Assembly: GCA_003215185.1 (NCBI GenBank)
Contig: QCKR01000001.1
Span: 21,020 to 85,019, forward strand
DNA: 64,000 bases
Direction: 5' to 3'
From: Pelagibacteraceae bacterium AG-410-D23
GTDB taxonomy: Bacteria; Pseudomonadota; Alphaproteobacteria; Pelagibacterales; Pelagibacteraceae
The notes below the pieces were generated by a model. The model worked only from the letters and a program-made list of their open reading frames with translations. It had not been told where the DNA came from and did not search any database. The translations under genes and the position numbers were made by a program. Shown in pieces: positions 1-64,000 of this stretch. Every line of letters begins with the position of its first letter. The first letter of the stretch is position 1.

Positions 1-1032
1 GTAAGGTTTATATTATTTTTTTCAGCATTTAACTATTTTTTTCAAAACTATCAAAAATTTAATAAAATTTTATTAATTTGGTTTGTGTTTATTTTTTTTG
101 TAGTTTTAGACGTTTATCTAGAAAGCATCACTGGAAAAAATATATTAGGATATGGAGGAGATCATCACAGAATAGAAAGTTTTTTTAAAAATGAACAGAA
201 AGTTGGAGGTTATATTTTTTGCTTTTATTTATTAATAATAGGTTTTTTATTAAATACTTATAATAATAAATCGAGAAAAAATAATTATCTTTTCTTAATT
301 ATATCTATTTTTATATTAGTTTCGATTATAGCTACAGGTGAAAGATCTAATGCATTAAAAGCAATTCTGGCATTTTTATTGTTTTTTTTATTATGTAAAA
401 ATTTTATATTTAAAGAGAAAATCATTTTAATAGTTGGTGCAACTTTTATATTTGGCTTAATTTATTCAAATTCAGAATTTATCAAATTAAGATTTGGCAA
501 GCAGTTATTTTGGAAAATTGAATCGGTAAATAATTATATTAAATTATTTAAAGATTCAAATTTTGACACAGATTCTTTACCAAATGACAATTTTCATAGA
601 TCAATAGGTTTTAAATATTTTCAATTATATTCTTCAGCATATAATGTTTTTAAAAAATATCCATATTTTGGTGTAGGAAATAAGAATTACCGAATTATAA
701 CGTGTCCAGAAAAAGTAGAAGATTGGAATCCAGATTATGTGTGTAACAGTCATCCTCACCAAATATACTTTGAATTTTTATCAGAACATGGAATTGTTGG
801 TACAACAATATTACTTGTAATATTTTTTATATTAATTTTTAAAATCTTAAGAAAAATTAGTGTTAGAAATAATAATATACAGCTAGGTTCAATAATTTAT
901 TTATCAATATTTTTTATTCCAATTTTGCCTAGTGGCTCATTTTTCAATGATTATTATTCTACTCTATTTTGGATTAATTTATCATTACTATACGCATCTA
1001 ATGTGAAAACAAATATTTTTAAAAAAAATTAA
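1..1032 (+). CDS. O-antigen ligase/Wzy-family membrane protein (5' end truncated by window)
   Basis: Frame is open from base 1; multi-TM; TGERS, FGVG and SHPHQIYFEFLSEHGIVG motifs typical of WaaL/Wzy_C. Confidence 0.8.
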   Translation, partial: VRFILFFSAFNYFFQNYQKFNKILLIWFVFIFFVVLDVYLESITGKNILGYGGDHHRIESFFKNEQKVGGYIFCFYLLIIGFLLNTYNNKSRKNNYLFLIISIFILVSIIATGERSNALKAILAFLLFFLLCKNFIFKEKIILIVGATFIFGLIYSNSEFIKLRFGKQLFWKIESVNNYIKLFKDSNFDTDSLPNDNFHRSIGFKYFQLYSSAYNVFKKYPYFGVGNKNYRIITCPEKVEDWNPDYVCNSHPHQIYFEFLSEHGIVGTTILLVIFFILIFKILRKISVRNNNIQLGSIIYLSIFFIPILPSGSFFNDYYSTLFWINLSLLYASNVKTNIFKKN

Positions 1033-1661
1033 TTTTCGTAATAAATTTTTATTCCTTTTTTTTTACTTGAAATATGTTTTTTGACTAATTGTTTTTTTGT
1101 AAAAATTTTGTTTTTACCACCATAAATATTTACAAGTATTAAAAAATATTCTTTTTGTTTTTTTATTTTTTTTATTTTTTTTACTACTTTTTTTAAGTCT
1201 ACTGCACGTTTTAATGGATCGCTAAAAATAAAGCATTGAATATTATAGATTTCTTTATTTATTTTTAAAATATCTTTATTTTTTAAAATTACATTTTTTT
1301 TTTTAATTTCGACAGATTTTTTATAAATTTCTTTATCAAATTCGTATCCATAAATTTTTGAATTTGTATGATGGCTTAAAAAATTAGTTAATCTTCCATA
1401 CCCTGAACCCAAATCTAAAACTGATGTAATTTTGTTCTTATTAATAAAATTGGCTATAATTAGTGCGTAATATAGTGGACATGGAATAGTACTGGTTGAA
1501 GCTTTATTATTTTTTTGATTACCAGAAATTGCTGAATAAATAATTTTACTATTTGTACTAAAGTGTCTAATCAAAAAGTATAGTTCAAAAAAAATTATTT
1601 TGAATAAGTCTTTTTTATAAGTAGTAATAATAGAAAAAAAAATTTTAAAAGTGTTTAACAT
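1029..1661 (-). CDS. Class I SAM-dependent methyltransferase
   Basis: Motif I VLDLGSGYGRL followed by acidic GYEFD. Confidence 0.75.
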   Translation of the reverse strand: MLNTFKIFFSIITTYKKDLFKIIFFELYFLIRHFSTNSKIIYSAISGNQKNNKASTSTIPCPLYYALIIANFINKNKITSVLDLGSGYGRLTNFLSHHTNSKIYGYEFDKEIYKKSVEIKKKNVILKNKDILKINKEIYNIQCFIFSDPLKRAVDLKKVVKKIKKIKKQKEYFLILVNIYGGKNKIFTKKQLVKKHISSKKKGIKIYYEN

Positions 1662-1842
1662 TTTATACTATTTAATCATTATATTAGTTTAAGTTATATA
1701 ATAATAAGAATAATTTTTTACAACTATCTCGAAATCTTGACAGTTATAGGTCATAGTGAGAAAGTGTATGCAAAGCTAAAATTATTAAAATAATTAGTGG
1801 AATATAACTATTAATTGTTATAGAAAGTTGTGGATCTCTAAA

Positions 1843-1919
1843 GGGCCTGTAGCTCAGTTGGTTAGAGCAGTACACTCATAATGTATTGGTCCCAGGTTCG
1901 AGTCCTGGCGGGCCCACCA
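1843..1919 (+). tRNA. tRNA with CAU anticodon, most likely tRNA-Ile2 (lysidine)
   Basis: Cloverleaf: GGGCCTG/CGGGCCC acceptor stem, D arm AGCTCAGTTGGTTAGAGC, anticodon loop CTCATAA, T loop TTCGAGT, encoded CCA. The paired G1-C72 excludes the initiator; the acceptor stem resembles Ile tRNAs. Confidence 0.9.
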
Positions 1920-1923
1920 ATTA

Positions 1924-2529
1924 TTATTTACTTATAAAATTTCTTAAACTTTCAAAAAGTTTATTGATATCGCCATCATTGCTTTGAATAATAGAATTAA
2001 ATTCTTCTTTTTGAGTTCTCGCTAAACTTAAACCTTCAATGATTAAATCTCTAATTAAAAGTTTTTCTGGATTTTTTTTATAAACTCTCCAATCAATTTT
2101 AACTTCAGGTCGTTTTTCTGTTGCAATTAAAATGCTAGAAACAATGGTATATTTTTCGTTAAGTTTTTTGTGTGACACAACTTTAACTTTAGGGTCTGTG
2201 TATTCGGCCAATCTATCTGAAAAAGTCTTTAAAAAATACTCTTCAAATAAATTTATATATTCTTTTTTTTGGCTATCAGTTATGTTTTTTCTATGTGATC
2301 CAAGTGTATACAAACCTATACCTCTTATATCGACAGTTTTTTTGGCAATTATTTTAAGTTTTTCTATTTTTTCTTCTTTTGTAAAATTACCACTTAGAGC
2401 TTTTGAAGCTTCATTTACAGTATTTTGAACAAATTCATTAGGCTCTATAGAAAAAGAGTTATTAGTAAATGACAATGATAAAAAAAAAATTAAGAAAAAA
2501 TTTATTAAATATTTTCTTAATAAAAACAT
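1924..2529 (-). CDS. mlaC: Phospholipid ABC transporter periplasmic protein MlaC/Ttg2D
   Basis: Signal peptide; IRDLIIEGLSLARTQKEEF C-terminal motif; adjacent to mlaA. Confidence 0.85.
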   Translation of the reverse strand: MFLLRKYLINFFLIFFLSLSFTNNSFSIEPNEFVQNTVNEASKALSGNFTKEEKIEKLKIIAKKTVDIRGIGLYTLGSHRKNITDSQKKEYINLFEEYFLKTFSDRLAEYTDPKVKVVSHKKLNEKYTIVSSILIATEKRPEVKIDWRVYKKNPEKLLIRDLIIEGLSLARTQKEEFNSIIQSNDGDINKLFESLRNFISK

Positions 2530-2542
2530 ATTTAAAGATTTT

Positions 2543-3331
2543 TTACTGAGTTTCTATTTCTTCCCAGTCACTATCATCCATAGTATCGATAATAGTATTC
2601 GAATTTGCTATTTTTTGACGTCTATCTTGTAGATATAAACTTTTAACTGAAGCATAAAAATCCATTGAGTTTTTTTCTATGTTATCTATAGACTCCATAT
2701 TTTTTGCCCTGAAATCTACCCCCGAAGTTCCTCTTGATGCATAATAGTCAAAGTCTGAAACATAGTGAGTATCATTTCTAACAGTGACGTTATACCATGC
2801 ATCACCACCGATGAAGGTAGCTAAAGAACCAAGAGTGTCCCTTGCAGTTGATGGACCTAAAACTGGTAATACCAGATAACATCCTTCACTCATGCCCCAA
2901 GTTGCTAAAGTTTGTCCGTAATCTTCTTTTTCATAATCATTTAATCCAATTTTTGTTGCTGGATCAAATAATCCTAAAATTCCAACTGTTGAGTTAACAG
3001 CAAATCTTGCAGTATTTTTTCCTGCAAGCCTAATATCTCCCTGCAAAATATTGTTAGGAACAGTAACTAGTAATGAAAGGTTACTTAAAAAATTACTTGT
3101 ACCTGCTCTTATTGGTGAAGGTAGATATCTATAGCCTTTTGCTAGAGGCTCAACTAAAACATTATCAAGTCCTTTGTTAAAAGCAAAAAACGCTCTGTTA
3201 ACACCTTCAAAACAATCTTTAACTTCTCCATTTTTGTTTTGAGATAAAGTGTTTTCGCCATCAGAACCTGCAGTTGCATTGCTTAAAGCAAGTACGAAAA
3301 AAACAGTTATTAGCAATGTAATCTTCTTCAT
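2543..3331 (-). CDS. mlaA: VacJ/MlaA family protein
   Basis: FEGVNR..FN, RFAVNSTVGILGLFD, EDYGQTL, YLVLPVLGPSTARD motifs. Confidence 0.9.
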   Translation of the reverse strand: MKKITLLITVFFVLALSNATAGSDGENTLSQNKNGEVKDCFEGVNRAFFAFNKGLDNVLVEPLAKGYRYLPSPIRAGTSNFLSNLSLLVTVPNNILQGDIRLAGKNTARFAVNSTVGILGLFDPATKIGLNDYEKEDYGQTLATWGMSEGCYLVLPVLGPSTARDTLGSLATFIGGDAWYNVTVRNDTHYVSDFDYYASRGTSGVDFRAKNMESIDNIEKNSMDFYASVKSLYLQDRRQKIANSNTIIDTMDDSDWEEIETQ

Positions 3332-3398
3332 TTTTTTACGATTATATATAATATTATAATCTACTGTACATTACTTATTTTGTGAAGAAAGCGAAATT

Positions 3399-4130
3399 AT
3401 GACAATAAAAACAACGATAAATTACTCACCAAATTTTGATCTCAAAAAAAGAAAAAAAAAGCAAGTTAAATATATAGTTTTACACTACACGGGAATGAAA
3501 AGTGAAAATATGGCAATTAGTAGACTAACTAAAATACAATCTGAGGTTAGTGCTCATTATTTTATAAGTAGAAATGGTAAAATTATTCTTATGGTACCAG
3601 AATCATATATAGCTTGGCATGCAGGCAAATCTAGTTGGAATGAAAAAAAATCATTGAATCAAAATTCAATAGGCATAGAAATATCAAACAAAGGACATCA
3701 ATTTGGGTATCAAAATTTTACCAAGTCTCAAATTAAAAGCTTGATCATGCTTTTAAAGTATTTAAAAAAAAAATTTTACATTAAAAAGAAAAACATTTTA
3801 GGGCATTCTGATATTGCATTTGATAGAAAAAAAGACCCAGGAGAAAAGTTTCCATGGAAATTATTGGCAAAAAATAAAGTTAGTATTTGGCATGATATAC
3901 AAAAAAACAGGTTAATTAAGTTAAGAAAACTACCAATAAATAAATTAGAAAAAATAAAATTTTTTAATAATCTTAAAAAGATTGGGTATTTAACTAAAAA
4001 ATTAAATTTAAAAAAGAAAATTCAATTAATTAAAGCATTTCAAAGAAGGTTTAGACCTGAAATAATTAACGGCAAAATAGATAAAGAAAATTTAGTTATT
4101 GCTCAAAAAATTAGCAATTTTATTAATTAA
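3399..4130 (+). CDS. N-acetylmuramoyl-L-alanine amidase (Amidase_2, AmpD/AmiD-like)
   Basis: IVLHYT, VSAHY, AWHAG.S.W, SIGIE, GHSDIA..RKKDPG; C-terminal AFQRRFRP. Confidence 0.9.
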   Translation: MTIKTTINYSPNFDLKKRKKKQVKYIVLHYTGMKSENMAISRLTKIQSEVSAHYFISRNGKIILMVPESYIAWHAGKSSWNEKKSLNQNSIGIEISNKGHQFGYQNFTKSQIKSLIMLLKYLKKKFYIKKKNILGHSDIAFDRKKDPGEKFPWKLLAKNKVSIWHDIQKNRLIKLRKLPINKLEKIKFFNNLKKIGYLTKKLNLKKKIQLIKAFQRRFRPEIINGKIDKENLVIAQKISNFIN

Positions 4131-4138
4131 TTTACTAC

Positions 4139-4166
4139 TTGATAAATCAAAAAATAGTATTAGTTT
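4139..4166 (+). promoter_or_regulatory. Putative sigma70 promoter of rnpB
   Basis: TTGATA-N16-TAGTTT ending 4 nt before the P1 helix. Confidence 0.45.
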
Positions 4167-4170
4167 GAAC

Positions 4171-4537
4171 TTGCCAGATAAAAGACTTGTCGCTTTGTTA
4201 TGATATAATAAAGAGGAAAGTCCGGGCTCTACAAAGACACGGTGCCAGGTAATGCCTGGCGGGGGTGACCCTAGGGATAGTGCCACAGAAAATATACCGC
4301 CTTATCAAGGCAAGGGTGAAAAGGTGTGGTAAGAGCACACCGGCTCTATTGGTAACAATGAGCGCATGGAAAACCCCACCGAGAGCAAAACTAAGTAGAG
4401 ATGACATTGTTTGTTTTTAAACTAAAAGCAGTCTTTGGCTAGTCATCAGGGTTAGTTGCTTGAGCTTAGGAGCGATCTTAAGCCTAGATAAATGATAAGT
4501 TTAAAAGACAGAACCCGGCTTACATTTTATCTGGCAA
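4171..4537 (+). ncRNA. rnpB: RNase P RNA (type A)
   Basis: Universal GAGGAAAGTCCGGGCT and ACAGAACCCGGCTTA motifs; terminal helix TTGCCAGATAAAA/TTTTATCTGGCAA; AGTGCCACAGAAAA and GGGTGAAAAGGTG conserved. Confidence 0.97.
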
Positions 4538-4707
4538 ACTTATTCACAGAAGCAATTTTATAATTTTTAATGTTCTTGTTTTGATTCATAGCTGAATCAT
4601 TTCTGTTCTCTTTTTTCTTTTAAGGGTTGGTCTGTTAAGAAATTTAATAGATTTTATAATGTTTAATTTGTGACGAATATTGCCTTTAAATCACTGAAAA
4701 TTAGAGA

Positions 4708-4759
4708 TTGACGTATAGGTTGAAAACCCATAATATCCCATATATTCCCAAATATGGGA
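4708..4759 (+). promoter_or_regulatory. dcw promoter with putative MraZ-binding repeats
   Basis: TTGACG-N17-TAATAT overlapped by CCCA at 4727, 4737 and 4747 (10-bp period; TGGG on the minus strand), plus an inverted TGGGA at 4755. Confidence 0.7.
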
Positions 4760-4780
4760 TCGTATAGGAATTTATGAATT

Positions 4781-5233
4781 ATGTTTTTATCGACTTACGA
4801 AAACAAATTGGACAAAAAAGGAAGGGTGTCGGTGCCTGCTAGTTTTAGATCACACCTTTCAAATCTAGGCTACAATGGTGTAGTTTGTTATCCTTCATTT
4901 AATAATCAATCAATAGAAGCTTGGCCACAGGATAGAATAGAAAAAATTTCAAATGCAATCGATGCTTTAAATCCTTTCGAGGAAAAAAAGGATTATTTTG
5001 CAACATCAATATTGTCTGAAAGTATTAATTTACAGTTCGATAGCGAAGGAAGAATTTCTTTAACAACAAAATTATTAAAACATGCAAAAATTAGAAATAG
5101 CATGTTATTTGTTGGTCAGGGTAAAACTTTTCAGATCTGGGAACCAACATTATTTGAAAAATTTAGGTTACAATCTAGAAAAAAATCTAACATTCATAGA
5201 TCTAGCCTTAAATGGGAGCATCAACTTAAATAA
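4781..5233 (+). CDS. mraZ: Transcriptional regulator MraZ
   Basis: Two DxxGR motifs ([18 protein letters not shown]) and FQIW. Confidence 0.95.
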
Positions 5234-5250
5234 ACAAAGATGGAGGGAAA

Positions 5251-6708
5251 ATGACAATTAACTTTAAAGCACCAGAAATAAAAGAATTAAAGCCTAGAAT
5301 ATTAGTTCTTGGAGTTGGAGGAGCGGGAGGAAATGCAATTAACGAAATGATTAACGCTGGCTTACAAGGAGTAGAATTTATAGCGGTAAATACAGATGCT
5401 CAAGATTTAAAATTAAGTAAAGCAACTACAAAAATTCAAATTGGCATGAACTTAACAAAAGGCTTGGGAGCAGGTGCGAAAATAGATATAGGTCAAGCCG
5501 CAGCAGATGAGTCATTAAATGAAATTGTAAATTGTTTGCAAGGAGCTAATATGGTTTTTATTGCAGCTGGAATGGGCGGAGGAACTGGAACAGGTTCTGC
5601 ACATGTGATAGCTAGAGCAGCAAAAGAGTTAAACATTTTAACAGTTGGCGTTGTTACTTTACCTTTTTTGTATGAAGGTCCTTCAAGAAGTAGAAGAGCT
5701 CAACAAGGTCTAGAAGAACTTAGAAAGCATGTAGACACAATAATAGTAATACCTAATCAAAATTTATTTAAAATAGCAAATGAACAAACGACATTTGAAG
5801 AGTCTTTTGAGTTATCAAATAATGTTTTGATGCATGGTGTACAAAGCATTACCGATTTAATGGTTAGACCAGGTTTAATCAATCTAGATTTTGCTGATGT
5901 TGAAACTGTAATGAGTTCAATGGGCAAAGCTATGATGGGAACAGGTGAAGCAGAAGGAGAAGATAGAGCTATTAAGGCAGCAGAGACAGCACTAAGCAAT
6001 CCTTTAATTGATGACTATACTCTTAAAGGCGCAAAAGGTTTGCTTGTTAATATTACTGGAGGCAAAGATCTAAAATTATTTGAAGTTGATGAAGCAGTAA
6101 ATAAAGTTAGAGCAGAAGTTGATCAAGAAGCTGAGTTGATTATAGGAGCTATCACAGATCCGTCACTTGATGGAAGAATGAGAGTTTCAATTGTAGCAAC
6201 AGCATTAGATGGTCAACAACCTGAATCCAAATCAGTCATTAACATGGTTCATAGGATTCAAAATAGAAATCCAGGATATTCTGATTTTTCACAAATTAGT
6301 ACATCTTCGCCAGCTTTCAATTTTAAGGGCGCAATGGCAAATAATGCAGTAGATGGAGCAAATGCATTGAAGTTTGATCAAGATGTAATTAGCGAAACAA
6401 CTTCAGAAAGTATTTCTTCAAATGTAACGGAAGAAATGCCAACTCAAACTCAAGAAGTGGTATTAGAAAATATTGAAGAAAATTCTGATACTTTAGTTCT
6501 TGAGAATGAACATCAAAAAGAAGAAAAAGATTCTAATGGATTGGAAAATTTTGAATTAGAAGATGATACTCCTGAACTTTTTAATTCAAATAATGATTTA
6601 GAAACTGAAAGCAATGATCAAGGATTTTCCTCATTCACAGATGAAGAAAAGAAAAATGAAGAAGATGATTTAGAAATTCCAGCATTTTTAAGAAGACAAA
6701 AAAACTAA
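5251..6708 (+). CDS. ftsZ: Cell division protein FtsZ
   Basis: [24 protein letters not shown]; acidic linker; C-terminal [10 protein letters not shown]; SD GGAGG. Confidence 0.99.
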
Positions 6709-6726
6709 TGGTCTTCGTAAAAATAA

Positions 6727-7737
6727 ATGATTGCCACCATATTACCGGACAAAAAGAAACATTATCCGGTATTGCTTAAAGAGTTAATTAGCATTATTTC
6801 CCCTCAGTATGGTGGCACATTTATAGATTGTACTTTCGGCCAAGGAGGCTATACAAAAAAAATATTAGAATACCCAAAATCTAAGATTATAGCATTAGAT
6901 AGGGATAAAGAGTCAAAAAAAGTTTCATTAAAAATTAAAGAAAAATTTAAAAATAGATTCGTTTTTGAAAACAAAAAATTTAGTCAGTTAAATGAAATAA
7001 ATTTAAAAAAAGAAAATATAAAAAGTATCATTTTTGATCTTGGGTGTTCTTATACACAAATTAAAGATCCGCAGAAAGGGCTTTCTTTTGAAAGTTCTGG
7101 AGATCTTAATATGCAAATGGGACTAAATGATTTTTCAGCCGAAGAAGTAATCCATAAACTTGAACAAAAAGATCTAGAAAAAATATTTAAATTTTTTGGA
7201 GATGAAAGAGACAGCAAAAGAATAGCTTATAAAATTGTAAATAAAAGGAAAAATAAAAAAATAAATACTGAAGAATTAGTTAAAATAATTGAAAGTTCAA
7301 AAATAAGAAAAAATTTTAGAATACATAGTGCTACTAAAGTTTTTCAAGCTCTAAGAATTTTTGTAAATAAAGAAATCAGTGAATTGATTTATGGTTTAAT
7401 AAATGCATCAAAAATACTGAAGCCAGGTGGCATTATTGTGGTAGTAACATTTCACTCACTAGAGGATAAAATTGTAAAATTTTTTTTTAAAAGTTTGTCA
7501 GAAAAACAAAGTAGCTCAAGATATGTTCCTTATTTAGATAAGAAAGAAAATTTATTAGTATTAAAAAATAAAAAACCTATAACTCCATCAGAAAATGAAA
7601 TTAAAAAGAATCCTCCATCAAGGTCTGCTAAATTAAGATTTGCAATTAAAAAACAAAATGTACCTAATTTTGAAGAAGATATATTAAAAAAATTTAATTT
7701 TCTTTTAGAAATTGAAAATTTATCTGAGAAAATATGA
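6727..7737 (+). CDS. rsmH: 16S rRNA m4C1402 methyltransferase RsmH (MraW)
   Basis: [39 protein letters not shown]. Confidence 0.96.
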
Positions 7738-8045
7738 GAAAGTTAGTTCTTCTAATATCAATTTTATTTTTAGTGATTTTTACAACTATAACAAAAAATT
7801 CAACTAAAAAAATTGAAAAAGAAATTTATAATTCTAAAGAAAATTTAAGATTCTTAAAAGATAAGTATAAAATGACTTTATTAGATTTTAATTATTTAAG
7901 TTCACCTCAAAATTTATTGGAATATGAATCAAAATATTTTGAAAAAGAATTCAATGAAATTGACATAACTAATTTAAAAAAAATTATTATTATCGAAAAT
8001 AATATTAAAATCGAGGAGTTTGTGAAAGTAAAAATTAATGAGTAA
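7734..8045 (+). CDS. ftsL: Probable cell division protein FtsL
   Basis: Small N-terminal TM plus coiled coil, YLSSP motif, position between rsmH and ftsI. Confidence 0.65.
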
Positions 8046-9726
8046 AATTGATAAAGAAAAATTAATATTAGAAAATTATGAAAATGAATTTTCATACCAA
8101 GTTGATAAATCCAATTTAAATATATCATTTAATAGAATAGCTTTTATTTTTTTTATTTTATTAATTATCTGTTCAATTTATTCAATAAAATTTTTTTACT
8201 TAGGTTCGTTAAATTCAAAAATTAAACAAGTTAAAATTACAGAAATCAAAAAAAATTTTAGAGCAGATATTATAGATAACAATGGAAATTTTGTAGCTAA
8301 AACTATTAACACTTTAACAGTAGGAATAAATCCTAGTTCAATAATAGATGAAAAAAAACTTTTAATTAATTTACAACTAATCTTTCCTGATAAAGATTTT
8401 ACCAATGTAAAAAAGAAAATTAAAAAAAATAAATATTTTCGTTTAGAGAAAAAGCTTAGCCAAAATCAAATCGAAAGACTCCGTCTTCTAGGTGATAAAT
8501 CAATTAGATTTGAGGAAAAAATAACAAGAATATATCCACAACAAAATTTATTTAGTCATATTATTGGACAGATAGATGATGAAAATAGCGGAGTATCAGG
8601 TATTGAAAAATTTTTTGATTTTGAATTAAAAAAAAGAAATAAGCCATTAAAATTAACTGTTGATGCAGATATTCAATTTTTAATTAGGGAAGAACTTATT
8701 AAATCAAAAGAAATTTTTAAAAATATTGGAAGTGCATCAATTTTAATGGATGTTAATAATGGAAATATTTTATCAATGGTTTCATTACCAGATTTTGATC
8801 TTAATAAACGAGAAGAATTAAAAGAAGTAAAATATATAAACAGAGCAACAAAAGGTGTTTATGAACTTGGTTCTACCTTCAAAACTTTTACTTTAGCTGC
8901 TGCATTGGATGAAGAAATAATTGAAACAGAAACTAAATTTAATGATTTGGAAAAAAAACTTTATTGTGCAGGAAATCCAATTGCAGAATATGATAAAAAA
9001 ATGCCTTCAGACTTAACTGCTGAAGAAATATTAATAAGATCTTCAAATATAGGAACAATTAGAATAGTTCAAAAATTAGGAATTGAAAAATATAAATCAT
9101 TTTTAAAAAAAATTGGAATTTTAGATAAAATAAAATTTGATATAGAAGAGGTTGGAAAACCAATTAATTTTAAATGGGGAAAATGTAAACTTGCGACATC
9201 TTCATTTGGGCACGGTATAACAACAACTCCACTACAATTGGCCAAAGCATATTCAATAATAACTAATGGTGGTTATGATATAAAGCCAACATTAATTAAA
9301 AAAGATTTTAATACAATTGGTGAAAAAAAAAAAATACTAAAATCAAAAGTTAGTAAAGAAATAAATCCCATTTTACGAAAAGTAGTCTCGACTAAAGAAG
9401 GAACAGCTGAATTTGCAAATGTGCCTGGTTTTGAGGTTGGAGGAAAAACTGGTACTGCATATATAAGCAAAAATGGAGTTTATACAAAAGATAAAATTAA
9501 TACTTTTGTTTCAATTTTTCCGACATCTAGTCCGAAATTTGTTCTATTAGTTTTACTAGACGAGCCTAAAGCGTCAAAAGAATATATCTATTACTATAGA
9601 GATGGTAGACAACCTTACAAAGGTAATAATAGAAATACAGCAGGTTGGACCACAGTAGAAATTGCAGGTAAAATCATAGAGAAAATTGGGCCAATTTTAG
9701 CCACAAAATATATAGAAGTTAATTAA
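8038..9726 (+). CDS. ftsI: Penicillin-binding protein 3 (FtsI)
   Basis: RADIID, YELGSTFK (SxxK), SSN, KTGT. Confidence 0.93.
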   Translation: MSKIDKEKLILENYENEFSYQVDKSNLNISFNRIAFIFFILLIICSIYSIKFFYLGSLNSKIKQVKITEIKKNFRADIIDNNGNFVAKTINTLTVGINPSSIIDEKKLLINLQLIFPDKDFTNVKKKIKKNKYFRLEKKLSQNQIERLRLLGDKSIRFEEKITRIYPQQNLFSHIIGQIDDENSGVSGIEKFFDFELKKRNKPLKLTVDADIQFLIREELIKSKEIFKNIGSASILMDVNNGNILSMVSLPDFDLNKREELKEVKYINRATKGVYELGSTFKTFTLAAALDEEIIETETKFNDLEKKLYCAGNPIAEYDKKMPSDLTAEEILIRSSNIGTIRIVQKLGIEKYKSFLKKIGILDKIKFDIEEVGKPINFKWGKCKLATSSFGHGITTTPLQLAKAYSIITNGGYDIKPTLIKKDFNTIGEKKKILKSKVSKEINPILRKVVSTKEGTAEFANVPGFEVGGKTGTAYISKNGVYTKDKINTFVSIFPTSSPKFVLLVLLDEPKASKEYIYYYRDGRQPYKGNNRNTAGWTTVEIAGKIIEKIGPILATKYIEVN

Positions 9727-9731
9727 CACTA

Positions 9732-12587
9732 ATGTTAGTTGGTAACTATTTTAAAAATATAAATCCCAAAAACAAAAGCCATTACTTTTCTGGCCTAAGT
9801 TTTAACAGTTTAGAAGTAAAAAAAAATAATATTTTTTTTGCAATTAAAGGAACAAAAATTAATGGTAACAAATTTATTAAAAAGGCAATTAAAAATGGAG
9901 CAAAAACAGTTGTTTCCAGTTTAAGATTTCAAGGATTAAAAAATCAAGTTTTATATATAAGGGCAAAAAATTCTAGAAAAGTATTAGCAGAAGTAGCTTC
10001 TAAATTGTATAAAAACAAACCTAACAATTTAATTGCAGTTACCGGAACTAATGGAAAATCTTCAATTGTAGATTTTTATTCTCAAATTTTAAAGCTTAAT
10101 AATAAAAAAGTAGCATCAATTGGAACACTTGGTGTTAGAACACATAAAAGAAAAATAAAAATTAATAATACAACTTTAGATCCAATTTCATTAAATAATT
10201 TTTTACAAAAAATAAAACAAATGAATATTAACAATGTTATTTTAGAAGCATCAAGTCATGGTTTAAAGCAAAATAGATTAGACGGAATAGATTTTAAAAC
10301 AGGTGTTTTTACAAATTTATCTCATGACCATCTTGACTATCATAAATCATTTAAAAACTATTTAGATTCAAAACTTTTATTATTTAGAAATTTACTTAAA
10401 AAAAATTCTAATGTAGTAACTGATATTGATATTCCTGAATATAATATAATAAAAAATATTTCAAAAAAAAAGAAACATAAAATTTTTACAATCGGCTCTA
10501 AGAAAAGTAATTTAGAATTATTAAAACATAATTATAAAGATGATAAACAATTATTTCAGATAAAATATAAAAATAAAACTTATGATACTGAAGTTAATTT
10601 AGTAGGTAAAATTCAGATTAAAAATATTTTAATGGCAATGATATTGGCAGAAAAAAGCAATATAAAATTTAAAAAAATTGTTAAATCGTTGAATAAAATT
10701 AAGCATGTCAGCGGTAGGTTTGAAAAAATAGGATATTTAAAAAATAATTCTAAAGTGATTCTTGATTACGCTCATACACCAGATGCACTTGAAAAATGTT
10801 TAAAAAATTTAAAAGAACAATTTTTTAACAAAAAAATTTCAATTGTTTTTGGTTGCGGTGGAGATAGAGATAAATCCAAAAGATCACAAATGGGCAAGAT
10901 AGCAAATAAATATTGTGACAAGATATATTTGACAGATGATAATCCTAGGTTTGAAAATCCAAAAAAAATAAGATTAAAAATAAAAAAATTTATTAATAAT
11001 AGAAAATTATTTGAAAATTCAAGAAGAGAAAGAGCAATATCTAATGCAATTTCAAATTTAAATTCTGGAGAAATTTTATTAGTAGCTGGAAAAGGTCATG
11101 AGGAAAATCAAGATTACGGTTTTTTTATAAAAAAATTTTCAGACAAAAAAATTATTTTAAAATATATTAAAAAGAAAAACAAAAATTTATCTCAAAATTG
11201 GAAAACAAATATTGTAATAGAAGAAACCAATAAAAGAATACCCTTAAATTCCAAAATAAATAAGGCATCAATAAATTCTAAGGATCTTAAAAAGAATGAT
11301 ATTTTTTTTGCTATTAAAGGAAAAAAAAATAATGGAAATGCTTTTATAAAAGAATCTTTAAATAGAGGTGCGTCTTTTGTTGTTGTTAATAAAGTTAATA
11401 AATCTATAAATTTATCAAAACAATTATTAGTTAAAGATAGTTTAAAATCTTTAACTAATATTTCTGAAAAAATAAGACTTAATTCATTTTCAAATATTAT
11501 CGCAATTACTGGAAGTTGTGGAAAAACTACATTAAAAGAACTTTTAGTAAATATTTTTAAAAAAATTAGTAAAGTTTCTTATTCTCCAAAATCTTATAAT
11601 AACAAATATGGAGTACCATTAAGTTTGTTCAATATTAATAAAAACGATGATTTTGGAATTTTTGAAATAGGCATGGATAAAAAAGGAGAAATAGATTCAT
11701 TAAGCAAACTTATTAAGCCAAATGTAGGCGTTATAACAAATATTTCATATGCACATGCAAAAAATTTTAATAATTTAAATCAAATAGCACAAGCTAAATC
11801 TGAAATAATCAATAATATCAGAGAGAAAGGTTCAATGGTTTTAAATGCGGATGATAATTTTTTTTTAAAACACAAAGAACTAGCTTTAAAAAGAAACTTA
11901 AAAACTTACTCATTTAGTTTAAATAAAAAAAATGCAAATGTATATATTAAGAAAATTTATAAATTAAAAAATAAATTTAAAATTTTAGTAAGAATTGATA
12001 AAAATGAAAAATTTTTTTTCATTAATTCAATTTTTGAAAGTAATTTAAAAAATATACTTGCGGCTATAACTGTATTTTCAATTTTCAAAGATACAAGTAA
12101 ATTAGGTAGTAATATTTTTTATAATTTTAAAAATCCTGAAGGAAGAGGTGATATTTCAAAAATTAAAATAAAAAGAAAAATTATTAAATTTATTGATGAA
12201 AGTTATAATGCAAATCCTTTGTCAGTTTATTCTGCTGTAAAAAATTTTGATTTAATTGAAAAAGGTAAAAGAAAAAAAAATATAATACTTGGAGACATGT
12301 TAGAATTGGGCAAACACTCAAAAAAATTACATGAAAAACTTGCCAATGTTATAAATTCATCAAAAATAGATAATGTCCATATTTATGATGGAAAAAACAT
12401 TAAACATACTTTTAAAAAAATTACATTTAAGAAAAAAGGTTTGATTTTAAGAGATAAAAATCAAATTATTAGTTTGATTAAAAACAACATTAATAATAAT
12501 GATTATTTGATGATTAAGGGTTCAAACTCAACCGGACTTCATGAGCTATCGAGTAATTTAAAAAAAGGAAATTTTAATGCTTTATAA
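9732..12587 (+). CDS. murE: Fused MurE-MurF Mur ligase
   Basis: MurE half: GTNGKSS, DYAHTPD, FGCGGDRD, DDNPR, AGKGHE. MurF half: GSCGKTT, YNN..GVP, DESYNANP, GDMLELG, KGS. Confidence 0.95.
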   Translation: MLVGNYFKNINPKNKSHYFSGLSFNSLEVKKNNIFFAIKGTKINGNKFIKKAIKNGAKTVVSSLRFQGLKNQVLYIRAKNSRKVLAEVASKLYKNKPNNLIAVTGTNGKSSIVDFYSQILKLNNKKVASIGTLGVRTHKRKIKINNTTLDPISLNNFLQKIKQMNINNVILEASSHGLKQNRLDGIDFKTGVFTNLSHDHLDYHKSFKNYLDSKLLLFRNLLKKNSNVVTDIDIPEYNIIKNISKKKKHKIFTIGSKKSNLELLKHNYKDDKQLFQIKYKNKTYDTEVNLVGKIQIKNILMAMILAEKSNIKFKKIVKSLNKIKHVSGRFEKIGYLKNNSKVILDYAHTPDALEKCLKNLKEQFFNKKISIVFGCGGDRDKSKRSQMGKIANKYCDKIYLTDDNPRFENPKKIRLKIKKFINNRKLFENSRRERAISNAISNLNSGEILLVAGKGHEENQDYGFFIKKFSDKKIILKYIKKKNKNLSQNWKTNIVIEETNKRIPLNSKINKASINSKDLKKNDIFFAIKGKKNNGNAFIKESLNRGASFVVVNKVNKSINLSKQLLVKDSLKSLTNISEKIRLNSFSNIIAITGSCGKTTLKELLVNIFKKISKVSYSPKSYNNKYGVPLSLFNINKNDDFGIFEIGMDKKGEIDSLSKLIKPNVGVITNISYAHAKNFNNLNQIAQAKSEIINNIREKGSMVLNADDNFFLKHKELALKRNLKTYSFSLNKKNANVYIKKIYKLKNKFKILVRIDKNEKFFFINSIFESNLKNILAAITVFSIFKDTSKLGSNIFYNFKNPEGRGDISKIKIKRKIIKFIDESYNANPLSVYSAVKNFDLIEKGKRKKNIILGDMLELGKHSKKLHEKLANVINSSKIDNVHIYDGKNIKHTFKKITFKKKGLILRDKNQIISLIKNNINNNDYLMIKGSNSTGLHELSSNLKKGNFNAL

Positions 12588-13662
12588 GCTTCTATTAAAT
12601 TATGTAGACATTTTTTCTTTCTTAAATGTTTTTAAATATTTAACTGTAAGAACAGGTTTAGCAATGTTTACATCTATGATTGTGGTATTTTTAGTAGGGA
12701 CACCTTTCATAAATTTTTTTTCAACAAAAAAAATCACCAACCCAATTAGAGAAGATGGACCTAATGATCATATAGTAAAAAAAATTGGAACACCTACAAT
12801 GGGAGGTGTTCTTATTCTTTTGGGTTTATTTTCGGGAACTTTATTATGGGGAAATTTATCTAGTCCATATATATGGACACTAATATTTGTTGTTGCTGGC
12901 TTTGGATTATTAGGAGCATATGATGATTACAAGAAAATTAAATTAAATGACTCATCTGGAGTTTCATTTAAATTTAAAATAACAATTCAGGTTATAATCG
13001 CTGTTTTAGGCACTCTTATACTAATTAATTTTTCGGACCATTCTGATTTAGAATATTTATATTTTCCATTTTTTAAAAATTTATTCATAAATCTTGGTTG
13101 GTTTTTTATTCCTTTTGCGGCTTTTATAATTGTTGGATCTTCCAATGCAGTTAATTTAACTGATGGATTGGATGGTTTAGCTACAGTTCCAGTGATTCTC
13201 GTAGCATCGTGCTTTGCTTTTATAAGTTATGTTACAGGCAATATTGTTTTTTCAGAATATCTTCAAATTCCCTATATTGAAGGAGTTGGTGAAATAGCTG
13301 TTTTTTTAGGATCAATCATTGGAGCATGTCTTGGATTTTTGTGGTTTAATGCGCCACCAGCTAAAATATTTATGGGTGATACAGGTTCACTGGCATTAGG
13401 AGGATCTTTAGGAGCAGTGAGTATTATTACAAAGCATGAAATAGTTTTAGCTATTACAGGGGGTTTATTTGTATTAGAGGCGGTATCTGTAATTGTTCAA
13501 GTTTTATCTTTTAAATTAACTGGAAAAAGAATTTTTAAAATGGCTCCTATTCATCATCATTTTGAAAAAAAAGGCTGGCCTGAGTCAACTGTTGTTATTA
13601 GATTTTGGATTATATCAATAATTTTAGCAATGATTGGTCTTGCTACTTTAAAATTAAGATAA
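12577..13662 (+). CDS. mraY: Phospho-N-acetylmuramoyl-pentapeptide transferase
   Basis: GTPTMGG, NAVNLTDGLDGLA, FMGDTGSL, MAPIHHHFE. Confidence 0.98.
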   Translation: MLYKLLLNYVDIFSFLNVFKYLTVRTGLAMFTSMIVVFLVGTPFINFFSTKKITNPIREDGPNDHIVKKIGTPTMGGVLILLGLFSGTLLWGNLSSPYIWTLIFVVAGFGLLGAYDDYKKIKLNDSSGVSFKFKITIQVIIAVLGTLILINFSDHSDLEYLYFPFFKNLFINLGWFFIPFAAFIIVGSSNAVNLTDGLDGLATVPVILVASCFAFISYVTGNIVFSEYLQIPYIEGVGEIAVFLGSIIGACLGFLWFNAPPAKIFMGDTGSLALGGSLGAVSIITKHEIVLAITGGLFVLEAVSVIVQVLSFKLTGKRIFKMAPIHHHFEKKGWPESTVVIRFWIISIILAMIGLATLKLR

Positions 13663-14957
13663 TGAATCTTTCAAACAAGGTTTTTTACAAAAAAAAAATA
13701 TTAATTTATGGCATGGGGAAAACTGGCTTTTCTAGTTTTAATTTTTTAAAAAAAAATAATCAAATATTCTTATATGATGATAATAAGAAAATATTTAGAA
13801 AAAAACGTTTAAAATTTTTTTTTTTAAAAAAAACTGATTTATTAAAAAGCAAATTTGATTATATTGTTATTAGTCCTGGAATAAATATTAATAATTGTTC
13901 TTTAAAAAATTATCTTAAAAAAAATACAAAAAAAATTGTGACAGATCTTGATATATTTTATAGTCACTATTCAAAAAATAAAATTATTACAATTACAGGT
14001 ACCAATGGAAAGTCAACAACAGCAAAACTCTTAAGTTTAATACTAAAAGAACACAAAAAAGACTCTAGGTTGTGCGGAAATATAGGTAATCCAATTTTAT
14101 TAGAGAAAAAAATATCTAAAAAAACTATATTTGTTATAGAAGCTTCTTCTTATCAAATAGATTACAGTAAATTATTTAAAACAAATTATGCTATTATTTT
14201 AAATATTTCTCCAGATCATTTAGAAAGACATAATTCAATTAAAAATTATGTTAATGCAAAATTTAAACTAGTGCAAAATCAATCAAAAAATGATTTTGCT
14301 TATATGAATACTAAAGATAAATATTTAAAACACAAAATAAGAGAGAGAAGAATTTTTTCAAAAATTATTAATGTAAATTTGAAATTAGATAATCATTTTA
14401 AACGAAAAATTAAAAACCCACATTTTTTAACTCAAGGCAATCAAGAAAATCTATCTTTTATTTTTTCTATAGGAAAAAAATTAAATTTAAAAAATAAAAA
14501 AATTTTTAAAGCAGTTAATAAATTTAAAGGTTTAAAGTATAGACAAGAAATAATTTATAAAAATAATAAAATTACTATTATAAACGATTCAAAATCTACA
14601 AGTTTTGCATCATCAATTAATATTCTCAAGTCGTTAAAAAGAGTGTTATGGATAGTAGGAGGTATGTCAAAAAAAGGAGACAAGTTCATATTGCAAAAAA
14701 AACAATGCCGTAATATTAAAGCTTACATTTATGGAAAAAAAAGAAATTTTTTTATTAATCAATTTAATAATAAATTATCATATTGTTGTTATAAAAATTT
14801 AAATATTGCAGTTAAGCAAGCAATGATTGATGTTAGAAATAACAATTTAAATACAACTATTTTGTTCAGTCCCGCAGCAGCTTCTTTTGATAATTTTAAA
14901 AATTTTGAGGAACGAGGAAAATATTTTAATTTATTAATGAAAAAGTATAATTTTTAA
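13662..14957 (+). CDS. murD: UDP-MurNAc-L-Ala-D-Glu ligase
   Basis: SPGI, GTNGKSTT, GNIG, DHLERH, NDSKST, SPAAASFD; start set at the ATG overlapping the mraY stop. Confidence 0.95.
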   Translation: MNLSNKVFYKKKILIYGMGKTGFSSFNFLKKNNQIFLYDDNKKIFRKKRLKFFFLKKTDLLKSKFDYIVISPGININNCSLKNYLKKNTKKIVTDLDIFYSHYSKNKIITITGTNGKSTTAKLLSLILKEHKKDSRLCGNIGNPILLEKKISKKTIFVIEASSYQIDYSKLFKTNYAIILNISPDHLERHNSIKNYVNAKFKLVQNQSKNDFAYMNTKDKYLKHKIRERRIFSKIINVNLKLDNHFKRKIKNPHFLTQGNQENLSFIFSIGKKLNLKNKKIFKAVNKFKGLKYRQEIIYKNNKITIINDSKSTSFASSINILKSLKRVLWIVGGMSKKGDKFILQKKQCRNIKAYIYGKKRNFFINQFNNKLSYCCYKNLNIAVKQAMIDVRNNNLNTTILFSPAAASFDNFKNFEERGKYFNLLMKKYNF

Positions 14958-14967
14958 AAAGTATTTA

Positions 14968-16095
14968 ATGCTATCAAATAATTTAATTTCTAAATATTAT
15001 TATAATTGGTGGAAAAACATTAATAAAACTGTATTTGTTATAATAGTAATACTATTTGGTTTGGGTTTATTTTTTTCTCTTGCTTCCACATCTTTAATTG
15101 CATCAGATAACTTAAATACAAACAGTTACCACTTTTTTTTAAAGCATCTGTTATTTATATTGATGGGAGTTTTTTTTATAATTTATTTTTCATCTTTAAG
15201 TCAAAATGATTTAATTAAAGTTTCTAAATTTTTATTTATTTTTTTTTTAATTTTATTAATCTTAGTTCCTTTTTTAGGAGTTGAAGTAAAAGGATCAAAA
15301 AGATGGTTGGATCTGCCCTTTTTACCAAGGTTTCAACCAGTAGAACTTTTAAAACCTTTTTTAATTATTGTCCTTTCAAAAGTATTGAGTCATGAAAATA
15401 GCAAGGGAATTTATTATAAATACTTTTTAAGCTTTTTGATAATAATACCGGTTATATTACTTTTAGTTACACAGCCAGATATTGGACAAAGTTTGTTAAC
15501 TTTTCTTATGTGGTTAAGCTTAATTTTTGTATCAGGAATAAATTTAATAATATTTTTTATATTTTTTGGATTAGTAATACTTTCTTTAATTTTTTTAATT
15601 TATATTTTTCCAAATAAGTTTGGATATATTATTATTAGATTAAAATCTTTTTTTGATCCTAGTTCAGGAAATAATTATCAATCTGAAAAAGCATCTGAAG
15701 CTATCATTAGTGGTGGATTTTTTGGAAAAGGAATAGGTGAAGGCACATTAAAGAATCGAGTTCCTGAAGCCCATACTGACTATATAGTTTCAGTGATTTC
15801 AGAAGAATTTGGAGTTTTGTTTATAATAATATTAATGATGATTTTTTTGTTTTTTGTTTATCAAGTATTTAAAAAATTATATTCTGAAAATAACAACCAA
15901 ATAAAACTAATTCTTGTGGGTTCAATTTCAATTATACTTTTACAAGCGCTTATTCATATAGGTGTAAACATTAGGTTATTTCCAACAACTGGAATGACAT
16001 TACCTTTTATAAGTTATGGAGGCTCTTCTATTATAGGCACTTCTATTATATCGGGTATTATTTTAAATTTAACTAAAAGAAGAATTGTTTTTTAA
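14968..16095 (+). CDS. ftsW: SEDS peptidoglycan polymerase FtsW
   Basis: GSKRW, QPDIG, PEAHTD, GMTLPFISYGGSS. Confidence 0.95.
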   Translation: MLSNNLISKYYYNWWKNINKTVFVIIVILFGLGLFFSLASTSLIASDNLNTNSYHFFLKHLLFILMGVFFIIYFSSLSQNDLIKVSKFLFIFFLILLILVPFLGVEVKGSKRWLDLPFLPRFQPVELLKPFLIIVLSKVLSHENSKGIYYKYFLSFLIIIPVILLLVTQPDIGQSLLTFLMWLSLIFVSGINLIIFFIFFGLVILSLIFLIYIFPNKFGYIIIRLKSFFDPSSGNNYQSEKASEAIISGGFFGKGIGEGTLKNRVPEAHTDYIVSVISEEFGVLFIIILMMIFLFFVYQVFKKLYSENNNQIKLILVGSISIILLQALIHIGVNIRLFPTTGMTLPFISYGGSSIIGTSIISGIILNLTKRRIVF

Positions 16096-17172
16096 ATGAA
16101 AAAAAAAATTTTAATTAGTAGCGGAGGTTCAGGTGGGCACGTTATCCCAGCAATTACATTTTATGACCACCTAAAAGAAAATTATGAAGTATTTTTAACT
16201 TTAGATAAAAGAGGTAGCAAATTTATTAATGAAAAAAAATATGATTTTGAAATTATCTCATCCCCACGTTTATCATTTAATATTATACAACTGCCTTTTA
16301 CTTTAATAATGTTGATTATCTCAATTATAAAATCAATTTTTTTTTTAAAAAAAAAAAATATAAACATCTTAATAGGAACCGGTGGCTATATGTCAGTTCC
16401 AGTTTGTATAGCAGCAAAGATGTTAAATATTACAATTTATCTTTTTGAACCAAATATGGTTATAGGTAGAGCAAACAAATTTTTAGCAAAATTTAGTAAA
16501 AAGATATTTTGTTATTCAAAAGAGATTATTAATTTCTCAGAAAAAGAAAAAAGTAAAATAGTAATCATTGATACTTTGCTTAGAAAAGAGATATATAATT
16601 TAAATAATTATACCAAAGAAGAAATTAACAATAAAATAAATCTTTTAATCATTGGGGGCAGTCAAGGAGCAAAACTTTTTGATCAAAAAATAAAAAAATC
16701 TATTCTTGATTTATCAAAAAAGTATAAATTAATGGTTTATCACCAGGCTAGTTCTTTAGATTTGAGTGATTTAAAATTTTTTTATAGTGAAAACAATATT
16801 GCAATTAAGCTATTTAATTTCGAGGAAAATATTTTTGAATATTTAAAAGAGGCAAATTTAGCAATAACACGAGCAGGGGCCTCCACTTTATCAGAGCTAA
16901 CTTTTTTTAGAGTACCTTTTATAGCAATCCCATATAGATTTGCCACAGATAATCATCAGTTAGAAAATGCTATAAATTACCAAAAAAAAGATTGCTGTTG
17001 GATTTTTGAAGAAAAAGAATTTGACCAAAATAAATTAACTACACTTTTAATAAATATTATTGAAAATAAAGAAGATTATCTAAACAAAAAAAAAAATTTA
17101 GAAAAAATTAGTTACCAAAATACCTGGAATAATATAAATGAAAAAATAATAAGTTCTATAAATGAAAATTGA
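16096..17172 (+). CDS. murG: Lipid I GlcNAc transferase MurG
   Basis: GGSGGHV, GGYMS, GGSQGA, RAGAST, HQLENA. Confidence 0.95.
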   Translation: MKKKILISSGGSGGHVIPAITFYDHLKENYEVFLTLDKRGSKFINEKKYDFEIISSPRLSFNIIQLPFTLIMLIISIIKSIFFLKKKNINILIGTGGYMSVPVCIAAKMLNITIYLFEPNMVIGRANKFLAKFSKKIFCYSKEIINFSEKEKSKIVIIDTLLRKEIYNLNNYTKEEINNKINLLIIGGSQGAKLFDQKIKKSILDLSKKYKLMVYHQASSLDLSDLKFFYSENNIAIKLFNFEENIFEYLKEANLAITRAGASTLSELTFFRVPFIAIPYRFATDNHQLENAINYQKKDCCWIFEEKEFDQNKLTTLLINIIENKEDYLNKKKNLEKISYQNTWNNINEKIISSINEN

Positions 17173-18559
17173 GTTAGCAAAAACTGAGATAATACATTTC
17201 GTAGGCATAGGAGGCATAGGCATGAGCGGCCTTGCTCTTATTATGAAAGGTTTAGGTTTTAAAGTTCAGGGAAGTGATATTTTTTTGAACAAAAATATTG
17301 AAAGATTAAAAAAAAATAAAATTAAAGTTTATATAAACCACAATAAAAAAAATATTAACAATTCAACTATTTTAGTAATCTCATCAGCAATTAAAAAATC
17401 TAATCCAGAAATATTAATAGCTAAAAAAAAAAAAATTCCAATTTATAAAAGAGGTGAGATGCTTGCTCACGTAGTTTCTTTGTTAAAAAGAAATATTGTG
17501 GTCGCCGGATCTCATGGCAAGACAACTACCACATCACTCGTATCAGCCATTTTTTCTAAAACTAGATTAGACCCCACTATTATTAATGGTGGGGTTTTAA
17601 ATTCTTTTAATAATTCTGCTAAACTTGGAAAAAGTGATTGGTGCATTTTAGAGTCGGATGAATCAGATGGCAGCTTTATTAAGGTGTCACCCACATATTC
17701 AATAATAACCAATATTGATCAGGAGCATATGGATTATTATAAATCTATGAATAGTTTAAAGGAATTATTTATTAAATTTGTAGAAAAAACACCATCATTT
17801 GGAAAATCTTTTATTTGTTTGGACGATAAAAATAATAGAGAAATAATTAAAAAAATAAAAATAAAAAATTTTCATACTTATGGAATTAACAAAAATTCTC
17901 AATTTTGCATAAAAAATATTTTACAATTAAAAGAATATTCTAAATTTAATATTGAAATAAGTTTGCCAGGTAAAAAAAAATATAAGATTAAAAACATTAA
18001 AATTCCTCTACTTGGGCTGCATAACATTAGAAATGCAACAGCAGCAGTAGCTGTTGCTTCTACCATTGGAATATCCACAAAAATAATTAAACAAGCTCTT
18101 AAGGAATTTAAAGGAGTCCAAAGAAGGTTTAATAAAATATTTACTTTCAAAGAAACTATTTTTTTTGATGATTATGCTCACCATCCAACAGAAATAACAC
18201 AACTTTTAAATGGAGTTAGACAATCTTATAAAAAAGAAAAAATTATTTGTGTATTTCAACCTCATAGAATATCAAGAATTAATAATTTAAAAAAAGAATT
18301 TAGTTATTCATTTAAAAAAGCAAACAATGTAATTCTTTGTCCTGTTTTTTCTGCAGGAGAAAAACTAAAATTAAATTTTAGCTATCTTGATTTCGCAAAA
18401 AAGATAATAAGAAATTCTAAAGTAAATGTTTTTTTGGTTAAAAATGAATCACAATTAGCAAAATATGTAAAACAAAATATTTATGGAAAAAAAATTGTTA
18501 TTGGTATGGGAGCAGGCTCAATATCAAATTGGATTAGAAACTTACCAAAATTATTATAA
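17162..18559 (+). CDS. murC: UDP-MurNAc-L-alanine ligase
   Basis: HFVGIGGIGMSGLA, GSHGKTTTT, DESDGSF, DDYAHHPTEI. Confidence 0.98.
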   Translation: MKIELAKTEIIHFVGIGGIGMSGLALIMKGLGFKVQGSDIFLNKNIERLKKNKIKVYINHNKKNINNSTILVISSAIKKSNPEILIAKKKKIPIYKRGEMLAHVVSLLKRNIVVAGSHGKTTTTSLVSAIFSKTRLDPTIINGGVLNSFNNSAKLGKSDWCILESDESDGSFIKVSPTYSIITNIDQEHMDYYKSMNSLKELFIKFVEKTPSFGKSFICLDDKNNREIIKKIKIKNFHTYGINKNSQFCIKNILQLKEYSKFNIEISLPGKKKYKIKNIKIPLLGLHNIRNATAAVAVASTIGISTKIIKQALKEFKGVQRRFNKIFTFKETIFFDDYAHHPTEITQLLNGVRQSYKKEKIICVFQPHRISRINNLKKEFSYSFKKANNVILCPVFSAGEKLKLNFSYLDFAKKIIRNSKVNVFLVKNESQLAKYVKQNIYGKKIVIGMGAGSISNWIRNLPKLL

Positions 18560-19467
18560 TGCAAATTGATAATTTAAAGAAATTTTCAGAACAAAGTATT
18601 GGTAAATTATTTTTTGATTACGATTTAAAAAAAACAAATTGGTTTAATATTGGTGGAAAAGCTAAAGCTTTTTTTAAACCAGAAAATTTAAACGATTTAG
18701 TAAACTTTATAAAAAATTTTGGCAAAAAAGAAAAAATTTTCATATTAGGCTTAGGTTCAAATATTCTAATTAAAGATAAAGGTTATGATGGTGTTGTTGT
18801 TAAATTAGGAAAAAATTTTTCAAATATTTCTTTATTACCTAACAAGACTATTATTGCAGGAAGTTCCACAATGGATAAAAAAGTTGCAGAATTTGCTTCA
18901 GAGAATTCAGTTGGTGGCTTAGAATTTTTATCTTGCATTCCTGGAAGTATAGGCGGAGGTATTAGAATGAATTCAGGCTGCTATGGGACAGAATTTAAAG
19001 ATGTATTATTGTCAGTCCAAGCAATAGATAGAACGGGAAAAGTGTTAACAATTCCATCATCAAGCATTAATTTTAAATATAGAACAAATGATTTGTCTAA
19101 AGATTTAATATTTTTGAGCGCATCATTTAAGGGAGAACACAAAGATAAAAATATAGTAAAAAAAAACATAGAAATTTTAAAAGCAAAAAAAGAAGAAACA
19201 CAACCAATGCGAGTTAAGACTGGAGGAAGTACTTTTAAAAATCCAACTAACAATACTAATAAAAAAGTTTGGGAATTAATTAGAGCCTCTGTACCAGAAA
19301 GTACATCTTTTGGTGATGCCACTATATCTACAAAACATTCTAATTTTTTTGTAAATAAAAACAATGCTACTTTTAACGATATGAAAAAATTAATAGATCA
19401 TGTCAAAGATAAGGTAAAAGAAAAGACAGGTATAAATTTAGATCTTGAAATAGAAATTGTTGGGTAA
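18559..19467 (+). CDS. murB: UDP-N-acetylenolpyruvoylglucosamine reductase
   Basis: GLGSN, IPGSIGG..RMNSG, GGSTFKNP, KHSNF. Confidence 0.96.
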   Translation: MQIDNLKKFSEQSIGKLFFDYDLKKTNWFNIGGKAKAFFKPENLNDLVNFIKNFGKKEKIFILGLGSNILIKDKGYDGVVVKLGKNFSNISLLPNKTIIAGSSTMDKKVAEFASENSVGGLEFLSCIPGSIGGGIRMNSGCYGTEFKDVLLSVQAIDRTGKVLTIPSSSINFKYRTNDLSKDLIFLSASFKGEHKDKNIVKKNIEILKAKKEETQPMRVKTGGSTFKNPTNNTNKKVWELIRASVPESTSFGDATISTKHSNFFVNKNNATFNDMKKLIDHVKDKVKEKTGINLDLEIEIVG

Positions 19468-19471
19468 AATT

Positions 19472-20392
19472 ATGAAAAAAATTTTAATTTTAGGTGGAGG
19501 CTTTTCCAAAGAACGCGCCATAAGTTTAGTGACAGCAGACAGTGTACTAAAAGCATTAAAAAAAAAAAATTACGAAGCAATTGTCTGTGAACCAGATGGA
19601 AATTTAATAAAAAAAATTAAAAGTTATAAGCCAAGCGTTGTTTTTAATGCATTGCATGGAAGATTCGGTGAGGATGGTTATATTCAAATGATATTGGAAG
19701 CAGCCAAAGTAAAATATACTCACTCTGGGGTTGTGGCGTCTTACATTGCTATGGATAAAGAAATTTCTAAAAAAATATTTATAAAAAATAAAATAAGAGT
19801 ACCTAAATATCTAAAATATAAATTAAACAAGAAAAATTTATTCAATAAAAAAATTATTTTAAAAGTTAAAAAAAAATTAAAATTTCCAGTTGTAATAAAA
19901 CCAAAAAATGAAGGATCAAGTGTTAATGTTTATATATGTAGTGAAAAAAATTTTATTAAAAATTTGAAAAGATTATCTTTATATAATGAAGTATTAATAG
20001 AAGAATATATTGGAGGTAGAGAGATACAAGTTGCAATTTTGGGAAAAAAAAAATTGGGAGCAATTGAACTGCAACCAAAAAGAAGATTTTATGATTATGA
20101 AGCAAAGTATAGTTCTAAGGCTGCAACAAAACACATAATACCAGTGGAAATAGATAAAAGAGATTTAAACAAAGTTATGAATATTGCTCTAAAAGCACAC
20201 AATTTAATTGGATGCAGAGGAGTGACTAGATCAGATTTTAAATTTTATAAAGGTAAGTTCTATTTGTTAGAAATAAATACGCAACCAGGTATGACAAATT
20301 TGTCTTTGGTTCCAGAAATAGCAGCATATTCGGGTATGAATTTTATAAATTTAATTGAATGGATGTTGAAAGATGCTTCAATTAAAAGATAG
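19472..20392 (+). CDS. ddl: D-alanine--D-alanine ligase
   Basis: GGFSKERAIS, LHGRFGEDG, EGSS, YDYEAKY, LEINTQPGMT. Confidence 0.96.
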   Translation: MKKILILGGGFSKERAISLVTADSVLKALKKKNYEAIVCEPDGNLIKKIKSYKPSVVFNALHGRFGEDGYIQMILEAAKVKYTHSGVVASYIAMDKEISKKIFIKNKIRVPKYLKYKLNKKNLFNKKIILKVKKKLKFPVVIKPKNEGSSVNVYICSEKNFIKNLKRLSLYNEVLIEEYIGGREIQVAILGKKKLGAIELQPKRRFYDYEAKYSSKAATKHIIPVEIDKRDLNKVMNIALKAHNLIGCRGVTRSDFKFYKGKFYLLEINTQPGMTNLSLVPEIAAYSGMNFINLIEWMLKDASIKR

Positions 20393-21062
20393 AAAAAAAA
20401 AAATATTTTTTTATTTAATACTATTTTTTTTTTTAAGTACTCAAATTACCAAAAATAATAAAATTCACAATAATTTTAGTGCCACAATAAAAAATATCGA
20501 AGTAATTGGTTTATCAAATACAAAAAATCAAGAAGTTTTTAATAGTTTAAAATCTTTATTATTTAAAAATATTTTTTTTATAAGTAAAGAAAGTTTTGAG
20601 GATATTTTGAGTGAAAACAATTTGATAGAAACTTTTAATATCAAAAAAATGTATCCCAACAACATTATAGTAGAAATAAAAAAAACAGATTTTTTAGCTA
20701 TTACCAATAAAAATAGTAAAAAATATTATATTGGATCTAATGGAAAATTAATTTTAGTTAAAAATTCAGAATATGTTAATAACGAGTTACCTTTTGTTTT
20801 TACTAAAAGCAACTATACAAACTTTGTACTATTAAAAAAAATTATTGATAAATCCAAATTTAATTTTGAAGAAATTGATTCATTTTATTATTATTCTAGC
20901 AATAGATGGGATTTTAAAACAAAAAGTGGACTATTAATTAAACTGCCTGGTAAAAAAATATTAGAGTCTTTACAAATTGCTCATAACATAAAAGATAACG
21001 AAGAGTTTAAGAATAAAAAAGTTATAGATTTACGAGTAAATAATAGGATTACCACTTATTAA
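20373..21062 (+). CDS. ftsQ: Divergent cell division protein FtsQ
   Basis: N-terminal TM, POTRA-like KMYPN, NRWD, C-terminal VIDLRV; lies between ddl and ftsA. Confidence 0.75.
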   Translation: MLQLKDRKKKIFFYLILFFFLSTQITKNNKIHNNFSATIKNIEVIGLSNTKNQEVFNSLKSLLFKNIFFISKESFEDILSENNLIETFNIKKMYPNNIIVEIKKTDFLAITNKNSKKYYIGSNGKLILVKNSEYVNNELPFVFTKSNYTNFVLLKKIIDKSKFNFEEIDSFYYYSSNRWDFKTKSGLLIKLPGKKILESLQIAHNIKDNEEFKNKKVIDLRVNNRITTY

Positions 21063-22258
21063 TGACTGAAAAAAATTTTCATATTTTTTTTGATTTAGGA
21101 TCCTCTAAAATTAGAGCCACTGCTTTTAATAAAAATGATAAAGATCAAAATTATTTTATTGAAAGAGATTGTTTTTCATCACTTAAATCTGGTCAAATAA
21201 ATTTAATTGAAGCTGAAAAAAAAATTGAAGATATTATTTTTGAATTAGAAAAAAAAACTGATGAATATATAGATAGTATTTCTCTTATGTTGGATGCTCA
21301 GGAGGCTTTATCAATAAATTTATCTCTTTCAAAGAAAAAAGATGGAGAAAAAATTTCTACTGAAGATATACAATATTTAGTTCAAGATGCTAAACAACAA
21401 ATTTTAAAATTTAATCCCGAAAAAAATATAATACATATAATTGTAAAAAATTATAAAGTTGATGATAAAGATTATAACTATCTTCCAGTAGGAACTAGTT
21501 GTAATTTATTTTCAATAGATATAATTTTTATTTGTTTTCCTAAACCTATAATAAAAAATTTAGAAAATTTGTTTTATAAGTTTCAATTAACGATAAATAG
21601 AATTTTTTGTTCAAGTTATACAAAATCATTGAACTATAAAGAGCAATTTACAAAATCCGAAAAAATCTCTTTTATAGATATTGGTTATGAAAAAACATCT
21701 ATAGCTATTTATTATAAAAATAAATTAAATTCTTTTAATGTATTACCAGTTGGTGGGAATCATATAACTAAAGATATTTCAAAGATATTAAGTTTATCAA
21801 ATGAAGAATCTGAAGATATTAAGAGAAGCTTGAATAAAAATATTTCATTTAATGAAGATAATAAGAGCAGTAAAATTTTTAAAGATGATTTTTTGAGTCA
21901 AACAAAACATAAAAAAGAAACTTTAGAGTTAGCACAAAAGATTATTTTTGCAAGAATAGATGAAATTTTAAATTTAGGTCTTGATGTAATAAAACTTAAT
22001 GAAAATTTTGCTGATGTAAATAAATTTAAAATAGTATTAATTGGAGATGGATCAAAAATTTTAGATAATAATTCTATTTATGTTAATGAAATGGAATTTG
22101 ATGTTGAAGAAATAGTTTTTTTTCCAGAAACAATAATTACAATTTGTGAATCGGGCCTAACGTTGAGCAAGGGAAATAATAAACAGGAAGTTGTAATGGT
22201 TCCAAAAAAAAAGAAAACAAACGGTTTTTTTGAAAGATTATTCCATTTTTTTAAGTAG
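21062..22258 (+). CDS. ftsA: Divergent cell division protein FtsA
   Basis: DLGSSKI, IDIG, PVGGNHITKDIS, ARIDEI; C-terminal amphipathic GFFERLFHFF. Confidence 0.8.
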   Translation: MTEKNFHIFFDLGSSKIRATAFNKNDKDQNYFIERDCFSSLKSGQINLIEAEKKIEDIIFELEKKTDEYIDSISLMLDAQEALSINLSLSKKKDGEKISTEDIQYLVQDAKQQILKFNPEKNIIHIIVKNYKVDDKDYNYLPVGTSCNLFSIDIIFICFPKPIIKNLENLFYKFQLTINRIFCSSYTKSLNYKEQFTKSEKISFIDIGYEKTSIAIYYKNKLNSFNVLPVGGNHITKDISKILSLSNEESEDIKRSLNKNISFNEDNKSSKIFKDDFLSQTKHKKETLELAQKIIFARIDEILNLGLDVIKLNENFADVNKFKIVLIGDGSKILDNNSIYVNEMEFDVEEIVFFPETIITICESGLTLSKGNNKQEVVMVPKKKKTNGFFERLFHFFK

Positions 22259-22324
22259 AAATTTGTATTTTATTGTAACATTTGTTGTTTTTTAAGAGTT
22301 CTAAATCAATATTATAAATTCTTT

Positions 22325-23245
22325 ATGTCCGTTTTAAATCAGAAAACGATAAAAAAACCAATATTATTTGATGGTATAGGTTTACACACTGGAAAAAAGG
22401 TTAATATGAAAATTTATCCAGCGGAACCGAACACAGGGATTCTTTTTAAAAGAACTGATTTAAAAAATAACAACCTTGTAACTCCTGGAATTTTTAATGT
22501 TACTAACACAAATCTTTGCACAACTATATCTAACGAGTCGGGTGTAAAAGTTTCAACAATAGAGCATTTAATGGGAGCTTTGTTTGGTAAAGGAATAGAC
22601 AATGCATTGATTGAAATAAATTCTGAGGAAGTACCAATTTTGGATGGTTCTGCAAAAGAATTTGCTGAAAAAATTGACTTAGCTGAAATTAAAACAAGCA
22701 ATACCCCAATAAAAATTGTTAAAATTGAAAAAAAAGTTTCTTATAAAGATGGTCCCAAATTTATTTCTATTGAACCAAATAAGATTAGTTTGGATATAGA
22801 TTTTGAAATTAAATATAATAACTCTCTAATAGGAGATCAGAGAAACTCAGTTAAAGTATATGAGTCAGATTTAACAGAAATATTTAATTCAAGAACTTTT
22901 TGCTTATATGAAGATGTAGAAAAATTAAAACAAATGAATCTTGCTAAAGGTGGTAGTTTAGAAAATGCTATAGTAGTAAAAGGTAATAAAATCTTGAATG
23001 AGGACGGTCTTAGAAATGAAAAGGAATTTGTTAATCATAAAATTTTAGATTGTATAGGAGATCTTTATTTAACAGGTTATAAAGTAATAGGTAATATTGT
23101 TTGTTCTCAAGGAGGACATAAACTAACAAATCAGTTACTAAGAAAGGTTTTTAGTGAAAAAAGTAATTTTTCAATAGTTGAAATTAAAGAAAAGAACATC
23201 CCGCATACACTTATCAATCGAAATATACTTAAATCTATAGCATAA
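22325..23245 (+). CDS. lpxC: UDP-3-O-acyl-GlcNAc deacetylase
   Basis: QKTI, GIGLHTG, TIEHL, PILDGSA, HKILDCIGDL. Confidence 0.97.
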   Translation: MSVLNQKTIKKPILFDGIGLHTGKKVNMKIYPAEPNTGILFKRTDLKNNNLVTPGIFNVTNTNLCTTISNESGVKVSTIEHLMGALFGKGIDNALIEINSEEVPILDGSAKEFAEKIDLAEIKTSNTPIKIVKIEKKVSYKDGPKFISIEPNKISLDIDFEIKYNNSLIGDQRNSVKVYESDLTEIFNSRTFCLYEDVEKLKQMNLAKGGSLENAIVVKGNKILNEDGLRNEKEFVNHKILDCIGDLYLTGYKVIGNIVCSQGGHKLTNQLLRKVFSEKSNFSIVEIKEKNIPHTLINRNILKSIA

Positions 23246-23284
23246 AAGTTTAGAGTTTTTTTAAATATCTGTTAAAAACTTAAG

Positions 23285-24127
23285 ATGAAGATTTTCATTC
23301 GAATTACATTAATTGTTTTCACATTATTATTAATTTCTTGTTCAAGTAATAAAGAAAAAATTTCAGTTATTAAAGAAAAAGATATCGAGTTACAAATGAT
23401 CGATTCATACAAAGAAGGAATGAAAGCATTTAATGACGGCGACGTATTATTTGCCGCCCAAAAATTTAATGAAGCAGAATTACTGTATCCCCAGTCAGAT
23501 TGGGCACCAAGGTCTGCACTAATGGCAGCTTACTCCTATTATTTTCAAAATTATTATGGAGATGCAATTTATGAATTAGAGAGATTTATAAAGACATATC
23601 CATACGATTCAAGAATAGATTATGCTCATTTTCTTTTAGCTATGTGTTTTTATGAAAAAATTGTTGATGAAACAAAAGATTTAGGACCTCTTCTAAAAGC
23701 AGAAAAAAAATTTAAATTTATAATAAAAAAATATCCTGAGACCGACTTTGCATTGGATGCGCAGTTTAAATTAGATTTAATTTATGATATTTTAGCTTCT
23801 AAAGAGATGTATATAGGCAAACATTATATTAAAAAAGAAAAGTGGATACCGGCTATTAATAGATTTAAAAAAGTTGTAGATGATTATGAGACAACTATAT
23901 ATGTAGAAGAAGCACTTCATAGGCTTGTAGAAATTTATTATAAAATAGGTTTAGTCAATCAATCAAAAAAATATGCTAATTTATTGGGTTATAATTATCA
24001 ATCTGGAGAATGGTATACAGAGTCTTATAAATTATTTAATAAAAATTATGAAGACCCAATGAAAAAAATAAAAAAAAAAAAGAAGGGAAATTTTATATCT
24101 AGAAAATTTAAAAGCCTTTTCGATTAA
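23285..24127 (+). CDS. bamD: Outer membrane assembly lipoprotein BamD
   Basis: Lipobox LISC, TPR repeats, AINRF, EEALHRLVE; position after lpxC. Confidence 0.92.
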   Translation: MKIFIRITLIVFTLLLISCSSNKEKISVIKEKDIELQMIDSYKEGMKAFNDGDVLFAAQKFNEAELLYPQSDWAPRSALMAAYSYYFQNYYGDAIYELERFIKTYPYDSRIDYAHFLLAMCFYEKIVDETKDLGPLLKAEKKFKFIIKKYPETDFALDAQFKLDLIYDILASKEMYIGKHYIKKEKWIPAINRFKKVVDDYETTIYVEEALHRLVEIYYKIGLVNQSKKYANLLGYNYQSGEWYTESYKLFNKNYEDPMKKIKKKKKGNFISRKFKSLFD

Positions 24128-24130
24128 CAT

Positions 24131-26161
24131 ATGGTTTATGATCAAACTAAAAAAAAATACTTAAAAAAGATAAAATTACTTGAGAAATATAATAAATTTT
24201 ATTTTGAAAGCAGTCATCCACTGGTTAGTGATAAAGAATATGATCAATTAAAATTAGATATTTTAAAAATTGAAAAAAAATTTCCTTATTTAAAAGATAA
24301 AAATTCACCTTCTTTAAAAGTTGGATTTAAGCCATCTAAAAATTTTGTTAAAGCAAAACATAGAGTTCCTATGCTTTCTTTATCTAATGCATTTAGTGAA
24401 GAAGATTTAAATAATTTTGAAAAAAAAATTATTAATTTTTTAAGCTTAAAACAGAGTAGCGAGTTAGAATTTAGTGCAGAACCAAAAATTGATGGAATAT
24501 CAGCTTCTTTAAATTATAAGAATGGTATTTTTGTAAAAGGTCTTTCCAGGGGAGATGGAATTGAAGGGGAAGATATTACAGATAATTTAAAAACTATAAA
24601 TGATATACCTAAAAAAATATTGTCTAAAAACTTTCCAAGCGAAATTGATATTCGTGGAGAAGTATTTATTACTAATAATGATTTTAAATCCATAAGTGAA
24701 AAATTTGCAAATCCTAGAAATGCTGCTTCAGGTTCTTTAAGGCAAAAAAATTCTAAAGAAACACAAAAAATACCTTTGAAATTCATCGCTTATACTTTTG
24801 GATATGCAAGTAATTTAAGTATTGAAAATCAATCAGATTTTTTAAGCAATTTAAAAGGATGGGGTTTTAAAATAAGTAAGTTTAATAAAACAATTAAAGG
24901 TATTAAAAATTTAGTTTTATATCACGATCAATTTGAAAAAAAACGATACAACATAGATTATGATGTTGATGGCATTGTTTACAAAATAAATAATTTTGAT
25001 TTACAAAAAAGATTGGGTTTTGTAGCTAATGCACCTAGGTGGGCAATAGCTCACAAATTTTCAGCAGATAGTTCAATTTCAAAAATTATAAATATAGATA
25101 TACAAGTAGGAAGAACAGGAGCTCTAACTCCAGTCGCAAAAATTAAACCAGTAAATATTGGGGGAGTAGTAGTTTCAAATGCAACTTTACATAATGAAGA
25201 TGAAATAATTAGAAAAGATATCAGGATAGGAGATGTTGTAAAAGTTGAAAGAGCAGGAGATGTTATACCGCATGTAATTTCTGTAGACAAAAGTAAAAGA
25301 GATGAGAAATCAAAAAAATACATTTTTCCAAATAAATGCCCATCTTGTGGTTCAAAAACAGTAAAAGACTTTAATGAACAAACGAAGAAGCATGATGCTG
25401 TAAGGCGTTGTATAAATGATGGTTTTAATTGTGAAAAAATTGCTATGGAAAATATTAAGCATTTTGTTTCGAAAGATGCTCTAAATATTGACGGACTTGG
25501 TAAAAAGGTTGTTGAAAAATTTTGGGAGCTTAAAATAATAAAATATCCACAAGATATATTTAAGTTAGATTACCATAAAATAGAAAAATTGGATGGATGG
25601 GGAGAATTGTCTGTTTCAAATTTAAAATATGCAATAGAAAAATCTAAAAATATTAAACTAAGCAAATTTATATATTCAATTGGTATAAGACACATAGGCC
25701 AAGAAAATGCAAAACTTATTTCAAAACATCTAAAGAGGCCTGAAAATTTTTTTAAATTGCCGATTAAGTCCGGTATTGAAAGTTTATTAAATATTGATGG
25801 AATTGGAGAAACTCAAATAAAATCAATAAAAAAGTTTTTTTCTAATAAAAGTAATTTAAATGTTTTGATGGAATTAAAAAAATTTATGAAAATCATTGAA
25901 GATGTAGATCTTAAAAAAGAAGGTTTATTAAGTAATAAAACTTTTATGTTTACAGGTAAATTAAAAGAAATGAGTAGAGCAGAGGCTAAATCCTTGGTTG
26001 AGAAAAACGCAGGAAAGATAATTAGCAATGTGAATAAAAAACTTAACTACTTAGTTATAGGAGAAAAACCCACAAATAAAAAAGTAATTAAAGCTAAAGA
26101 TTTAAATATTAATGTAATTACTCAAGATGACTTAATCAGAATGCTAAATAAGACCAGCTAA
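24131..26161 (+). CDS. ligA: NAD-dependent DNA ligase
   Basis: PMLSL, EPKIDG, NPRNAASGSLRQ, Zn finger CPSC, BRCT FTGKL. Confidence 0.98.
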   Translation: MVYDQTKKKYLKKIKLLEKYNKFYFESSHPLVSDKEYDQLKLDILKIEKKFPYLKDKNSPSLKVGFKPSKNFVKAKHRVPMLSLSNAFSEEDLNNFEKKIINFLSLKQSSELEFSAEPKIDGISASLNYKNGIFVKGLSRGDGIEGEDITDNLKTINDIPKKILSKNFPSEIDIRGEVFITNNDFKSISEKFANPRNAASGSLRQKNSKETQKIPLKFIAYTFGYASNLSIENQSDFLSNLKGWGFKISKFNKTIKGIKNLVLYHDQFEKKRYNIDYDVDGIVYKINNFDLQKRLGFVANAPRWAIAHKFSADSSISKIINIDIQVGRTGALTPVAKIKPVNIGGVVVSNATLHNEDEIIRKDIRIGDVVKVERAGDVIPHVISVDKSKRDEKSKKYIFPNKCPSCGSKTVKDFNEQTKKHDAVRRCINDGFNCEKIAMENIKHFVSKDALNIDGLGKKVVEKFWELKIIKYPQDIFKLDYHKIEKLDGWGELSVSNLKYAIEKSKNIKLSKFIYSIGIRHIGQENAKLISKHLKRPENFFKLPIKSGIESLLNIDGIGETQIKSIKKFFSNKSNLNVLMELKKFMKIIEDVDLKKEGLLSNKTFMFTGKLKEMSRAEAKSLVEKNAGKIISNVNKKLNYLVIGEKPTNKKVIKAKDLNINVITQDDLIRMLNKTS

Positions 26162-27856
26162 CCACTTTTTTTCTTTTTTATTTAAAAATTTTGAATATTG
26201 CGAATAAACTTTTAAATGGTATTCAAAAAGATAATTTTTTTCCACTTTATTTAATAATTTAAAATTTATTAATTCATTTTCAATTGGAGCTAAAGTTAAG
26301 TTTTCAAATTTTAATTTATTATTAATTTTTTTTATAAAAACCAAATTTTCTATTCTAATTCCGTAATGATTTTTTTTGTAAAAACCAGGTTCATTACTTA
26401 AAATCATCCCTTCTTTTAGTTTTATAGTATTAAATTTTGAAATAGATTGTGGTCCTTCGTGAACATTTAAAAAGAATCCTACACCATGCCCTGTTCCATG
26501 GGAATAATCAAGACCATCTTTTTTTAAAAACTGTCTAGCTTTGATATCTATTTGTTTTCCATTTTTAAGTTTATTTATGTCTGAAGTAGCAACAGCAATA
26601 TGACCTTTTAGTACTTTGGTAAATTTATCTTTAATAGAGCTCGGTTGTTTTGAAAAACATAAAGTTCTAGTAACATCCGTTGTTCCAAATTTGTACTGTC
26701 CTCCCGAGTCGCACAAAAAAATATCATTTTTTTTTATTTTTCTGTTTGAAGACTTTGATGCTCTATAATGTATGATTGCTCCATTTGGACCTGAACCAGC
26801 AATTGTATTAAAACTAGGAAAGATATATTCTTTATTTAACTTCCTGAATTTTTCTAATTTATTTTGTGCAGAAATTTCAGTTAAATTCTTGTGATCATTA
26901 TTTTTGATCCAATAAATAAATTTAGTTAGTGCTAAACCATCTTTAATATGTGCATTTTTCATATTTTTTATTTCTGTTGAGTTTTTAATTGATTTCATTT
27001 CATAACATGGATCTATGTAACATTTGACATCAAAAGAAGACTTGATAATAGACTCATTAAATGATGAACAAGTAGAGCTGTCTATAGAAAAGTTTTTACC
27101 TGACAATTTACTAATTATTTTAGAAAAATCTTTATATTCACAATATTTAAACTTTTTATAAGGAATAATTTTTCTAATATTTTTTATTTTTAAAGGACAT
27201 GAAAAAAAATAAATTTTTTTATTTTTAGTCATAATGATTTTACAATTTGGTATTGGACTATGAGGGTTATCTTTTCCTCTTAAATTTAGCAACCAAGCAA
27301 CATTTTCTGGTGCACTTATGAATATGTTATCGATGTTTTTTGATTTAATTTTTTTTAGTAATCTATTTATTTTTGAATTTATACTTTCTCCTGCCGTTTT
27401 ATTACTTAAATTATAATAATAGTTAACAGAACTTTTGTTTTTTTCTTTGTAAATATGATCTATTAAATTTTCTTTAATTGGAAACAAGTTGCAAATGGAG
27501 CCAAAATGGTTTGTCAAAATACTATTTGTAAATAATTGAGGATCGAAACCAATTAATAACTTTTTCTTATATTTTTTAAAAATATCTTTTGGCCAAAGTT
27601 TTGGTATTTCAATAATTTTAAAATATTTTCCTGACTCGATTTTTGCCTGTAGGGTATATCTGCCATCTACAAATAAATAATTTTCATTATTTAAAATAAT
27701 GGCAAAACCTGCTGAACCACTGAAATTTGATATTGTTTTTAACCTATTTGGAAATGAATATTCTGCAAAATAAGCATCATTTTTTGGAATGATGTAACCA
27801 TCCAAATTGTAATTTGCAATTAATCTTTTTAATTGTTTAATTTTTTTTACTATCAT
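26144..27856 (-). CDS. Xaa-Pro aminopeptidase (aminopeptidase P, M24B)
   Basis: FSGSAG, DGRY, DSGGQY..GTTDVTRT, HGTGHGVG..LNVHEGP, SNEPG, RIEN. Confidence 0.93.
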   Translation of the reverse strand: MIVKKIKQLKRLIANYNLDGYIIPKNDAYFAEYSFPNRLKTISNFSGSAGFAIILNNENYLFVDGRYTLQAKIESGKYFKIIEIPKLWPKDIFKKYKKKLLIGFDPQLFTNSILTNHFGSICNLFPIKENLIDHIYKEKNKSSVNYYYNLSNKTAGESINSKINRLLKKIKSKNIDNIFISAPENVAWLLNLRGKDNPHSPIPNCKIIMTKNKKIYFFSCPLKIKNIRKIIPYKKFKYCEYKDFSKIISKLSGKNFSIDSSTCSSFNESIIKSSFDVKCYIDPCYEMKSIKNSTEIKNMKNAHIKDGLALTKFIYWIKNNDHKNLTEISAQNKLEKFRKLNKEYIFPSFNTIAGSGPNGAIIHYRASKSSNRKIKKNDIFLCDSGGQYKFGTTDVTRTLCFSKQPSSIKDKFTKVLKGHIAVATSDINKLKNGKQIDIKARQFLKKDGLDYSHGTGHGVGFFLNVHEGPQSISKFNTIKLKEGMILSNEPGFYKKNHYGIRIENLVFIKKINNKLKFENLTLAPIENELINFKLLNKVEKNYLFEYHLKVYSQYSKFLNKKEKKWLAGLI

Positions 27857-29883
27857 TTAATTCTTTTTTGATACCTTATCCATCCTGGGCTTCTTGTTCC
27901 TTCGTTTATTTCAAAATCCTGATTAAATTCAAAATCTTCTTCATTTTTCTCCTCAAAAAAAACATTTTTATCTATATTATTTTCGGGCAATTCGTCAATA
28001 AACCTTGATGCCATACTGTCTATCCAGTCACCTTGGTAAAATCTGCTCATTGAAAAAGATACATTAGCTAATTTTTTTGCTCTTGTTATTCCAACATAAG
28101 CTAATCTTCTTTCTTCCTCTAAACCACTCTCTCCTTTTTCTTCAATAGATTTTTGATGCGGAAAAAGACCTTCTTCCCATCCTGGTAAAAACACAACATC
28201 GAATTCCAAACCTTTGGCAGCATGTATAGTCATTAAATTTATTTTTTCTCCTTGCCAGTCTTGATCCAAAGAAGTTGCTAAAGCAACATGTTCTAAAAAA
28301 CTTTCTAAGTTATCAAATTCTTTCATAGCGCTGAGAAGTTCTTTAATGTTCTCTAATCTATTTTCATTTTCTAAATCCTTTTTATTTTTTAACATTGATG
28401 AATATCCTGACTCATCTAAAATAATTTGTAACAATTTTATGTGACTCATATTTTTTATTTTTAAATCATTTCTCCATTTAGAAATTAGGTTCAAAAATGA
28501 ATTAAGACCAATTTTAGTTTTTGGTTTTATTAAATTTAATTCAATTAATTTTTTTGAAGAAGCTTCTAAATCAAGATTATTTTTGTTTGCATATTCAATA
28601 ATTTGCTTAATAGTTGTATCTCCAATTGATCTTTTTGGATTATTGACAATTCTTTCAAAAGCCAAATCATCTTTTTGCTGATGAACCAGTCTTAAATAGG
28701 CAACACAATCTTTAATTTCTGCTCTTTCGTAAAATTTTGTTCCACCTAATATTCTATACGGCATTCCTATTTTTAAAAATCTTTCTTCAAATTCTCTAGT
28801 TTGAAAAATTGCTCTAACGAGTATTGCAACATTATTTAAACTATATATTTTTTTAATTTTTTTTTCAATTTCATCGGCTACGCCAATAGCTTCTTCTTTT
28901 CCATTTTTAAAACAATTTAATTTTACTAGCTCACCATCAGGCATTTGTGTTTTTAGATTTTTTCCTACCCTGTTTTGATTATTTGATATTAATTTCGATG
29001 CTACAGTTAATATATTTTGTGAAGATCTATAGTTTTGCTCCAATCTGATTATTTTTGTATTTTTATATAACTTATCAAATTCTAAAAAATTTTTTATTTC
29101 AGCTCCTCTCCAACTATAAATTGACTGATCATCGTCACCCACGCAACATAAATTTCCATGTTTTTTTGCCAATAAGTTTAGCCATTTACTTTGTATAAAA
29201 TTAGTGTCTTGATATTCGTCAACTAATATGAATTTGAAATTTTTTGAATAAATTTCACCTATTCCAGGACTATTTTCAAATATTTTAACACAGTGTAAAA
29301 TTAAATCACCAAAATCACATGCATTTAAATCTGTAAGTTTTTGTTGATAAATTTTGTATATTGGCAAAATTACTTTTTCAAAAACATTTTTTTTGCTCAA
29401 CACAACTTCTTTAGGATAAAATCCTTTATTCTTCCATTTATCAATAATAGATAAAATGTATTTTGGAGATAATTGTTTAATATCAATATTTTCAGCTTTG
29501 CAAATATTTTTAATTAATCTTACTTGATCATCCTGATCTATAATTGAAAAGTTTGAATTTAAACCAACTGCTGAAGCATGCTTTCTAAGGATTTTGGCAC
29601 TAACAGAATGAAAGGTCCCTAACCATGAAAGACCAGTCGCCTCTTTTTTAAGCATTTTACTTACTCTAATTTGCATTTCTTTCGCGGCTTTATTTGTAAA
29701 GGTCACAGAGAGAATTTGGTTTGGAAAAGCTTTTTTTTGTCTAATTATATGAGCTATTCTAGAGGTTAATACTTTTGTTTTACCAGATCCAGCACCAGCA
29801 ACAATTAAAAGGGGGCCTTCTAAATAATTTACAGCCTCAATTTGTTCTTTATTTAAATTTTTTAAATATTCTAGGTTCAACAT
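27853..29883 (-). CDS. uvrD: UvrD/PcrA SF1 DNA helicase
   Basis: AGAGSGKT, DEYQDTN, VGDDDQSIY, HAAKGLEF, EEERRLAYV; likely start at the ATG at 29883. Confidence 0.95.
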   Translation of the reverse strand: MLNLEYLKNLNKEQIEAVNYLEGPLLIVAGAGSGKTKVLTSRIAHIIRQKKAFPNQILSVTFTNKAAKEMQIRVSKMLKKEATGLSWLGTFHSVSAKILRKHASAVGLNSNFSIIDQDDQVRLIKNICKAENIDIKQLSPKYILSIIDKWKNKGFYPKEVVLSKKNVFEKVILPIYKIYQQKLTDLNACDFGDLILHCVKIFENSPGIGEIYSKNFKFILVDEYQDTNFIQSKWLNLLAKKHGNLCCVGDDDQSIYSWRGAEIKNFLEFDKLYKNTKIIRLEQNYRSSQNILTVASKLISNNQNRVGKNLKTQMPDGELVKLNCFKNGKEEAIGVADEIEKKIKKIYSLNNVAILVRAIFQTREFEERFLKIGMPYRILGGTKFYERAEIKDCVAYLRLVHQQKDDLAFERIVNNPKRSIGDTTIKQIIEYANKNNLDLEASSKKLIELNLIKPKTKIGLNSFLNLISKWRNDLKIKNMSHIKLLQIILDESGYSSMLKNKKDLENENRLENIKELLSAMKEFDNLESFLEHVALATSLDQDWQGEKINLMTIHAAKGLEFDVVFLPGWEEGLFPHQKSIEEKGESGLEEERRLAYVGITRAKKLANVSFSMSRFYQGDWIDSMASRFIDELPENNIDKNVFFEEKNEEDFEFNQDFEINEGTRSPGWIRYQKRIK

Positions 29884-29924
29884 TTGTAATTTATCATTAT
29901 AAATCAAATAATATTAAATATTAT

Positions 29925-31361
29925 ATGAATAAAATAAAAATTAGTCTTTTAAATAAATTAATAATTTTAAGTATTATTATTTTATTCTCATTTCTATTTT
30001 ATTTATCTGTACCAGCTTTATATGATTATGAAAGACTGCAAAATCAATTAAAATTAGAATTATCTAATAAATTTGACTTAAATATTGAACTTTCAAAAAA
30101 TATTAAATACAGGATTTTGCCTTCTCCGCATTTTGAACTAGTTGATTCTAAGCTTTATTCAGATCCAAATTTAAAATCTGAAATTGTTGGAGATTTAAAA
30201 AATATGAAAATTTATATATCTATAAATAAAATTTACAGTCAAAATAATCTAGAAATTAAAAATATTTTATTTTCAAAATCTGTTTTCAATTTTAATAAAG
30301 ATAATATTGACTTTTTAATAAGTAATCTTAAGAAAAAACCTTCTAAAAAAATTATTATAAAAAAAAGTAAATTTTTTTTTAAAGATAAAGATAAAACAAT
30401 TGTAATTTTTCCTATCAGTCATTTAATATTTAACCATAATAAAAAAAAACATACAAATGAAGTTAAATTGAACGGTCTTGCCTTTAATTCAAAATTTTAC
30501 TTAAATATCATAAAAGAGTTTAAAGATGAAAAAAAAATAAATTTTAATTTAAAATTTCCATCTGCAAATTTATCTTTCAAAAATTCCATAACCAACATAA
30601 AAAATGGAGGTGAAAAATTTAAATCATTGCTTACGGTTAATTTTCTTGGATCAGAAGTTAAAACAGAGTTTAATTATGATAATAATTTACTTAAATTTTT
30701 ATCAAAAAAATCTAAAATTTCTAACAATGATTTAAAATATTCTGGTCTAATTAACTTTAAACCATTTTACTTAGAAAGCGATATAAATATTGAAAAATGG
30801 AACTGGGTAAAGATATTAAATAATGATTATTTAATATCTAATTTGTTAAGCAGCGATTTTGCTATTCATAAAAATTTTAATTCAAAAATAAAAATAAAAA
30901 TAGATTCTTTTTTTAAAAATAAAATCTTTAAAGATGGTAATTTAAATATTGTAACTGAAAATGGAAAAATAAAATTTGACAATACATATTTTGAACTAAA
31001 AGATTTTGGTAATGTCATTTTTACTGATTGTACTTTATTCAACTTACAAGGATTAACAATCTTTAAATCAAATGTTTTATTAAATATTAATAAATCAAAA
31101 AAATTTTACAATGCTTTTCAGGTGCCCATATCTAATAGAAAAGAAATTAAAAAAATTAATTTTGTCATTAAGTCCAACTTATCTTCAAATACAACTGAAA
31201 TTTTAGATATTAAAATAGATTCTAAAGATAAAAAAGAATTACTCGAAAATTTAAACATGATCATTAATAATAATGAATTTAAAATATTGGAAAATACAAG
31301 CAATTGGATAGAGATTAAAAATTTTATAAATGAATTGATAAAAGAAATTAACTTGGTTTGA
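29925..31361 (+). CDS. AsmA-like envelope protein (putative)
   Basis: N-terminal TM then Y.ILPSPH motif and beta-rich body; start moved to the ATG at 29925 to avoid overlap with uvrD. Confidence 0.5.
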   Translation: MNKIKISLLNKLIILSIIILFSFLFYLSVPALYDYERLQNQLKLELSNKFDLNIELSKNIKYRILPSPHFELVDSKLYSDPNLKSEIVGDLKNMKIYISINKIYSQNNLEIKNILFSKSVFNFNKDNIDFLISNLKKKPSKKIIIKKSKFFFKDKDKTIVIFPISHLIFNHNKKKHTNEVKLNGLAFNSKFYLNIIKEFKDEKKINFNLKFPSANLSFKNSITNIKNGGEKFKSLLTVNFLGSEVKTEFNYDNNLLKFLSKKSKISNNDLKYSGLINFKPFYLESDINIEKWNWVKILNNDYLISNLLSSDFAIHKNFNSKIKIKIDSFFKNKIFKDGNLNIVTENGKIKFDNTYFELKDFGNVIFTDCTLFNLQGLTIFKSNVLLNINKSKKFYNAFQVPISNRKEIKKINFVIKSNLSSNTTEILDIKIDSKDKKELLENLNMIINNNEFKILENTSNWIEIKNFINELIKEINLV

Positions 31362-32736
31362 TCATTTTATTAGGATCAACTATTTTTTTATAATCTTTTT
31401 CTGTAATTAGTCCAGATTTTAAAGCTTCCTGTTTTAGAGTTGTATTATTTTTCAAAGCTTTTTTTGCAATTTTTGCAGCATTGTCATATCCAATTTTAGG
31501 AGCTAATGCAGTAATTAGCATTAATGAATTATCTAGATGTTCTTTTATTTTTTTTATATCTGCTTTTAAGTCTTTGATGCAATAAAGAGCAAAATTTTTT
31601 GAACTATCTGCAAGTAGATCTATTGATTGTAAAATATTATGAGCAATTAGTGGTTTGAAAACATTAAGTTCAAAATGTCCATGAGAACCTGCCATTGTTA
31701 TACCATTGTGATTTCCTATTACTTTAGCGCAAACCATTGTTACAGCTTCGGATTGTGTTGGGTTTACTTTTCCAGGCATAATCGAAGAGCCGGGTTCATT
31801 GGTTGGTAATATTAATTCACCGTATCCAGCTCGCGGACCTGAACCTAAAAATCTTATATCATTTGCAATTTTCATTAAACAAACCGCTGTAGTATTTAAG
31901 GTGCCAGAATAATTTACTATTGGATCATGAGCCGCTAAAGCAGCAAATTTATTTTTTGCAGGTTTAAATGGTAGTTTTGTTATTTTTTTTATTTCTCTGA
32001 TAATTTTTTTATCAAAATTTTTTTTTGTATTTAAGCCTGTTCCAACAGCAGTCCCACCTTGTGCCAAAAAATAAATTTCATTTAAAGAAATATTTATTCT
32101 TTTAATACATGCTTCTAACTGTGACTGATAGCCTGAAAATTCTTGTCCTAAAGAAAGCGGAGTTGCATCTTGAAGATGAGTTCTTCCTACTTTAATTACT
32201 TTTTTAAATTTACTTACTTTTTTTTTAAGTTCATTATTTAATAAAATTAAGGAAGGTAATAATTTTTTTTTTGTTTCAATAGCTATAGCAATATGCATTG
32301 CTGTGGGAAAAACATCATTGGTTGATTGAGATTTGTTTACGTGATCATTTGGATGTACAGGTTTTTTTGTTCCTTTTTTACCTCCTAAAATTTCAATAGC
32401 TCTATTTGCTATCACCTCATTTACATTCATGTTTGTTTGTGTACCAGAGCCTGTTTGCCAAACTTTAAGAGGAAAATGATCATTTAATCTATCTTGAACA
32501 ATTTCGTTTGCAGCTCTTATAATTGTATTTGCAATTTTAGGCTCAATTTGCTTTTCATTTTTATGAACTATTGCTGCAGCTTTTTTAATGATAGCTATTG
32601 ATTTTATTAAAATATTTTTTACAAAAAACTCACCTATATCAAAGTATTTTTTAGATCTTTGGGTAGAAGCACCCCAATATTTATCCCCAGGTACATCAAT
32701 GGATCCAATACTATCGTATTCTTTTCTTTTTTTCAT
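31348..32736 (-). CDS. fumC: Class II fumarate hydratase
   Basis: WGASTQRS, QTGSGTQTNMN, GRTHLQDA, GSSIMPGKVNPTQ. Confidence 0.98.
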   Translation of the reverse strand: MKKRKEYDSIGSIDVPGDKYWGASTQRSKKYFDIGEFFVKNILIKSIAIIKKAAAIVHKNEKQIEPKIANTIIRAANEIVQDRLNDHFPLKVWQTGSGTQTNMNVNEVIANRAIEILGGKKGTKKPVHPNDHVNKSQSTNDVFPTAMHIAIAIETKKKLLPSLILLNNELKKKVSKFKKVIKVGRTHLQDATPLSLGQEFSGYQSQLEACIKRINISLNEIYFLAQGGTAVGTGLNTKKNFDKKIIREIKKITKLPFKPAKNKFAALAAHDPIVNYSGTLNTTAVCLMKIANDIRFLGSGPRAGYGELILPTNEPGSSIMPGKVNPTQSEAVTMVCAKVIGNHNGITMAGSHGHFELNVFKPLIAHNILQSIDLLADSSKNFALYCIKDLKADIKKIKEHLDNSLMLITALAPKIGYDNAAKIAKKALKNNTTLKQEALKSGLITEKDYKKIVDPNKMIKPS

Positions 32737-32827
32737 AGTTTAAAAATTAATCACAATACTCTATTTCTTATACAATAAATAAATAAAAAATCATAGTAGA
32801 CACAGTTTACTAACTGAGAGGAATAAA

Positions 32828-33199
32828 ATGACAAATTTTGAAAAAGTTGGTCTCTTTATGAAAACATTTGGCCAGGAAGTAAAAACTAAACCTAGTTTAA
32901 GTAGTGACAAAATAAATTCACTAAGATTAAGCTTAATAAATGAAGAATTAGAAGAACTAAAAAAAGCCATGCTAGACAATAATATTGTTGAAGTAGCAGA
33001 TGCTCTTACAGACATTTTATATGTTACTTATGGAGCTGGCCATGCATTTGGAATAAATTTAGATAAATGTTTTAATGAAGTTCAAGATTCAAACATGAGT
33101 AAACTAGATGAAAATGGTAGGCCAATTTATAATGAACATGGGAAAGTAATGAAAGGACCAAAATATTTTAAACCAGATTTAAGTAAATTTACTAAATAA
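32828..33199 (+). CDS. MazG-like/PRA-PH family nucleotide pyrophosphohydrolase
   Basis: LINEELEEL...EVADALTDILYV..G, SNMSK, GKVMKGP; SD GAGGA. Confidence 0.85.
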   Translation: MTNFEKVGLFMKTFGQEVKTKPSLSSDKINSLRLSLINEELEELKKAMLDNNIVEVADALTDILYVTYGAGHAFGINLDKCFNEVQDSNMSKLDENGRPIYNEHGKVMKGPKYFKPDLSKFTK

Positions 33200-33203
33200 A
33201 TTG

Positions 33204-33875
33204 TTAATAGTTTTTTAAAGATTTTTTTCTGCTATCTATTTTTCTTCTTATAAAAAAATAAATTTTCTGTACTAAGTTAAAGTTAATTTTGTTTTTCATA
33301 TTTAATTTACTATTAGTTTGTTTGAGAGTTTTTATTTCAGATCTATCTTCTAAAAAATCTTTATGATTTTTGAATGAATCAAAAGACAAAGTTAAAGCAT
33401 GCTCAAAATATTTAATTTGTTTTTCCCAAATCAAATGATTAAAATTACAAACATCTAAATTCTGATCAATTTCTGGATAAAATTTTTTGTATCTTTCGTA
33501 AAGCTCATTCCATCCTAAATAATAATTATTTTTTTTTGCTTTTTCATACGAACGAAGTATTTCTTCAGGATTTCTATGTAGATACAAAAATAAAGTATTT
33601 TTGTTGTTAAATTTAGTTCTCCTATAAACAAATTCATTTGTATTACAAAAAAAATTATTATTTTTTTTAATAAAAAATTTTAAATAAGAATAATGTTTTC
33701 CTATAAAATATTCTTCAGGAAATATTTTATTTTGATCAAATTCAAGATATTCCGATAAAGCTTTTGTAACAAAAGTTGAACCTGACCTTGCTTGAGAAAA
33801 TAAGACTACATTTTTTAATTTATTTTTAACAAAATAATTTTTTACTTCTTTATAGCTTTTTAGATTTAATACCAT
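33204..33875 (-). CDS. Sulfotransferase-like P-loop protein (putative)
   Basis: SQARSGSTFV resembles a 5'-PAPS loop; YLHRNPEEILRS resembles the 3'-PB motif. Confidence 0.5.
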   Translation of the reverse strand: MVLNLKSYKEVKNYFVKNKLKNVVLFSQARSGSTFVTKALSEYLEFDQNKIFPEEYFIGKHYSYLKFFIKKNNNFFCNTNEFVYRRTKFNNKNTLFLYLHRNPEEILRSYEKAKKNNYYLGWNELYERYKKFYPEIDQNLDVCNFNHLIWEKQIKYFEHALTLSFDSFKNHKDFLEDRSEIKTLKQTNSKLNMKNKINFNLVQKIYFFIRRKIDSRKKSLKNY

Positions 33876-33956
33876 TAAGGCTTTTAAAATATAATCAAAC
33901 TGATAACATGCATTAAATTTATATTCAAATGTAAATTAATTTAACATATATTTTTT

Positions 33957-34952
33957 ATGAAAAAAATAATTAATGATCCTGGCAATTTTGTCGAAGAGTC
34001 CATTGAAGGTTTGGTAAAATCTCATCCTGATATTTATTCATTTGCAAAAGACAATAGAAGAGTAATAACAAGAGCAACAAAAGAAAAAAATAAAGTTGGT
34101 ATTGTTACTGGAGGAGGATCAGGCCATCTTCCAGTTTTTACGGGTTATATTGGAAAAGGTTTTTTAGACGCTTGTGCAGTAGGATCTGTCTTTGCTTCAC
34201 CTTCTGTAGAACAAATAGCTTCAGCTATTAGAAACGCTGATAATGGTAAAGGTGTTTTATGTGTACTAGGCAATTATGGTGGAGATGTAATGAATTTTGA
34301 AATGGCATGTGAAATAACTGGATCAGAAGGAATTAAAACAAAAACTGTAATTGTTGCAGATGATATTGCAAGTGCCAGTATCGAAGAAAAGTTAAAACGA
34401 AGAGGTATTGCTGGAATGATTTTTGTATTTAAAGTTGCTGGTGCAATAGCCGAAACAGGCGCAAGTCTTGAAGATACATTTAATTTAGCATCCTTGGCTA
34501 ACAACAGTATTAGAACAATTGGTGTAGCAGTATCACCATGTATCTTACCAGAAGCAGGAAAACCAACTTTTGAAATTAGTGATGATGAAATAGAAATTGG
34601 AATGGGAATACATGGAGAACCGGGTATTAAAAGAGAAAAAATAAGAAAAGCTGATCCACTAGTCGACGATCTTTGTAAAAGAATTTTAGATGATTTTAGA
34701 TTAAAAAGTAATGATGAAATTGCAATAATGATAAACAGTTTGGGAGCAACACCACTTGAAGAATTGTATATTACATCTAAAAGGGTTCATGAAAATTTTT
34801 TAAAACTGAATATTAAAATTATTAAATCTTACATTGGAAGATATGCTACCTCAATGGAGATGGCCGGAATGTCTATTACTTTATTTAAAATAGATGGAGA
34901 TTTGAAAAAATATTTATTTTCTAAAAGCGAATGTCCTTTTTGGACTAATTGA
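33957..34952 (+). CDS. dhaK: Dihydroxyacetone kinase family, DhaK subunit
   Basis: GGGSGH, VFASP, NYGGDVMNF, RRGIAG, GMGIHGEPG, TSMEMAG. Confidence 0.9.
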   Translation: MKKIINDPGNFVEESIEGLVKSHPDIYSFAKDNRRVITRATKEKNKVGIVTGGGSGHLPVFTGYIGKGFLDACAVGSVFASPSVEQIASAIRNADNGKGVLCVLGNYGGDVMNFEMACEITGSEGIKTKTVIVADDIASASIEEKLKRRGIAGMIFVFKVAGAIAETGASLEDTFNLASLANNSIRTIGVAVSPCILPEAGKPTFEISDDEIEIGMGIHGEPGIKREKIRKADPLVDDLCKRILDDFRLKSNDEIAIMINSLGATPLEELYITSKRVHENFLKLNIKIIKSYIGRYATSMEMAGMSITLFKIDGDLKKYLFSKSECPFWTN

Positions 34953-34953
34953 A

Positions 34954-35541
34954 ATGCTTAATAAAAAAATTTTAATAAGCATTTTTGAAAAATTACTTAA
35001 TAAAGCTAAAAGTTCTTATGATTCATTTAATGCAGCCGATGGTCAAATTGGGGATGGTGATTTAGGCGTTACAATCTTACATGGATTAGAAGAAATAAAT
35101 AACAATATTAGTAAATTTACCGACGATATGGGTTTTAACTTTAAACTTTGCTCACAGGCATTTGTTAAGAAATCTGGATCTAGTTTTGGAACATTGATTG
35201 CTTTTTCTTTCATGAATATTTCAAAAAATTTAAAAGGAAAATCAGAGTGTAATCATGAAGAAATAGTAAATATTTTTGAAACAGCATTAAAAACAATACT
35301 TGAAAGAGGAAAAACAAACTTAGGCGATAAAACAATAGCAGATAGTTTAAATTTAATAATAAATAAACTAAAAGATAACCAAAATTATTCTGAAGTATTC
35401 AAAACAGCAACAAAACAAGCATTACAAGATTTTAAGGGTAAAAAAATTAAAATTGGAAGAGCAAGGATGTTTGAGGATAAAACAAAGGATTTAGATGATC
35501 CAGGAATGTTTGCCTTAAATAGATTAACCGAAGCTTTTTAA
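34954..35541 (+). CDS. dhaL: Dihydroxyacetone kinase family, DhaL (DAK2) subunit
   Basis: DGQIGDGDLG, GDKTIAD, GRAR, DPG. Confidence 0.88.
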   Translation: MLNKKILISIFEKLLNKAKSSYDSFNAADGQIGDGDLGVTILHGLEEINNNISKFTDDMGFNFKLCSQAFVKKSGSSFGTLIAFSFMNISKNLKGKSECNHEEIVNIFETALKTILERGKTNLGDKTIADSLNLIINKLKDNQNYSEVFKTATKQALQDFKGKKIKIGRARMFEDKTKDLDDPGMFALNRLTEAF

Positions 35542-35580
35542 AGATATTTGACAACAGAACGATCTTGAATTTTTCATTAT

Positions 35581-37491
35581 TTATTTTATTTTAAACCAAT
35601 CATTTTTATATATTTTATTTCCCAAATATTTTGCACCAGCAATAGTGTAATGATCTCTGTCAAAATTAATCTTTTCTCCATTATTCGTAAAAATTTCACA
35701 AGTTTTTTCTTCATGATTGCAGAGATATAATTCTTTATCTAATATTCTCACATTGTTTTTCATTGCTAATAATTTTAGAAATTTGTTTGTTGAATTGATA
35801 GATTTATTATTAATATAACTGTTATAATATTTTTTTTTATATTTAATAATTTCATTTTCATTTGGCAATCTTCCATTTGATAAAATGAACTTGTCAATCA
35901 TTGTAAATCTTCCAAATGTTTTAAACTCAGGAGCTGAAGTAGTTAAAATTATTTTTTTGTCACTTTTTTTTAAATTTATTAATATTTTCTCTAATTTTTC
36001 TTTGTCTAAATCTCTCCAACGAGTAGATAAAACGATAACATCAGAGTTTGCAAAATTATTTAAATGTGTTTGGTCTACTTTTTCATTGCAAAATGTTTTG
36101 TCTATAAGGAATGATTCTAAGCAATAAATTTCAACTCCAATTCTAGAAAATTGATATTCTGTAAAGAGTTCTTCATTAAGTTTAAATATATTAAATGTAT
36201 CTTGACCATGTGAATTACCAATAATTAATATTTTTTTCTTTTTATTTACTTCAAAAGAGGAAATTTTTTCTTTTGAGTTATATTTTTGTCTTTCTTTTAA
36301 ATAAAAACCATTATCTAAATTTATTTTATCGAAAACATATCTATTATCGAAACCATTATTTTTAATTACATATATATTAACTAAAATTAGTGGAACTACT
36401 AAAATAAGCAAAAATTTTATCAGAAGCTGAACAGACATTTTTTTTCTATTTCTAAAAGGTCTTTCAACAAAAAAAAAAGTAAATATAGATGCCAAAATTA
36501 TAAAAATTATAATTAATATTTTTTTTAGTAAACTGCCTGATGCTAAAGAATATCTAAATAAAGCAAAAACTGGATAATGCCAAAGATAAAGAGAATAAGA
36601 AATTAAACCAGTTCCAACAAATATTTTTGATGAAAATATTTTAGTAATTATTTCATCTTTGTGAGCAAACCATATAATTAAGCAAACACCTATAATTGGT
36701 GTTAATGTATAAGCAGATGGATGAAGAGTGTCATCATTGTAAAAAACAATTGCATGACCTATTAAAATTATTCCCAGAAGTGTTAAAATTCTATTAATCA
36801 ACTTGTTTGAAAAAAACCATCTTCTTTGATTTTTAATTTCCAAATAAGCTAAAATAGAACCTGCTAACAATTCCCACATTCTAGTGTGTAAAAAATAAAA
36901 ACTAGCAGAAGGAAATTTGACACTAGTCCAGCTAGCTATAAAAAAACTTATAACCAATGCAATTAACAACAAAATAAGTAAATTTTTTTTGAAAAATTTA
37001 TAAATAATTAATAAAAGTACAGGGAAAACAATATAATACTGTTCCTCAACAGATAATGACCATGTATGAAGAAAAGGTTTTAACAATCCTTCTAACGCTC
37101 CATACTCAAGCCCTGTAAAATGAAAATAAAAATTAGAACTAAATCCGATTGAATACAAAATAGATTTTGAAAAATCAACATAATCAGTTGGTAGCAAGTA
37201 AACCCAAGCAAGTGGCAATGACGCCAACATAATAAAAAATAATGCAGGGAGTATTCTTCTAGCTCTTCTCTGATAAAAATAGAGGAATGAAAAATTACCA
37301 GTTGTATTTAGTTCTTTAAGAATTAATGATGTTATTAAATAACCTGAGATAACAAGAAATATGTCTACCCCAATAAATCCACCTTGAAAGAAGTTTTGAT
37401 CCAAAATCGTAATTCTTGCGTGATAAAGAATTACTGCAATTACAGCCACAGCTCTTAAACCATCTATTTCTGGCCTGTAAGTTAATTTCAT
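35581..37491 (-). CDS. OafA-like acyltransferase_3 with C-terminal SGNH domain
   Basis: YRPEIDGLRA, GGFIGVDIF, RRARRILP, HTWSLSVEEQYY, SYSLYLWH; SGNH GNSH...DRDH. Confidence 0.92.
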   Translation of the reverse strand: MKLTYRPEIDGLRAVAVIAVILYHARITILDQNFFQGGFIGVDIFLVISGYLITSLILKELNTTGNFSFLYFYQRRARRILPALFFIMLASLPLAWVYLLPTDYVDFSKSILYSIGFSSNFYFHFTGLEYGALEGLLKPFLHTWSLSVEEQYYIVFPVLLLIIYKFFKKNLLILLLIALVISFFIASWTSVKFPSASFYFLHTRMWELLAGSILAYLEIKNQRRWFFSNKLINRILTLLGIILIGHAIVFYNDDTLHPSAYTLTPIIGVCLIIWFAHKDEIITKIFSSKIFVGTGLISYSLYLWHYPVFALFRYSLASGSLLKKILIIIFIILASIFTFFFVERPFRNRKKMSVQLLIKFLLILVVPLILVNIYVIKNNGFDNRYVFDKINLDNGFYLKERQKYNSKEKISSFEVNKKKKILIIGNSHGQDTFNIFKLNEELFTEYQFSRIGVEIYCLESFLIDKTFCNEKVDQTHLNNFANSDVIVLSTRWRDLDKEKLEKILINLKKSDKKIILTTSAPEFKTFGRFTMIDKFILSNGRLPNENEIIKYKKKYYNSYINNKSINSTNKFLKLLAMKNNVRILDKELYLCNHEEKTCEIFTNNGEKINFDRDHYTIAGAKYLGNKIYKNDWFKIK

Positions 37492-37676
37492 GACTTAAAT
37501 TTTTTCATTAACTATTTTTTTTCCACTTCACTTTCTCTGCAAAAAAAATATTTTTCATAAAATTAGTAATCTAAATTTCTATATACAATGTTATTCGGCT
37601 TTTATTAACAAGAATATATATTATCTAGATCAAAATTCTCGAATGATAAATTAGAAAATTGTGTTATTTTACTTTA

Positions 37677-39152
37677 ATGAATAAAACATCAGTAGATATT
37701 GAAAGTATAGGTTGGCATTTTGATAACACTTATTCTCGATTACCCGACACAATGTTATCAAGAATTAGACCAGTGCCTGTAAAAAAACCAAGTATAGCTA
37801 TACTGAACCATGAGTTATCTAAAGAACTTGATTTAGATCTTTCTGTAGTTAATGATGATGTTTTATCATTGATATTTTCAGGAAATGTATTGCCTGACAA
37901 ATCTAATTGTATAGCACAAGCTTATGCCGGTCATCAATTTGGACACTTTACTATTTTGGGAGATGGTAGAGCAGTTGTAATTGGTGAACATCTTTCAAAA
38001 AAGAATCAAAGATTTGATATTCAATTTAAAGGTTCTGGACAAACTCCATTTTCAAGAAATGGCGATGGTAGAGCAGCACTAGGTCCAATGCTAAGAGAAT
38101 ATATTATTAGTGAAGCTATGCATTATTTAGGAATTCCAACTACAAGAAGTTTAGCTGTAGTTAAAACAGGGGAAACCGTAATGCGTGAAACACCTTTGCA
38201 AGGAGCAATATTAACTCGTGTTGCGGCTAGCCATATTCGTGTTGGTACATTTCAATATTTAATTGCAACCAATAATGAAGAAAATTTAAAAACTTTGCTT
38301 AATTATTCGATAGATCGACATTATCCAGATATTAAAAATACTGATAATCTAGCACTTAATTTTTTAAAAACAGTAATAAGCAAACAATCAAAACTAGTTA
38401 TTGATTGGATGAGGGTTGGTTTTATTCATGGAGTGATGAATACTGACAATATGACAATATCTGGTGAAACAATAGATTATGGTCCCTGTGCTTTTATGGA
38501 TGATTATAATCCTGAAACAGTTTTTAGTTCGATAGATCTTCAAGGACGTTATTCTTTTTTTAATCAACCAGGAATTACTAAATGGAATTTAGCAAGACTA
38601 GCAGAATCTCTCATTCCCTTAATTGATAATAATAAAGATAAAGCAATAAAGATTGCTACTGAAACTTTAAATAGTTTCGATGAATTTTATAAAAAAAATT
38701 GGCTAAGCATGATGAGAAAAAAATTAGGTTTATTTGGCGAAGAACCAAATGATGAAAGTTTAATTTTTAATTTATTAAGTTGGATGAATCAAAATAAAGC
38801 TGACTATACAAATACTTTTTGTTTTTTGATGAATGAAAATTTTGCTAGTAACGATATTTATAAAAATCAAGATTTTATGAGTTGGAAAAAAAAATGGCAA
38901 AATAGATTAAATATTAAAAATAACTCTTTTGAAAAATCTTTAAAATTAATGCGCTCTGTAAATCCATTAATTATTCCAAGAAATCACAAAGTTGAAGAAG
39001 CTTTAGAAGCTGCCAATAATAATAATTTAAATCCCATTAATAATTTAATTGAGATTTTAAAAAACCCTTACCAAATTCAAGAAAAAAATAGTGAATACTG
39101 TTACCCTTCTCCAGAAAGTGATAAAAAATATCAAACTTTTTGTGGAACATGA
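37677..39152 (+). CDS. selO: Protein adenylyltransferase SelO (YdiU)
   Basis: AYAGHQFG, LGDGRA, KGSG.TPFSR.GDGRA, HGVMNTDN, IDYGP, C-terminal TFCGT. Confidence 0.95.
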   Translation: MNKTSVDIESIGWHFDNTYSRLPDTMLSRIRPVPVKKPSIAILNHELSKELDLDLSVVNDDVLSLIFSGNVLPDKSNCIAQAYAGHQFGHFTILGDGRAVVIGEHLSKKNQRFDIQFKGSGQTPFSRNGDGRAALGPMLREYIISEAMHYLGIPTTRSLAVVKTGETVMRETPLQGAILTRVAASHIRVGTFQYLIATNNEENLKTLLNYSIDRHYPDIKNTDNLALNFLKTVISKQSKLVIDWMRVGFIHGVMNTDNMTISGETIDYGPCAFMDDYNPETVFSSIDLQGRYSFFNQPGITKWNLARLAESLIPLIDNNKDKAIKIATETLNSFDEFYKKNWLSMMRKKLGLFGEEPNDESLIFNLLSWMNQNKADYTNTFCFLMNENFASNDIYKNQDFMSWKKKWQNRLNIKNNSFEKSLKLMRSVNPLIIPRNHKVEEALEAANNNNLNPINNLIEILKNPYQIQEKNSEYCYPSPESDKKYQTFCGT

Positions 39153-40288
39153 AAAAACCTTTTAAAATTAATATTTCCAACAATATAATTGAAGAAATTA
39201 AAACAAAAGTAGCAAATTACCCATGGCACGAAATGCCAGAAGATGGTGGCTGGGATTATGGCACTAACCTTGAGTATATGAAAGAAATTTCAAAATATTG
39301 GGTAGATAAATTTAGTTGGAAAAAAACCGAAGAAAAATTAAATAAATTTAAAAACTTTAAATCAAATATAGATGGTATTGATATTCATTTTATTTATGAA
39401 AAAGGAAGTGGATTAAACCCAAAACCATTATTATTAAGTCATGGATGGCCAGGGTCAATTATAGAATTTTTACATATTATAGATAAACTTTCTCATCCTG
39501 AAAAATATGGTGGTAATAAAGAAGATTCTTTTGATGTTGTGGTTCCATCATTACCAGGTTTTGGTTTTTCAAGCAGGCCTTCAAAACCTATTGGTCCAAG
39601 AAAAATGGCATACATATTTAATTCGCTAATGATTGATGTTCTTGGATATGAAAAATATATAGCACAAGGAGGAGATTTTGGTGGAACAATCTGCACTTGG
39701 CTTGCGTACGATTTTCCAAAATATTTGATAGGAATACATATTAATATTTTAATTACACGTCATCCAGATGGACCACAAACAAAGGAAGAAAAAGAATGGC
39801 AAGAAAGATTTAAGGTAGAACAAAGAATAGAAGATGGCTACAGAACTCAGCAAGCAACAAAACCTCAAACATTAAGTTATGCAATGATGGACAGTCCAGT
39901 TGGGGTAGCAGCATGGATAATTGAAAAGATGAGGGGTTGGTCCGATATAAAAAATGAAGATATTGAAAGTATTTATACTAAGGATATCTTGCTATCAAAC
40001 ATAATGGTTTATTTAGTAACTAAGACTTTTAATACTGCTTCTTGGATTTATTATGGAAGAAGATTAGAAGGTGGAAGATCGCTTCCTAAAGAACATCTTC
40101 CATTAAAAGTTCCAACAGCAGCAGCAATATTTCCAAAAGAGTATTTGGAATGGGCTCCTAGATCTTATGTTGAAAGAATTTATAATATTCAACGTTGGAC
40201 TGAAATGCCAAAAGGTGGTCATTTTGCAGCGCTAGAACAACCAGATTTATTAATAAAAGATATTAGAGATTTTGCAAATACTTTATGA
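39149..40288 (+). CDS. Epoxide hydrolase (microsomal-type alpha/beta hydrolase)
   Basis: EHN-like N-terminus, HGWPGS, PSLPGFGFS, QGGDFG nucleophile, GGHFAALE. Confidence 0.9.
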   Translation: MKKPFKINISNNIIEEIKTKVANYPWHEMPEDGGWDYGTNLEYMKEISKYWVDKFSWKKTEEKLNKFKNFKSNIDGIDIHFIYEKGSGLNPKPLLLSHGWPGSIIEFLHIIDKLSHPEKYGGNKEDSFDVVVPSLPGFGFSSRPSKPIGPRKMAYIFNSLMIDVLGYEKYIAQGGDFGGTICTWLAYDFPKYLIGIHINILITRHPDGPQTKEEKEWQERFKVEQRIEDGYRTQQATKPQTLSYAMMDSPVGVAAWIIEKMRGWSDIKNEDIESIYTKDILLSNIMVYLVTKTFNTASWIYYGRRLEGGRSLPKEHLPLKVPTAAAIFPKEYLEWAPRSYVERIYNIQRWTEMPKGGHFAALEQPDLLIKDIRDFANTL

Positions 40289-41277
40289 ATTTAGAAGAAT
40301 TTATAAAAAAATCACCTAAAGCTGAATTACATTTACATATTGAAGGTACTTTAGAACCTGAACTTATGTTTTCTCTAGCAAAAAGAAACAATGTGGAAAT
40401 TTCATTTAAAAATATTGATGATGTAAAAAAAGCATATAATTTTAATAATTTAGATTCTTTTTTAAAAATTTATTATGAAGGAGCTAAAGTATTAATAAAT
40501 GAAAAAGATTTTTTTGATCTTACTTGGGCTTACGCATTGAAATGCAAAGAAGAAAATATAGTTCATACAGAAATATTTTTTGATCCGCAAACACACACCG
40601 ACAGAGGAATTAGTTTTGATATTGTCATTAATGGAATCTATAAAGCGCTTCAAAAAGCCAAAAATGAGTTCAATTTAAGTTTTAAAATTATTATGTGTTT
40701 TTTGAGACATTTAGATGAAGATTCTGGCTTTAAAGTTTTAAACCAGGCACTTTTACATAAAGATAAAATTTTTGGAGTTGGATTAGACTCATCAGAAACA
40801 GGTAATCCTCCAAACAAATTTAAAAGATTGTTTAAAAAGGCTTTAGAAAATAATTTTGTGACTGTAGCTCATGCTGGTGAGGAAGGACCTCCTGAATACA
40901 TCTGGGAAGCTTTAAATCATCTTAGTGTAAAAAGAATTGATCATGGAGTTCAATGTCTTAAAGATCATAAATTAGTTGAAGAATTATCAAAAACTCAAAT
41001 TCCATTAACTGTATGCCCACTTTCAAATATAAAATTAAGAGTATTTAATAATCTAAAGGATCACAATTTAAAAAAAATGTTAGATAAGAAATTAATGGTT
41101 ATGGTTAACTCAGATGATCCAGCTTATTTTGGGGGGTATTTAAATAAAAATTTAATTGAAATACAAATAGCACTAAATCTTTCAAAAGAAGATGTAAAAA
41201 TACTTTTAGTTAATTCTTTTAAATCTTCTTTTTTAAATGAAAAAAAAAAAATAGAATGGATTTCAAAAATTAGTTAG
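40285..41277 (+). CDS. Adenine/adenosine deaminase
   Basis: PKAELHLHIEGTLEPE, HAGEE, RIDHG, CPLSN, NSDDPAYF. Confidence 0.92.
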   Translation: MNLEEFIKKSPKAELHLHIEGTLEPELMFSLAKRNNVEISFKNIDDVKKAYNFNNLDSFLKIYYEGAKVLINEKDFFDLTWAYALKCKEENIVHTEIFFDPQTHTDRGISFDIVINGIYKALQKAKNEFNLSFKIIMCFLRHLDEDSGFKVLNQALLHKDKIFGVGLDSSETGNPPNKFKRLFKKALENNFVTVAHAGEEGPPEYIWEALNHLSVKRIDHGVQCLKDHKLVEELSKTQIPLTVCPLSNIKLRVFNNLKDHNLKKMLDKKLMVMVNSDDPAYFGGYLNKNLIEIQIALNLSKEDVKILLVNSFKSSFLNEKKKIEWISKIS

Positions 41278-41280
41278 CAA

Positions 41281-42108
41281 ATGTCATTTTTAACATCAAA
41301 ACAACTCAATAAATATAATGAAGATGGATATTTTGCTCCAATAAATGTTTTGTCTAAAGAAGAAGCTAAAGAAATAAGAAATGAAATTGAAAATATAGAA
41401 AAAAAGTGGCCAAATGAATTGGAGGGATTGGGAAGAAATTATATCCATTTAATTTCACCAACATTTGATAAAATTTGTTACAAAACAAAAATACTTGATG
41501 CAGTTGAATCTATAATTGGTAAAAATATTTTAATTTGTGGAACTACCCTTTTTATTAAAAACCCGAAGGAAAAAGGTTTTGTTAGTTTTCATCAAGATGC
41601 AAAATATATTGGTTTGGAACCGTATAATTGGGTGACAGCATGGATAGCAGTAACTGATTCTAATGAAGAGAACGGATGTATGAGAATGTGGGCAGGCTCA
41701 CATAAAGAAAATTTGAAAGATCATAATCAAAAATTCGATGAAAATAATTTACTAACTCGAGGTCAAACAATTGAAAATGTTCCTATCAATGAAACTAATC
41801 CAGTTATTTTAAAAGCTGGACAAATGTCTTTACATAATCCAAAAATTGTTCATGGATCTGGCTTAAACAAAAGTAATGATAGAAGAATTGGATTTGTTGT
41901 TCAAAGCTACATAGGAACTAATGTTGAGCAAGTTTTAGGAAAGATGTATGTACAACAAGCTAGAGGAAATGATAAATTTAAATACCACGAATACGTAAAA
42001 AGACCTACTGAATTAATGAATCTTAAAGATATTCAATCAAGAAAAAAAGCAAACGAAGAATTGTCCAAAATTTTTTATAAAGGATCTAACAAAATAGGAA
42101 AATATTAA
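41281..42108 (+). CDS. Fe(II)/2-oxoglutarate dioxygenase, PhyH family
   Basis: HQD facial-triad motif, TAWIA, ENGCM, distal HGSG.N, RRIG. Confidence 0.88.
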   Translation: MSFLTSKQLNKYNEDGYFAPINVLSKEEAKEIRNEIENIEKKWPNELEGLGRNYIHLISPTFDKICYKTKILDAVESIIGKNILICGTTLFIKNPKEKGFVSFHQDAKYIGLEPYNWVTAWIAVTDSNEENGCMRMWAGSHKENLKDHNQKFDENNLLTRGQTIENVPINETNPVILKAGQMSLHNPKIVHGSGLNKSNDRRIGFVVQSYIGTNVEQVLGKMYVQQARGNDKFKYHEYVKRPTELMNLKDIQSRKKANEELSKIFYKGSNKIGKY

Positions 42109-42114
42109 AAATGT

Positions 42115-43557
42115 TTATATAGCATTAAATTTTTCAACTTGGTCATCAAGAGAAATCATATGATTGTAATGATCTAGCCAAAATTTTTGATCTTTTCTTT
42201 TTTCAAAATCAACTAAACTTATTCCTTGTTGTTCTACCCACGTATAGTATCCCAAATTAAATATTCTTTCCTTATCACTTTGTGATAATTCTATCATATT
42301 ATCTATATCTATTTCTTTTAAATATTTTTTATATATATGTGAACAAGCTGATTCATCAAAAGTACCTTGAAAATTATTTTTTGTTTTTTCTAATTCTGAT
42401 AAATAAAGATCAGCTCCATCAGTAGCAACGGTTATAATAGCATCTTCTTTTCCTAAATTCATATATTTGGCCAATTTTATTGATGCTAAAATATTCGCTA
42501 TACTTGAAAAACCAAATTCAGGTAATTTATTTACTAACGAACTTTCTAGTCCTAATTTTTTAATCAAATATTCTTTACCAATTTTAGTATTAAATACTAA
42601 ATTTAAATTATCAGTAGCTTTATCAGAAATATCTACTACAAAATCTGTATTCATAACATTATGAATTAATGGGACATGTTTATCACCGATTCCTTGAATA
42701 TTGTGCTCGCCATAACCATTTTTTAGCAAAGTAGGACACTCTAAAGCTTCAACTACGGCAGTTAAAGTTCCTAAGCTGTCTTTAAGATAATCTCCTGCTG
42801 CCAAAGTACCGCTTGAACCTGAAGCACTAACATAAAATCTTGGTTTTAAATTTGAGTCTTTTTTTACTTCCAAAAAAGTTTTTTCTAAAGATGGACCAGT
42901 AACAGCTCTATGTATTGCATAATTATAATATTCTGAAAACTGATTAATAATATCATTTTTTTCATCTTTCTTTAGTTCATTACAAGCATCATATATTTCT
43001 TTAACATTACTCTCTGTTCCGGGTGTTTTTATAATATCTTTTGGATCATCTACCCATTTTTCTAACCAATCAAATCTTTCTTTGCTCATTCCTTCAGGTA
43101 AAATTGCAACACTTTTAAGACCTAAAATTCTAGATATTGCCACTCCACCTCTACAATAATTTCCAGTTGATGGCCAGACAGCTTTGTGTTTTGAATAGTC
43201 AAAATCTCCATCTAATATTCTTGGCAACAAACAGCCATAAGCTGCTAAAACTTTATGAGCAGTAATAAGAGGAAATAGTCTTCCTATATTAACAATAATT
43301 TTTGCTTCAACTCCCGTGAATTCACTTGGAAGAATAATATGCTCTGGTATTTTTGAAAAATCATTATGGTCTCTATTATTAAACCAATGAACGCGGAATA
43401 AATTCAAAGGGTCAACAGCATTTTTATCTACTTTGTTTAATTTTTTTACTATGCTTTCTTTAATGGAGTGAGGATTACAGAGTTCTGAAATTTTTGGCAA
43501 AATTATACCTTTTTTCTTAAAGTATTCAGAAGTTTTAATGACAATCGTTTCGTTCAT
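42115..43557 (-). CDS. PLP-dependent fold-type II enzyme (cysteine synthase/threonine dehydratase-like, uncharacterised)
   Basis: AHKV (Schiff-base Lys), WPSTGNY, SGSSGT, IQGIG. Confidence 0.8.
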   Translation of the reverse strand: MNETIVIKTSEYFKKKGIILPKISELCNPHSIKESIVKKLNKVDKNAVDPLNLFRVHWFNNRDHNDFSKIPEHIILPSEFTGVEAKIIVNIGRLFPLITAHKVLAAYGCLLPRILDGDFDYSKHKAVWPSTGNYCRGGVAISRILGLKSVAILPEGMSKERFDWLEKWVDDPKDIIKTPGTESNVKEIYDACNELKKDEKNDIINQFSEYYNYAIHRAVTGPSLEKTFLEVKKDSNLKPRFYVSASGSSGTLAAGDYLKDSLGTLTAVVEALECPTLLKNGYGEHNIQGIGDKHVPLIHNVMNTDFVVDISDKATDNLNLVFNTKIGKEYLIKKLGLESSLVNKLPEFGFSSIANILASIKLAKYMNLGKEDAIITVATDGADLYLSELEKTKNNFQGTFDESACSHIYKKYLKEIDIDNMIELSQSDKERIFNLGYYTWVEQQGISLVDFEKRKDQKFWLDHYNHMISLDDQVEKFNAI

Positions 43558-43634
43558 AGTTATAAATTTTATAATTTTTATATCATTTTTTTAATGATAA
43601 AAGAAACCAATAGAACTAATAAATTTAAAAATTT

Positions 43635-44414
43635 ATGGATTGTACAATTTCGTCGATACATTACTGCCCAGTCAAATCTTTATCCTTCCAAACTATTAAA
43701 TCTTGTAATATTAAAAAAGATTTAGGCATGTTAAATGACAGATTATTTGCCTTTTCTAGAGGTGTAGACTTAGAAAAAGCAAAATTGATAGAACAAAACC
43801 CAAATGAAAGAAAGCTAAATGATTTATTAACATTAAAAAATTCACCTGTCTTAAATAAATATAACTTTTCATATAGCAATAATAAACTTTCTCTTAATTT
43901 AAGTGATAAAGAAATAATTTCGATTTCACCAGATAACCAGAAAGAGAGATCTTTGCTTGCAAACAAATTAATAGAATTGGAAAGTTCACTATCAAAACCT
44001 ATTTTCCTTTTAAAAAATAATGAATTTCCATTTTTTGATACTTCAAACTCAAATAAAGTTTTTAATTCCATATCTTTAATAAATCTTAATAGCATTGTTG
44101 ATTTTGAAAAAAAAATTAATAAAAAAGTGGAATTTCAAAGATTTAGAGCTAATTTTTATATTGATGGTACTCAAGCTTGGGAAGAACGTAATTGGATTGG
44201 TAAAATTATAAAAATAAATAATATATCTTTTAAAGTTGAAAAAAATATTCCCAGATGTGTGGCAATAAATCTTCAGCCTAAAACAGAAAAAATCACTAAC
44301 AACATGCTACAGTCATTAAAGAAAAACTATGATCATTACGATATGGGAATATATTTAACTGCATTAAATGATGGTGACATAAAGATTGGAAATAAGGTTG
44401 AATTAAATCAATAA
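43635..44414 (+). CDS. MOSC domain protein (mARC/YcbX-like)
   Basis: PVKS, DRLFA, RFRAN, IPRC motifs. Confidence 0.85.
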   Translation: MDCTISSIHYCPVKSLSFQTIKSCNIKKDLGMLNDRLFAFSRGVDLEKAKLIEQNPNERKLNDLLTLKNSPVLNKYNFSYSNNKLSLNLSDKEIISISPDNQKERSLLANKLIELESSLSKPIFLLKNNEFPFFDTSNSNKVFNSISLINLNSIVDFEKKINKKVEFQRFRANFYIDGTQAWEERNWIGKIIKINNISFKVEKNIPRCVAINLQPKTEKITNNMLQSLKKNYDHYDMGIYLTALNDGDIKIGNKVELNQ

Positions 44415-44525
44415 ATTTATTCAAAGAATTATAATAGCAACCTCAGATTGAATTATTTCTTATATACAAACAACATATTTTCTTGTTAAATTATTTTTCA
44501 AATTAACTTTAAAGGGGAGAATAAA

Positions 44526-45371
44526 ATGAGTAGATTTTTAAAATCGTTCACTGTTTTTCTTGTTATTCTTTTTAGTGTTTCATCTGTAAACGCAGCAACA
44601 CTAACTGATAGATTAAAAGATGGACATAAATTAAGACTTGGGTTTGGTACAGCTGTGCCATGGGCATATGCTGGAGATAATGGTGAAGCATTAGGTTTCG
44701 TTAACATGATTGCTTTAACTGTTCTAGAAGAAATGGGTATTACAGAACACGAAACTAAAGTTTTCGAGTGGTCTGGATTAATTCCTGGAATAAATGCAGA
44801 TCGTTCAGACATGATAACTGGCGGTATGTATATTTTAAAAAGTAGATGCGCAAACATAAACTTTTCAGATCCTATAGGAGTTTTTGGTGATGCTATGTTA
44901 GTCCCAAAAGGAAATCCTAAAAATATAAATAACTACCAAGATGTTATTGATACAGGAGCTACACTGGTAACTGGCGCTGGCTTCAATACAGTTGAGGCAG
45001 CTAAAAAATTTGGTGTTCCAGACAGTCAAATGCTTTTAGTTGAAGGTGAAGTAGGAATACTCGCTGCAATGAAAGCTGGAAGAGCTGATGCTGCTGTTCA
45101 AACTTTCTTTGGTGCAAAAGAACATGAAGAAAAAACAGGTGGCGCATTTGAAGTCACTGATCCTAAGTTAATGCCTAAAGAAACTGTAAACGTAGTAGGT
45201 ATTGGTTTTAGAAAAAGTGATGACGAATTTAGAAAAGCGTTTAATGCTGCTTTAGCTAAAGTTATGGCTAATCCAGCGAAAATGTTGGAGAGAGCTGGTA
45301 AATATGGCTACGATAAAGCTCAATTACCTCCTCCTGATATGACTACTGAGTGGGCTTGCTCAACGAAGTAG
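44526..45371 (+). CDS. ehuB: EhuB-like ABC substrate-binding protein (family 3)
   Basis: Signal peptide; LIPG..ADR.DMI.GGMYI...RC; VPKGNPK; C-terminal Cys; SD GGGGAG. Confidence 0.7.
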   Translation: MSRFLKSFTVFLVILFSVSSVNAATLTDRLKDGHKLRLGFGTAVPWAYAGDNGEALGFVNMIALTVLEEMGITEHETKVFEWSGLIPGINADRSDMITGGMYILKSRCANINFSDPIGVFGDAMLVPKGNPKNINNYQDVIDTGATLVTGAGFNTVEAAKKFGVPDSQMLLVEGEVGILAAMKAGRADAAVQTFFGAKEHEEKTGGAFEVTDPKLMPKETVNVVGIGFRKSDDEFRKAFNAALAKVMANPAKMLERAGKYGYDKAQLPPPDMTTEWACSTK

Positions 45372-45391
45372 TAATAATTAATTATTTATTT

Positions 45392-45422
45392 AATCAGGCG
45401 ATCAAATAACGGTCGCCTGATT
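45392..45422 (+). terminator. Stem-loop between SBP and permease genes (partial terminator or mRNA stabiliser)
   Basis: AATCAGGCGATC-aaataac-GGTCGCCTGATT, followed by T-rich sequence. Confidence 0.7.
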
Positions 45423-45450
45423 TCATTTAATTTTAACTGATAGTTATACA

Positions 45451-46122
45451 TTGAGTTATTTTGCATTCTTAGCTGAACACGGAACAACACTGTTATTAGG
45501 CACAGTCACTACAATAAAAGTATTGGTTTGTTCAATTATTCTTTATGTAATTATTTCAATGATTTTTGGATTGATGCGCTTATCCAAAAATCCAATTATA
45601 CAAGGTACTGCAACTGTATATATAGAATTTTTTAGAGGAACATCTTTATTGGTTCAATTGTTTTGGGCCTATTATGTATTACCTTTTTTTGGTATTTCAT
45701 TAGAAGCTTTTACAGCAGGTGTAGCAGCTCTAGGTTTGAACTTTGGTGCGTATGGAGCCGAAATAGTTCGAGGGGGTATATTAGCAGTTCCCAAAGGACA
45801 ATGGGAGGCCGCACATGCGTTAAATTTTAGTCCAGCAAAAAGAATTAAAAGAATTATTATTCCACAAATATTTCCAATTATTTTGCCACCAGCTGCAAAT
45901 TTAACAGTAGAACTTTTAAAAGCAACTGCACTTGTAGCTTTAGTTACAGTTGTTGATTTAACTTTTGAAGCAAAACAAATTAATTCTATTACATGGCTTT
46001 CAGCACAATGTTTTGGAACAGCTTTGTTAATTTATTACTTCATGTCTAGATTTGCTCTTGTTCCTTTTTTAAGATGGTTAGAAGTTTTGGCTGCAAAAAA
46101 AGTTGGAAGGGGAAAGGTATAG
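45451..46122 (+). CDS. ehuC: EhuC-like ABC permease
   Basis: YIEFFRGTSLLVQLFW, GAYGAEIVRG, VPKGQWEA; TTG start. Confidence 0.8.
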   Translation: MSYFAFLAEHGTTLLLGTVTTIKVLVCSIILYVIISMIFGLMRLSKNPIIQGTATVYIEFFRGTSLLVQLFWAYYVLPFFGISLEAFTAGVAALGLNFGAYGAEIVRGGILAVPKGQWEAAHALNFSPAKRIKRIIIPQIFPIILPPAANLTVELLKATALVALVTVVDLTFEAKQINSITWLSAQCFGTALLIYYFMSRFALVPFLRWLEVLAAKKVGRGKV

Positions 46123-46126
46123 TTTT

Positions 46127-46804
46127 ATGGAAATGGGATGGAGATGGGATTTTGCTTATGAAATTTTGCCACAAATGTTATGGGCAACGTTAAATACTAT
46201 AATAGCAGCGGGCGTAGGCTATGCAATAGCTTTGGTTGTTGGATTATTTTTTCTACTTGGCCAAAGAACTCCTTCTAAAATTATTAACTTCATAAATAGA
46301 GAAATAGTAGAGTTCATTCGTTCAACACCACTTTTAATACAATTATTTTTTGTTTACTTTGTGCTGCCTCAATTTGGTATAAAATTATCAGCATGGTTAT
46401 GTGGAATGATTACGATTGGTCTTCATTTTGGTACTTATCTTTCGGAAGTTTATAGAGGTGCACTAGAAGGTGTTCCAAAAACACAATGGGAAGCATGTAG
46501 AGCATTAAATTTTTCTACTGTTTACACATATAGAAGAATCGTTTTACCGCAGGCTTTTCCTATAGCAATACCAGGAATGGGAAATTATTTAGTAGGAATT
46601 TTTAAAGATACTCCGCTTTTGTCCACAATAGGTGTTGCAGAATTGTTTCATGCAGCAACAGCAGTTGGAGGTTATAATTATAGATATTTGGAACCTTATA
46701 CAATGGTTGGTATAATATTCTTAATTCTTTCTGTGCCAGCAGCAATGTGGGTTAGAAGATTAGAAGCAAGAGTAAATGTGGCCCAAGGAAAAATTAAACA
46801 ATAA
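46127..46804 (+). CDS. ehuD: EhuD-like ABC permease
   Basis: W.WDFA N-terminus, EFIRSTPLLIQL, GNYLVGIFKDTPLLS, RYLEPYT. Confidence 0.8.
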   Translation: MEMGWRWDFAYEILPQMLWATLNTIIAAGVGYAIALVVGLFFLLGQRTPSKIINFINREIVEFIRSTPLLIQLFFVYFVLPQFGIKLSAWLCGMITIGLHFGTYLSEVYRGALEGVPKTQWEACRALNFSTVYTYRRIVLPQAFPIAIPGMGNYLVGIFKDTPLLSTIGVAELFHAATAVGGYNYRYLEPYTMVGIIFLILSVPAAMWVRRLEARVNVAQGKIKQ

Positions 46805-46816
46805 TGATTTAAGATT

Positions 46817-47608
46817 ATGGAAAATAAAAAGTCTGAAGAAATTATAGTAAAGTTTGATGAAGTAACAAAACAATACGGTGATCTTGTAGTTTTGGACAAG
46901 TTAAATTTAGATATTAAAAAAAATGAGATGGTGTCTATTATTGGACCATCAGGTTCAGGAAAAACAACAGTTCTAAGAGTTTTAATGACATTAGAAAAAA
47001 TTAACGGGGGAGTTATACATTTAGATGGTGAAACACTTACTCATATGAATTCAAATGGAAAATTAGTTGATGCTGATGAAAAATATCTAAGAGAAAGACG
47101 GTCAAAAATAGGTATGGTATTCCAGCAATTTAATTTATTTCCACATATGACTGCATTACAAAATTGTATTGAAGCTCCAGTAGAAGTGCTTGGTTTAAAA
47201 AAAGAAGAAGCAGAACAAAGGGCACTTGAATTATTAGAATTAGTAGGTTTAACTGACAAGAAAGATCAGCATCCAACTAGGTTATCTGGTGGGCAACAGC
47301 AACGTGTTGCGATTGCGAGAGCGTTGGCAATGAGACCAAAAGTAATGCTACTAGATGAAATTACATCTGCTTTAGATCCAGAGGTAGTTGGAGAAGTTCT
47401 GAACGTAATCAGATCTTTGAATAAAGAACATAACCTTACAATGATAATGGTAACTCACCAAATGGGATTTGCACGAGAAATATCAGATCGAGTATGTTTT
47501 TTTAACGAGGGAAAAATATTTGAACAAGGACCCCCAGAACAATTATTTGGAGATCCAAAAAACGAAAGAACAAAACAATTTTTGCATGCGGTACTTGATG
47601 CAAATTAA
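46817..47608 (+). CDS. ehuA: EhuA-like ABC ATPase
   Basis: [43 protein letters not shown]. Confidence 0.85.
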
Positions 47609-47611
47609 ACA

Positions 47612-47776
47612 ATGAATACAGCATTAACAATTATTGGTCTTGCAATGTTCATTTTTATTATCGTTTTTAGCTTAAAACGTGCAAGAGATAAAAAGAAAGC
47701 TCAACAAGAAGAACATCAAAAAATCAAAGAGTACGGCGAAAGCATAAACGAAGAAACAAGAAATAAAAATAAATGA
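47612..47776 (+). CDS. Small single-TM protein, 54 aa (below the ORF-track cutoff)
   Basis: MNTALTIIGLAMFIFIIVFSLKRARDKKKAQQEEHQKIKEYGESINEETRNKNK; starts 3 nt after the ehuA stop. Confidence 0.65.
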   Translation: MNTALTIIGLAMFIFIIVFSLKRARDKKKAQQEEHQKIKEYGESINEETRNKNK

Positions 47777-47868
47777 TTGAAGTATTAATTAAAATTACGC
47801 CACCATTACGACTCATCAAGTTGTATTTATGAATAATCTTTGTTAATTCTACAAAATTTTATAAGTGT

Positions 47869-47882
47869 AAGGGGCGTTCTGT
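47869..47882. repeat. Distal att core (displaced copy of the ssrA 3' end)
   Basis: AAGGGGCGTTCTGT, identical to 50700-50713. Confidence 0.85.
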
Positions 47883-47928
47883 GTCCCCCGAGAACTAAAT
47901 CATACCAAAATACCTAGGTTATTTAAAT

Positions 47929-47995
47929 ACTTCATTGAAGACTTCACTGAAAGTTTGACCTTTTTTCAAAAACCCTGTTTCTAGACTTCATTGAG
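47929..47995. repeat. Left-end arm-site-like repeats (3 copies)
   Basis: ACTTCATTGAA 47929, ACTTCACTGAA 47941, ACTTCATTGAG 47985. Confidence 0.85.
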
Positions 47996-48015
47996 AATTG
48001 GGGTTAATTTAAGAA

Positions 48016-48744
48016 GTGGTTAAAAAAGATAAATCATTAAGACTTAGCAGGTCTAGATGGGATAGTTTTATTAAATGCCCAAAATGTTTTTATCTAAAAG
48101 AAAAACACAATATAAATCCACCCAGTCAACCTGGTCACCCAATCAATTCAAGAGTCGACGCCCTTTTAAAAGTAGAATTTGACCAATTAAGAGAAAAAGG
48201 CAAACCACACCCTATTTTTAAAGAATATAATGTAAACTTTATTCCTTACAATAAACTCGATCCAGAAGTTCTAGCAAGATATAGAAATAATTTTAAAGGT
48301 GTAGAGGCAAAATCTAAAAAAACAAAATATATATTATTTGGTTCATTAGATGATTTATGGTTTAATTTAGATACTGATGAAATAGTGGTTTTAGACTACA
48401 AAGCGACGTCTAACAAAAATCTTGAGGATTACACAACATCAGACAAATATTATCACAAATCCTATTTGAGACAGTTGGACTTTTATGCTTATTTGTTAAA
48501 ACTAAACGATTATAAAGTGCATAAAAAAGGTTACTGGTTAATTTGTAACGCTGCTAATGAAAATCAAAAGAGTTTCAAAAATAATGTAAGTTTTAAAACA
48601 ACTCTTTTAGAATATGAATTAAAGACAGATTATATTGAAGATAGTTTGCAAGATTTAGAAAAATGCCTTGAAAGTAAAAAAATTCCTATATCAGGTGATG
48701 ATTGTGATAATTGTAGATGGTTTGATGAGAGAAAAAAATATTAA
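48016..48744 (+). CDS. PD-(D/E)XK RecB/Cas4-like nuclease with four Cys
   Basis: LSRS...CPKCF, GSLDD, VLDYKAT, RQLDFY (QxxxY), C-terminal CDNC; GTG start. Confidence 0.8.
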   Translation: MVKKDKSLRLSRSRWDSFIKCPKCFYLKEKHNINPPSQPGHPINSRVDALLKVEFDQLREKGKPHPIFKEYNVNFIPYNKLDPEVLARYRNNFKGVEAKSKKTKYILFGSLDDLWFNLDTDEIVVLDYKATSNKNLEDYTTSDKYYHKSYLRQLDFYAYLLKLNDYKVHKKGYWLICNAANENQKSFKNNVSFKTTLLEYELKTDYIEDSLQDLEKCLESKKIPISGDDCDNCRWFDERKKY

Positions 48745-48774
48745 TTTATAGTTGAGGACCTAAAATAACAAAAA

Positions 48775-49443
48775 ATGAATATTATATCAAAAATTGAGGA
48801 TGAGATTTTACCAAGATTAACTCAAGAAACTTGTAAATTATTAAATCTAAAAAAAAAAGAACTATCAGAATTAAGTTGGCAGACAGGTGAAAGTAATACT
48901 GATACTGACTTTTCTAATTTATCAAAAGAATGCTGTTATATTGCTTTTAAAAATATCAATAAAATAAAAGATCTTAGTTTAGAAATTAGTATTCCAGATT
49001 TAAAAATTAAATTTAAATATAAAAAAAAAATCATTGATAAAAAAATAGAATTAAAATCAACTAAATCAATTAACTCAAAAATACCTGGGTCGATGATTAA
49101 AAGTCTAGACCCAAATATTTGGACAATTATGTGTTGTCGGGCAGATAAAAAAGATAAAATCGAGGTTAGATATGGAAGATATTTTATTGGTATGGAAATT
49201 TCTGTATATGAGAAGTTTCAAGATAGATCCCCAAGACCGAGTTTAAATTTTAACAAATTTCAGAAACATGATGAAAAACCTAAAATTGCTATTACTACAA
49301 TGTCTAAGTCTTTTTGGAAAGATTATGCCAAGTCAGCAGTAAAAAGAGTTTTGGAACCCCAACAGTATTCTTGGCAAGATGATTTGGTAAAAGAAATAAT
49401 TAAAATAGTATTAAAAGATCCAAAAAAATTTAAGGATATTTAG
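48775..49443 (+). CDS. Putative type II restriction endonuclease
   Basis: IPDL...IELKS matches PD-(D/E)xK; convergent with and overlapping a C5 MTase. Confidence 0.6.
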   Translation: MNIISKIEDEILPRLTQETCKLLNLKKKELSELSWQTGESNTDTDFSNLSKECCYIAFKNINKIKDLSLEISIPDLKIKFKYKKKIIDKKIELKSTKSINSKIPGSMIKSLDPNIWTIMCCRADKKDKIEVRYGRYFIGMEISVYEKFQDRSPRPSLNFNKFQKHDEKPKIAITTMSKSFWKDYAKSAVKRVLEPQQYSWQDDLVKEIIKIVLKDPKKFKDI

Positions 49444-50593
49444 TCAAAATTTTTTCTATCTTTTTTATAATTTTATAAGAAAGAAGTGGTGGAACTGCAT
49501 CCCCAACAAGTTTATATCCTGAACTAGCAGAGATACTATTCTTACCATTTTTTATAACGAATTTCATATTGTCAGGAAATGTCTGTATTCTTGCACATTC
49601 TCTTACAGTAAGTCTTCTTTGTGTCTTGCCTTTGTCTATTTTATTTTTTCCACCATTAGTTTTTTTTAAAAATCTAAACTCAATATTACCATGGTGTTCC
49701 GATCTAATTGTTGGAGCAAATCCATTTTCTTTAATTTCAATATTTCCTTGAAGTTTAGGTAAAAACTTTGCTTTAGAATATGCAATTTGTGAAAGGTCTT
49801 TCTGTTTTTCCGTAGGTTCTTTCAAATCAATAAAAAAACTTTTAGATACTGGATATTTTAAATACTTATCGAATAAAGTGTCTTTATCCGAAAACTCTTT
49901 TTTAGGAAAGAGATCGTCATCCTTAAAGTCAATATTATTTTTTTTTAAAAAATTATTACTTACTCCAATAAAAAAAATTCTTCTTCTAGATTGAGGTATA
50001 CCAAAATCAGGAGCAAATATCTCTCGTGAGAAAACTTTATATCCCTCACCAGTATTTCTGAAATCATTTTTTATAATTTCAAAGACTTTTTTTAAATTAA
50101 TTAAACCTTTAACGTTTTCTGCAATAAAAAATTTTGGTTGTGTAATTTTTATAACCTCTTTCATCCAAAGATATAACTTTCCTCTAGTCTCTTTTTTGTT
50201 TTTTATTTTAGTTGTATTTAGGTGTGATTTATGGGAATCAAACCCTTTTCTCCACCCGCTCACACTAAAATCTTGACAGGGGAAACCACCAGTAACTAGA
50301 TCGATATTTTTTGGGAAAATATTTATACCTTTTTTATGTTTTTTTACTAAATCAACGATACTTTCATGTTTAAAAACAGTATTATTATTTTTTAAATTTT
50401 GTTCCCAAAAAATTCTAGAGGAGTCTTTAATATCATTCGCAAAAACAGTAACGAATTTAGTTTTTGGAATTTTAACCCATTTTTTTTTACTACCAACGAA
50501 ATTTCCAATAACCCTAAAATTACCATTGATTCCAATATCCATTCCTCCACAACCACTAAATAAAGATAGATGTCGAAATTTTTTTCCTTCCAT
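49430..50593 (-). CDS. DNA (cytosine-5) methyltransferase
   Basis: SLFSGCGG, GGFPCQDFS, ENV, PQSRRR, RRLTVRECARIQTFP, GDAVPP; start either 50593 (MEGKK) or 50623. Confidence 0.95.
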   Translation of the reverse strand: MEGKKFRHLSLFSGCGGMDIGINGNFRVIGNFVGSKKKWVKIPKTKFVTVFANDIKDSSRIFWEQNLKNNNTVFKHESIVDLVKKHKKGINIFPKNIDLVTGGFPCQDFSVSGWRKGFDSHKSHLNTTKIKNKKETRGKLYLWMKEVIKITQPKFFIAENVKGLINLKKVFEIIKNDFRNTGEGYKVFSREIFAPDFGIPQSRRRIFFIGVSNNFLKKNNIDFKDDDLFPKKEFSDKDTLFDKYLKYPVSKSFFIDLKEPTEKQKDLSQIAYSKAKFLPKLQGNIEIKENGFAPTIRSEHHGNIEFRFLKKTNGGKNKIDKGKTQRRLTVRECARIQTFPDNMKFVIKNGKNSISASSGYKLVGDAVPPLLSYKIIKKIEKILTKYP

Positions 50594-50623
50594 ATATGAA
50601 TTTATAACACATGTTGTTTTCAT

Positions 50624-50656
50624 ACTTCACTGAAACTTCATTGAACCTTCATTGAA
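50624..50656. repeat. Right-end arm-site-like repeats (3 tandem 11-mers)
   Basis: ACTTCACTGAA ACTTCATTGAA CCTTCATTGAA. Confidence 0.85.
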
Positions 50657-50698
50657 CTTTTTTTTTGGAAAGTAAGTAAGGACAACGGATACCTTTGG

Positions 50699-50960
50699 AA
50701 AGGGGCGTTCTGTTGCCAGGTGCCCCGAAACCCCGTTACTTAATTAATAAATTAATTAAGCAGCAAGAGCAAATTTATCATTTGCAATTATAATTTAGCC
50801 CGTCACGGTGGAACAATTCCGAACGAAAGAACAGCCTTTAGACACTCGTCGATTCTAGTTCACCCCCATAAGTTGAAATTGGTGGAGGTGGTGGGTACTG
50901 CCCCCACGTCCGCAATGTTTATTACGAAATTCGTTTATCGTCATAGTTGGAAATCCAACA
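50699..50960 (-). ncRNA. ssrA: Permuted (two-piece) tmRNA
   Basis: Acceptor piece ends CACCTCCACCA at 50880; 12-nt intervening segment; coding piece starts GGGGGTG at 50867 (G3-U70 Ala pair); tag ANDKFALAA* at 50785-50756; 3' stem GGGGCACCTGGCAACAGAACGCCCC. Outer ends approximate. Confidence 0.95.
50700..50713. repeat. Proximal att core inside the ssrA terminal stem-loop
   Basis: AAGGGGCGTTCTGT, identical to 47869-47882. Confidence 0.85.
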
Positions 50961-51002
50961 ACTTTAATATAAAACGATATTTCAAAGATTCAATAATAAT
51001 TA

Positions 51003-51950
51003 ATGAAATTAACAAAAGAACAAATTCAAGAGATTAAAGATCAACAATCTCAACAGAATAGTACTAAAAGAGTTACTGTCCCAGAACTTGAAAAGGTTCT
51101 GTATGAGGCAATACAAGTACTAGATCATGGATTTATTAGAGTAGTAGATTATATGGGTGACGACTCTTCTATAGTTCAAGCAGCTAGAGTTTCGTATGGA
51201 AAAGGAACAAAAAAAGTTAATACTGATGTTGGTTTAATAAAGTATTTAATGAGACACTGGCATAGCACACCATTTGAAATGTGCGAAATTAAATATCATG
51301 TAAAACTTCCAATATTTATTGCAAGACAATGGATAAGACATCGAACTGCAAATGTGAATGAATATTCTGCAAGATATTCAATTTTAGATAAAGAATTTTA
51401 TTTACCTGCTCAAGAACATTTAGCATCTCAATCACAAATTAATAGGCAAGGAAGAGGAGATGTTATTAAAGGAGAACAAGCAAAAAAAGTATTGAATTTA
51501 TTGAAGGATGATGCTGAGAGAACTTATAGCAATTACGAAGAAATGCTAAATGAACGATATGATGGAACAACAATAGATGAAAATCAAACTGGACTAGCAA
51601 GAGAACTTGCTAGAATGAATTTAACATTAAACACTTATACACAATGGTATTGGAAAACTGATTTATTAAATCTTATGAATTTTTTAAGATTAAGAGCAGA
51701 TAGTCATGCTCAATATGAAATTAGAGCATATGCTCAAGTAATGTTAGATACTTTGAAAAAATGGGTTCCTATTACCTATGAAGCATTTATGGATTATAGA
51801 GTAGGTGGAACTGAAGTTTCAGCAAAAGGAAAAAAAATAATTCAGGAATTAATAAAAGGAAATAAAGTAGACTTAGATAGCTCAGGTTTATCTAAAAGAG
51901 AATGGAATGAATTAATGAGTGCTTTTGATTTAAAAGATAAGTTAATATAA
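51003..51950 (+). CDS. thyX: Flavin-dependent thymidylate synthase
   Basis: [37 protein letters not shown]. Confidence 0.98.
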
Positions 51951-51955
51951 TTTTG

Positions 51956-52516
51956 ATGGACATAACCAATCATTACGTAGGTTTTAATAAAATTTACTAT
52001 GACTCACTTATTTCAAATATAATAGATATTGGAAATCTAAAAAACAAAAATTTAATTCTAGATTATGGATGTGGAGAAAAAAGACTTCAACAAAAATTAA
52101 ATAAAAAAATCTTTAATTACGATATAAATCCAAAATATTCTGATTACAAAAATATAGAAAATTTAAAATATGAAATAGTTATTTTAAATCAGGTTTTGAT
52201 GTATCTTTCTCCAACAGAGGTTAAACAACTTTTTATAAAATTTTTTACAATCAATCCAAATATTGAGTTTATTATAGGAATGGGTAGACAAAAGTTATTG
52301 AGTAGAATACTAGCGGTTCTAGGACTTTTTTTTTCGCTAAAACCACATATTGGTCATGCCTTATCTCCACATGCTGGAACTAAGATAAGTTATTCAGAAC
52401 AGAAAGAATTTATATATAAATATTTTGACATAATTGATCTTAAAAAAAATGTTTTTTTATTGGCAGATGTGTTTTATATAAGATTTAAAAAAGATTGTAA
52501 AATTATCGAAAATTAA
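51956..52516 (+). CDS. Class I SAM-dependent methyltransferase
   Basis: ILDYGCG, NYDIN, NQVLMYL. Confidence 0.7.
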   Translation: MDITNHYVGFNKIYYDSLISNIIDIGNLKNKNLILDYGCGEKRLQQKLNKKIFNYDINPKYSDYKNIENLKYEIVILNQVLMYLSPTEVKQLFIKFFTINPNIEFIIGMGRQKLLSRILAVLGLFFSLKPHIGHALSPHAGTKISYSEQKEFIYKYFDIIDLKKNVFLLADVFYIRFKKDCKIIEN

Positions 52517-52517
52517 T

Positions 52518-53963
52518 ATGAATAAAAATTTTTTTAACAAAAGTAATTCTTATTTAATTATAATTTTTATTGGTTTTTTTTTATCTGTAATTCTAAGCAC
52601 TTATTATGTTTTAAAATATGACAAATATATTTGGGATAATAATACTCATCAATTAATAAAAGATGAAACTTATTATCATTGGAAGGAAGGTGCAAAAATT
52701 TCTAAAGATGTAAGAGAAGGAAAAAATTTTTTTCTATCTGGCGATATAACCTTCACAAAACCATTACATCAAAGAATTATAGGTCTTTACTCTTTAATAA
52801 CTGGTTATAATTTAGTTGATAGTTGGGAACCATCAGCAAAAGTTAGTTTGGAAGGGAAGCTTCCATTTTTAATTATTCAAGCTTTTTTTTATTTTTTTGC
52901 AGTATATTTTTTTTCAAAAAGAGCAGTAAATATTTTACCTTATAAAGCTTTTTTATTTACAATTTTATTTTTATCGTTTGAATATACAATATTTCAATAT
53001 CATTCATCTTTTTGGACAGAGTCTATATATTTTTCTTTACAGTTATTAGTTTTTGGAATGCTTTTAGAAAAGCGTATAAATTTTTCACATAATTTAATTA
53101 TTGGAATTTTGATTGGATTAGCGTTTTTACAAAGATCAGGAGGTGTGTTTTATATTTTACCAGTTTTACTATGTTATATTTTTCTATTTAGAAAAAAAAT
53201 TACCAATCCCTTTTTAGGAGTTGTGTCTGGATTTATGTTAGTTTGTATTTTAATAGGAATGTATAATTATCATAAAACAAAAGTATTTTATGTTTTTCCA
53301 CCAGGTGGAAAATGGGGAATGTATAGTTATTTTTCAGTATATGTGTTAGCAGATCAACTGAATGTATCAGGTGCTGAAGCTAGAAAATATGAGGTAAAAA
53401 AAGTTTTAGAGTGGGCTGACAAAAACAATATTAAATTTAAGAATGAATTAGATTTAACAAAAATGAAACAACCGTTAAATTTTAGATCTTATTTTTTAAC
53501 AGAAAAAGACAAAATTAAATTTTATGATTATATTAATTATAGACAGTATGAAATTTTATTAGAAAATCCTTTAATAACTATAAAAAAAACAATTTATAAC
53601 ACAGCGCATATTATAATACTTAATCCAACTTTTAATCATTACTACAATACTTATAGAGGAGTTGAAAAACACTCTCCTGAATTTGTATATACAGAAACTC
53701 ACAAAAATTGGATACCTTTTAGAATTACATATACATTAATTATTTATATTTTTTGTTTGATGGGCTTAATTGCGTTGTTTAATAAAAAGAAATTTTATGA
53801 AGTTTCTTTAATTTTATTTTCAGCCCTGTATTATATCATTTTATTTGGATGGTACGGCAAAACTCGCCTATATGTTCCTTCACTTATATATTTAGCAGTT
53901 TTTTTTGGAGTAGGTGTTGATATATTTTTAAACAGATTTGTTAAGTATAAAAAGATTACTTAA
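52518..53963 (+). CDS. Polytopic membrane protein, probable GT-C (ArnT/PMT-like) glycosyltransferase
   Basis: Multi-TM; KDETYY in first loop, WTESIY, LQR, TRLYVP. Confidence 0.55.
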   Translation: MNKNFFNKSNSYLIIIFIGFFLSVILSTYYVLKYDKYIWDNNTHQLIKDETYYHWKEGAKISKDVREGKNFFLSGDITFTKPLHQRIIGLYSLITGYNLVDSWEPSAKVSLEGKLPFLIIQAFFYFFAVYFFSKRAVNILPYKAFLFTILFLSFEYTIFQYHSSFWTESIYFSLQLLVFGMLLEKRINFSHNLIIGILIGLAFLQRSGGVFYILPVLLCYIFLFRKKITNPFLGVVSGFMLVCILIGMYNYHKTKVFYVFPPGGKWGMYSYFSVYVLADQLNVSGAEARKYEVKKVLEWADKNNIKFKNELDLTKMKQPLNFRSYFLTEKDKIKFYDYINYRQYEILLENPLITIKKTIYNTAHIIILNPTFNHYYNTYRGVEKHSPEFVYTETHKNWIPFRITYTLIIYIFCLMGLIALFNKKKFYEVSLILFSALYYIILFGWYGKTRLYVPSLIYLAVFFGVGVDIFLNRFVKYKKIT

Positions 53964-54712
53964 TGAAAAGACTTATATATTACATTCTTAATTTAACTTT
54001 TCATACCCTTGATAAAGATATTATTAAGTTACTTTCCGAAAAAGGAAAATTAATAATTTTTGACGTTGGTTGCTATAGAGGAGTTTTTTTTAAGAGATTG
54101 TTAAAGCAATTAAAATATAGTGCAAAATCAAGTAAGTTTTATCTATTTGATATAAATAAAAATGTTAAGAACTATTTAAAAGACTATCTAAAACTTAAAA
54201 ATATTTTTTATAAAGAAATAGCAATCAGCAATAAAAATGGAAAAGCAAAATATCATTACAATCGTTTTTTTGAAGCTTCAGGGTCTTCCTTATCAACTGT
54301 TTATAAGGGTGATGCTAAATGGGTAAGAGCAAGAAAATTTTTTTTAAAAATGTTGTTTCAGAAAACTGATGATTATATTAGCTATCAAGTTCCAACAATG
54401 ACGCTAGACACATTTATTGAGAAAAATAAACTCAAAAAAGTTGACGTAATTAAAATTGATGTGGATGGCAGTGAAATGGATGTTTTGCAAGGTCTGAAAA
54501 AATCTTTCAAAAAAAATAAAGTAAAAATTTTATTAACAGAAATAAGTGAAAGACCAAAAAACAAATATTATAAAAAAGTAAAAAAAATAAAAAATTTTTT
54601 AGAAATGCATAACTTTAAGTTAATAAAAATTAATACTATGTTGGCACCTGAGCTATTTAGTGATCTCAAGTCTGGTGACTATTTATTTGTTAATAAAAAA
54701 TATTATAGTTAA
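53963..54712 (+). CDS. FkbM-family methyltransferase
   Basis: IFDVGCYRG, AISNKNG, TMTLDTF, IKIDVDGSEMDVLQG. Confidence 0.85.
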   Translation: MKRLIYYILNLTFHTLDKDIIKLLSEKGKLIIFDVGCYRGVFFKRLLKQLKYSAKSSKFYLFDINKNVKNYLKDYLKLKNIFYKEIAISNKNGKAKYHYNRFFEASGSSLSTVYKGDAKWVRARKFFLKMLFQKTDDYISYQVPTMTLDTFIEKNKLKKVDVIKIDVDGSEMDVLQGLKKSFKKNKVKILLTEISERPKNKYYKKVKKIKNFLEMHNFKLIKINTMLAPELFSDLKSGDYLFVNKKYYS

Positions 54713-55533
54713 AAAAAAGTTGTTTTAATTTTTTCAGCTAAATTTAAATAAATTTTTGAAACATTATGGTCTGGGTGACTTTCAACTATTGGCATTCCAA
54801 GATCGCCTTGTTTTCCAATTTCAGGAACGATTGGTATTTCACCTAAAAAATCTTTTTTAAATTCTTTGGCTGTCCTTTGAACTCCTCCTTCACCAAATAT
54901 AGAATATTTTTTCCCATCGTCAGTTTGAAAGTGGCACATATTATCGATTAAACCAATGATTTTTACTCCAAGTTTATCAAACATTTTTATTCCACGTTTT
55001 ACATCTTGAAGAGCAAGTTCTTGTGGCGTTGATACAATAATTACTCCATCCATTTTAATTTCTTGAGCAAAAGTTAATTGCGTATCTCCTGTTCCTGGTG
55101 GCATATCCACAATTATAAAATCTAAATTGTTCCAGTTAACTTTTTGAGCAAATGTTTTAATTGCACTTGTTACCATTGGTCCACGCCATATCATGGGCGT
55201 TTGTTCTTCTGTTAAAAAACCAATCGACATACATTGAATTTCGTATTTTGTAATTGGAGTCATAGTTTTACCGTCACTTTTAGGTTTTTCGTTTATTGAA
55301 AATAATTTTGGTAAAGAAGGACCATAAATATCTGCGTCAAGTAAGCCTACTCTGCATCCAATTTTTTTAAGGGCCAAAGCAATATTTGTTGCAAAGGTTG
55401 ATTTACCAACACCACCTTTTGCACTTGATATAGCAATTGTGTATTTTGTTCCTTGAATTGGGTTTTTTTCAAAGGTTTTACCTGCCATTTTTTTCTTCAT
55501 TGCGTCACTTAATTCTGGTTTTTCTTTTGTCAT
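54709..55533 (-). CDS. mrp: Mrp/ApbC (NBP35 family) ATPase
   Basis: SAKGGVGKST, DADIYGPS, MIWRGPM, DMPPGTGD, STPQ. Confidence 0.93.
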   Translation of the reverse strand: MTKEKPELSDAMKKKMAGKTFEKNPIQGTKYTIAISSAKGGVGKSTFATNIALALKKIGCRVGLLDADIYGPSLPKLFSINEKPKSDGKTMTPITKYEIQCMSIGFLTEEQTPMIWRGPMVTSAIKTFAQKVNWNNLDFIIVDMPPGTGDTQLTFAQEIKMDGVIIVSTPQELALQDVKRGIKMFDKLGVKIIGLIDNMCHFQTDDGKKYSIFGEGGVQRTAKEFKKDFLGEIPIVPEIGKQGDLGMPIVESHPDHNVSKIYLNLAEKIKTTFF

Positions 55534-55582
55534 ATGGCTATCTTAACTTGTTTTTCCTTATAAAGACATTATATACATTGTC

Positions 55583-56683
55583 ATGGTTGATGATTTTAAA
55601 GGAAGAGGAGGCAGTCCTTGGGGATCTCCCCCAGGAGGTGGTGGAGATAATGGATCTGGAAGAGGACCAGTACCTCCAGATATAGAAGAAATAATAAAAA
55701 AAATTCAAAGTACGATAAATAGATTTATGCCTGGAAAAGGAACAACAGGTGGAAAGCATATTATTTTAGGTTTAATAATTTTAGCAATTATTTGGACAGC
55801 AAGCGGTTTATATAGAGTTTTGCCAGATGAACAGGGCGTAGTTTTAAGATTTGGTAAATTTGTAAAAACAACTCAACCAGGTTTAAATTATCATATTCCG
55901 TTTCCAGTAGAGTCGGTTCTTACTCCAAAAGTTACAAAAGTAAACAGAATGGATGTTGGTTTTAGATCTAGTTCTGACACAGGTTTTTCTTCTGGTGGTG
56001 TTGCTGATGTTCCAGAAGAAAGCTTAATGTTAACTGGAGATGAAAACATTGTTAATATCGACTTTTCGGTTTTTTGGGTTATTAAAGATGCAGGAAATTT
56101 TTTATTTAAAATTCAAGACCCTCAAGGAACAGTAAAAGCGGCAGCAGAAACAGCAATGAGAGAAGTTATAGCAAGAAGTAATATTCAACCAATCTTAACA
56201 GAAGGTAGATCGAGAATAGAAATAGACACTCAAGAAATTATTCAAAGTATTTTAGATGAATACAACAGTGGAATTCAAGTTACACAAGTACAAACCCAAA
56301 AAGCTGACCCACCAGATCAAGTTATTGATGCATTTAGAGATGTGCAAGCCGCAAGAGCAGACATGGAAAGATCTAAAAATGAAGCACAAGCTTATGCAAA
56401 TGATGTAATCCCAAGAGCACGTGGAGAAGCTGCAAAAATATTACAAGCTGCAGAAGCATACAAAAAAGAAGTTGTTGCAAGAGCAGAAGGTGAAGCAAGT
56501 AGATTTATAGCAATTTACACTGAGTATGCGAAAGCAAAAGAAGTAACACAAGAAAGAATGTATCTAGAGACTATGGAAAAAGTTTTAGCAGATATAGATA
56601 AGGTAATTATAGATAAAAATGCAGGCGCAGGAGTAGTTCCTTATTTACCTTTACCCGAGTTAAAAAAGAAAGCGAGCAATTAA
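55583..56683 (+). CDS. hflK: FtsH modulator HflK
   Basis: Gly/Pro-rich N-terminus, GVVLRFG, MLTGDENIV, ERMYLETME. Confidence 0.97.
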   Translation: MVDDFKGRGGSPWGSPPGGGGDNGSGRGPVPPDIEEIIKKIQSTINRFMPGKGTTGGKHIILGLIILAIIWTASGLYRVLPDEQGVVLRFGKFVKTTQPGLNYHIPFPVESVLTPKVTKVNRMDVGFRSSSDTGFSSGGVADVPEESLMLTGDENIVNIDFSVFWVIKDAGNFLFKIQDPQGTVKAAAETAMREVIARSNIQPILTEGRSRIEIDTQEIIQSILDEYNSGIQVTQVQTQKADPPDQVIDAFRDVQAARADMERSKNEAQAYANDVIPRARGEAAKILQAAEAYKKEVVARAEGEASRFIAIYTEYAKAKEVTQERMYLETMEKVLADIDKVIIDKNAGAGVVPYLPLPELKKKASN

Positions 56684-57552
56684 TGAAAGCTGGAAAATTA
56701 GTACTACCATTAATCATTGTAATAGCGGCAGTGGCTTTCTTTTCAATTTTTATAGTAAAAGAAATCAATCAAGCAATTGTATTACAGTTTGGTGATCCTA
56801 AAAGAATTATTTTAAAACCAGGTTTAAATTTTAAAATTCCATTCATTCAAAATGTTGTTTTTTTAGATAAAAGAATATTAAATTTAGATGCTCCACCGGA
56901 AGAAGTTATTGCTTCAGATCAAAAAAGATTAATCGTAGATGCTTTTGCGAGATTTCAAATTGTTGATCCACTAAAATTTTATATTTCTGTTGGTAATGAA
57001 AGAGTTGCAAGATCAAGATTGGCAACAATTATAAATTCAAGAATTAGAAGTGTTTTAGGAACACAGAGATTACAAACATTATTATCTGAAGACAGAAATA
57101 AACAAATGGCATTAATTCAAGACGGGGTAAATAATGAAGCTGGAAAATTTGGTATTAAAATTGTAGACGTAAGAATTAAAAGAGCAGACTTACCTCAGGC
57201 TAACAGTGAAGCAATATATAGAAGAATGCAAACTGAAAGAGAAAGAGAAGCAAAAGAATTTAGAGCCAAAGGTGCTGAAATGGCGGTAACAATAACATCA
57301 ACAGCTGATAAAGAGGTCGCTGTTATCCTTGCAGAAGCTAATAAAAATTCTGAAATCATGAAAGGTGAAGGGGACGGAGAAAGAAACAAAATTTTTGCTG
57401 AAGCGTTTGGTAAAGATCCAGAATTTTTTGCTTTTTATAGAGCAATGCAAGCTTACGAAAAAGCTTTAATAGGCGGTGATACGTCATTAGTGCTATCACC
57501 AGATAGCGAATTTTTTAAATTTTTTGGAAACATAAAACCAAATAAAGATTAA
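56683..57552 (+). CDS. hflC: FtsH modulator HflC
   Basis: PGLNFKIPFIQ, DVRIKRADLP, RMQTERER, DPEFFAFYR. Confidence 0.97.
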   Translation: MKAGKLVLPLIIVIAAVAFFSIFIVKEINQAIVLQFGDPKRIILKPGLNFKIPFIQNVVFLDKRILNLDAPPEEVIASDQKRLIVDAFARFQIVDPLKFYISVGNERVARSRLATIINSRIRSVLGTQRLQTLLSEDRNKQMALIQDGVNNEAGKFGIKIVDVRIKRADLPQANSEAIYRRMQTEREREAKEFRAKGAEMAVTITSTADKEVAVILAEANKNSEIMKGEGDGERNKIFAEAFGKDPEFFAFYRAMQAYEKALIGGDTSLVLSPDSEFFKFFGNIKPNKD

Positions 57553-57565
57553 TTTTTAATTAGTT

Positions 57566-57751
57566 ATGAGAGAACTCATCATAGCTTTTGGTTTATTTCT
57601 CTTCATCGAAGGCATCCTTTATGCCTTATTTCCATCAAAAATGAAAAATATGCTTAAATCAATTGAAAAAATTAAAGATAGTCAATTAAGATCAGGAGGA
57701 TTTATTTTTGCAATAATTGGCTTTCTTATTATTTGGTATTTAAAAAGGTAA
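57566..57751 (+). CDS. DUF2065 (YjeT-like) small membrane protein
   Basis: IEGILYALFP, LRSGG; usual position after hflC. Confidence 0.85.
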   Translation: MRELIIAFGLFLFIEGILYALFPSKMKNMLKSIEKIKDSQLRSGGFIFAIIGFLIIWYLKR

Positions 57752-59160
57752 TGAAAATTAAATCAAAAAAATCTTACATATTTTTTATATTTTTATATTT
57801 TTTCTTTAATGTTGAAGGAAATAGCAAGGAAGTTCCCAGCTCTTTTGCAGATTTAGCAGAAAAATTAATGCCTTCTGTTGTTAATATATCAACAACTCAA
57901 ACTGTAATTACTAATACAAACCCATTTCCATTCCAATTTCCTCCAGGTTCTCCATTTGAAGATATGTTTAAAGAGTTTGGAACACCTCAAAAGAAAAAAG
58001 CTAGTGCTTTGGGATCTGGTTTTATAATTGATTCAAATGGAATAGTAATAACTAATAATCACGTTATTAAAGGAGCAGAGGATATAATTGTTAGGGTTGA
58101 TGGAAACAAAGAGTATAAAGCAACAGTAATAGGTTCTGACCCATTGTCAGATATTGCAGTTTTAAAAATTAAATCAAAAGGAAAGTTCATACCAGTCAAA
58201 TTTGGCGACTCAGATAAAGCTAGAATTGGTGATTGGGTAATAGCAATTGGAAACCCATTTGGTTTAGGAGGTACAGTTACTTCAGGAATTATTTCTGCAA
58301 GAAACAGAGATATTGGATTAACTAGATATGAAGATTATATTCAAACAGATGCATCAATAAACCAAGGAAATTCAGGAGGACCTCTTTTTGATATGAATGG
58401 TGATGTTATTGGAATCAATACAGCAATCTTAGGTCAATCAGGATCTATTGGAATTGGTTTTGCAATACCATCAAATTCTGCAAAAAAAGTAATTAATCAA
58501 TTAATTGAATTTGGAGAAACAAAGAGAGGATGGCTTGGAGTTAGAATTCAAGTGGTAACAAAAGAAATTGCAGATGTTGAAAAATTAGATGAACCAAGAG
58601 GTGCTCTTGTAGCTAGTGTTGCGGAAGGAGGCCCATCTGACAAAGCAGGAATTAAGTCTGGTGATATTATTTTAGAGTTTAACGGTGTTTTAATAAATGA
58701 GATGAAAGAATTACCAAAAATTGTGGCTCAAACAGAAGTAGGAAAAACGGTAAAAGTTAAAATTTGGAGAAATAAAAAAGAAATTACGAAAAAAATAATT
58801 CTAGGAAGATTAGAAACATCCGAAGATTTTGCAAAAGCTAAACAAGTCGAAAAACCAAAAGATTCACAAATAGAAATTTTAAAAATAAATGTAAGACCAG
58901 TTGAAAAAATAGATATTGAAGAAAGAAATTTACCAAAAAACACTAAAGGCCTAGTCATTACAAAAATAGCTAATGATAGTCCAATTAACTATCTAAACAT
59001 TGGTAATATAATTGTTGAAGCGCAAAAGAAAGCGATCAAAACTATTGGAGATTTAGAAATGGCTGTTAGTGCAGCAATGAAATCAAGTGAAAAAACACTA
59101 TTAATAGTAGTTTATAACAATCAAAACCAAAAAAGATATATTGGTGTTAAGCTAAATTAA
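57751..59160 (+). CDS. degP: DegP/Do serine protease with two PDZ domains
   Basis: GSGFII, TNNHV, DIAVL, QTDASINQGNSGGPL, RGWLGV. Confidence 0.93.
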   Translation: MKIKSKKSYIFFIFLYFFFNVEGNSKEVPSSFADLAEKLMPSVVNISTTQTVITNTNPFPFQFPPGSPFEDMFKEFGTPQKKKASALGSGFIIDSNGIVITNNHVIKGAEDIIVRVDGNKEYKATVIGSDPLSDIAVLKIKSKGKFIPVKFGDSDKARIGDWVIAIGNPFGLGGTVTSGIISARNRDIGLTRYEDYIQTDASINQGNSGGPLFDMNGDVIGINTAILGQSGSIGIGFAIPSNSAKKVINQLIEFGETKRGWLGVRIQVVTKEIADVEKLDEPRGALVASVAEGGPSDKAGIKSGDIILEFNGVLINEMKELPKIVAQTEVGKTVKVKIWRNKKEITKKIILGRLETSEDFAKAKQVEKPKDSQIEILKINVRPVEKIDIEERNLPKNTKGLVITKIANDSPINYLNIGNIIVEAQKKAIKTIGDLEMAVSAAMKSSEKTLLIVVYNNQNQKRYIGVKLN

Positions 59161-59164
59161 TCAA

Positions 59165-60076
59165 ATGGACCTAAAGTCCAAAATAATATTAATTTCAGGT
59201 CCCACAGCTTCAGGAAAATCTAAATTTGCTATAAAAGTTGCAAAAAAAATTAATGGTGAAATCATTAATGCAGACAGTATGCAAGTTTATAAGCAGCTTA
59301 AAATATTAACTGCCCGTCCTAAAAAAATTGATCAAAAAAACATAACTCATCATCTTTATGGCTTTCAAAATGTAAAAAAAAATTTTTCTACTGGAAATTG
59401 GTTAAAATTGGCTACTAGAAAAATAAATGAAATAAAAAAAAAAAATAAAATACCAATTTTAGTTGGAGGAACAGGTCTTTATTTTAAATCTCTAACTGAT
59501 GGATTGGTAAAAATACCAAATATTCCAAAAAAAATTAGAGAAGAAACTAGATTATTGCAAAAAAATATAGGTCAAAAAAAATTTTATAAAAAACTTATTA
59601 AATTTGATCCATTAGTAAAAAATAATATTAACTCAAATGATGTTCAAAGATCTATAAGAGCTTTTGAAATTAAAAAATTTACAAAACTTTCAATTATGCA
59701 ATGGTTTCAAAAAACAAAAATTTTATTTGATGTCGATTGTTTTGTTAAAATATATATAGATTTTCCAAGAGATGAATTGGTTGAAAGGATAAAAGAGAGA
59801 GTCGACCGTATGTTCAATGAAGGTGCAATCGAAGAAGTTAAAAGATACAAAAAAATAAAAATTAAATCTGAAAATAGTTCAAATAAAGTAATCGGAATTC
59901 AAGAAATTGGAAAATACTTGGAGGGAGACCTAGATTTAAGACAAACAAAAGAGATAATTTACATAAAAACTAGACAATACGCTAAAAGACAAACAACATG
60001 GGCAAGAGGTCAAATGATTTCATGGCAAATGATTTCTCCCCAAGATCTAAATAAGTACTTAAAAAAATTTAAATAG
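59165..60076 (+). CDS. miaA: tRNA dimethylallyltransferase
   Basis: GPTASGKS, NADSMQVY, VGGTGLY, TRQYAKRQTTW. Confidence 0.97.
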   Translation: MDLKSKIILISGPTASGKSKFAIKVAKKINGEIINADSMQVYKQLKILTARPKKIDQKNITHHLYGFQNVKKNFSTGNWLKLATRKINEIKKKNKIPILVGGTGLYFKSLTDGLVKIPNIPKKIREETRLLQKNIGQKKFYKKLIKFDPLVKNNINSNDVQRSIRAFEIKKFTKLSIMQWFQKTKILFDVDCFVKIYIDFPRDELVERIKERVDRMFNEGAIEEVKRYKKIKIKSENSSNKVIGIQEIGKYLEGDLDLRQTKEIIYIKTRQYAKRQTTWARGQMISWQMISPQDLNKYLKKFK

Positions 60077-60089
60077 TAGCTTCTTAAAC

Positions 60090-60119
60090 TTGACCAATTA
60101 GTACAACTTCAGCTAGATT
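60090..60119 (+). promoter_or_regulatory. Putative ilvB promoter
   Basis: TTGACC-N18-TAGATT, ending 6 nt before the ATG. Confidence 0.45.
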
Positions 60120-60125
60120 GAGCGT

Positions 60126-61889
60126 ATGTCAAAATTGTATTCAGGCGCAGAAATTGTTTTTAAGTGCATGGAAGACCAAGGTGTAGAAACTATCTTTGGA
60201 TATCCAGGAGGTGCAGTTTTACCAATTTATGATGAATTAAAAAATCATCAAACTGTTAAACATATTTTAGTTCGTCATGAACAAGGTGCCGGACATGCTG
60301 CCGAAGGTTATGCAAGATCAACAGGAAAACCAGGAGTACTTTTAGTTACATCGGGACCAGGTGCAACAAACGCAGTAACAGCATTAACTGATGCCTACAT
60401 GGATTCCGTTCCTTTAGTTTGTATATCCGGACAAGTTCCAACACACTTAATTGGAACAGACGCTTTTCAAGAGTGTGATACAACGGGAATTACAAGACCA
60501 TGTACAAAACATAATTGGTTGGTTAAAGATATTAACAACTTAGCAAAAACAATTCATAAAGCATTTGAAGTAGCAACAACAGGAAGACCAGGCCCCGTTC
60601 TTGTTGATATACCTAAAGATGTTCAATTTAAAAAAACAAACTATACAAAATATAAAAAACAAAAAAAATTAAATGGGAAAAAAAATCATTTTTCACATAA
60701 AGAAATTAATGAACTAATAAATTTAATGAGCAAATCAACAAAGCCAATATTTTATACTGGTGGAGGAGTTATTAATTCAGGACCAAAAGCTAGTGATCTT
60801 TTAAGAGAGCTTGTTAATATTACAGGATTTCCAATAACTTCTACACTACAAGGATTAGGAGCTTATCCAGGAGATGACAATCAGTTTTTAGGTATGTTGG
60901 GTATGCATGGATCTTACGAAGCTAATAATGCCATGCATGATTGTGATCTAATGATAAATATAGGCGCAAGATTTGATGATCGAATTACTGGTAAGCTTGA
61001 TGAATTTTCGCCAAAATCAAAAAAAGTTCATATCGATATTGATCCTTCTTCAATAAATAAAAATGTTAAAGTTGATTTGCCAATCATAGGAGATGTTTCT
61101 GAAGTTATTAGTTCTACAATCAAGAGTATAAAAAGAACAAAACCTAACTTTGCAAAATCAAATAAACAAAAAATTTCTAAATGGTGGGAACAAATTGATA
61201 AATGGAGATCAATTAAGTCATTTAATTATGTTAATAGTACAGAGACAATAAAACCACAATATGCAGTTCAAAGACTTTATGAATTAACAAAAAAAGAAGA
61301 TACTTACATAACAACTGAAGTTGGCCAACATCAAATGTGGGCAGCTCAACATTATAAGTTCGATAAACCTAATCGTTGGATGACATCGGGGGGCTTAGGT
61401 ACTATGGGTTATGGTTTACCAGCTGCAGTAGGAGTTCAAGTAGCTCATCCAAAAAAATTAGTTATTGATATTGCAGGAGAAGCTTCAGTTTTAATGACCA
61501 TGCAAGAAATGTCTACGGCAGTACAGTACAGCTTGCCTATTAAAATTTTTATTTTAAATAATGAATACATGGGAATGGTCCGACAATGGCAGGAGCTTTT
61601 GCATGGTAAAAATTATTCTGAAAGTTATACTGCTGCTTTACCTGATTTTGTTAAATTGGCTGAGGCATACGGATGTGTTGGTTTAAGAGCCACTAAACCT
61701 GAGGAATTAGATGACAAAATTATTGAAATGATTAATACAGATAGACCAGTAATATTTGATTGCTTGGTAGATAAAGAAGAGAACTGCTTTCCAATGATAC
61801 CATCAGGAAAACCACATAATCAAATGCTTTTAGGGCCACAAGATAAAAAGGCAAATAAAATAACAGGGAAAGGAAAAACTTTAGTTTAA
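60126..61889 (+). CDS. ilvB: Acetolactate synthase large subunit
   Basis: FGYPGGAVLP, RHEQGA, TSGPGATN, RFDDR, GGLGTMG, GMVRQWQ. Confidence 0.97.
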   Translation: MSKLYSGAEIVFKCMEDQGVETIFGYPGGAVLPIYDELKNHQTVKHILVRHEQGAGHAAEGYARSTGKPGVLLVTSGPGATNAVTALTDAYMDSVPLVCISGQVPTHLIGTDAFQECDTTGITRPCTKHNWLVKDINNLAKTIHKAFEVATTGRPGPVLVDIPKDVQFKKTNYTKYKKQKKLNGKKNHFSHKEINELINLMSKSTKPIFYTGGGVINSGPKASDLLRELVNITGFPITSTLQGLGAYPGDDNQFLGMLGMHGSYEANNAMHDCDLMINIGARFDDRITGKLDEFSPKSKKVHIDIDPSSINKNVKVDLPIIGDVSEVISSTIKSIKRTKPNFAKSNKQKISKWWEQIDKWRSIKSFNYVNSTETIKPQYAVQRLYELTKKEDTYITTEVGQHQMWAAQHYKFDKPNRWMTSGGLGTMGYGLPAAVGVQVAHPKKLVIDIAGEASVLMTMQEMSTAVQYSLPIKIFILNNEYMGMVRQWQELLHGKNYSESYTAALPDFVKLAEAYGCVGLRATKPEELDDKIIEMINTDRPVIFDCLVDKEENCFPMIPSGKPHNQMLLGPQDKKANKITGKGKTLV

Positions 61890-62437
61890 TGGCTAATCCA
61901 AAATCAGCATATAGCATTCCTGGAAAATTAGGTAAATTTGATACACATATTATTGTTGTATGGGTAGATAATGAAGCTGGAGTTTTAGCAAGAGTAGTAG
62001 GTTTATTTTCTGGTCGAGGTTATAATATTGAGTCTTTAGCAGTTGCTGAGGTTGATCCTAAATTAAATATTTCAAGAATTACAATAGTAACTACTGGAAC
62101 TCCACAAGTAATAGAGCAAATAAAATTACAATTAAAAAAACTTGTACCTGTACATAAGGTAGCTGATTTCAAAAGAGAAGATAAAAAAGTAATTTTTAAA
62201 GAAATGGCTTTATTTAAAGTGGTCGGCAATAGTGCAAAAAAAGAAAAGGCTCTAAAAGCTTGCAAAAAGTATAATCCAGTTATATTGGACAAGACAAATA
62301 AATCATACGTGATACAAATAACTGCTTTAAGAAGAGATATAGATATAATGTCAAAAAATTTAAAAAAATTTGGTCTAGTAAGTGTATCAAGGACAGGTGC
62401 GGTTGCAATGACAAGAGGTTCAGAAGTATTTAAATAA
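61889..62437 (+). CDS. ilvN: Acetolactate synthase small subunit
   Basis: NEAGVLARVVGLFSGRGYNIESL ACT domain, RTG. Confidence 0.95.
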   Translation: MANPKSAYSIPGKLGKFDTHIIVVWVDNEAGVLARVVGLFSGRGYNIESLAVAEVDPKLNISRITIVTTGTPQVIEQIKLQLKKLVPVHKVADFKREDKKVIFKEMALFKVVGNSAKKEKALKACKKYNPVILDKTNKSYVIQITALRRDIDIMSKNLKKFGLVSVSRTGAVAMTRGSEVFK

Positions 62438-63478
<1,041 letters not shown>

Positions 63479-63568
63479 TTTTTACCTGTCAATTTTGAGT
63501 TAAAAGTTTTATTTTATTTTGCAATCTGAGCGAGAGGCTGTATGATGCCCAAGCTAAATATTAGTAAT

Positions 63569-64000
63569 ATGTCAGATAAAAATAGAGTTTATATTTTCGA
63601 TACTACAATGCGTGATGGCGAACAATCGCCTGGCGCATCAATGAGTTTGGAAGAAAAAATCCAAATTGCTAGAGTATTTGATGAACTTGGAATTGATATT
63701 ATAGAAGCTGGATTTCCAATTGCATCACCTGGTGATTTTGAAGCAGTAACAGAAGTAAGTAAAATCTTAAAAAATTCTATTCCTGCAGGTCTTTCTAGAC
63801 ATTCAAAAAAAGACATAGATAGATGTTACGAAGCATTAAAACATGCACCAAGATTTAGAATTCACACTTTTATTTCAACTAGCCCACTTCATATGAAGCA
63901 CAAATTAAATATGTCAAAAGAACAAGTATACGACTCAGTAAAAGAACACGTTACCTACGCAAGAAAATTTACTGATGATGTTGAATGGTCGTGCGAAGAT
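63569..64000 (+). CDS. leuA: 2-isopropylmalate synthase (3' end truncated by window; not in the ORF track)
   Basis: MSDKNRVYIFDTTMRDGEQSPG...IIEAGFP...RIHTFISTS...VEWSCED. Confidence 0.95.
   Translation, partial: MSDKNRVYIFDTTMRDGEQSPGASMSLEEKIQIARVFDELGIDIIEAGFPIASPGDFEAVTEVSKILKNSIPAGLSRHSKKDIDRCYEALKHAPRFRIHTFISTSPLHMKHKLNMSKEQVYDSVKEHVTYARKFTDDVEWSCED

Follow-up and report, generated by a model that had tools for sequence, protein, structure and literature searches.

How can a small cassette without an integrase reach a conserved slot of a SAR11 genome, and which protein would recognise its ends? Recent SAR11 population papers, in the portions available, find hardly any canonical mobile elements and do not settle by which route small cassettes arrive at conserved slots (PMC11796062; 10.64898/2026.10.07.757358). 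We analysed a window of 64,000 nucleotides from Pelagibacteraceae bacterium AG-410-D23 (contig QCKR01000001.1), to which all coordinates refer. Within the 3' tail of the tmRNA gene it contains a 2,831-bp cassette with restriction-modification genes, whose ends carry six short repeats. With a probability of roughly 0.85, these repeats are predicted to be arm-type binding sites of a lambda-like tyrosine integrase, located at both ends of an integrase-less cassette that bears a relic of the integrase gene. Both ends and the target are now identified, as are a candidate integrase and the relic of it that the cassette contains, so the question is reduced to a two-component bench test.

Repeats at the ends of a cassette in the tmRNA tail

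The cassette is bordered by a 14-bp direct repeat, the two exact copies of which are the only ones in the genome. Integration targets a permuted alphaproteobacterial tmRNA gene (50699..50997, minus strand; RF01849, 240 bits; RF04321, 133 bits; classified as tmRNA* by ARAGORN), and the tmRNA-proximal copy (attL; 50700..50713, plus strand) makes up the very 3' end of its coding piece. The distal copy (attR; 47869..47882, plus strand) is a composite junction of attI type, flanked on its left by a foreign arm. The cargo comprises three open reading frames. On the plus strand, a 242-aa PD-(D/E)XK nuclease (48016..48744; PF12705, E 2.4e-9), which is absent from the otherwise similar cassette L085, is followed by a 222-aa protein (48775..49443) without a match in Pfam, PADLOC or NCBIfam. 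The latter accompanies the methyltransferase in L038 and L085 as well, and from this pairing it is likely to be a type II restriction endonuclease. A C5 cytosine DNA methyltransferase is encoded on the minus strand (49430..50623, 397 aa from the first ATG; PF00145, E 3.4e-52; PADLOC MTase_II, E 8.5e-74; TIGR00675 over cut-off); its start probably lies at 50593, which would give 387 aa as in the L038 homologue. Integration and transfer genes are absent from these three reading frames, none of which matched an integrase. The first-pass annotation of this DNA had noted the lack of a regulator in the cassette; this was confirmed, and a recombinase is missing too. Both attachment sites are retained, with their cores and all six repeats.

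A sequence scan located six same-direction repeats on the plus strand exactly where they had been reported, all inside the direct repeat, and the proposed spacings of 46, 33 and 43 bp were borne out by reading the sequence. The 11-mer ACTTCAYTGAA, given as common to all copies, is exact in four of them (47929, 47941, 50624 and 50635). The two others contain one mismatch each, a final G at 47985 and an initial C at 50646, so that CTTCAYTGA is the word shared by all six. Two 11-mers with a 12-bp period form a putative double arm-type site (47929..47951, plus strand), at distances of 59 and 71 nt counted from the first letter of the GGGGCG core word. These offsets are identical within the subfamily and amount to 61/73 in integrase-coding ends, and the corresponding columns are invariant in alignment A4. 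A putative single site follows at 47985..47995 (plus strand). At the other end, three abutting 11-mers, which precede the core word by 77, 66 and 55 nt, constitute a putative triple site (50624..50656, plus strand); related elements have identical offsets, and the columns are invariant in alignment A5. A possible likeness to Xer/pdif half-sites was dropped, because the copies, which are direct repeats, lie at a distance from the core.

Single copies of the motif are not unusual. With at most one mismatch it matched 10 times in the window, compared with 5.88 +/- 2.38 times in shuffled sequences. The 9-mer CTTCAYTGA occurred 14 times in the 673-kb genome (15.2 expected) and the exact 11-mer five times (1.8 expected), four of these at the ends of this element. 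Pairs no more than 60 nt apart were found in these two clusters only, and a rough Markov estimate puts the expected number of 70-nt windows holding three copies at about 5e-6. Confinement to the island ends, suggested earlier as a test, thus applies to the clusters and not to the single motif. Only the clusters are informative, because the isolated motif occurs elsewhere at background rate; chance was ruled out as their origin by the pair count and the Markov estimate, and accepted for isolated copies.

Layout and cargo across the genus

The tandem motif was present in 19 of 400 genomes of the same genus, compared with 0 of 401 for a reversed control. Forty of its 41 matches, covering all 19 genomes, adjoin one of two core words, as do 3% of random positions. 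For further comparison, elements and left ends were picked on the core plus the double site; their counts refer to the matches listed, and the loci are not independent. Among them, 28 complete elements with 21 cargo groups keep motif and spacing at the attachment core, as the first-pass annotation had anticipated for arm sites. The order core, double site, single site, triple site, core is constant to about 2 bp over unrelated cargoes in cassettes of 0.2-9 kb. The single site lay outside the search pattern; among the matches listed, 94 of the 103 left ends contain its exact 9-mer at +56/+57. In alignments of eight and seven ends, invariant columns gather on the core and the repeats, while the spacers are variable. 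An integrase was complete in one of the 28 elements, fragmentary in seven and undetectable in 20. Since the same repeats with the same spacing flank unrelated cargoes and rare integrase-coding elements, they are most likely docking sites of the integrase, and the repeats themselves would then be sites of a textbook kind.

Alternatively, the repeats had been proposed to be operators controlling the restriction-modification genes. The observations behind this proposal hold: the palindrome TTCA-N-TGAA is present in five of the six copies, the ORF map places both clusters directly upstream of the two convergent transcription units, and a triple site also precedes the methyltransferase in L038 and L085. 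Nevertheless, an operator function is very improbable, because 21 cargo groups occur in the 28 complete elements, of which 26 lack this C5 methyltransferase, two contain it, and two (194-195 bp) are free of genes altogether. Moreover, the positions of the repeats are constant relative to the core and not to start codons, no regulator is encoded, and L038 and L085, the two other copies of the restriction-modification pair, themselves lie at attachment cores. The only other close methyltransferase among the 400 genomes is likewise found at such a core with a triple site. A promoter scan was uninformative (15 sites, 18.3 expected). As a side effect, the repeats may influence cargo promoters.

Candidate integrase and a relic of its gene at the cassette end

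The element L078 (5.3 kb) has the same layout and encodes a 420-aa protein with a tyrosine recombinase fold, a serine resolvase, a Rep-like protein and a small protein resembling ribbon-helix-helix (RHH) proteins (PF07878, E 0.004). Integrase genes terminate on the arms in L078, L139, L125 and others; the full 420-aa gene ends on the single site, which in integrase-coding elements lies inside the last integrase codons (Ser-Met-Lys). Part of the conservation of this site may therefore be due to coding, because it overlaps coding sequence in integrase-bearing ends. L125 displays, beside an intact integrase gene on one contig, a triple/core/double/single junction as in a circle, which is the attP order. 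Repeats clustered on both sides of the core in this order, at fixed distances, thus remain attached to core and integrase whatever the cargo, and together with integrase genes ending on the single site they support the arm-site reading. Three full-length and five fragmentary integrases were detected among the 400 genomes. PF00589 gave no match at E<=0.1 in the three tmRNA-type integrases tested, and surveys may undercount such integrases because they lack a Pfam integrase match.

The best match of the integrase model was full-length lambda Int (PDB 1z1b; Z 16.4, rmsd 6.0, 324 aligned residues), with residues 12-397 of the model superposed on 10-356 of the chain, arm-binding domain included. 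Lambda Int also occupied ranks 1-2 in Foldseek, where 47 matches reached E<=0.001 and those listed were all tyrosine recombinases. Sequence identity to lambda Int is 12-13%, and a sequence search of solved structures with alignment A2 yielded nothing significant. Judging from the model, the protein has the core-binding and catalytic domains of tyrosine recombinases. R245, K279, R351 and Y383 do not vary across 42 sequences. The presumed positions of the two catalytic histidines, assigned by motif spacing, appear to be occupied by Tyr and Asn, so that activity of the integrase is not assured. The N-terminal domain is modelled as three strands and a helix and superposes on lambda Int from residue 10 in the full-length match. 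Folded alone, it matched the arm domain of HPI integrase weakly (3jtz; Z 5.5, rmsd 3.6, 65 aligned), at rank 4 and below or level with unrelated proteins, and Foldseek returned no match for it at E<=0.001.

A relic of the integrase 3' end was recognised at 47971..48003 (minus strand). It corresponds to the last ~11 integrase codons, reads PQFSMKSRNRV where intact integrases read PQSSMKSKNKV, and its DNA aligns with integrase-coding ends. The retained codons suggest that the cassette derives from an integrase-coding element. In its own genome no integrase was detected with PF00589, tblastn or a profile of the true family, which does not amount to absence because the genome is 65% complete. Among the matches listed, an integrase trace was seen at one of 33 ends of the window's subtype as opposed to 23 of 32 ends of the other main subtype. 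The cassette's ends share no more than 76% and 71% identity with their L078 counterparts; for both reasons, the exact cognate integrase of the cassette is regarded as not found among the 400 genomes. More distant relatives (L183/L184, L187 and L188; 33-38% identical) carry different repeated words at the same position and use the same core. P0001, with a 35% identical integrase, has the same repeat word at the groEL site; the word does not strictly track integrase similarity.

These relatives bear on whether the integrase N-terminal domain itself binds the repeats. Tandem direct repeats in attachment arms are also typical of Xis/RDF sites, and an excisionase or directionality factor, the ribbon-helix-helix protein of the helper L078 or a host DNA-bending protein could be bound instead. 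The small RHH-like protein, the weak fold match of the lone N-terminal domain and the shared word of two integrases only 35% identical would agree with such a factor. It is improbable, however, in view of the 3 + 2 + 1 layout over both arms, ~45-100 bp from the core as in arm-type sites, and of the three-strand-plus-helix domain that superposes on that of lambda Int in the full-length match. In addition, the word varies among integrase relatives using the same core, unlike the site of a host factor.

Mobility of the cassette and comparison with known systems

If the repeats are docking sites, a borrowed integrase could excise an integrase-less cassette and insert it again. The N-terminal domain of the integrase would bind the repeats, leaving strand exchange at the core to its catalytic domain, and excision and re-insertion would take place when a rare integrase-coding relative shares the cell. 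The cassette family may have arisen by deletion of the integrase gene as far as the single site. For passage between cells, a phage particle is our likeliest guess. The window's cassette is accordingly likely, as far as its sequence tells, to be an integrase-less derivative similar to CIMEs and mobilised by a borrowed integrase.

A possible though less probable alternative is that the repeats are arm-type by origin and the cassette is a remnant, either fixed or mobilised in cis only; any movement would occur alongside a neighbouring integrase-coding element or through homologous recombination of the nearly identical ends, and not as a free unit supplied with an integrase in trans. Both views give the repeats the same identity; they part over mobility. 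Intact integrases are rare, as counted above, and decayed ends are common: the right cluster is missing from nine of 37 core-to-core intervals, G033 contains the same restriction-modification pair with a broken left end, and the outer cassettes of L034, at groEL, lack the triple site. The left end of L085 is 84% identical despite the same restriction-modification genes, and ends of unrelated cargoes are up to 97% identical, which fits swapping by homologous recombination. Neither a joint fitting a cassette circle nor an exact empty site was listed among read-run contigs in two comparisons. CIMEs, in the parts of the sources available, are decay products mobilised in cis (PMC5704250, PMC3146451). 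On the other side, 15 integrase-less elements of the window's subtype with 12 cargo groups keep six sites and both cores at fixed spacing, suggesting continued selection on both ends. Furthermore, the window's cassette has no integrase-coding neighbour in its own genome and lies immediately next to the tmRNA, where the most recent insertion is located.

Heterobivalent integrases bind arm-type and core-type sites (PMC2951348, in part), and the attachment sites of lambda Int (PDB 1z1b) and KplE1 IntS (same source) resemble those described here in having a short core between clustered 10-12-bp repeats. The candidate integrase, like lambda Int, is a three-domain recombinase with full-length lambda Int as best structural match. 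Unlike in lambda, all six sites are co-oriented, one lies within the last integrase codons and the cassette lacks an integrase; neither IHF nor Xis sites were recognised here. As in CIMEs (PMC5704250, available portion), integration and transfer genes are lost, attL and attR are kept, and the element stands in tandem with another at a chimeric junction. In contrast to CIMEs as portrayed there, the ends form a standardised family shared among numerous cargoes, with 12 cargo groups on 15 elements of a single subtype, the cassette is proximal, no conjugative partner is evident and the arm-type repeats are fully kept. Dehalococcoides ssrA islands, 15 of 31 of which lack an integration module according to the accessible text (PMC3146451), are likewise arranged in tandem at the tmRNA 3' end with short direct repeats as borders. 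They rely on a CcrB-like serine recombinase and a tmRNA of the standard type, whereas here a tyrosine recombinase and the coding-piece tail of a permuted tmRNA are involved.

VEIMEs, marine phage satellites of Pelagibacter and tycheposon-like elements are small, integrative and encode a tyrosine integrase, some with an additional serine recombinase; about 20% of such satellites have no identified integrase and are proposed to borrow one (PMC9618062, PMC11876622, 10.1101/2020.12.28.424599; portions available). The 5.3-kb helper L078 matches this outline. VEIMEs are packaged in virions, often as concatemers. No relative was found here in viral contigs or phage records: 13 contigs of viral collections contained the tandem word and none of these adjoined the exact tmRNA core, the triple-plus-core pattern had no match there, viral contigs held no relative of P0001 or of alignment A2, and the L078 integrase had none in 50,697 phage records. 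The available VEIME and tycheposon texts, supplements aside, do not name a tmRNA target or arm sites (same three sources). The literature searched, main texts with few subscription papers, did not describe these cassettes or their arm sites.

Whether SAR11 harbours a distributed cassette system, in which a rare satellite-like element with a divergent integrase serves a larger pool of cassettes, appears evenly balanced to us. Carriers would make up a few per cent of cells or fewer, and their integrase would evade standard annotation. The cassettes would be pared to ~230 bp of standardised ends and carry defence and surface genes; targets would be the tmRNA tail, its look-alike copies and the groEL stop codon, the last with the same arm word and another core. 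The route may be common, since 43 of 90 near-complete genomes of the genus have at least two copies of the 12-nt core. If true, the cassettes would relate to site-specific integrases as MITEs do to transposases, and part of the flexible genome of SAR11, described as unresolved in current papers, would gain a mechanism.

At the left border, contigs from three runs of one study depart from the window's flank exactly at 47882. A joint of 47889 to 50701 (21-letter side) most likely comes from another small cassette. The region outside this border (47792..47868, plus strand) is the tmRNA-side arm of an older element with another repeat family; it is 75% identical to the G258 arm (L201) and also resembles L073, L161 and L168. 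A 54-aa reading frame at 47612..47776 (plus strand) is likely cargo of this older element, and its 91% identical copy in G258 lies inside a 2.7-kb core-bounded island at the tmRNA. The cassette may have entered by tandem accretion at the junction of the older element and the tmRNA. In G258, the arm is joined via the core straight to the tmRNA, and the pre-insertion layout of foreign arm, core and tmRNA is thus present there.

Repeat clusters and cores of the cassette

The six 11-bp repeats (ACTTCAYTGAA; 9-mer CTTCAYTGA) of the restriction-modification cassette all lie on the plus strand at the positions reported in the first-pass annotation (47929, 47941 and 47985 on the left; 50624, 50635 and 50646 on the right). 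Four of them match the 11-mer exactly and the remaining two deviate at one end. As had also been claimed, they are enclosed by a direct repeat, the 14-bp copies of which occupy 47869–47882 and 50700–50713. The right copy is the final stretch of a permuted alphaproteobacterial tmRNA gene (RF01849; 50699–50997, minus strand), and corresponds to the tail of the coding piece, not to the tRNA-like end. No further core-like sites were found in the window. Two of the three ORFs between the cores encode a PD-(D/E)XK nuclease and a C5 methyltransferase; the remaining product, 222 aa long, is unassigned. The nuclease (48016–48744) is missing in both other copies of the R-M pair (loci L085 and L038), indicating gain or loss within the cassette.

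A genome-wide count, proposed earlier as a check of confinement to island ends, gave a divided answer. The single word occurs at background: across the 673 kb of the genome (28% GC) the 9-mer was counted 14 times versus 15.2 expected, and the window contains 10 near-matches versus 5.9 ± 2.4. Close repeat pairs, in contrast, are confined in this genome to the two end clusters of the cassette. The word is ordinary, the clusters are not, and the feature is real. The GC content, together with the gene neighborhood, makes a SAR11/Pelagibacter host likely.

Conservation of the layout with unrelated cargo

The tandem pattern was present in 19 of 400 same-genus genomes, while a reversed control pattern gave no match across 401 genomes. 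Outside the cassette's own genome, the distance to one or the other of two core words was fixed for 40 of 41 matches, compared with 3% of random positions; in the remaining match, a single site is doubled and lies farther from its core. The tmRNA core is used in 13 of the 19 genomes, a core at the groEL stop codon in nine and both in three; the groEL half of the proximity test is post hoc, since this word was defined after the groEL locus L034 had been seen. Scanning metagenomes for core plus double site yielded at least 119 loci. The single site was outside the pattern used, yet 94 of the 103 sufficiently long ends among the matches listed have it exact, 56–57 nt past the first copy of the double site.

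From the window, 20 genome regions, the at least 119 metagenome loci and locus L186, which are non-independent, at least 37 core-to-core intervals beginning with a double site were obtained; among the matches listed, the right-hand cluster was present in 28 and absent in nine. These 28 complete elements have lengths of 194–8,963 bp, and blastn sorted them into 21 cargo groups, so that the motif is kept at islands with unrelated cargo, as the proposed comparison of islands had asked. Among these listed elements, the C5 methyltransferase occurs only in the window and L085, an unrelated N6/N4 system in two and no gene at all in another two; others encode MORN, DUF6804 or unknown proteins. A close methyltransferase was found in just one further genome of 400, again at a core with triple site. 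Across these listed elements and the 400 genomes, the alternative that the repeats are operators of the R-M genes was therefore rejected.

Gene-free, arms-only elements of 173–195 bp were seen at L140 (3134–3340), L176 and L145; in L140 a fusion of the single site with the triple's first site suggests deletion of cargo between repeats. The groEL stop codon is a second target of the same repeat word with a different core (L034 in genome G176, L039, L041, L044, L045, L047, L049, L014 and L015). Three left ends are stacked at L034, one of them with a variant word, next to an intact integrase that shares only 35% identity with the tmRNA type. Other cassettes occupy copies of the last ~25 nt of tmRNA away from its gene, namely beside a superoxide dismutase gene (L031, L032) and between rnhA and thrC or peroxiredoxin (L036, L038, L040, L046, L048); Rfam detected no tmRNA in L031, L032, L036 and L046. 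In the left flanks of many loci from L064 to L182, the arms of neighboring elements at the same core contain half a dozen or more further repeat words, pointing to many integrase specificities on one target. In a viral contig (L062/L063), the 9-mer forms two clusters of five copies, inverted and ~1.9 kb apart, without the tmRNA core; they are probably unrelated.

A candidate integrase and the probable origin of the cassette ends

At L034, the gene end of a 410-aa integrase, P0001 (PF00589, E 1.4e-4, below cut-off), adjoins the arms, and relatives occur at 15 metagenome loci among the matches listed. The complete 5,282-bp element L078 at tmRNA shows the same 2 + 1 and 3 layout and encodes a 420-aa candidate integrase, a serine resolvase, methyltransferase cargo, an RHH-like and a Rep-like protein. 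The latter (140 aa, H-S-H-hydrophobic motif, weak Rep_1 match, PF01446, E 7.7e-4; L078:12449–12871, L125:2469–2894, L126:2333–2755), whose gene adjoins the triple site, is a possible rolling-circle initiator. In L125, triple site, core, double and single site follow each other beside an intact integrase gene, in sequence the order of a circle or tandem junction.

Three tmRNA-type integrases tested gave no PF00589 match at E ≤ 0.1. A structure model built from 42 homologues (mean pLDDT 83) matched full-length lambda Int best, both in Foldseek and in a wide structure search (Z 16.4, rmsd 6.0, 324 aligned, from chain residue 10). R245, K279, R351 and Y383 are invariant among the 42 homologues; from motif spacing we take them to be the catalytic residues, with Tyr and Asn at the two histidine positions. 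The N-terminal 85 residues modelled alone form a beta-sheet plus helix weakly matching the arm-binding domain 3jtz (Z 5.5, rank 4), and gave nothing significant in Foldseek. Beside the cores of more distant relatives, the repeated words differ (L183/L184, 38%; L187, 33%; L188, 34%), but the word is identical in P0001 and L078 despite 35% integrase identity, which counts against a simple word-integrase code.

In integrase-coding ends, the codons Ser-Met-Lys near the stop of the gene write the single site. The window minus strand reads PQFSMKSRNRV there versus PQSSMKSKNKV in intact genes, and the likeness ends just past these relic codons. Among the matches listed, the 15 complete elements of the window's end subtype comprise 12 cargo groups and no detectable integrase; left ends are 89–97% identical to the window's in 12 of the other 14, against 76% for the integrase-coding L078. 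An integrase trace follows the ends in one of 33 listed cases of this subtype versus 23 of 32 of the other main subtype. Shared ends, varied cargo, relic codons and the rare trace make it likely, at the level of sequence comparison, that one old deletion founded the lineage and that cargo has been swapped many times since. An integrase exactly cognate to this subtype was not found among the loci compared.

Insertion site and possible movement

The 77 bp adjoining the core on the left belong to a different element family, of which they form the tmRNA-side arm. In genome G258, a 75%-identical arm is joined via the core directly to tmRNA, in a 2.7-kb island that also contains the window's 54-aa ORF in a copy with 91% identity. 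The cassette would have inserted into such a layout of foreign arm, core and tmRNA. Contigs from three runs of one study follow the left flank and diverge from the window where the core ends (47882); no joint of a cassette circle was among the matches listed. By hand count in 90 near-complete genomes, the 12-nt core occurs at least twice in 43, once in 46 (among them the unpublished G420, which enters no other result) and not at all in one.

Layout, independence of cargo, the link to a tyrosine-recombinase gene, relic codons and the pre-insertion layout in a relative are established from sequence, and the earlier reading of the repeats as arm-type sites is supported. By analogy with lambda-type systems (PMC2951348), the N-terminal domain of the integrase would bind the repeats and strand exchange would occur at the core. 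An integrase supplied in trans would then excise and insert the cassette. We place this at about even odds with the alternative that it moves only in cis or via homologous recombination. The integrase family has three full-length and five fragmentary matches among 400 genomes, of the 19 genomes that contain tandem arms a single one has an intact gene, and the own genome, 65% complete, yielded no member. Viral contigs and phage records searched gave no evidence of a transfer vehicle.

The cassette fits the sequence definition of a cis-mobilizable element (CIME; PMC5704250) and has a parallel in the Dehalococcoides ssrA islands that lack an integration module (PMC3146451); the integrase-coding helper element L078 resembles VEIMEs, of which ~20% lack an identified integrase (PMC9618062, PMC11876622). 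SAR11 population papers describe canonical mobile elements as few or absent (PMC11796062; 10.64898/2026.10.07.757358), and the latter mentions a phage-type integrase adjoining a serine resolvase in Uisw_130; L187 bears the name of that record (a link at record, not gene level). PMC12595487, PMC11389934 and the tycheposon preprint (10.1101/2020.12.28.424599) provide context only. No description of these repeat sites was found in the literature searched; supplements to the VEIME papers may hold such elements.

Directly left of the island, at 44526–47608, lies an ABC transporter operon of amino-acid type whose GC is slightly higher, and a tRNA-Met gene is located at 1843–1919 in a low-GC stretch.
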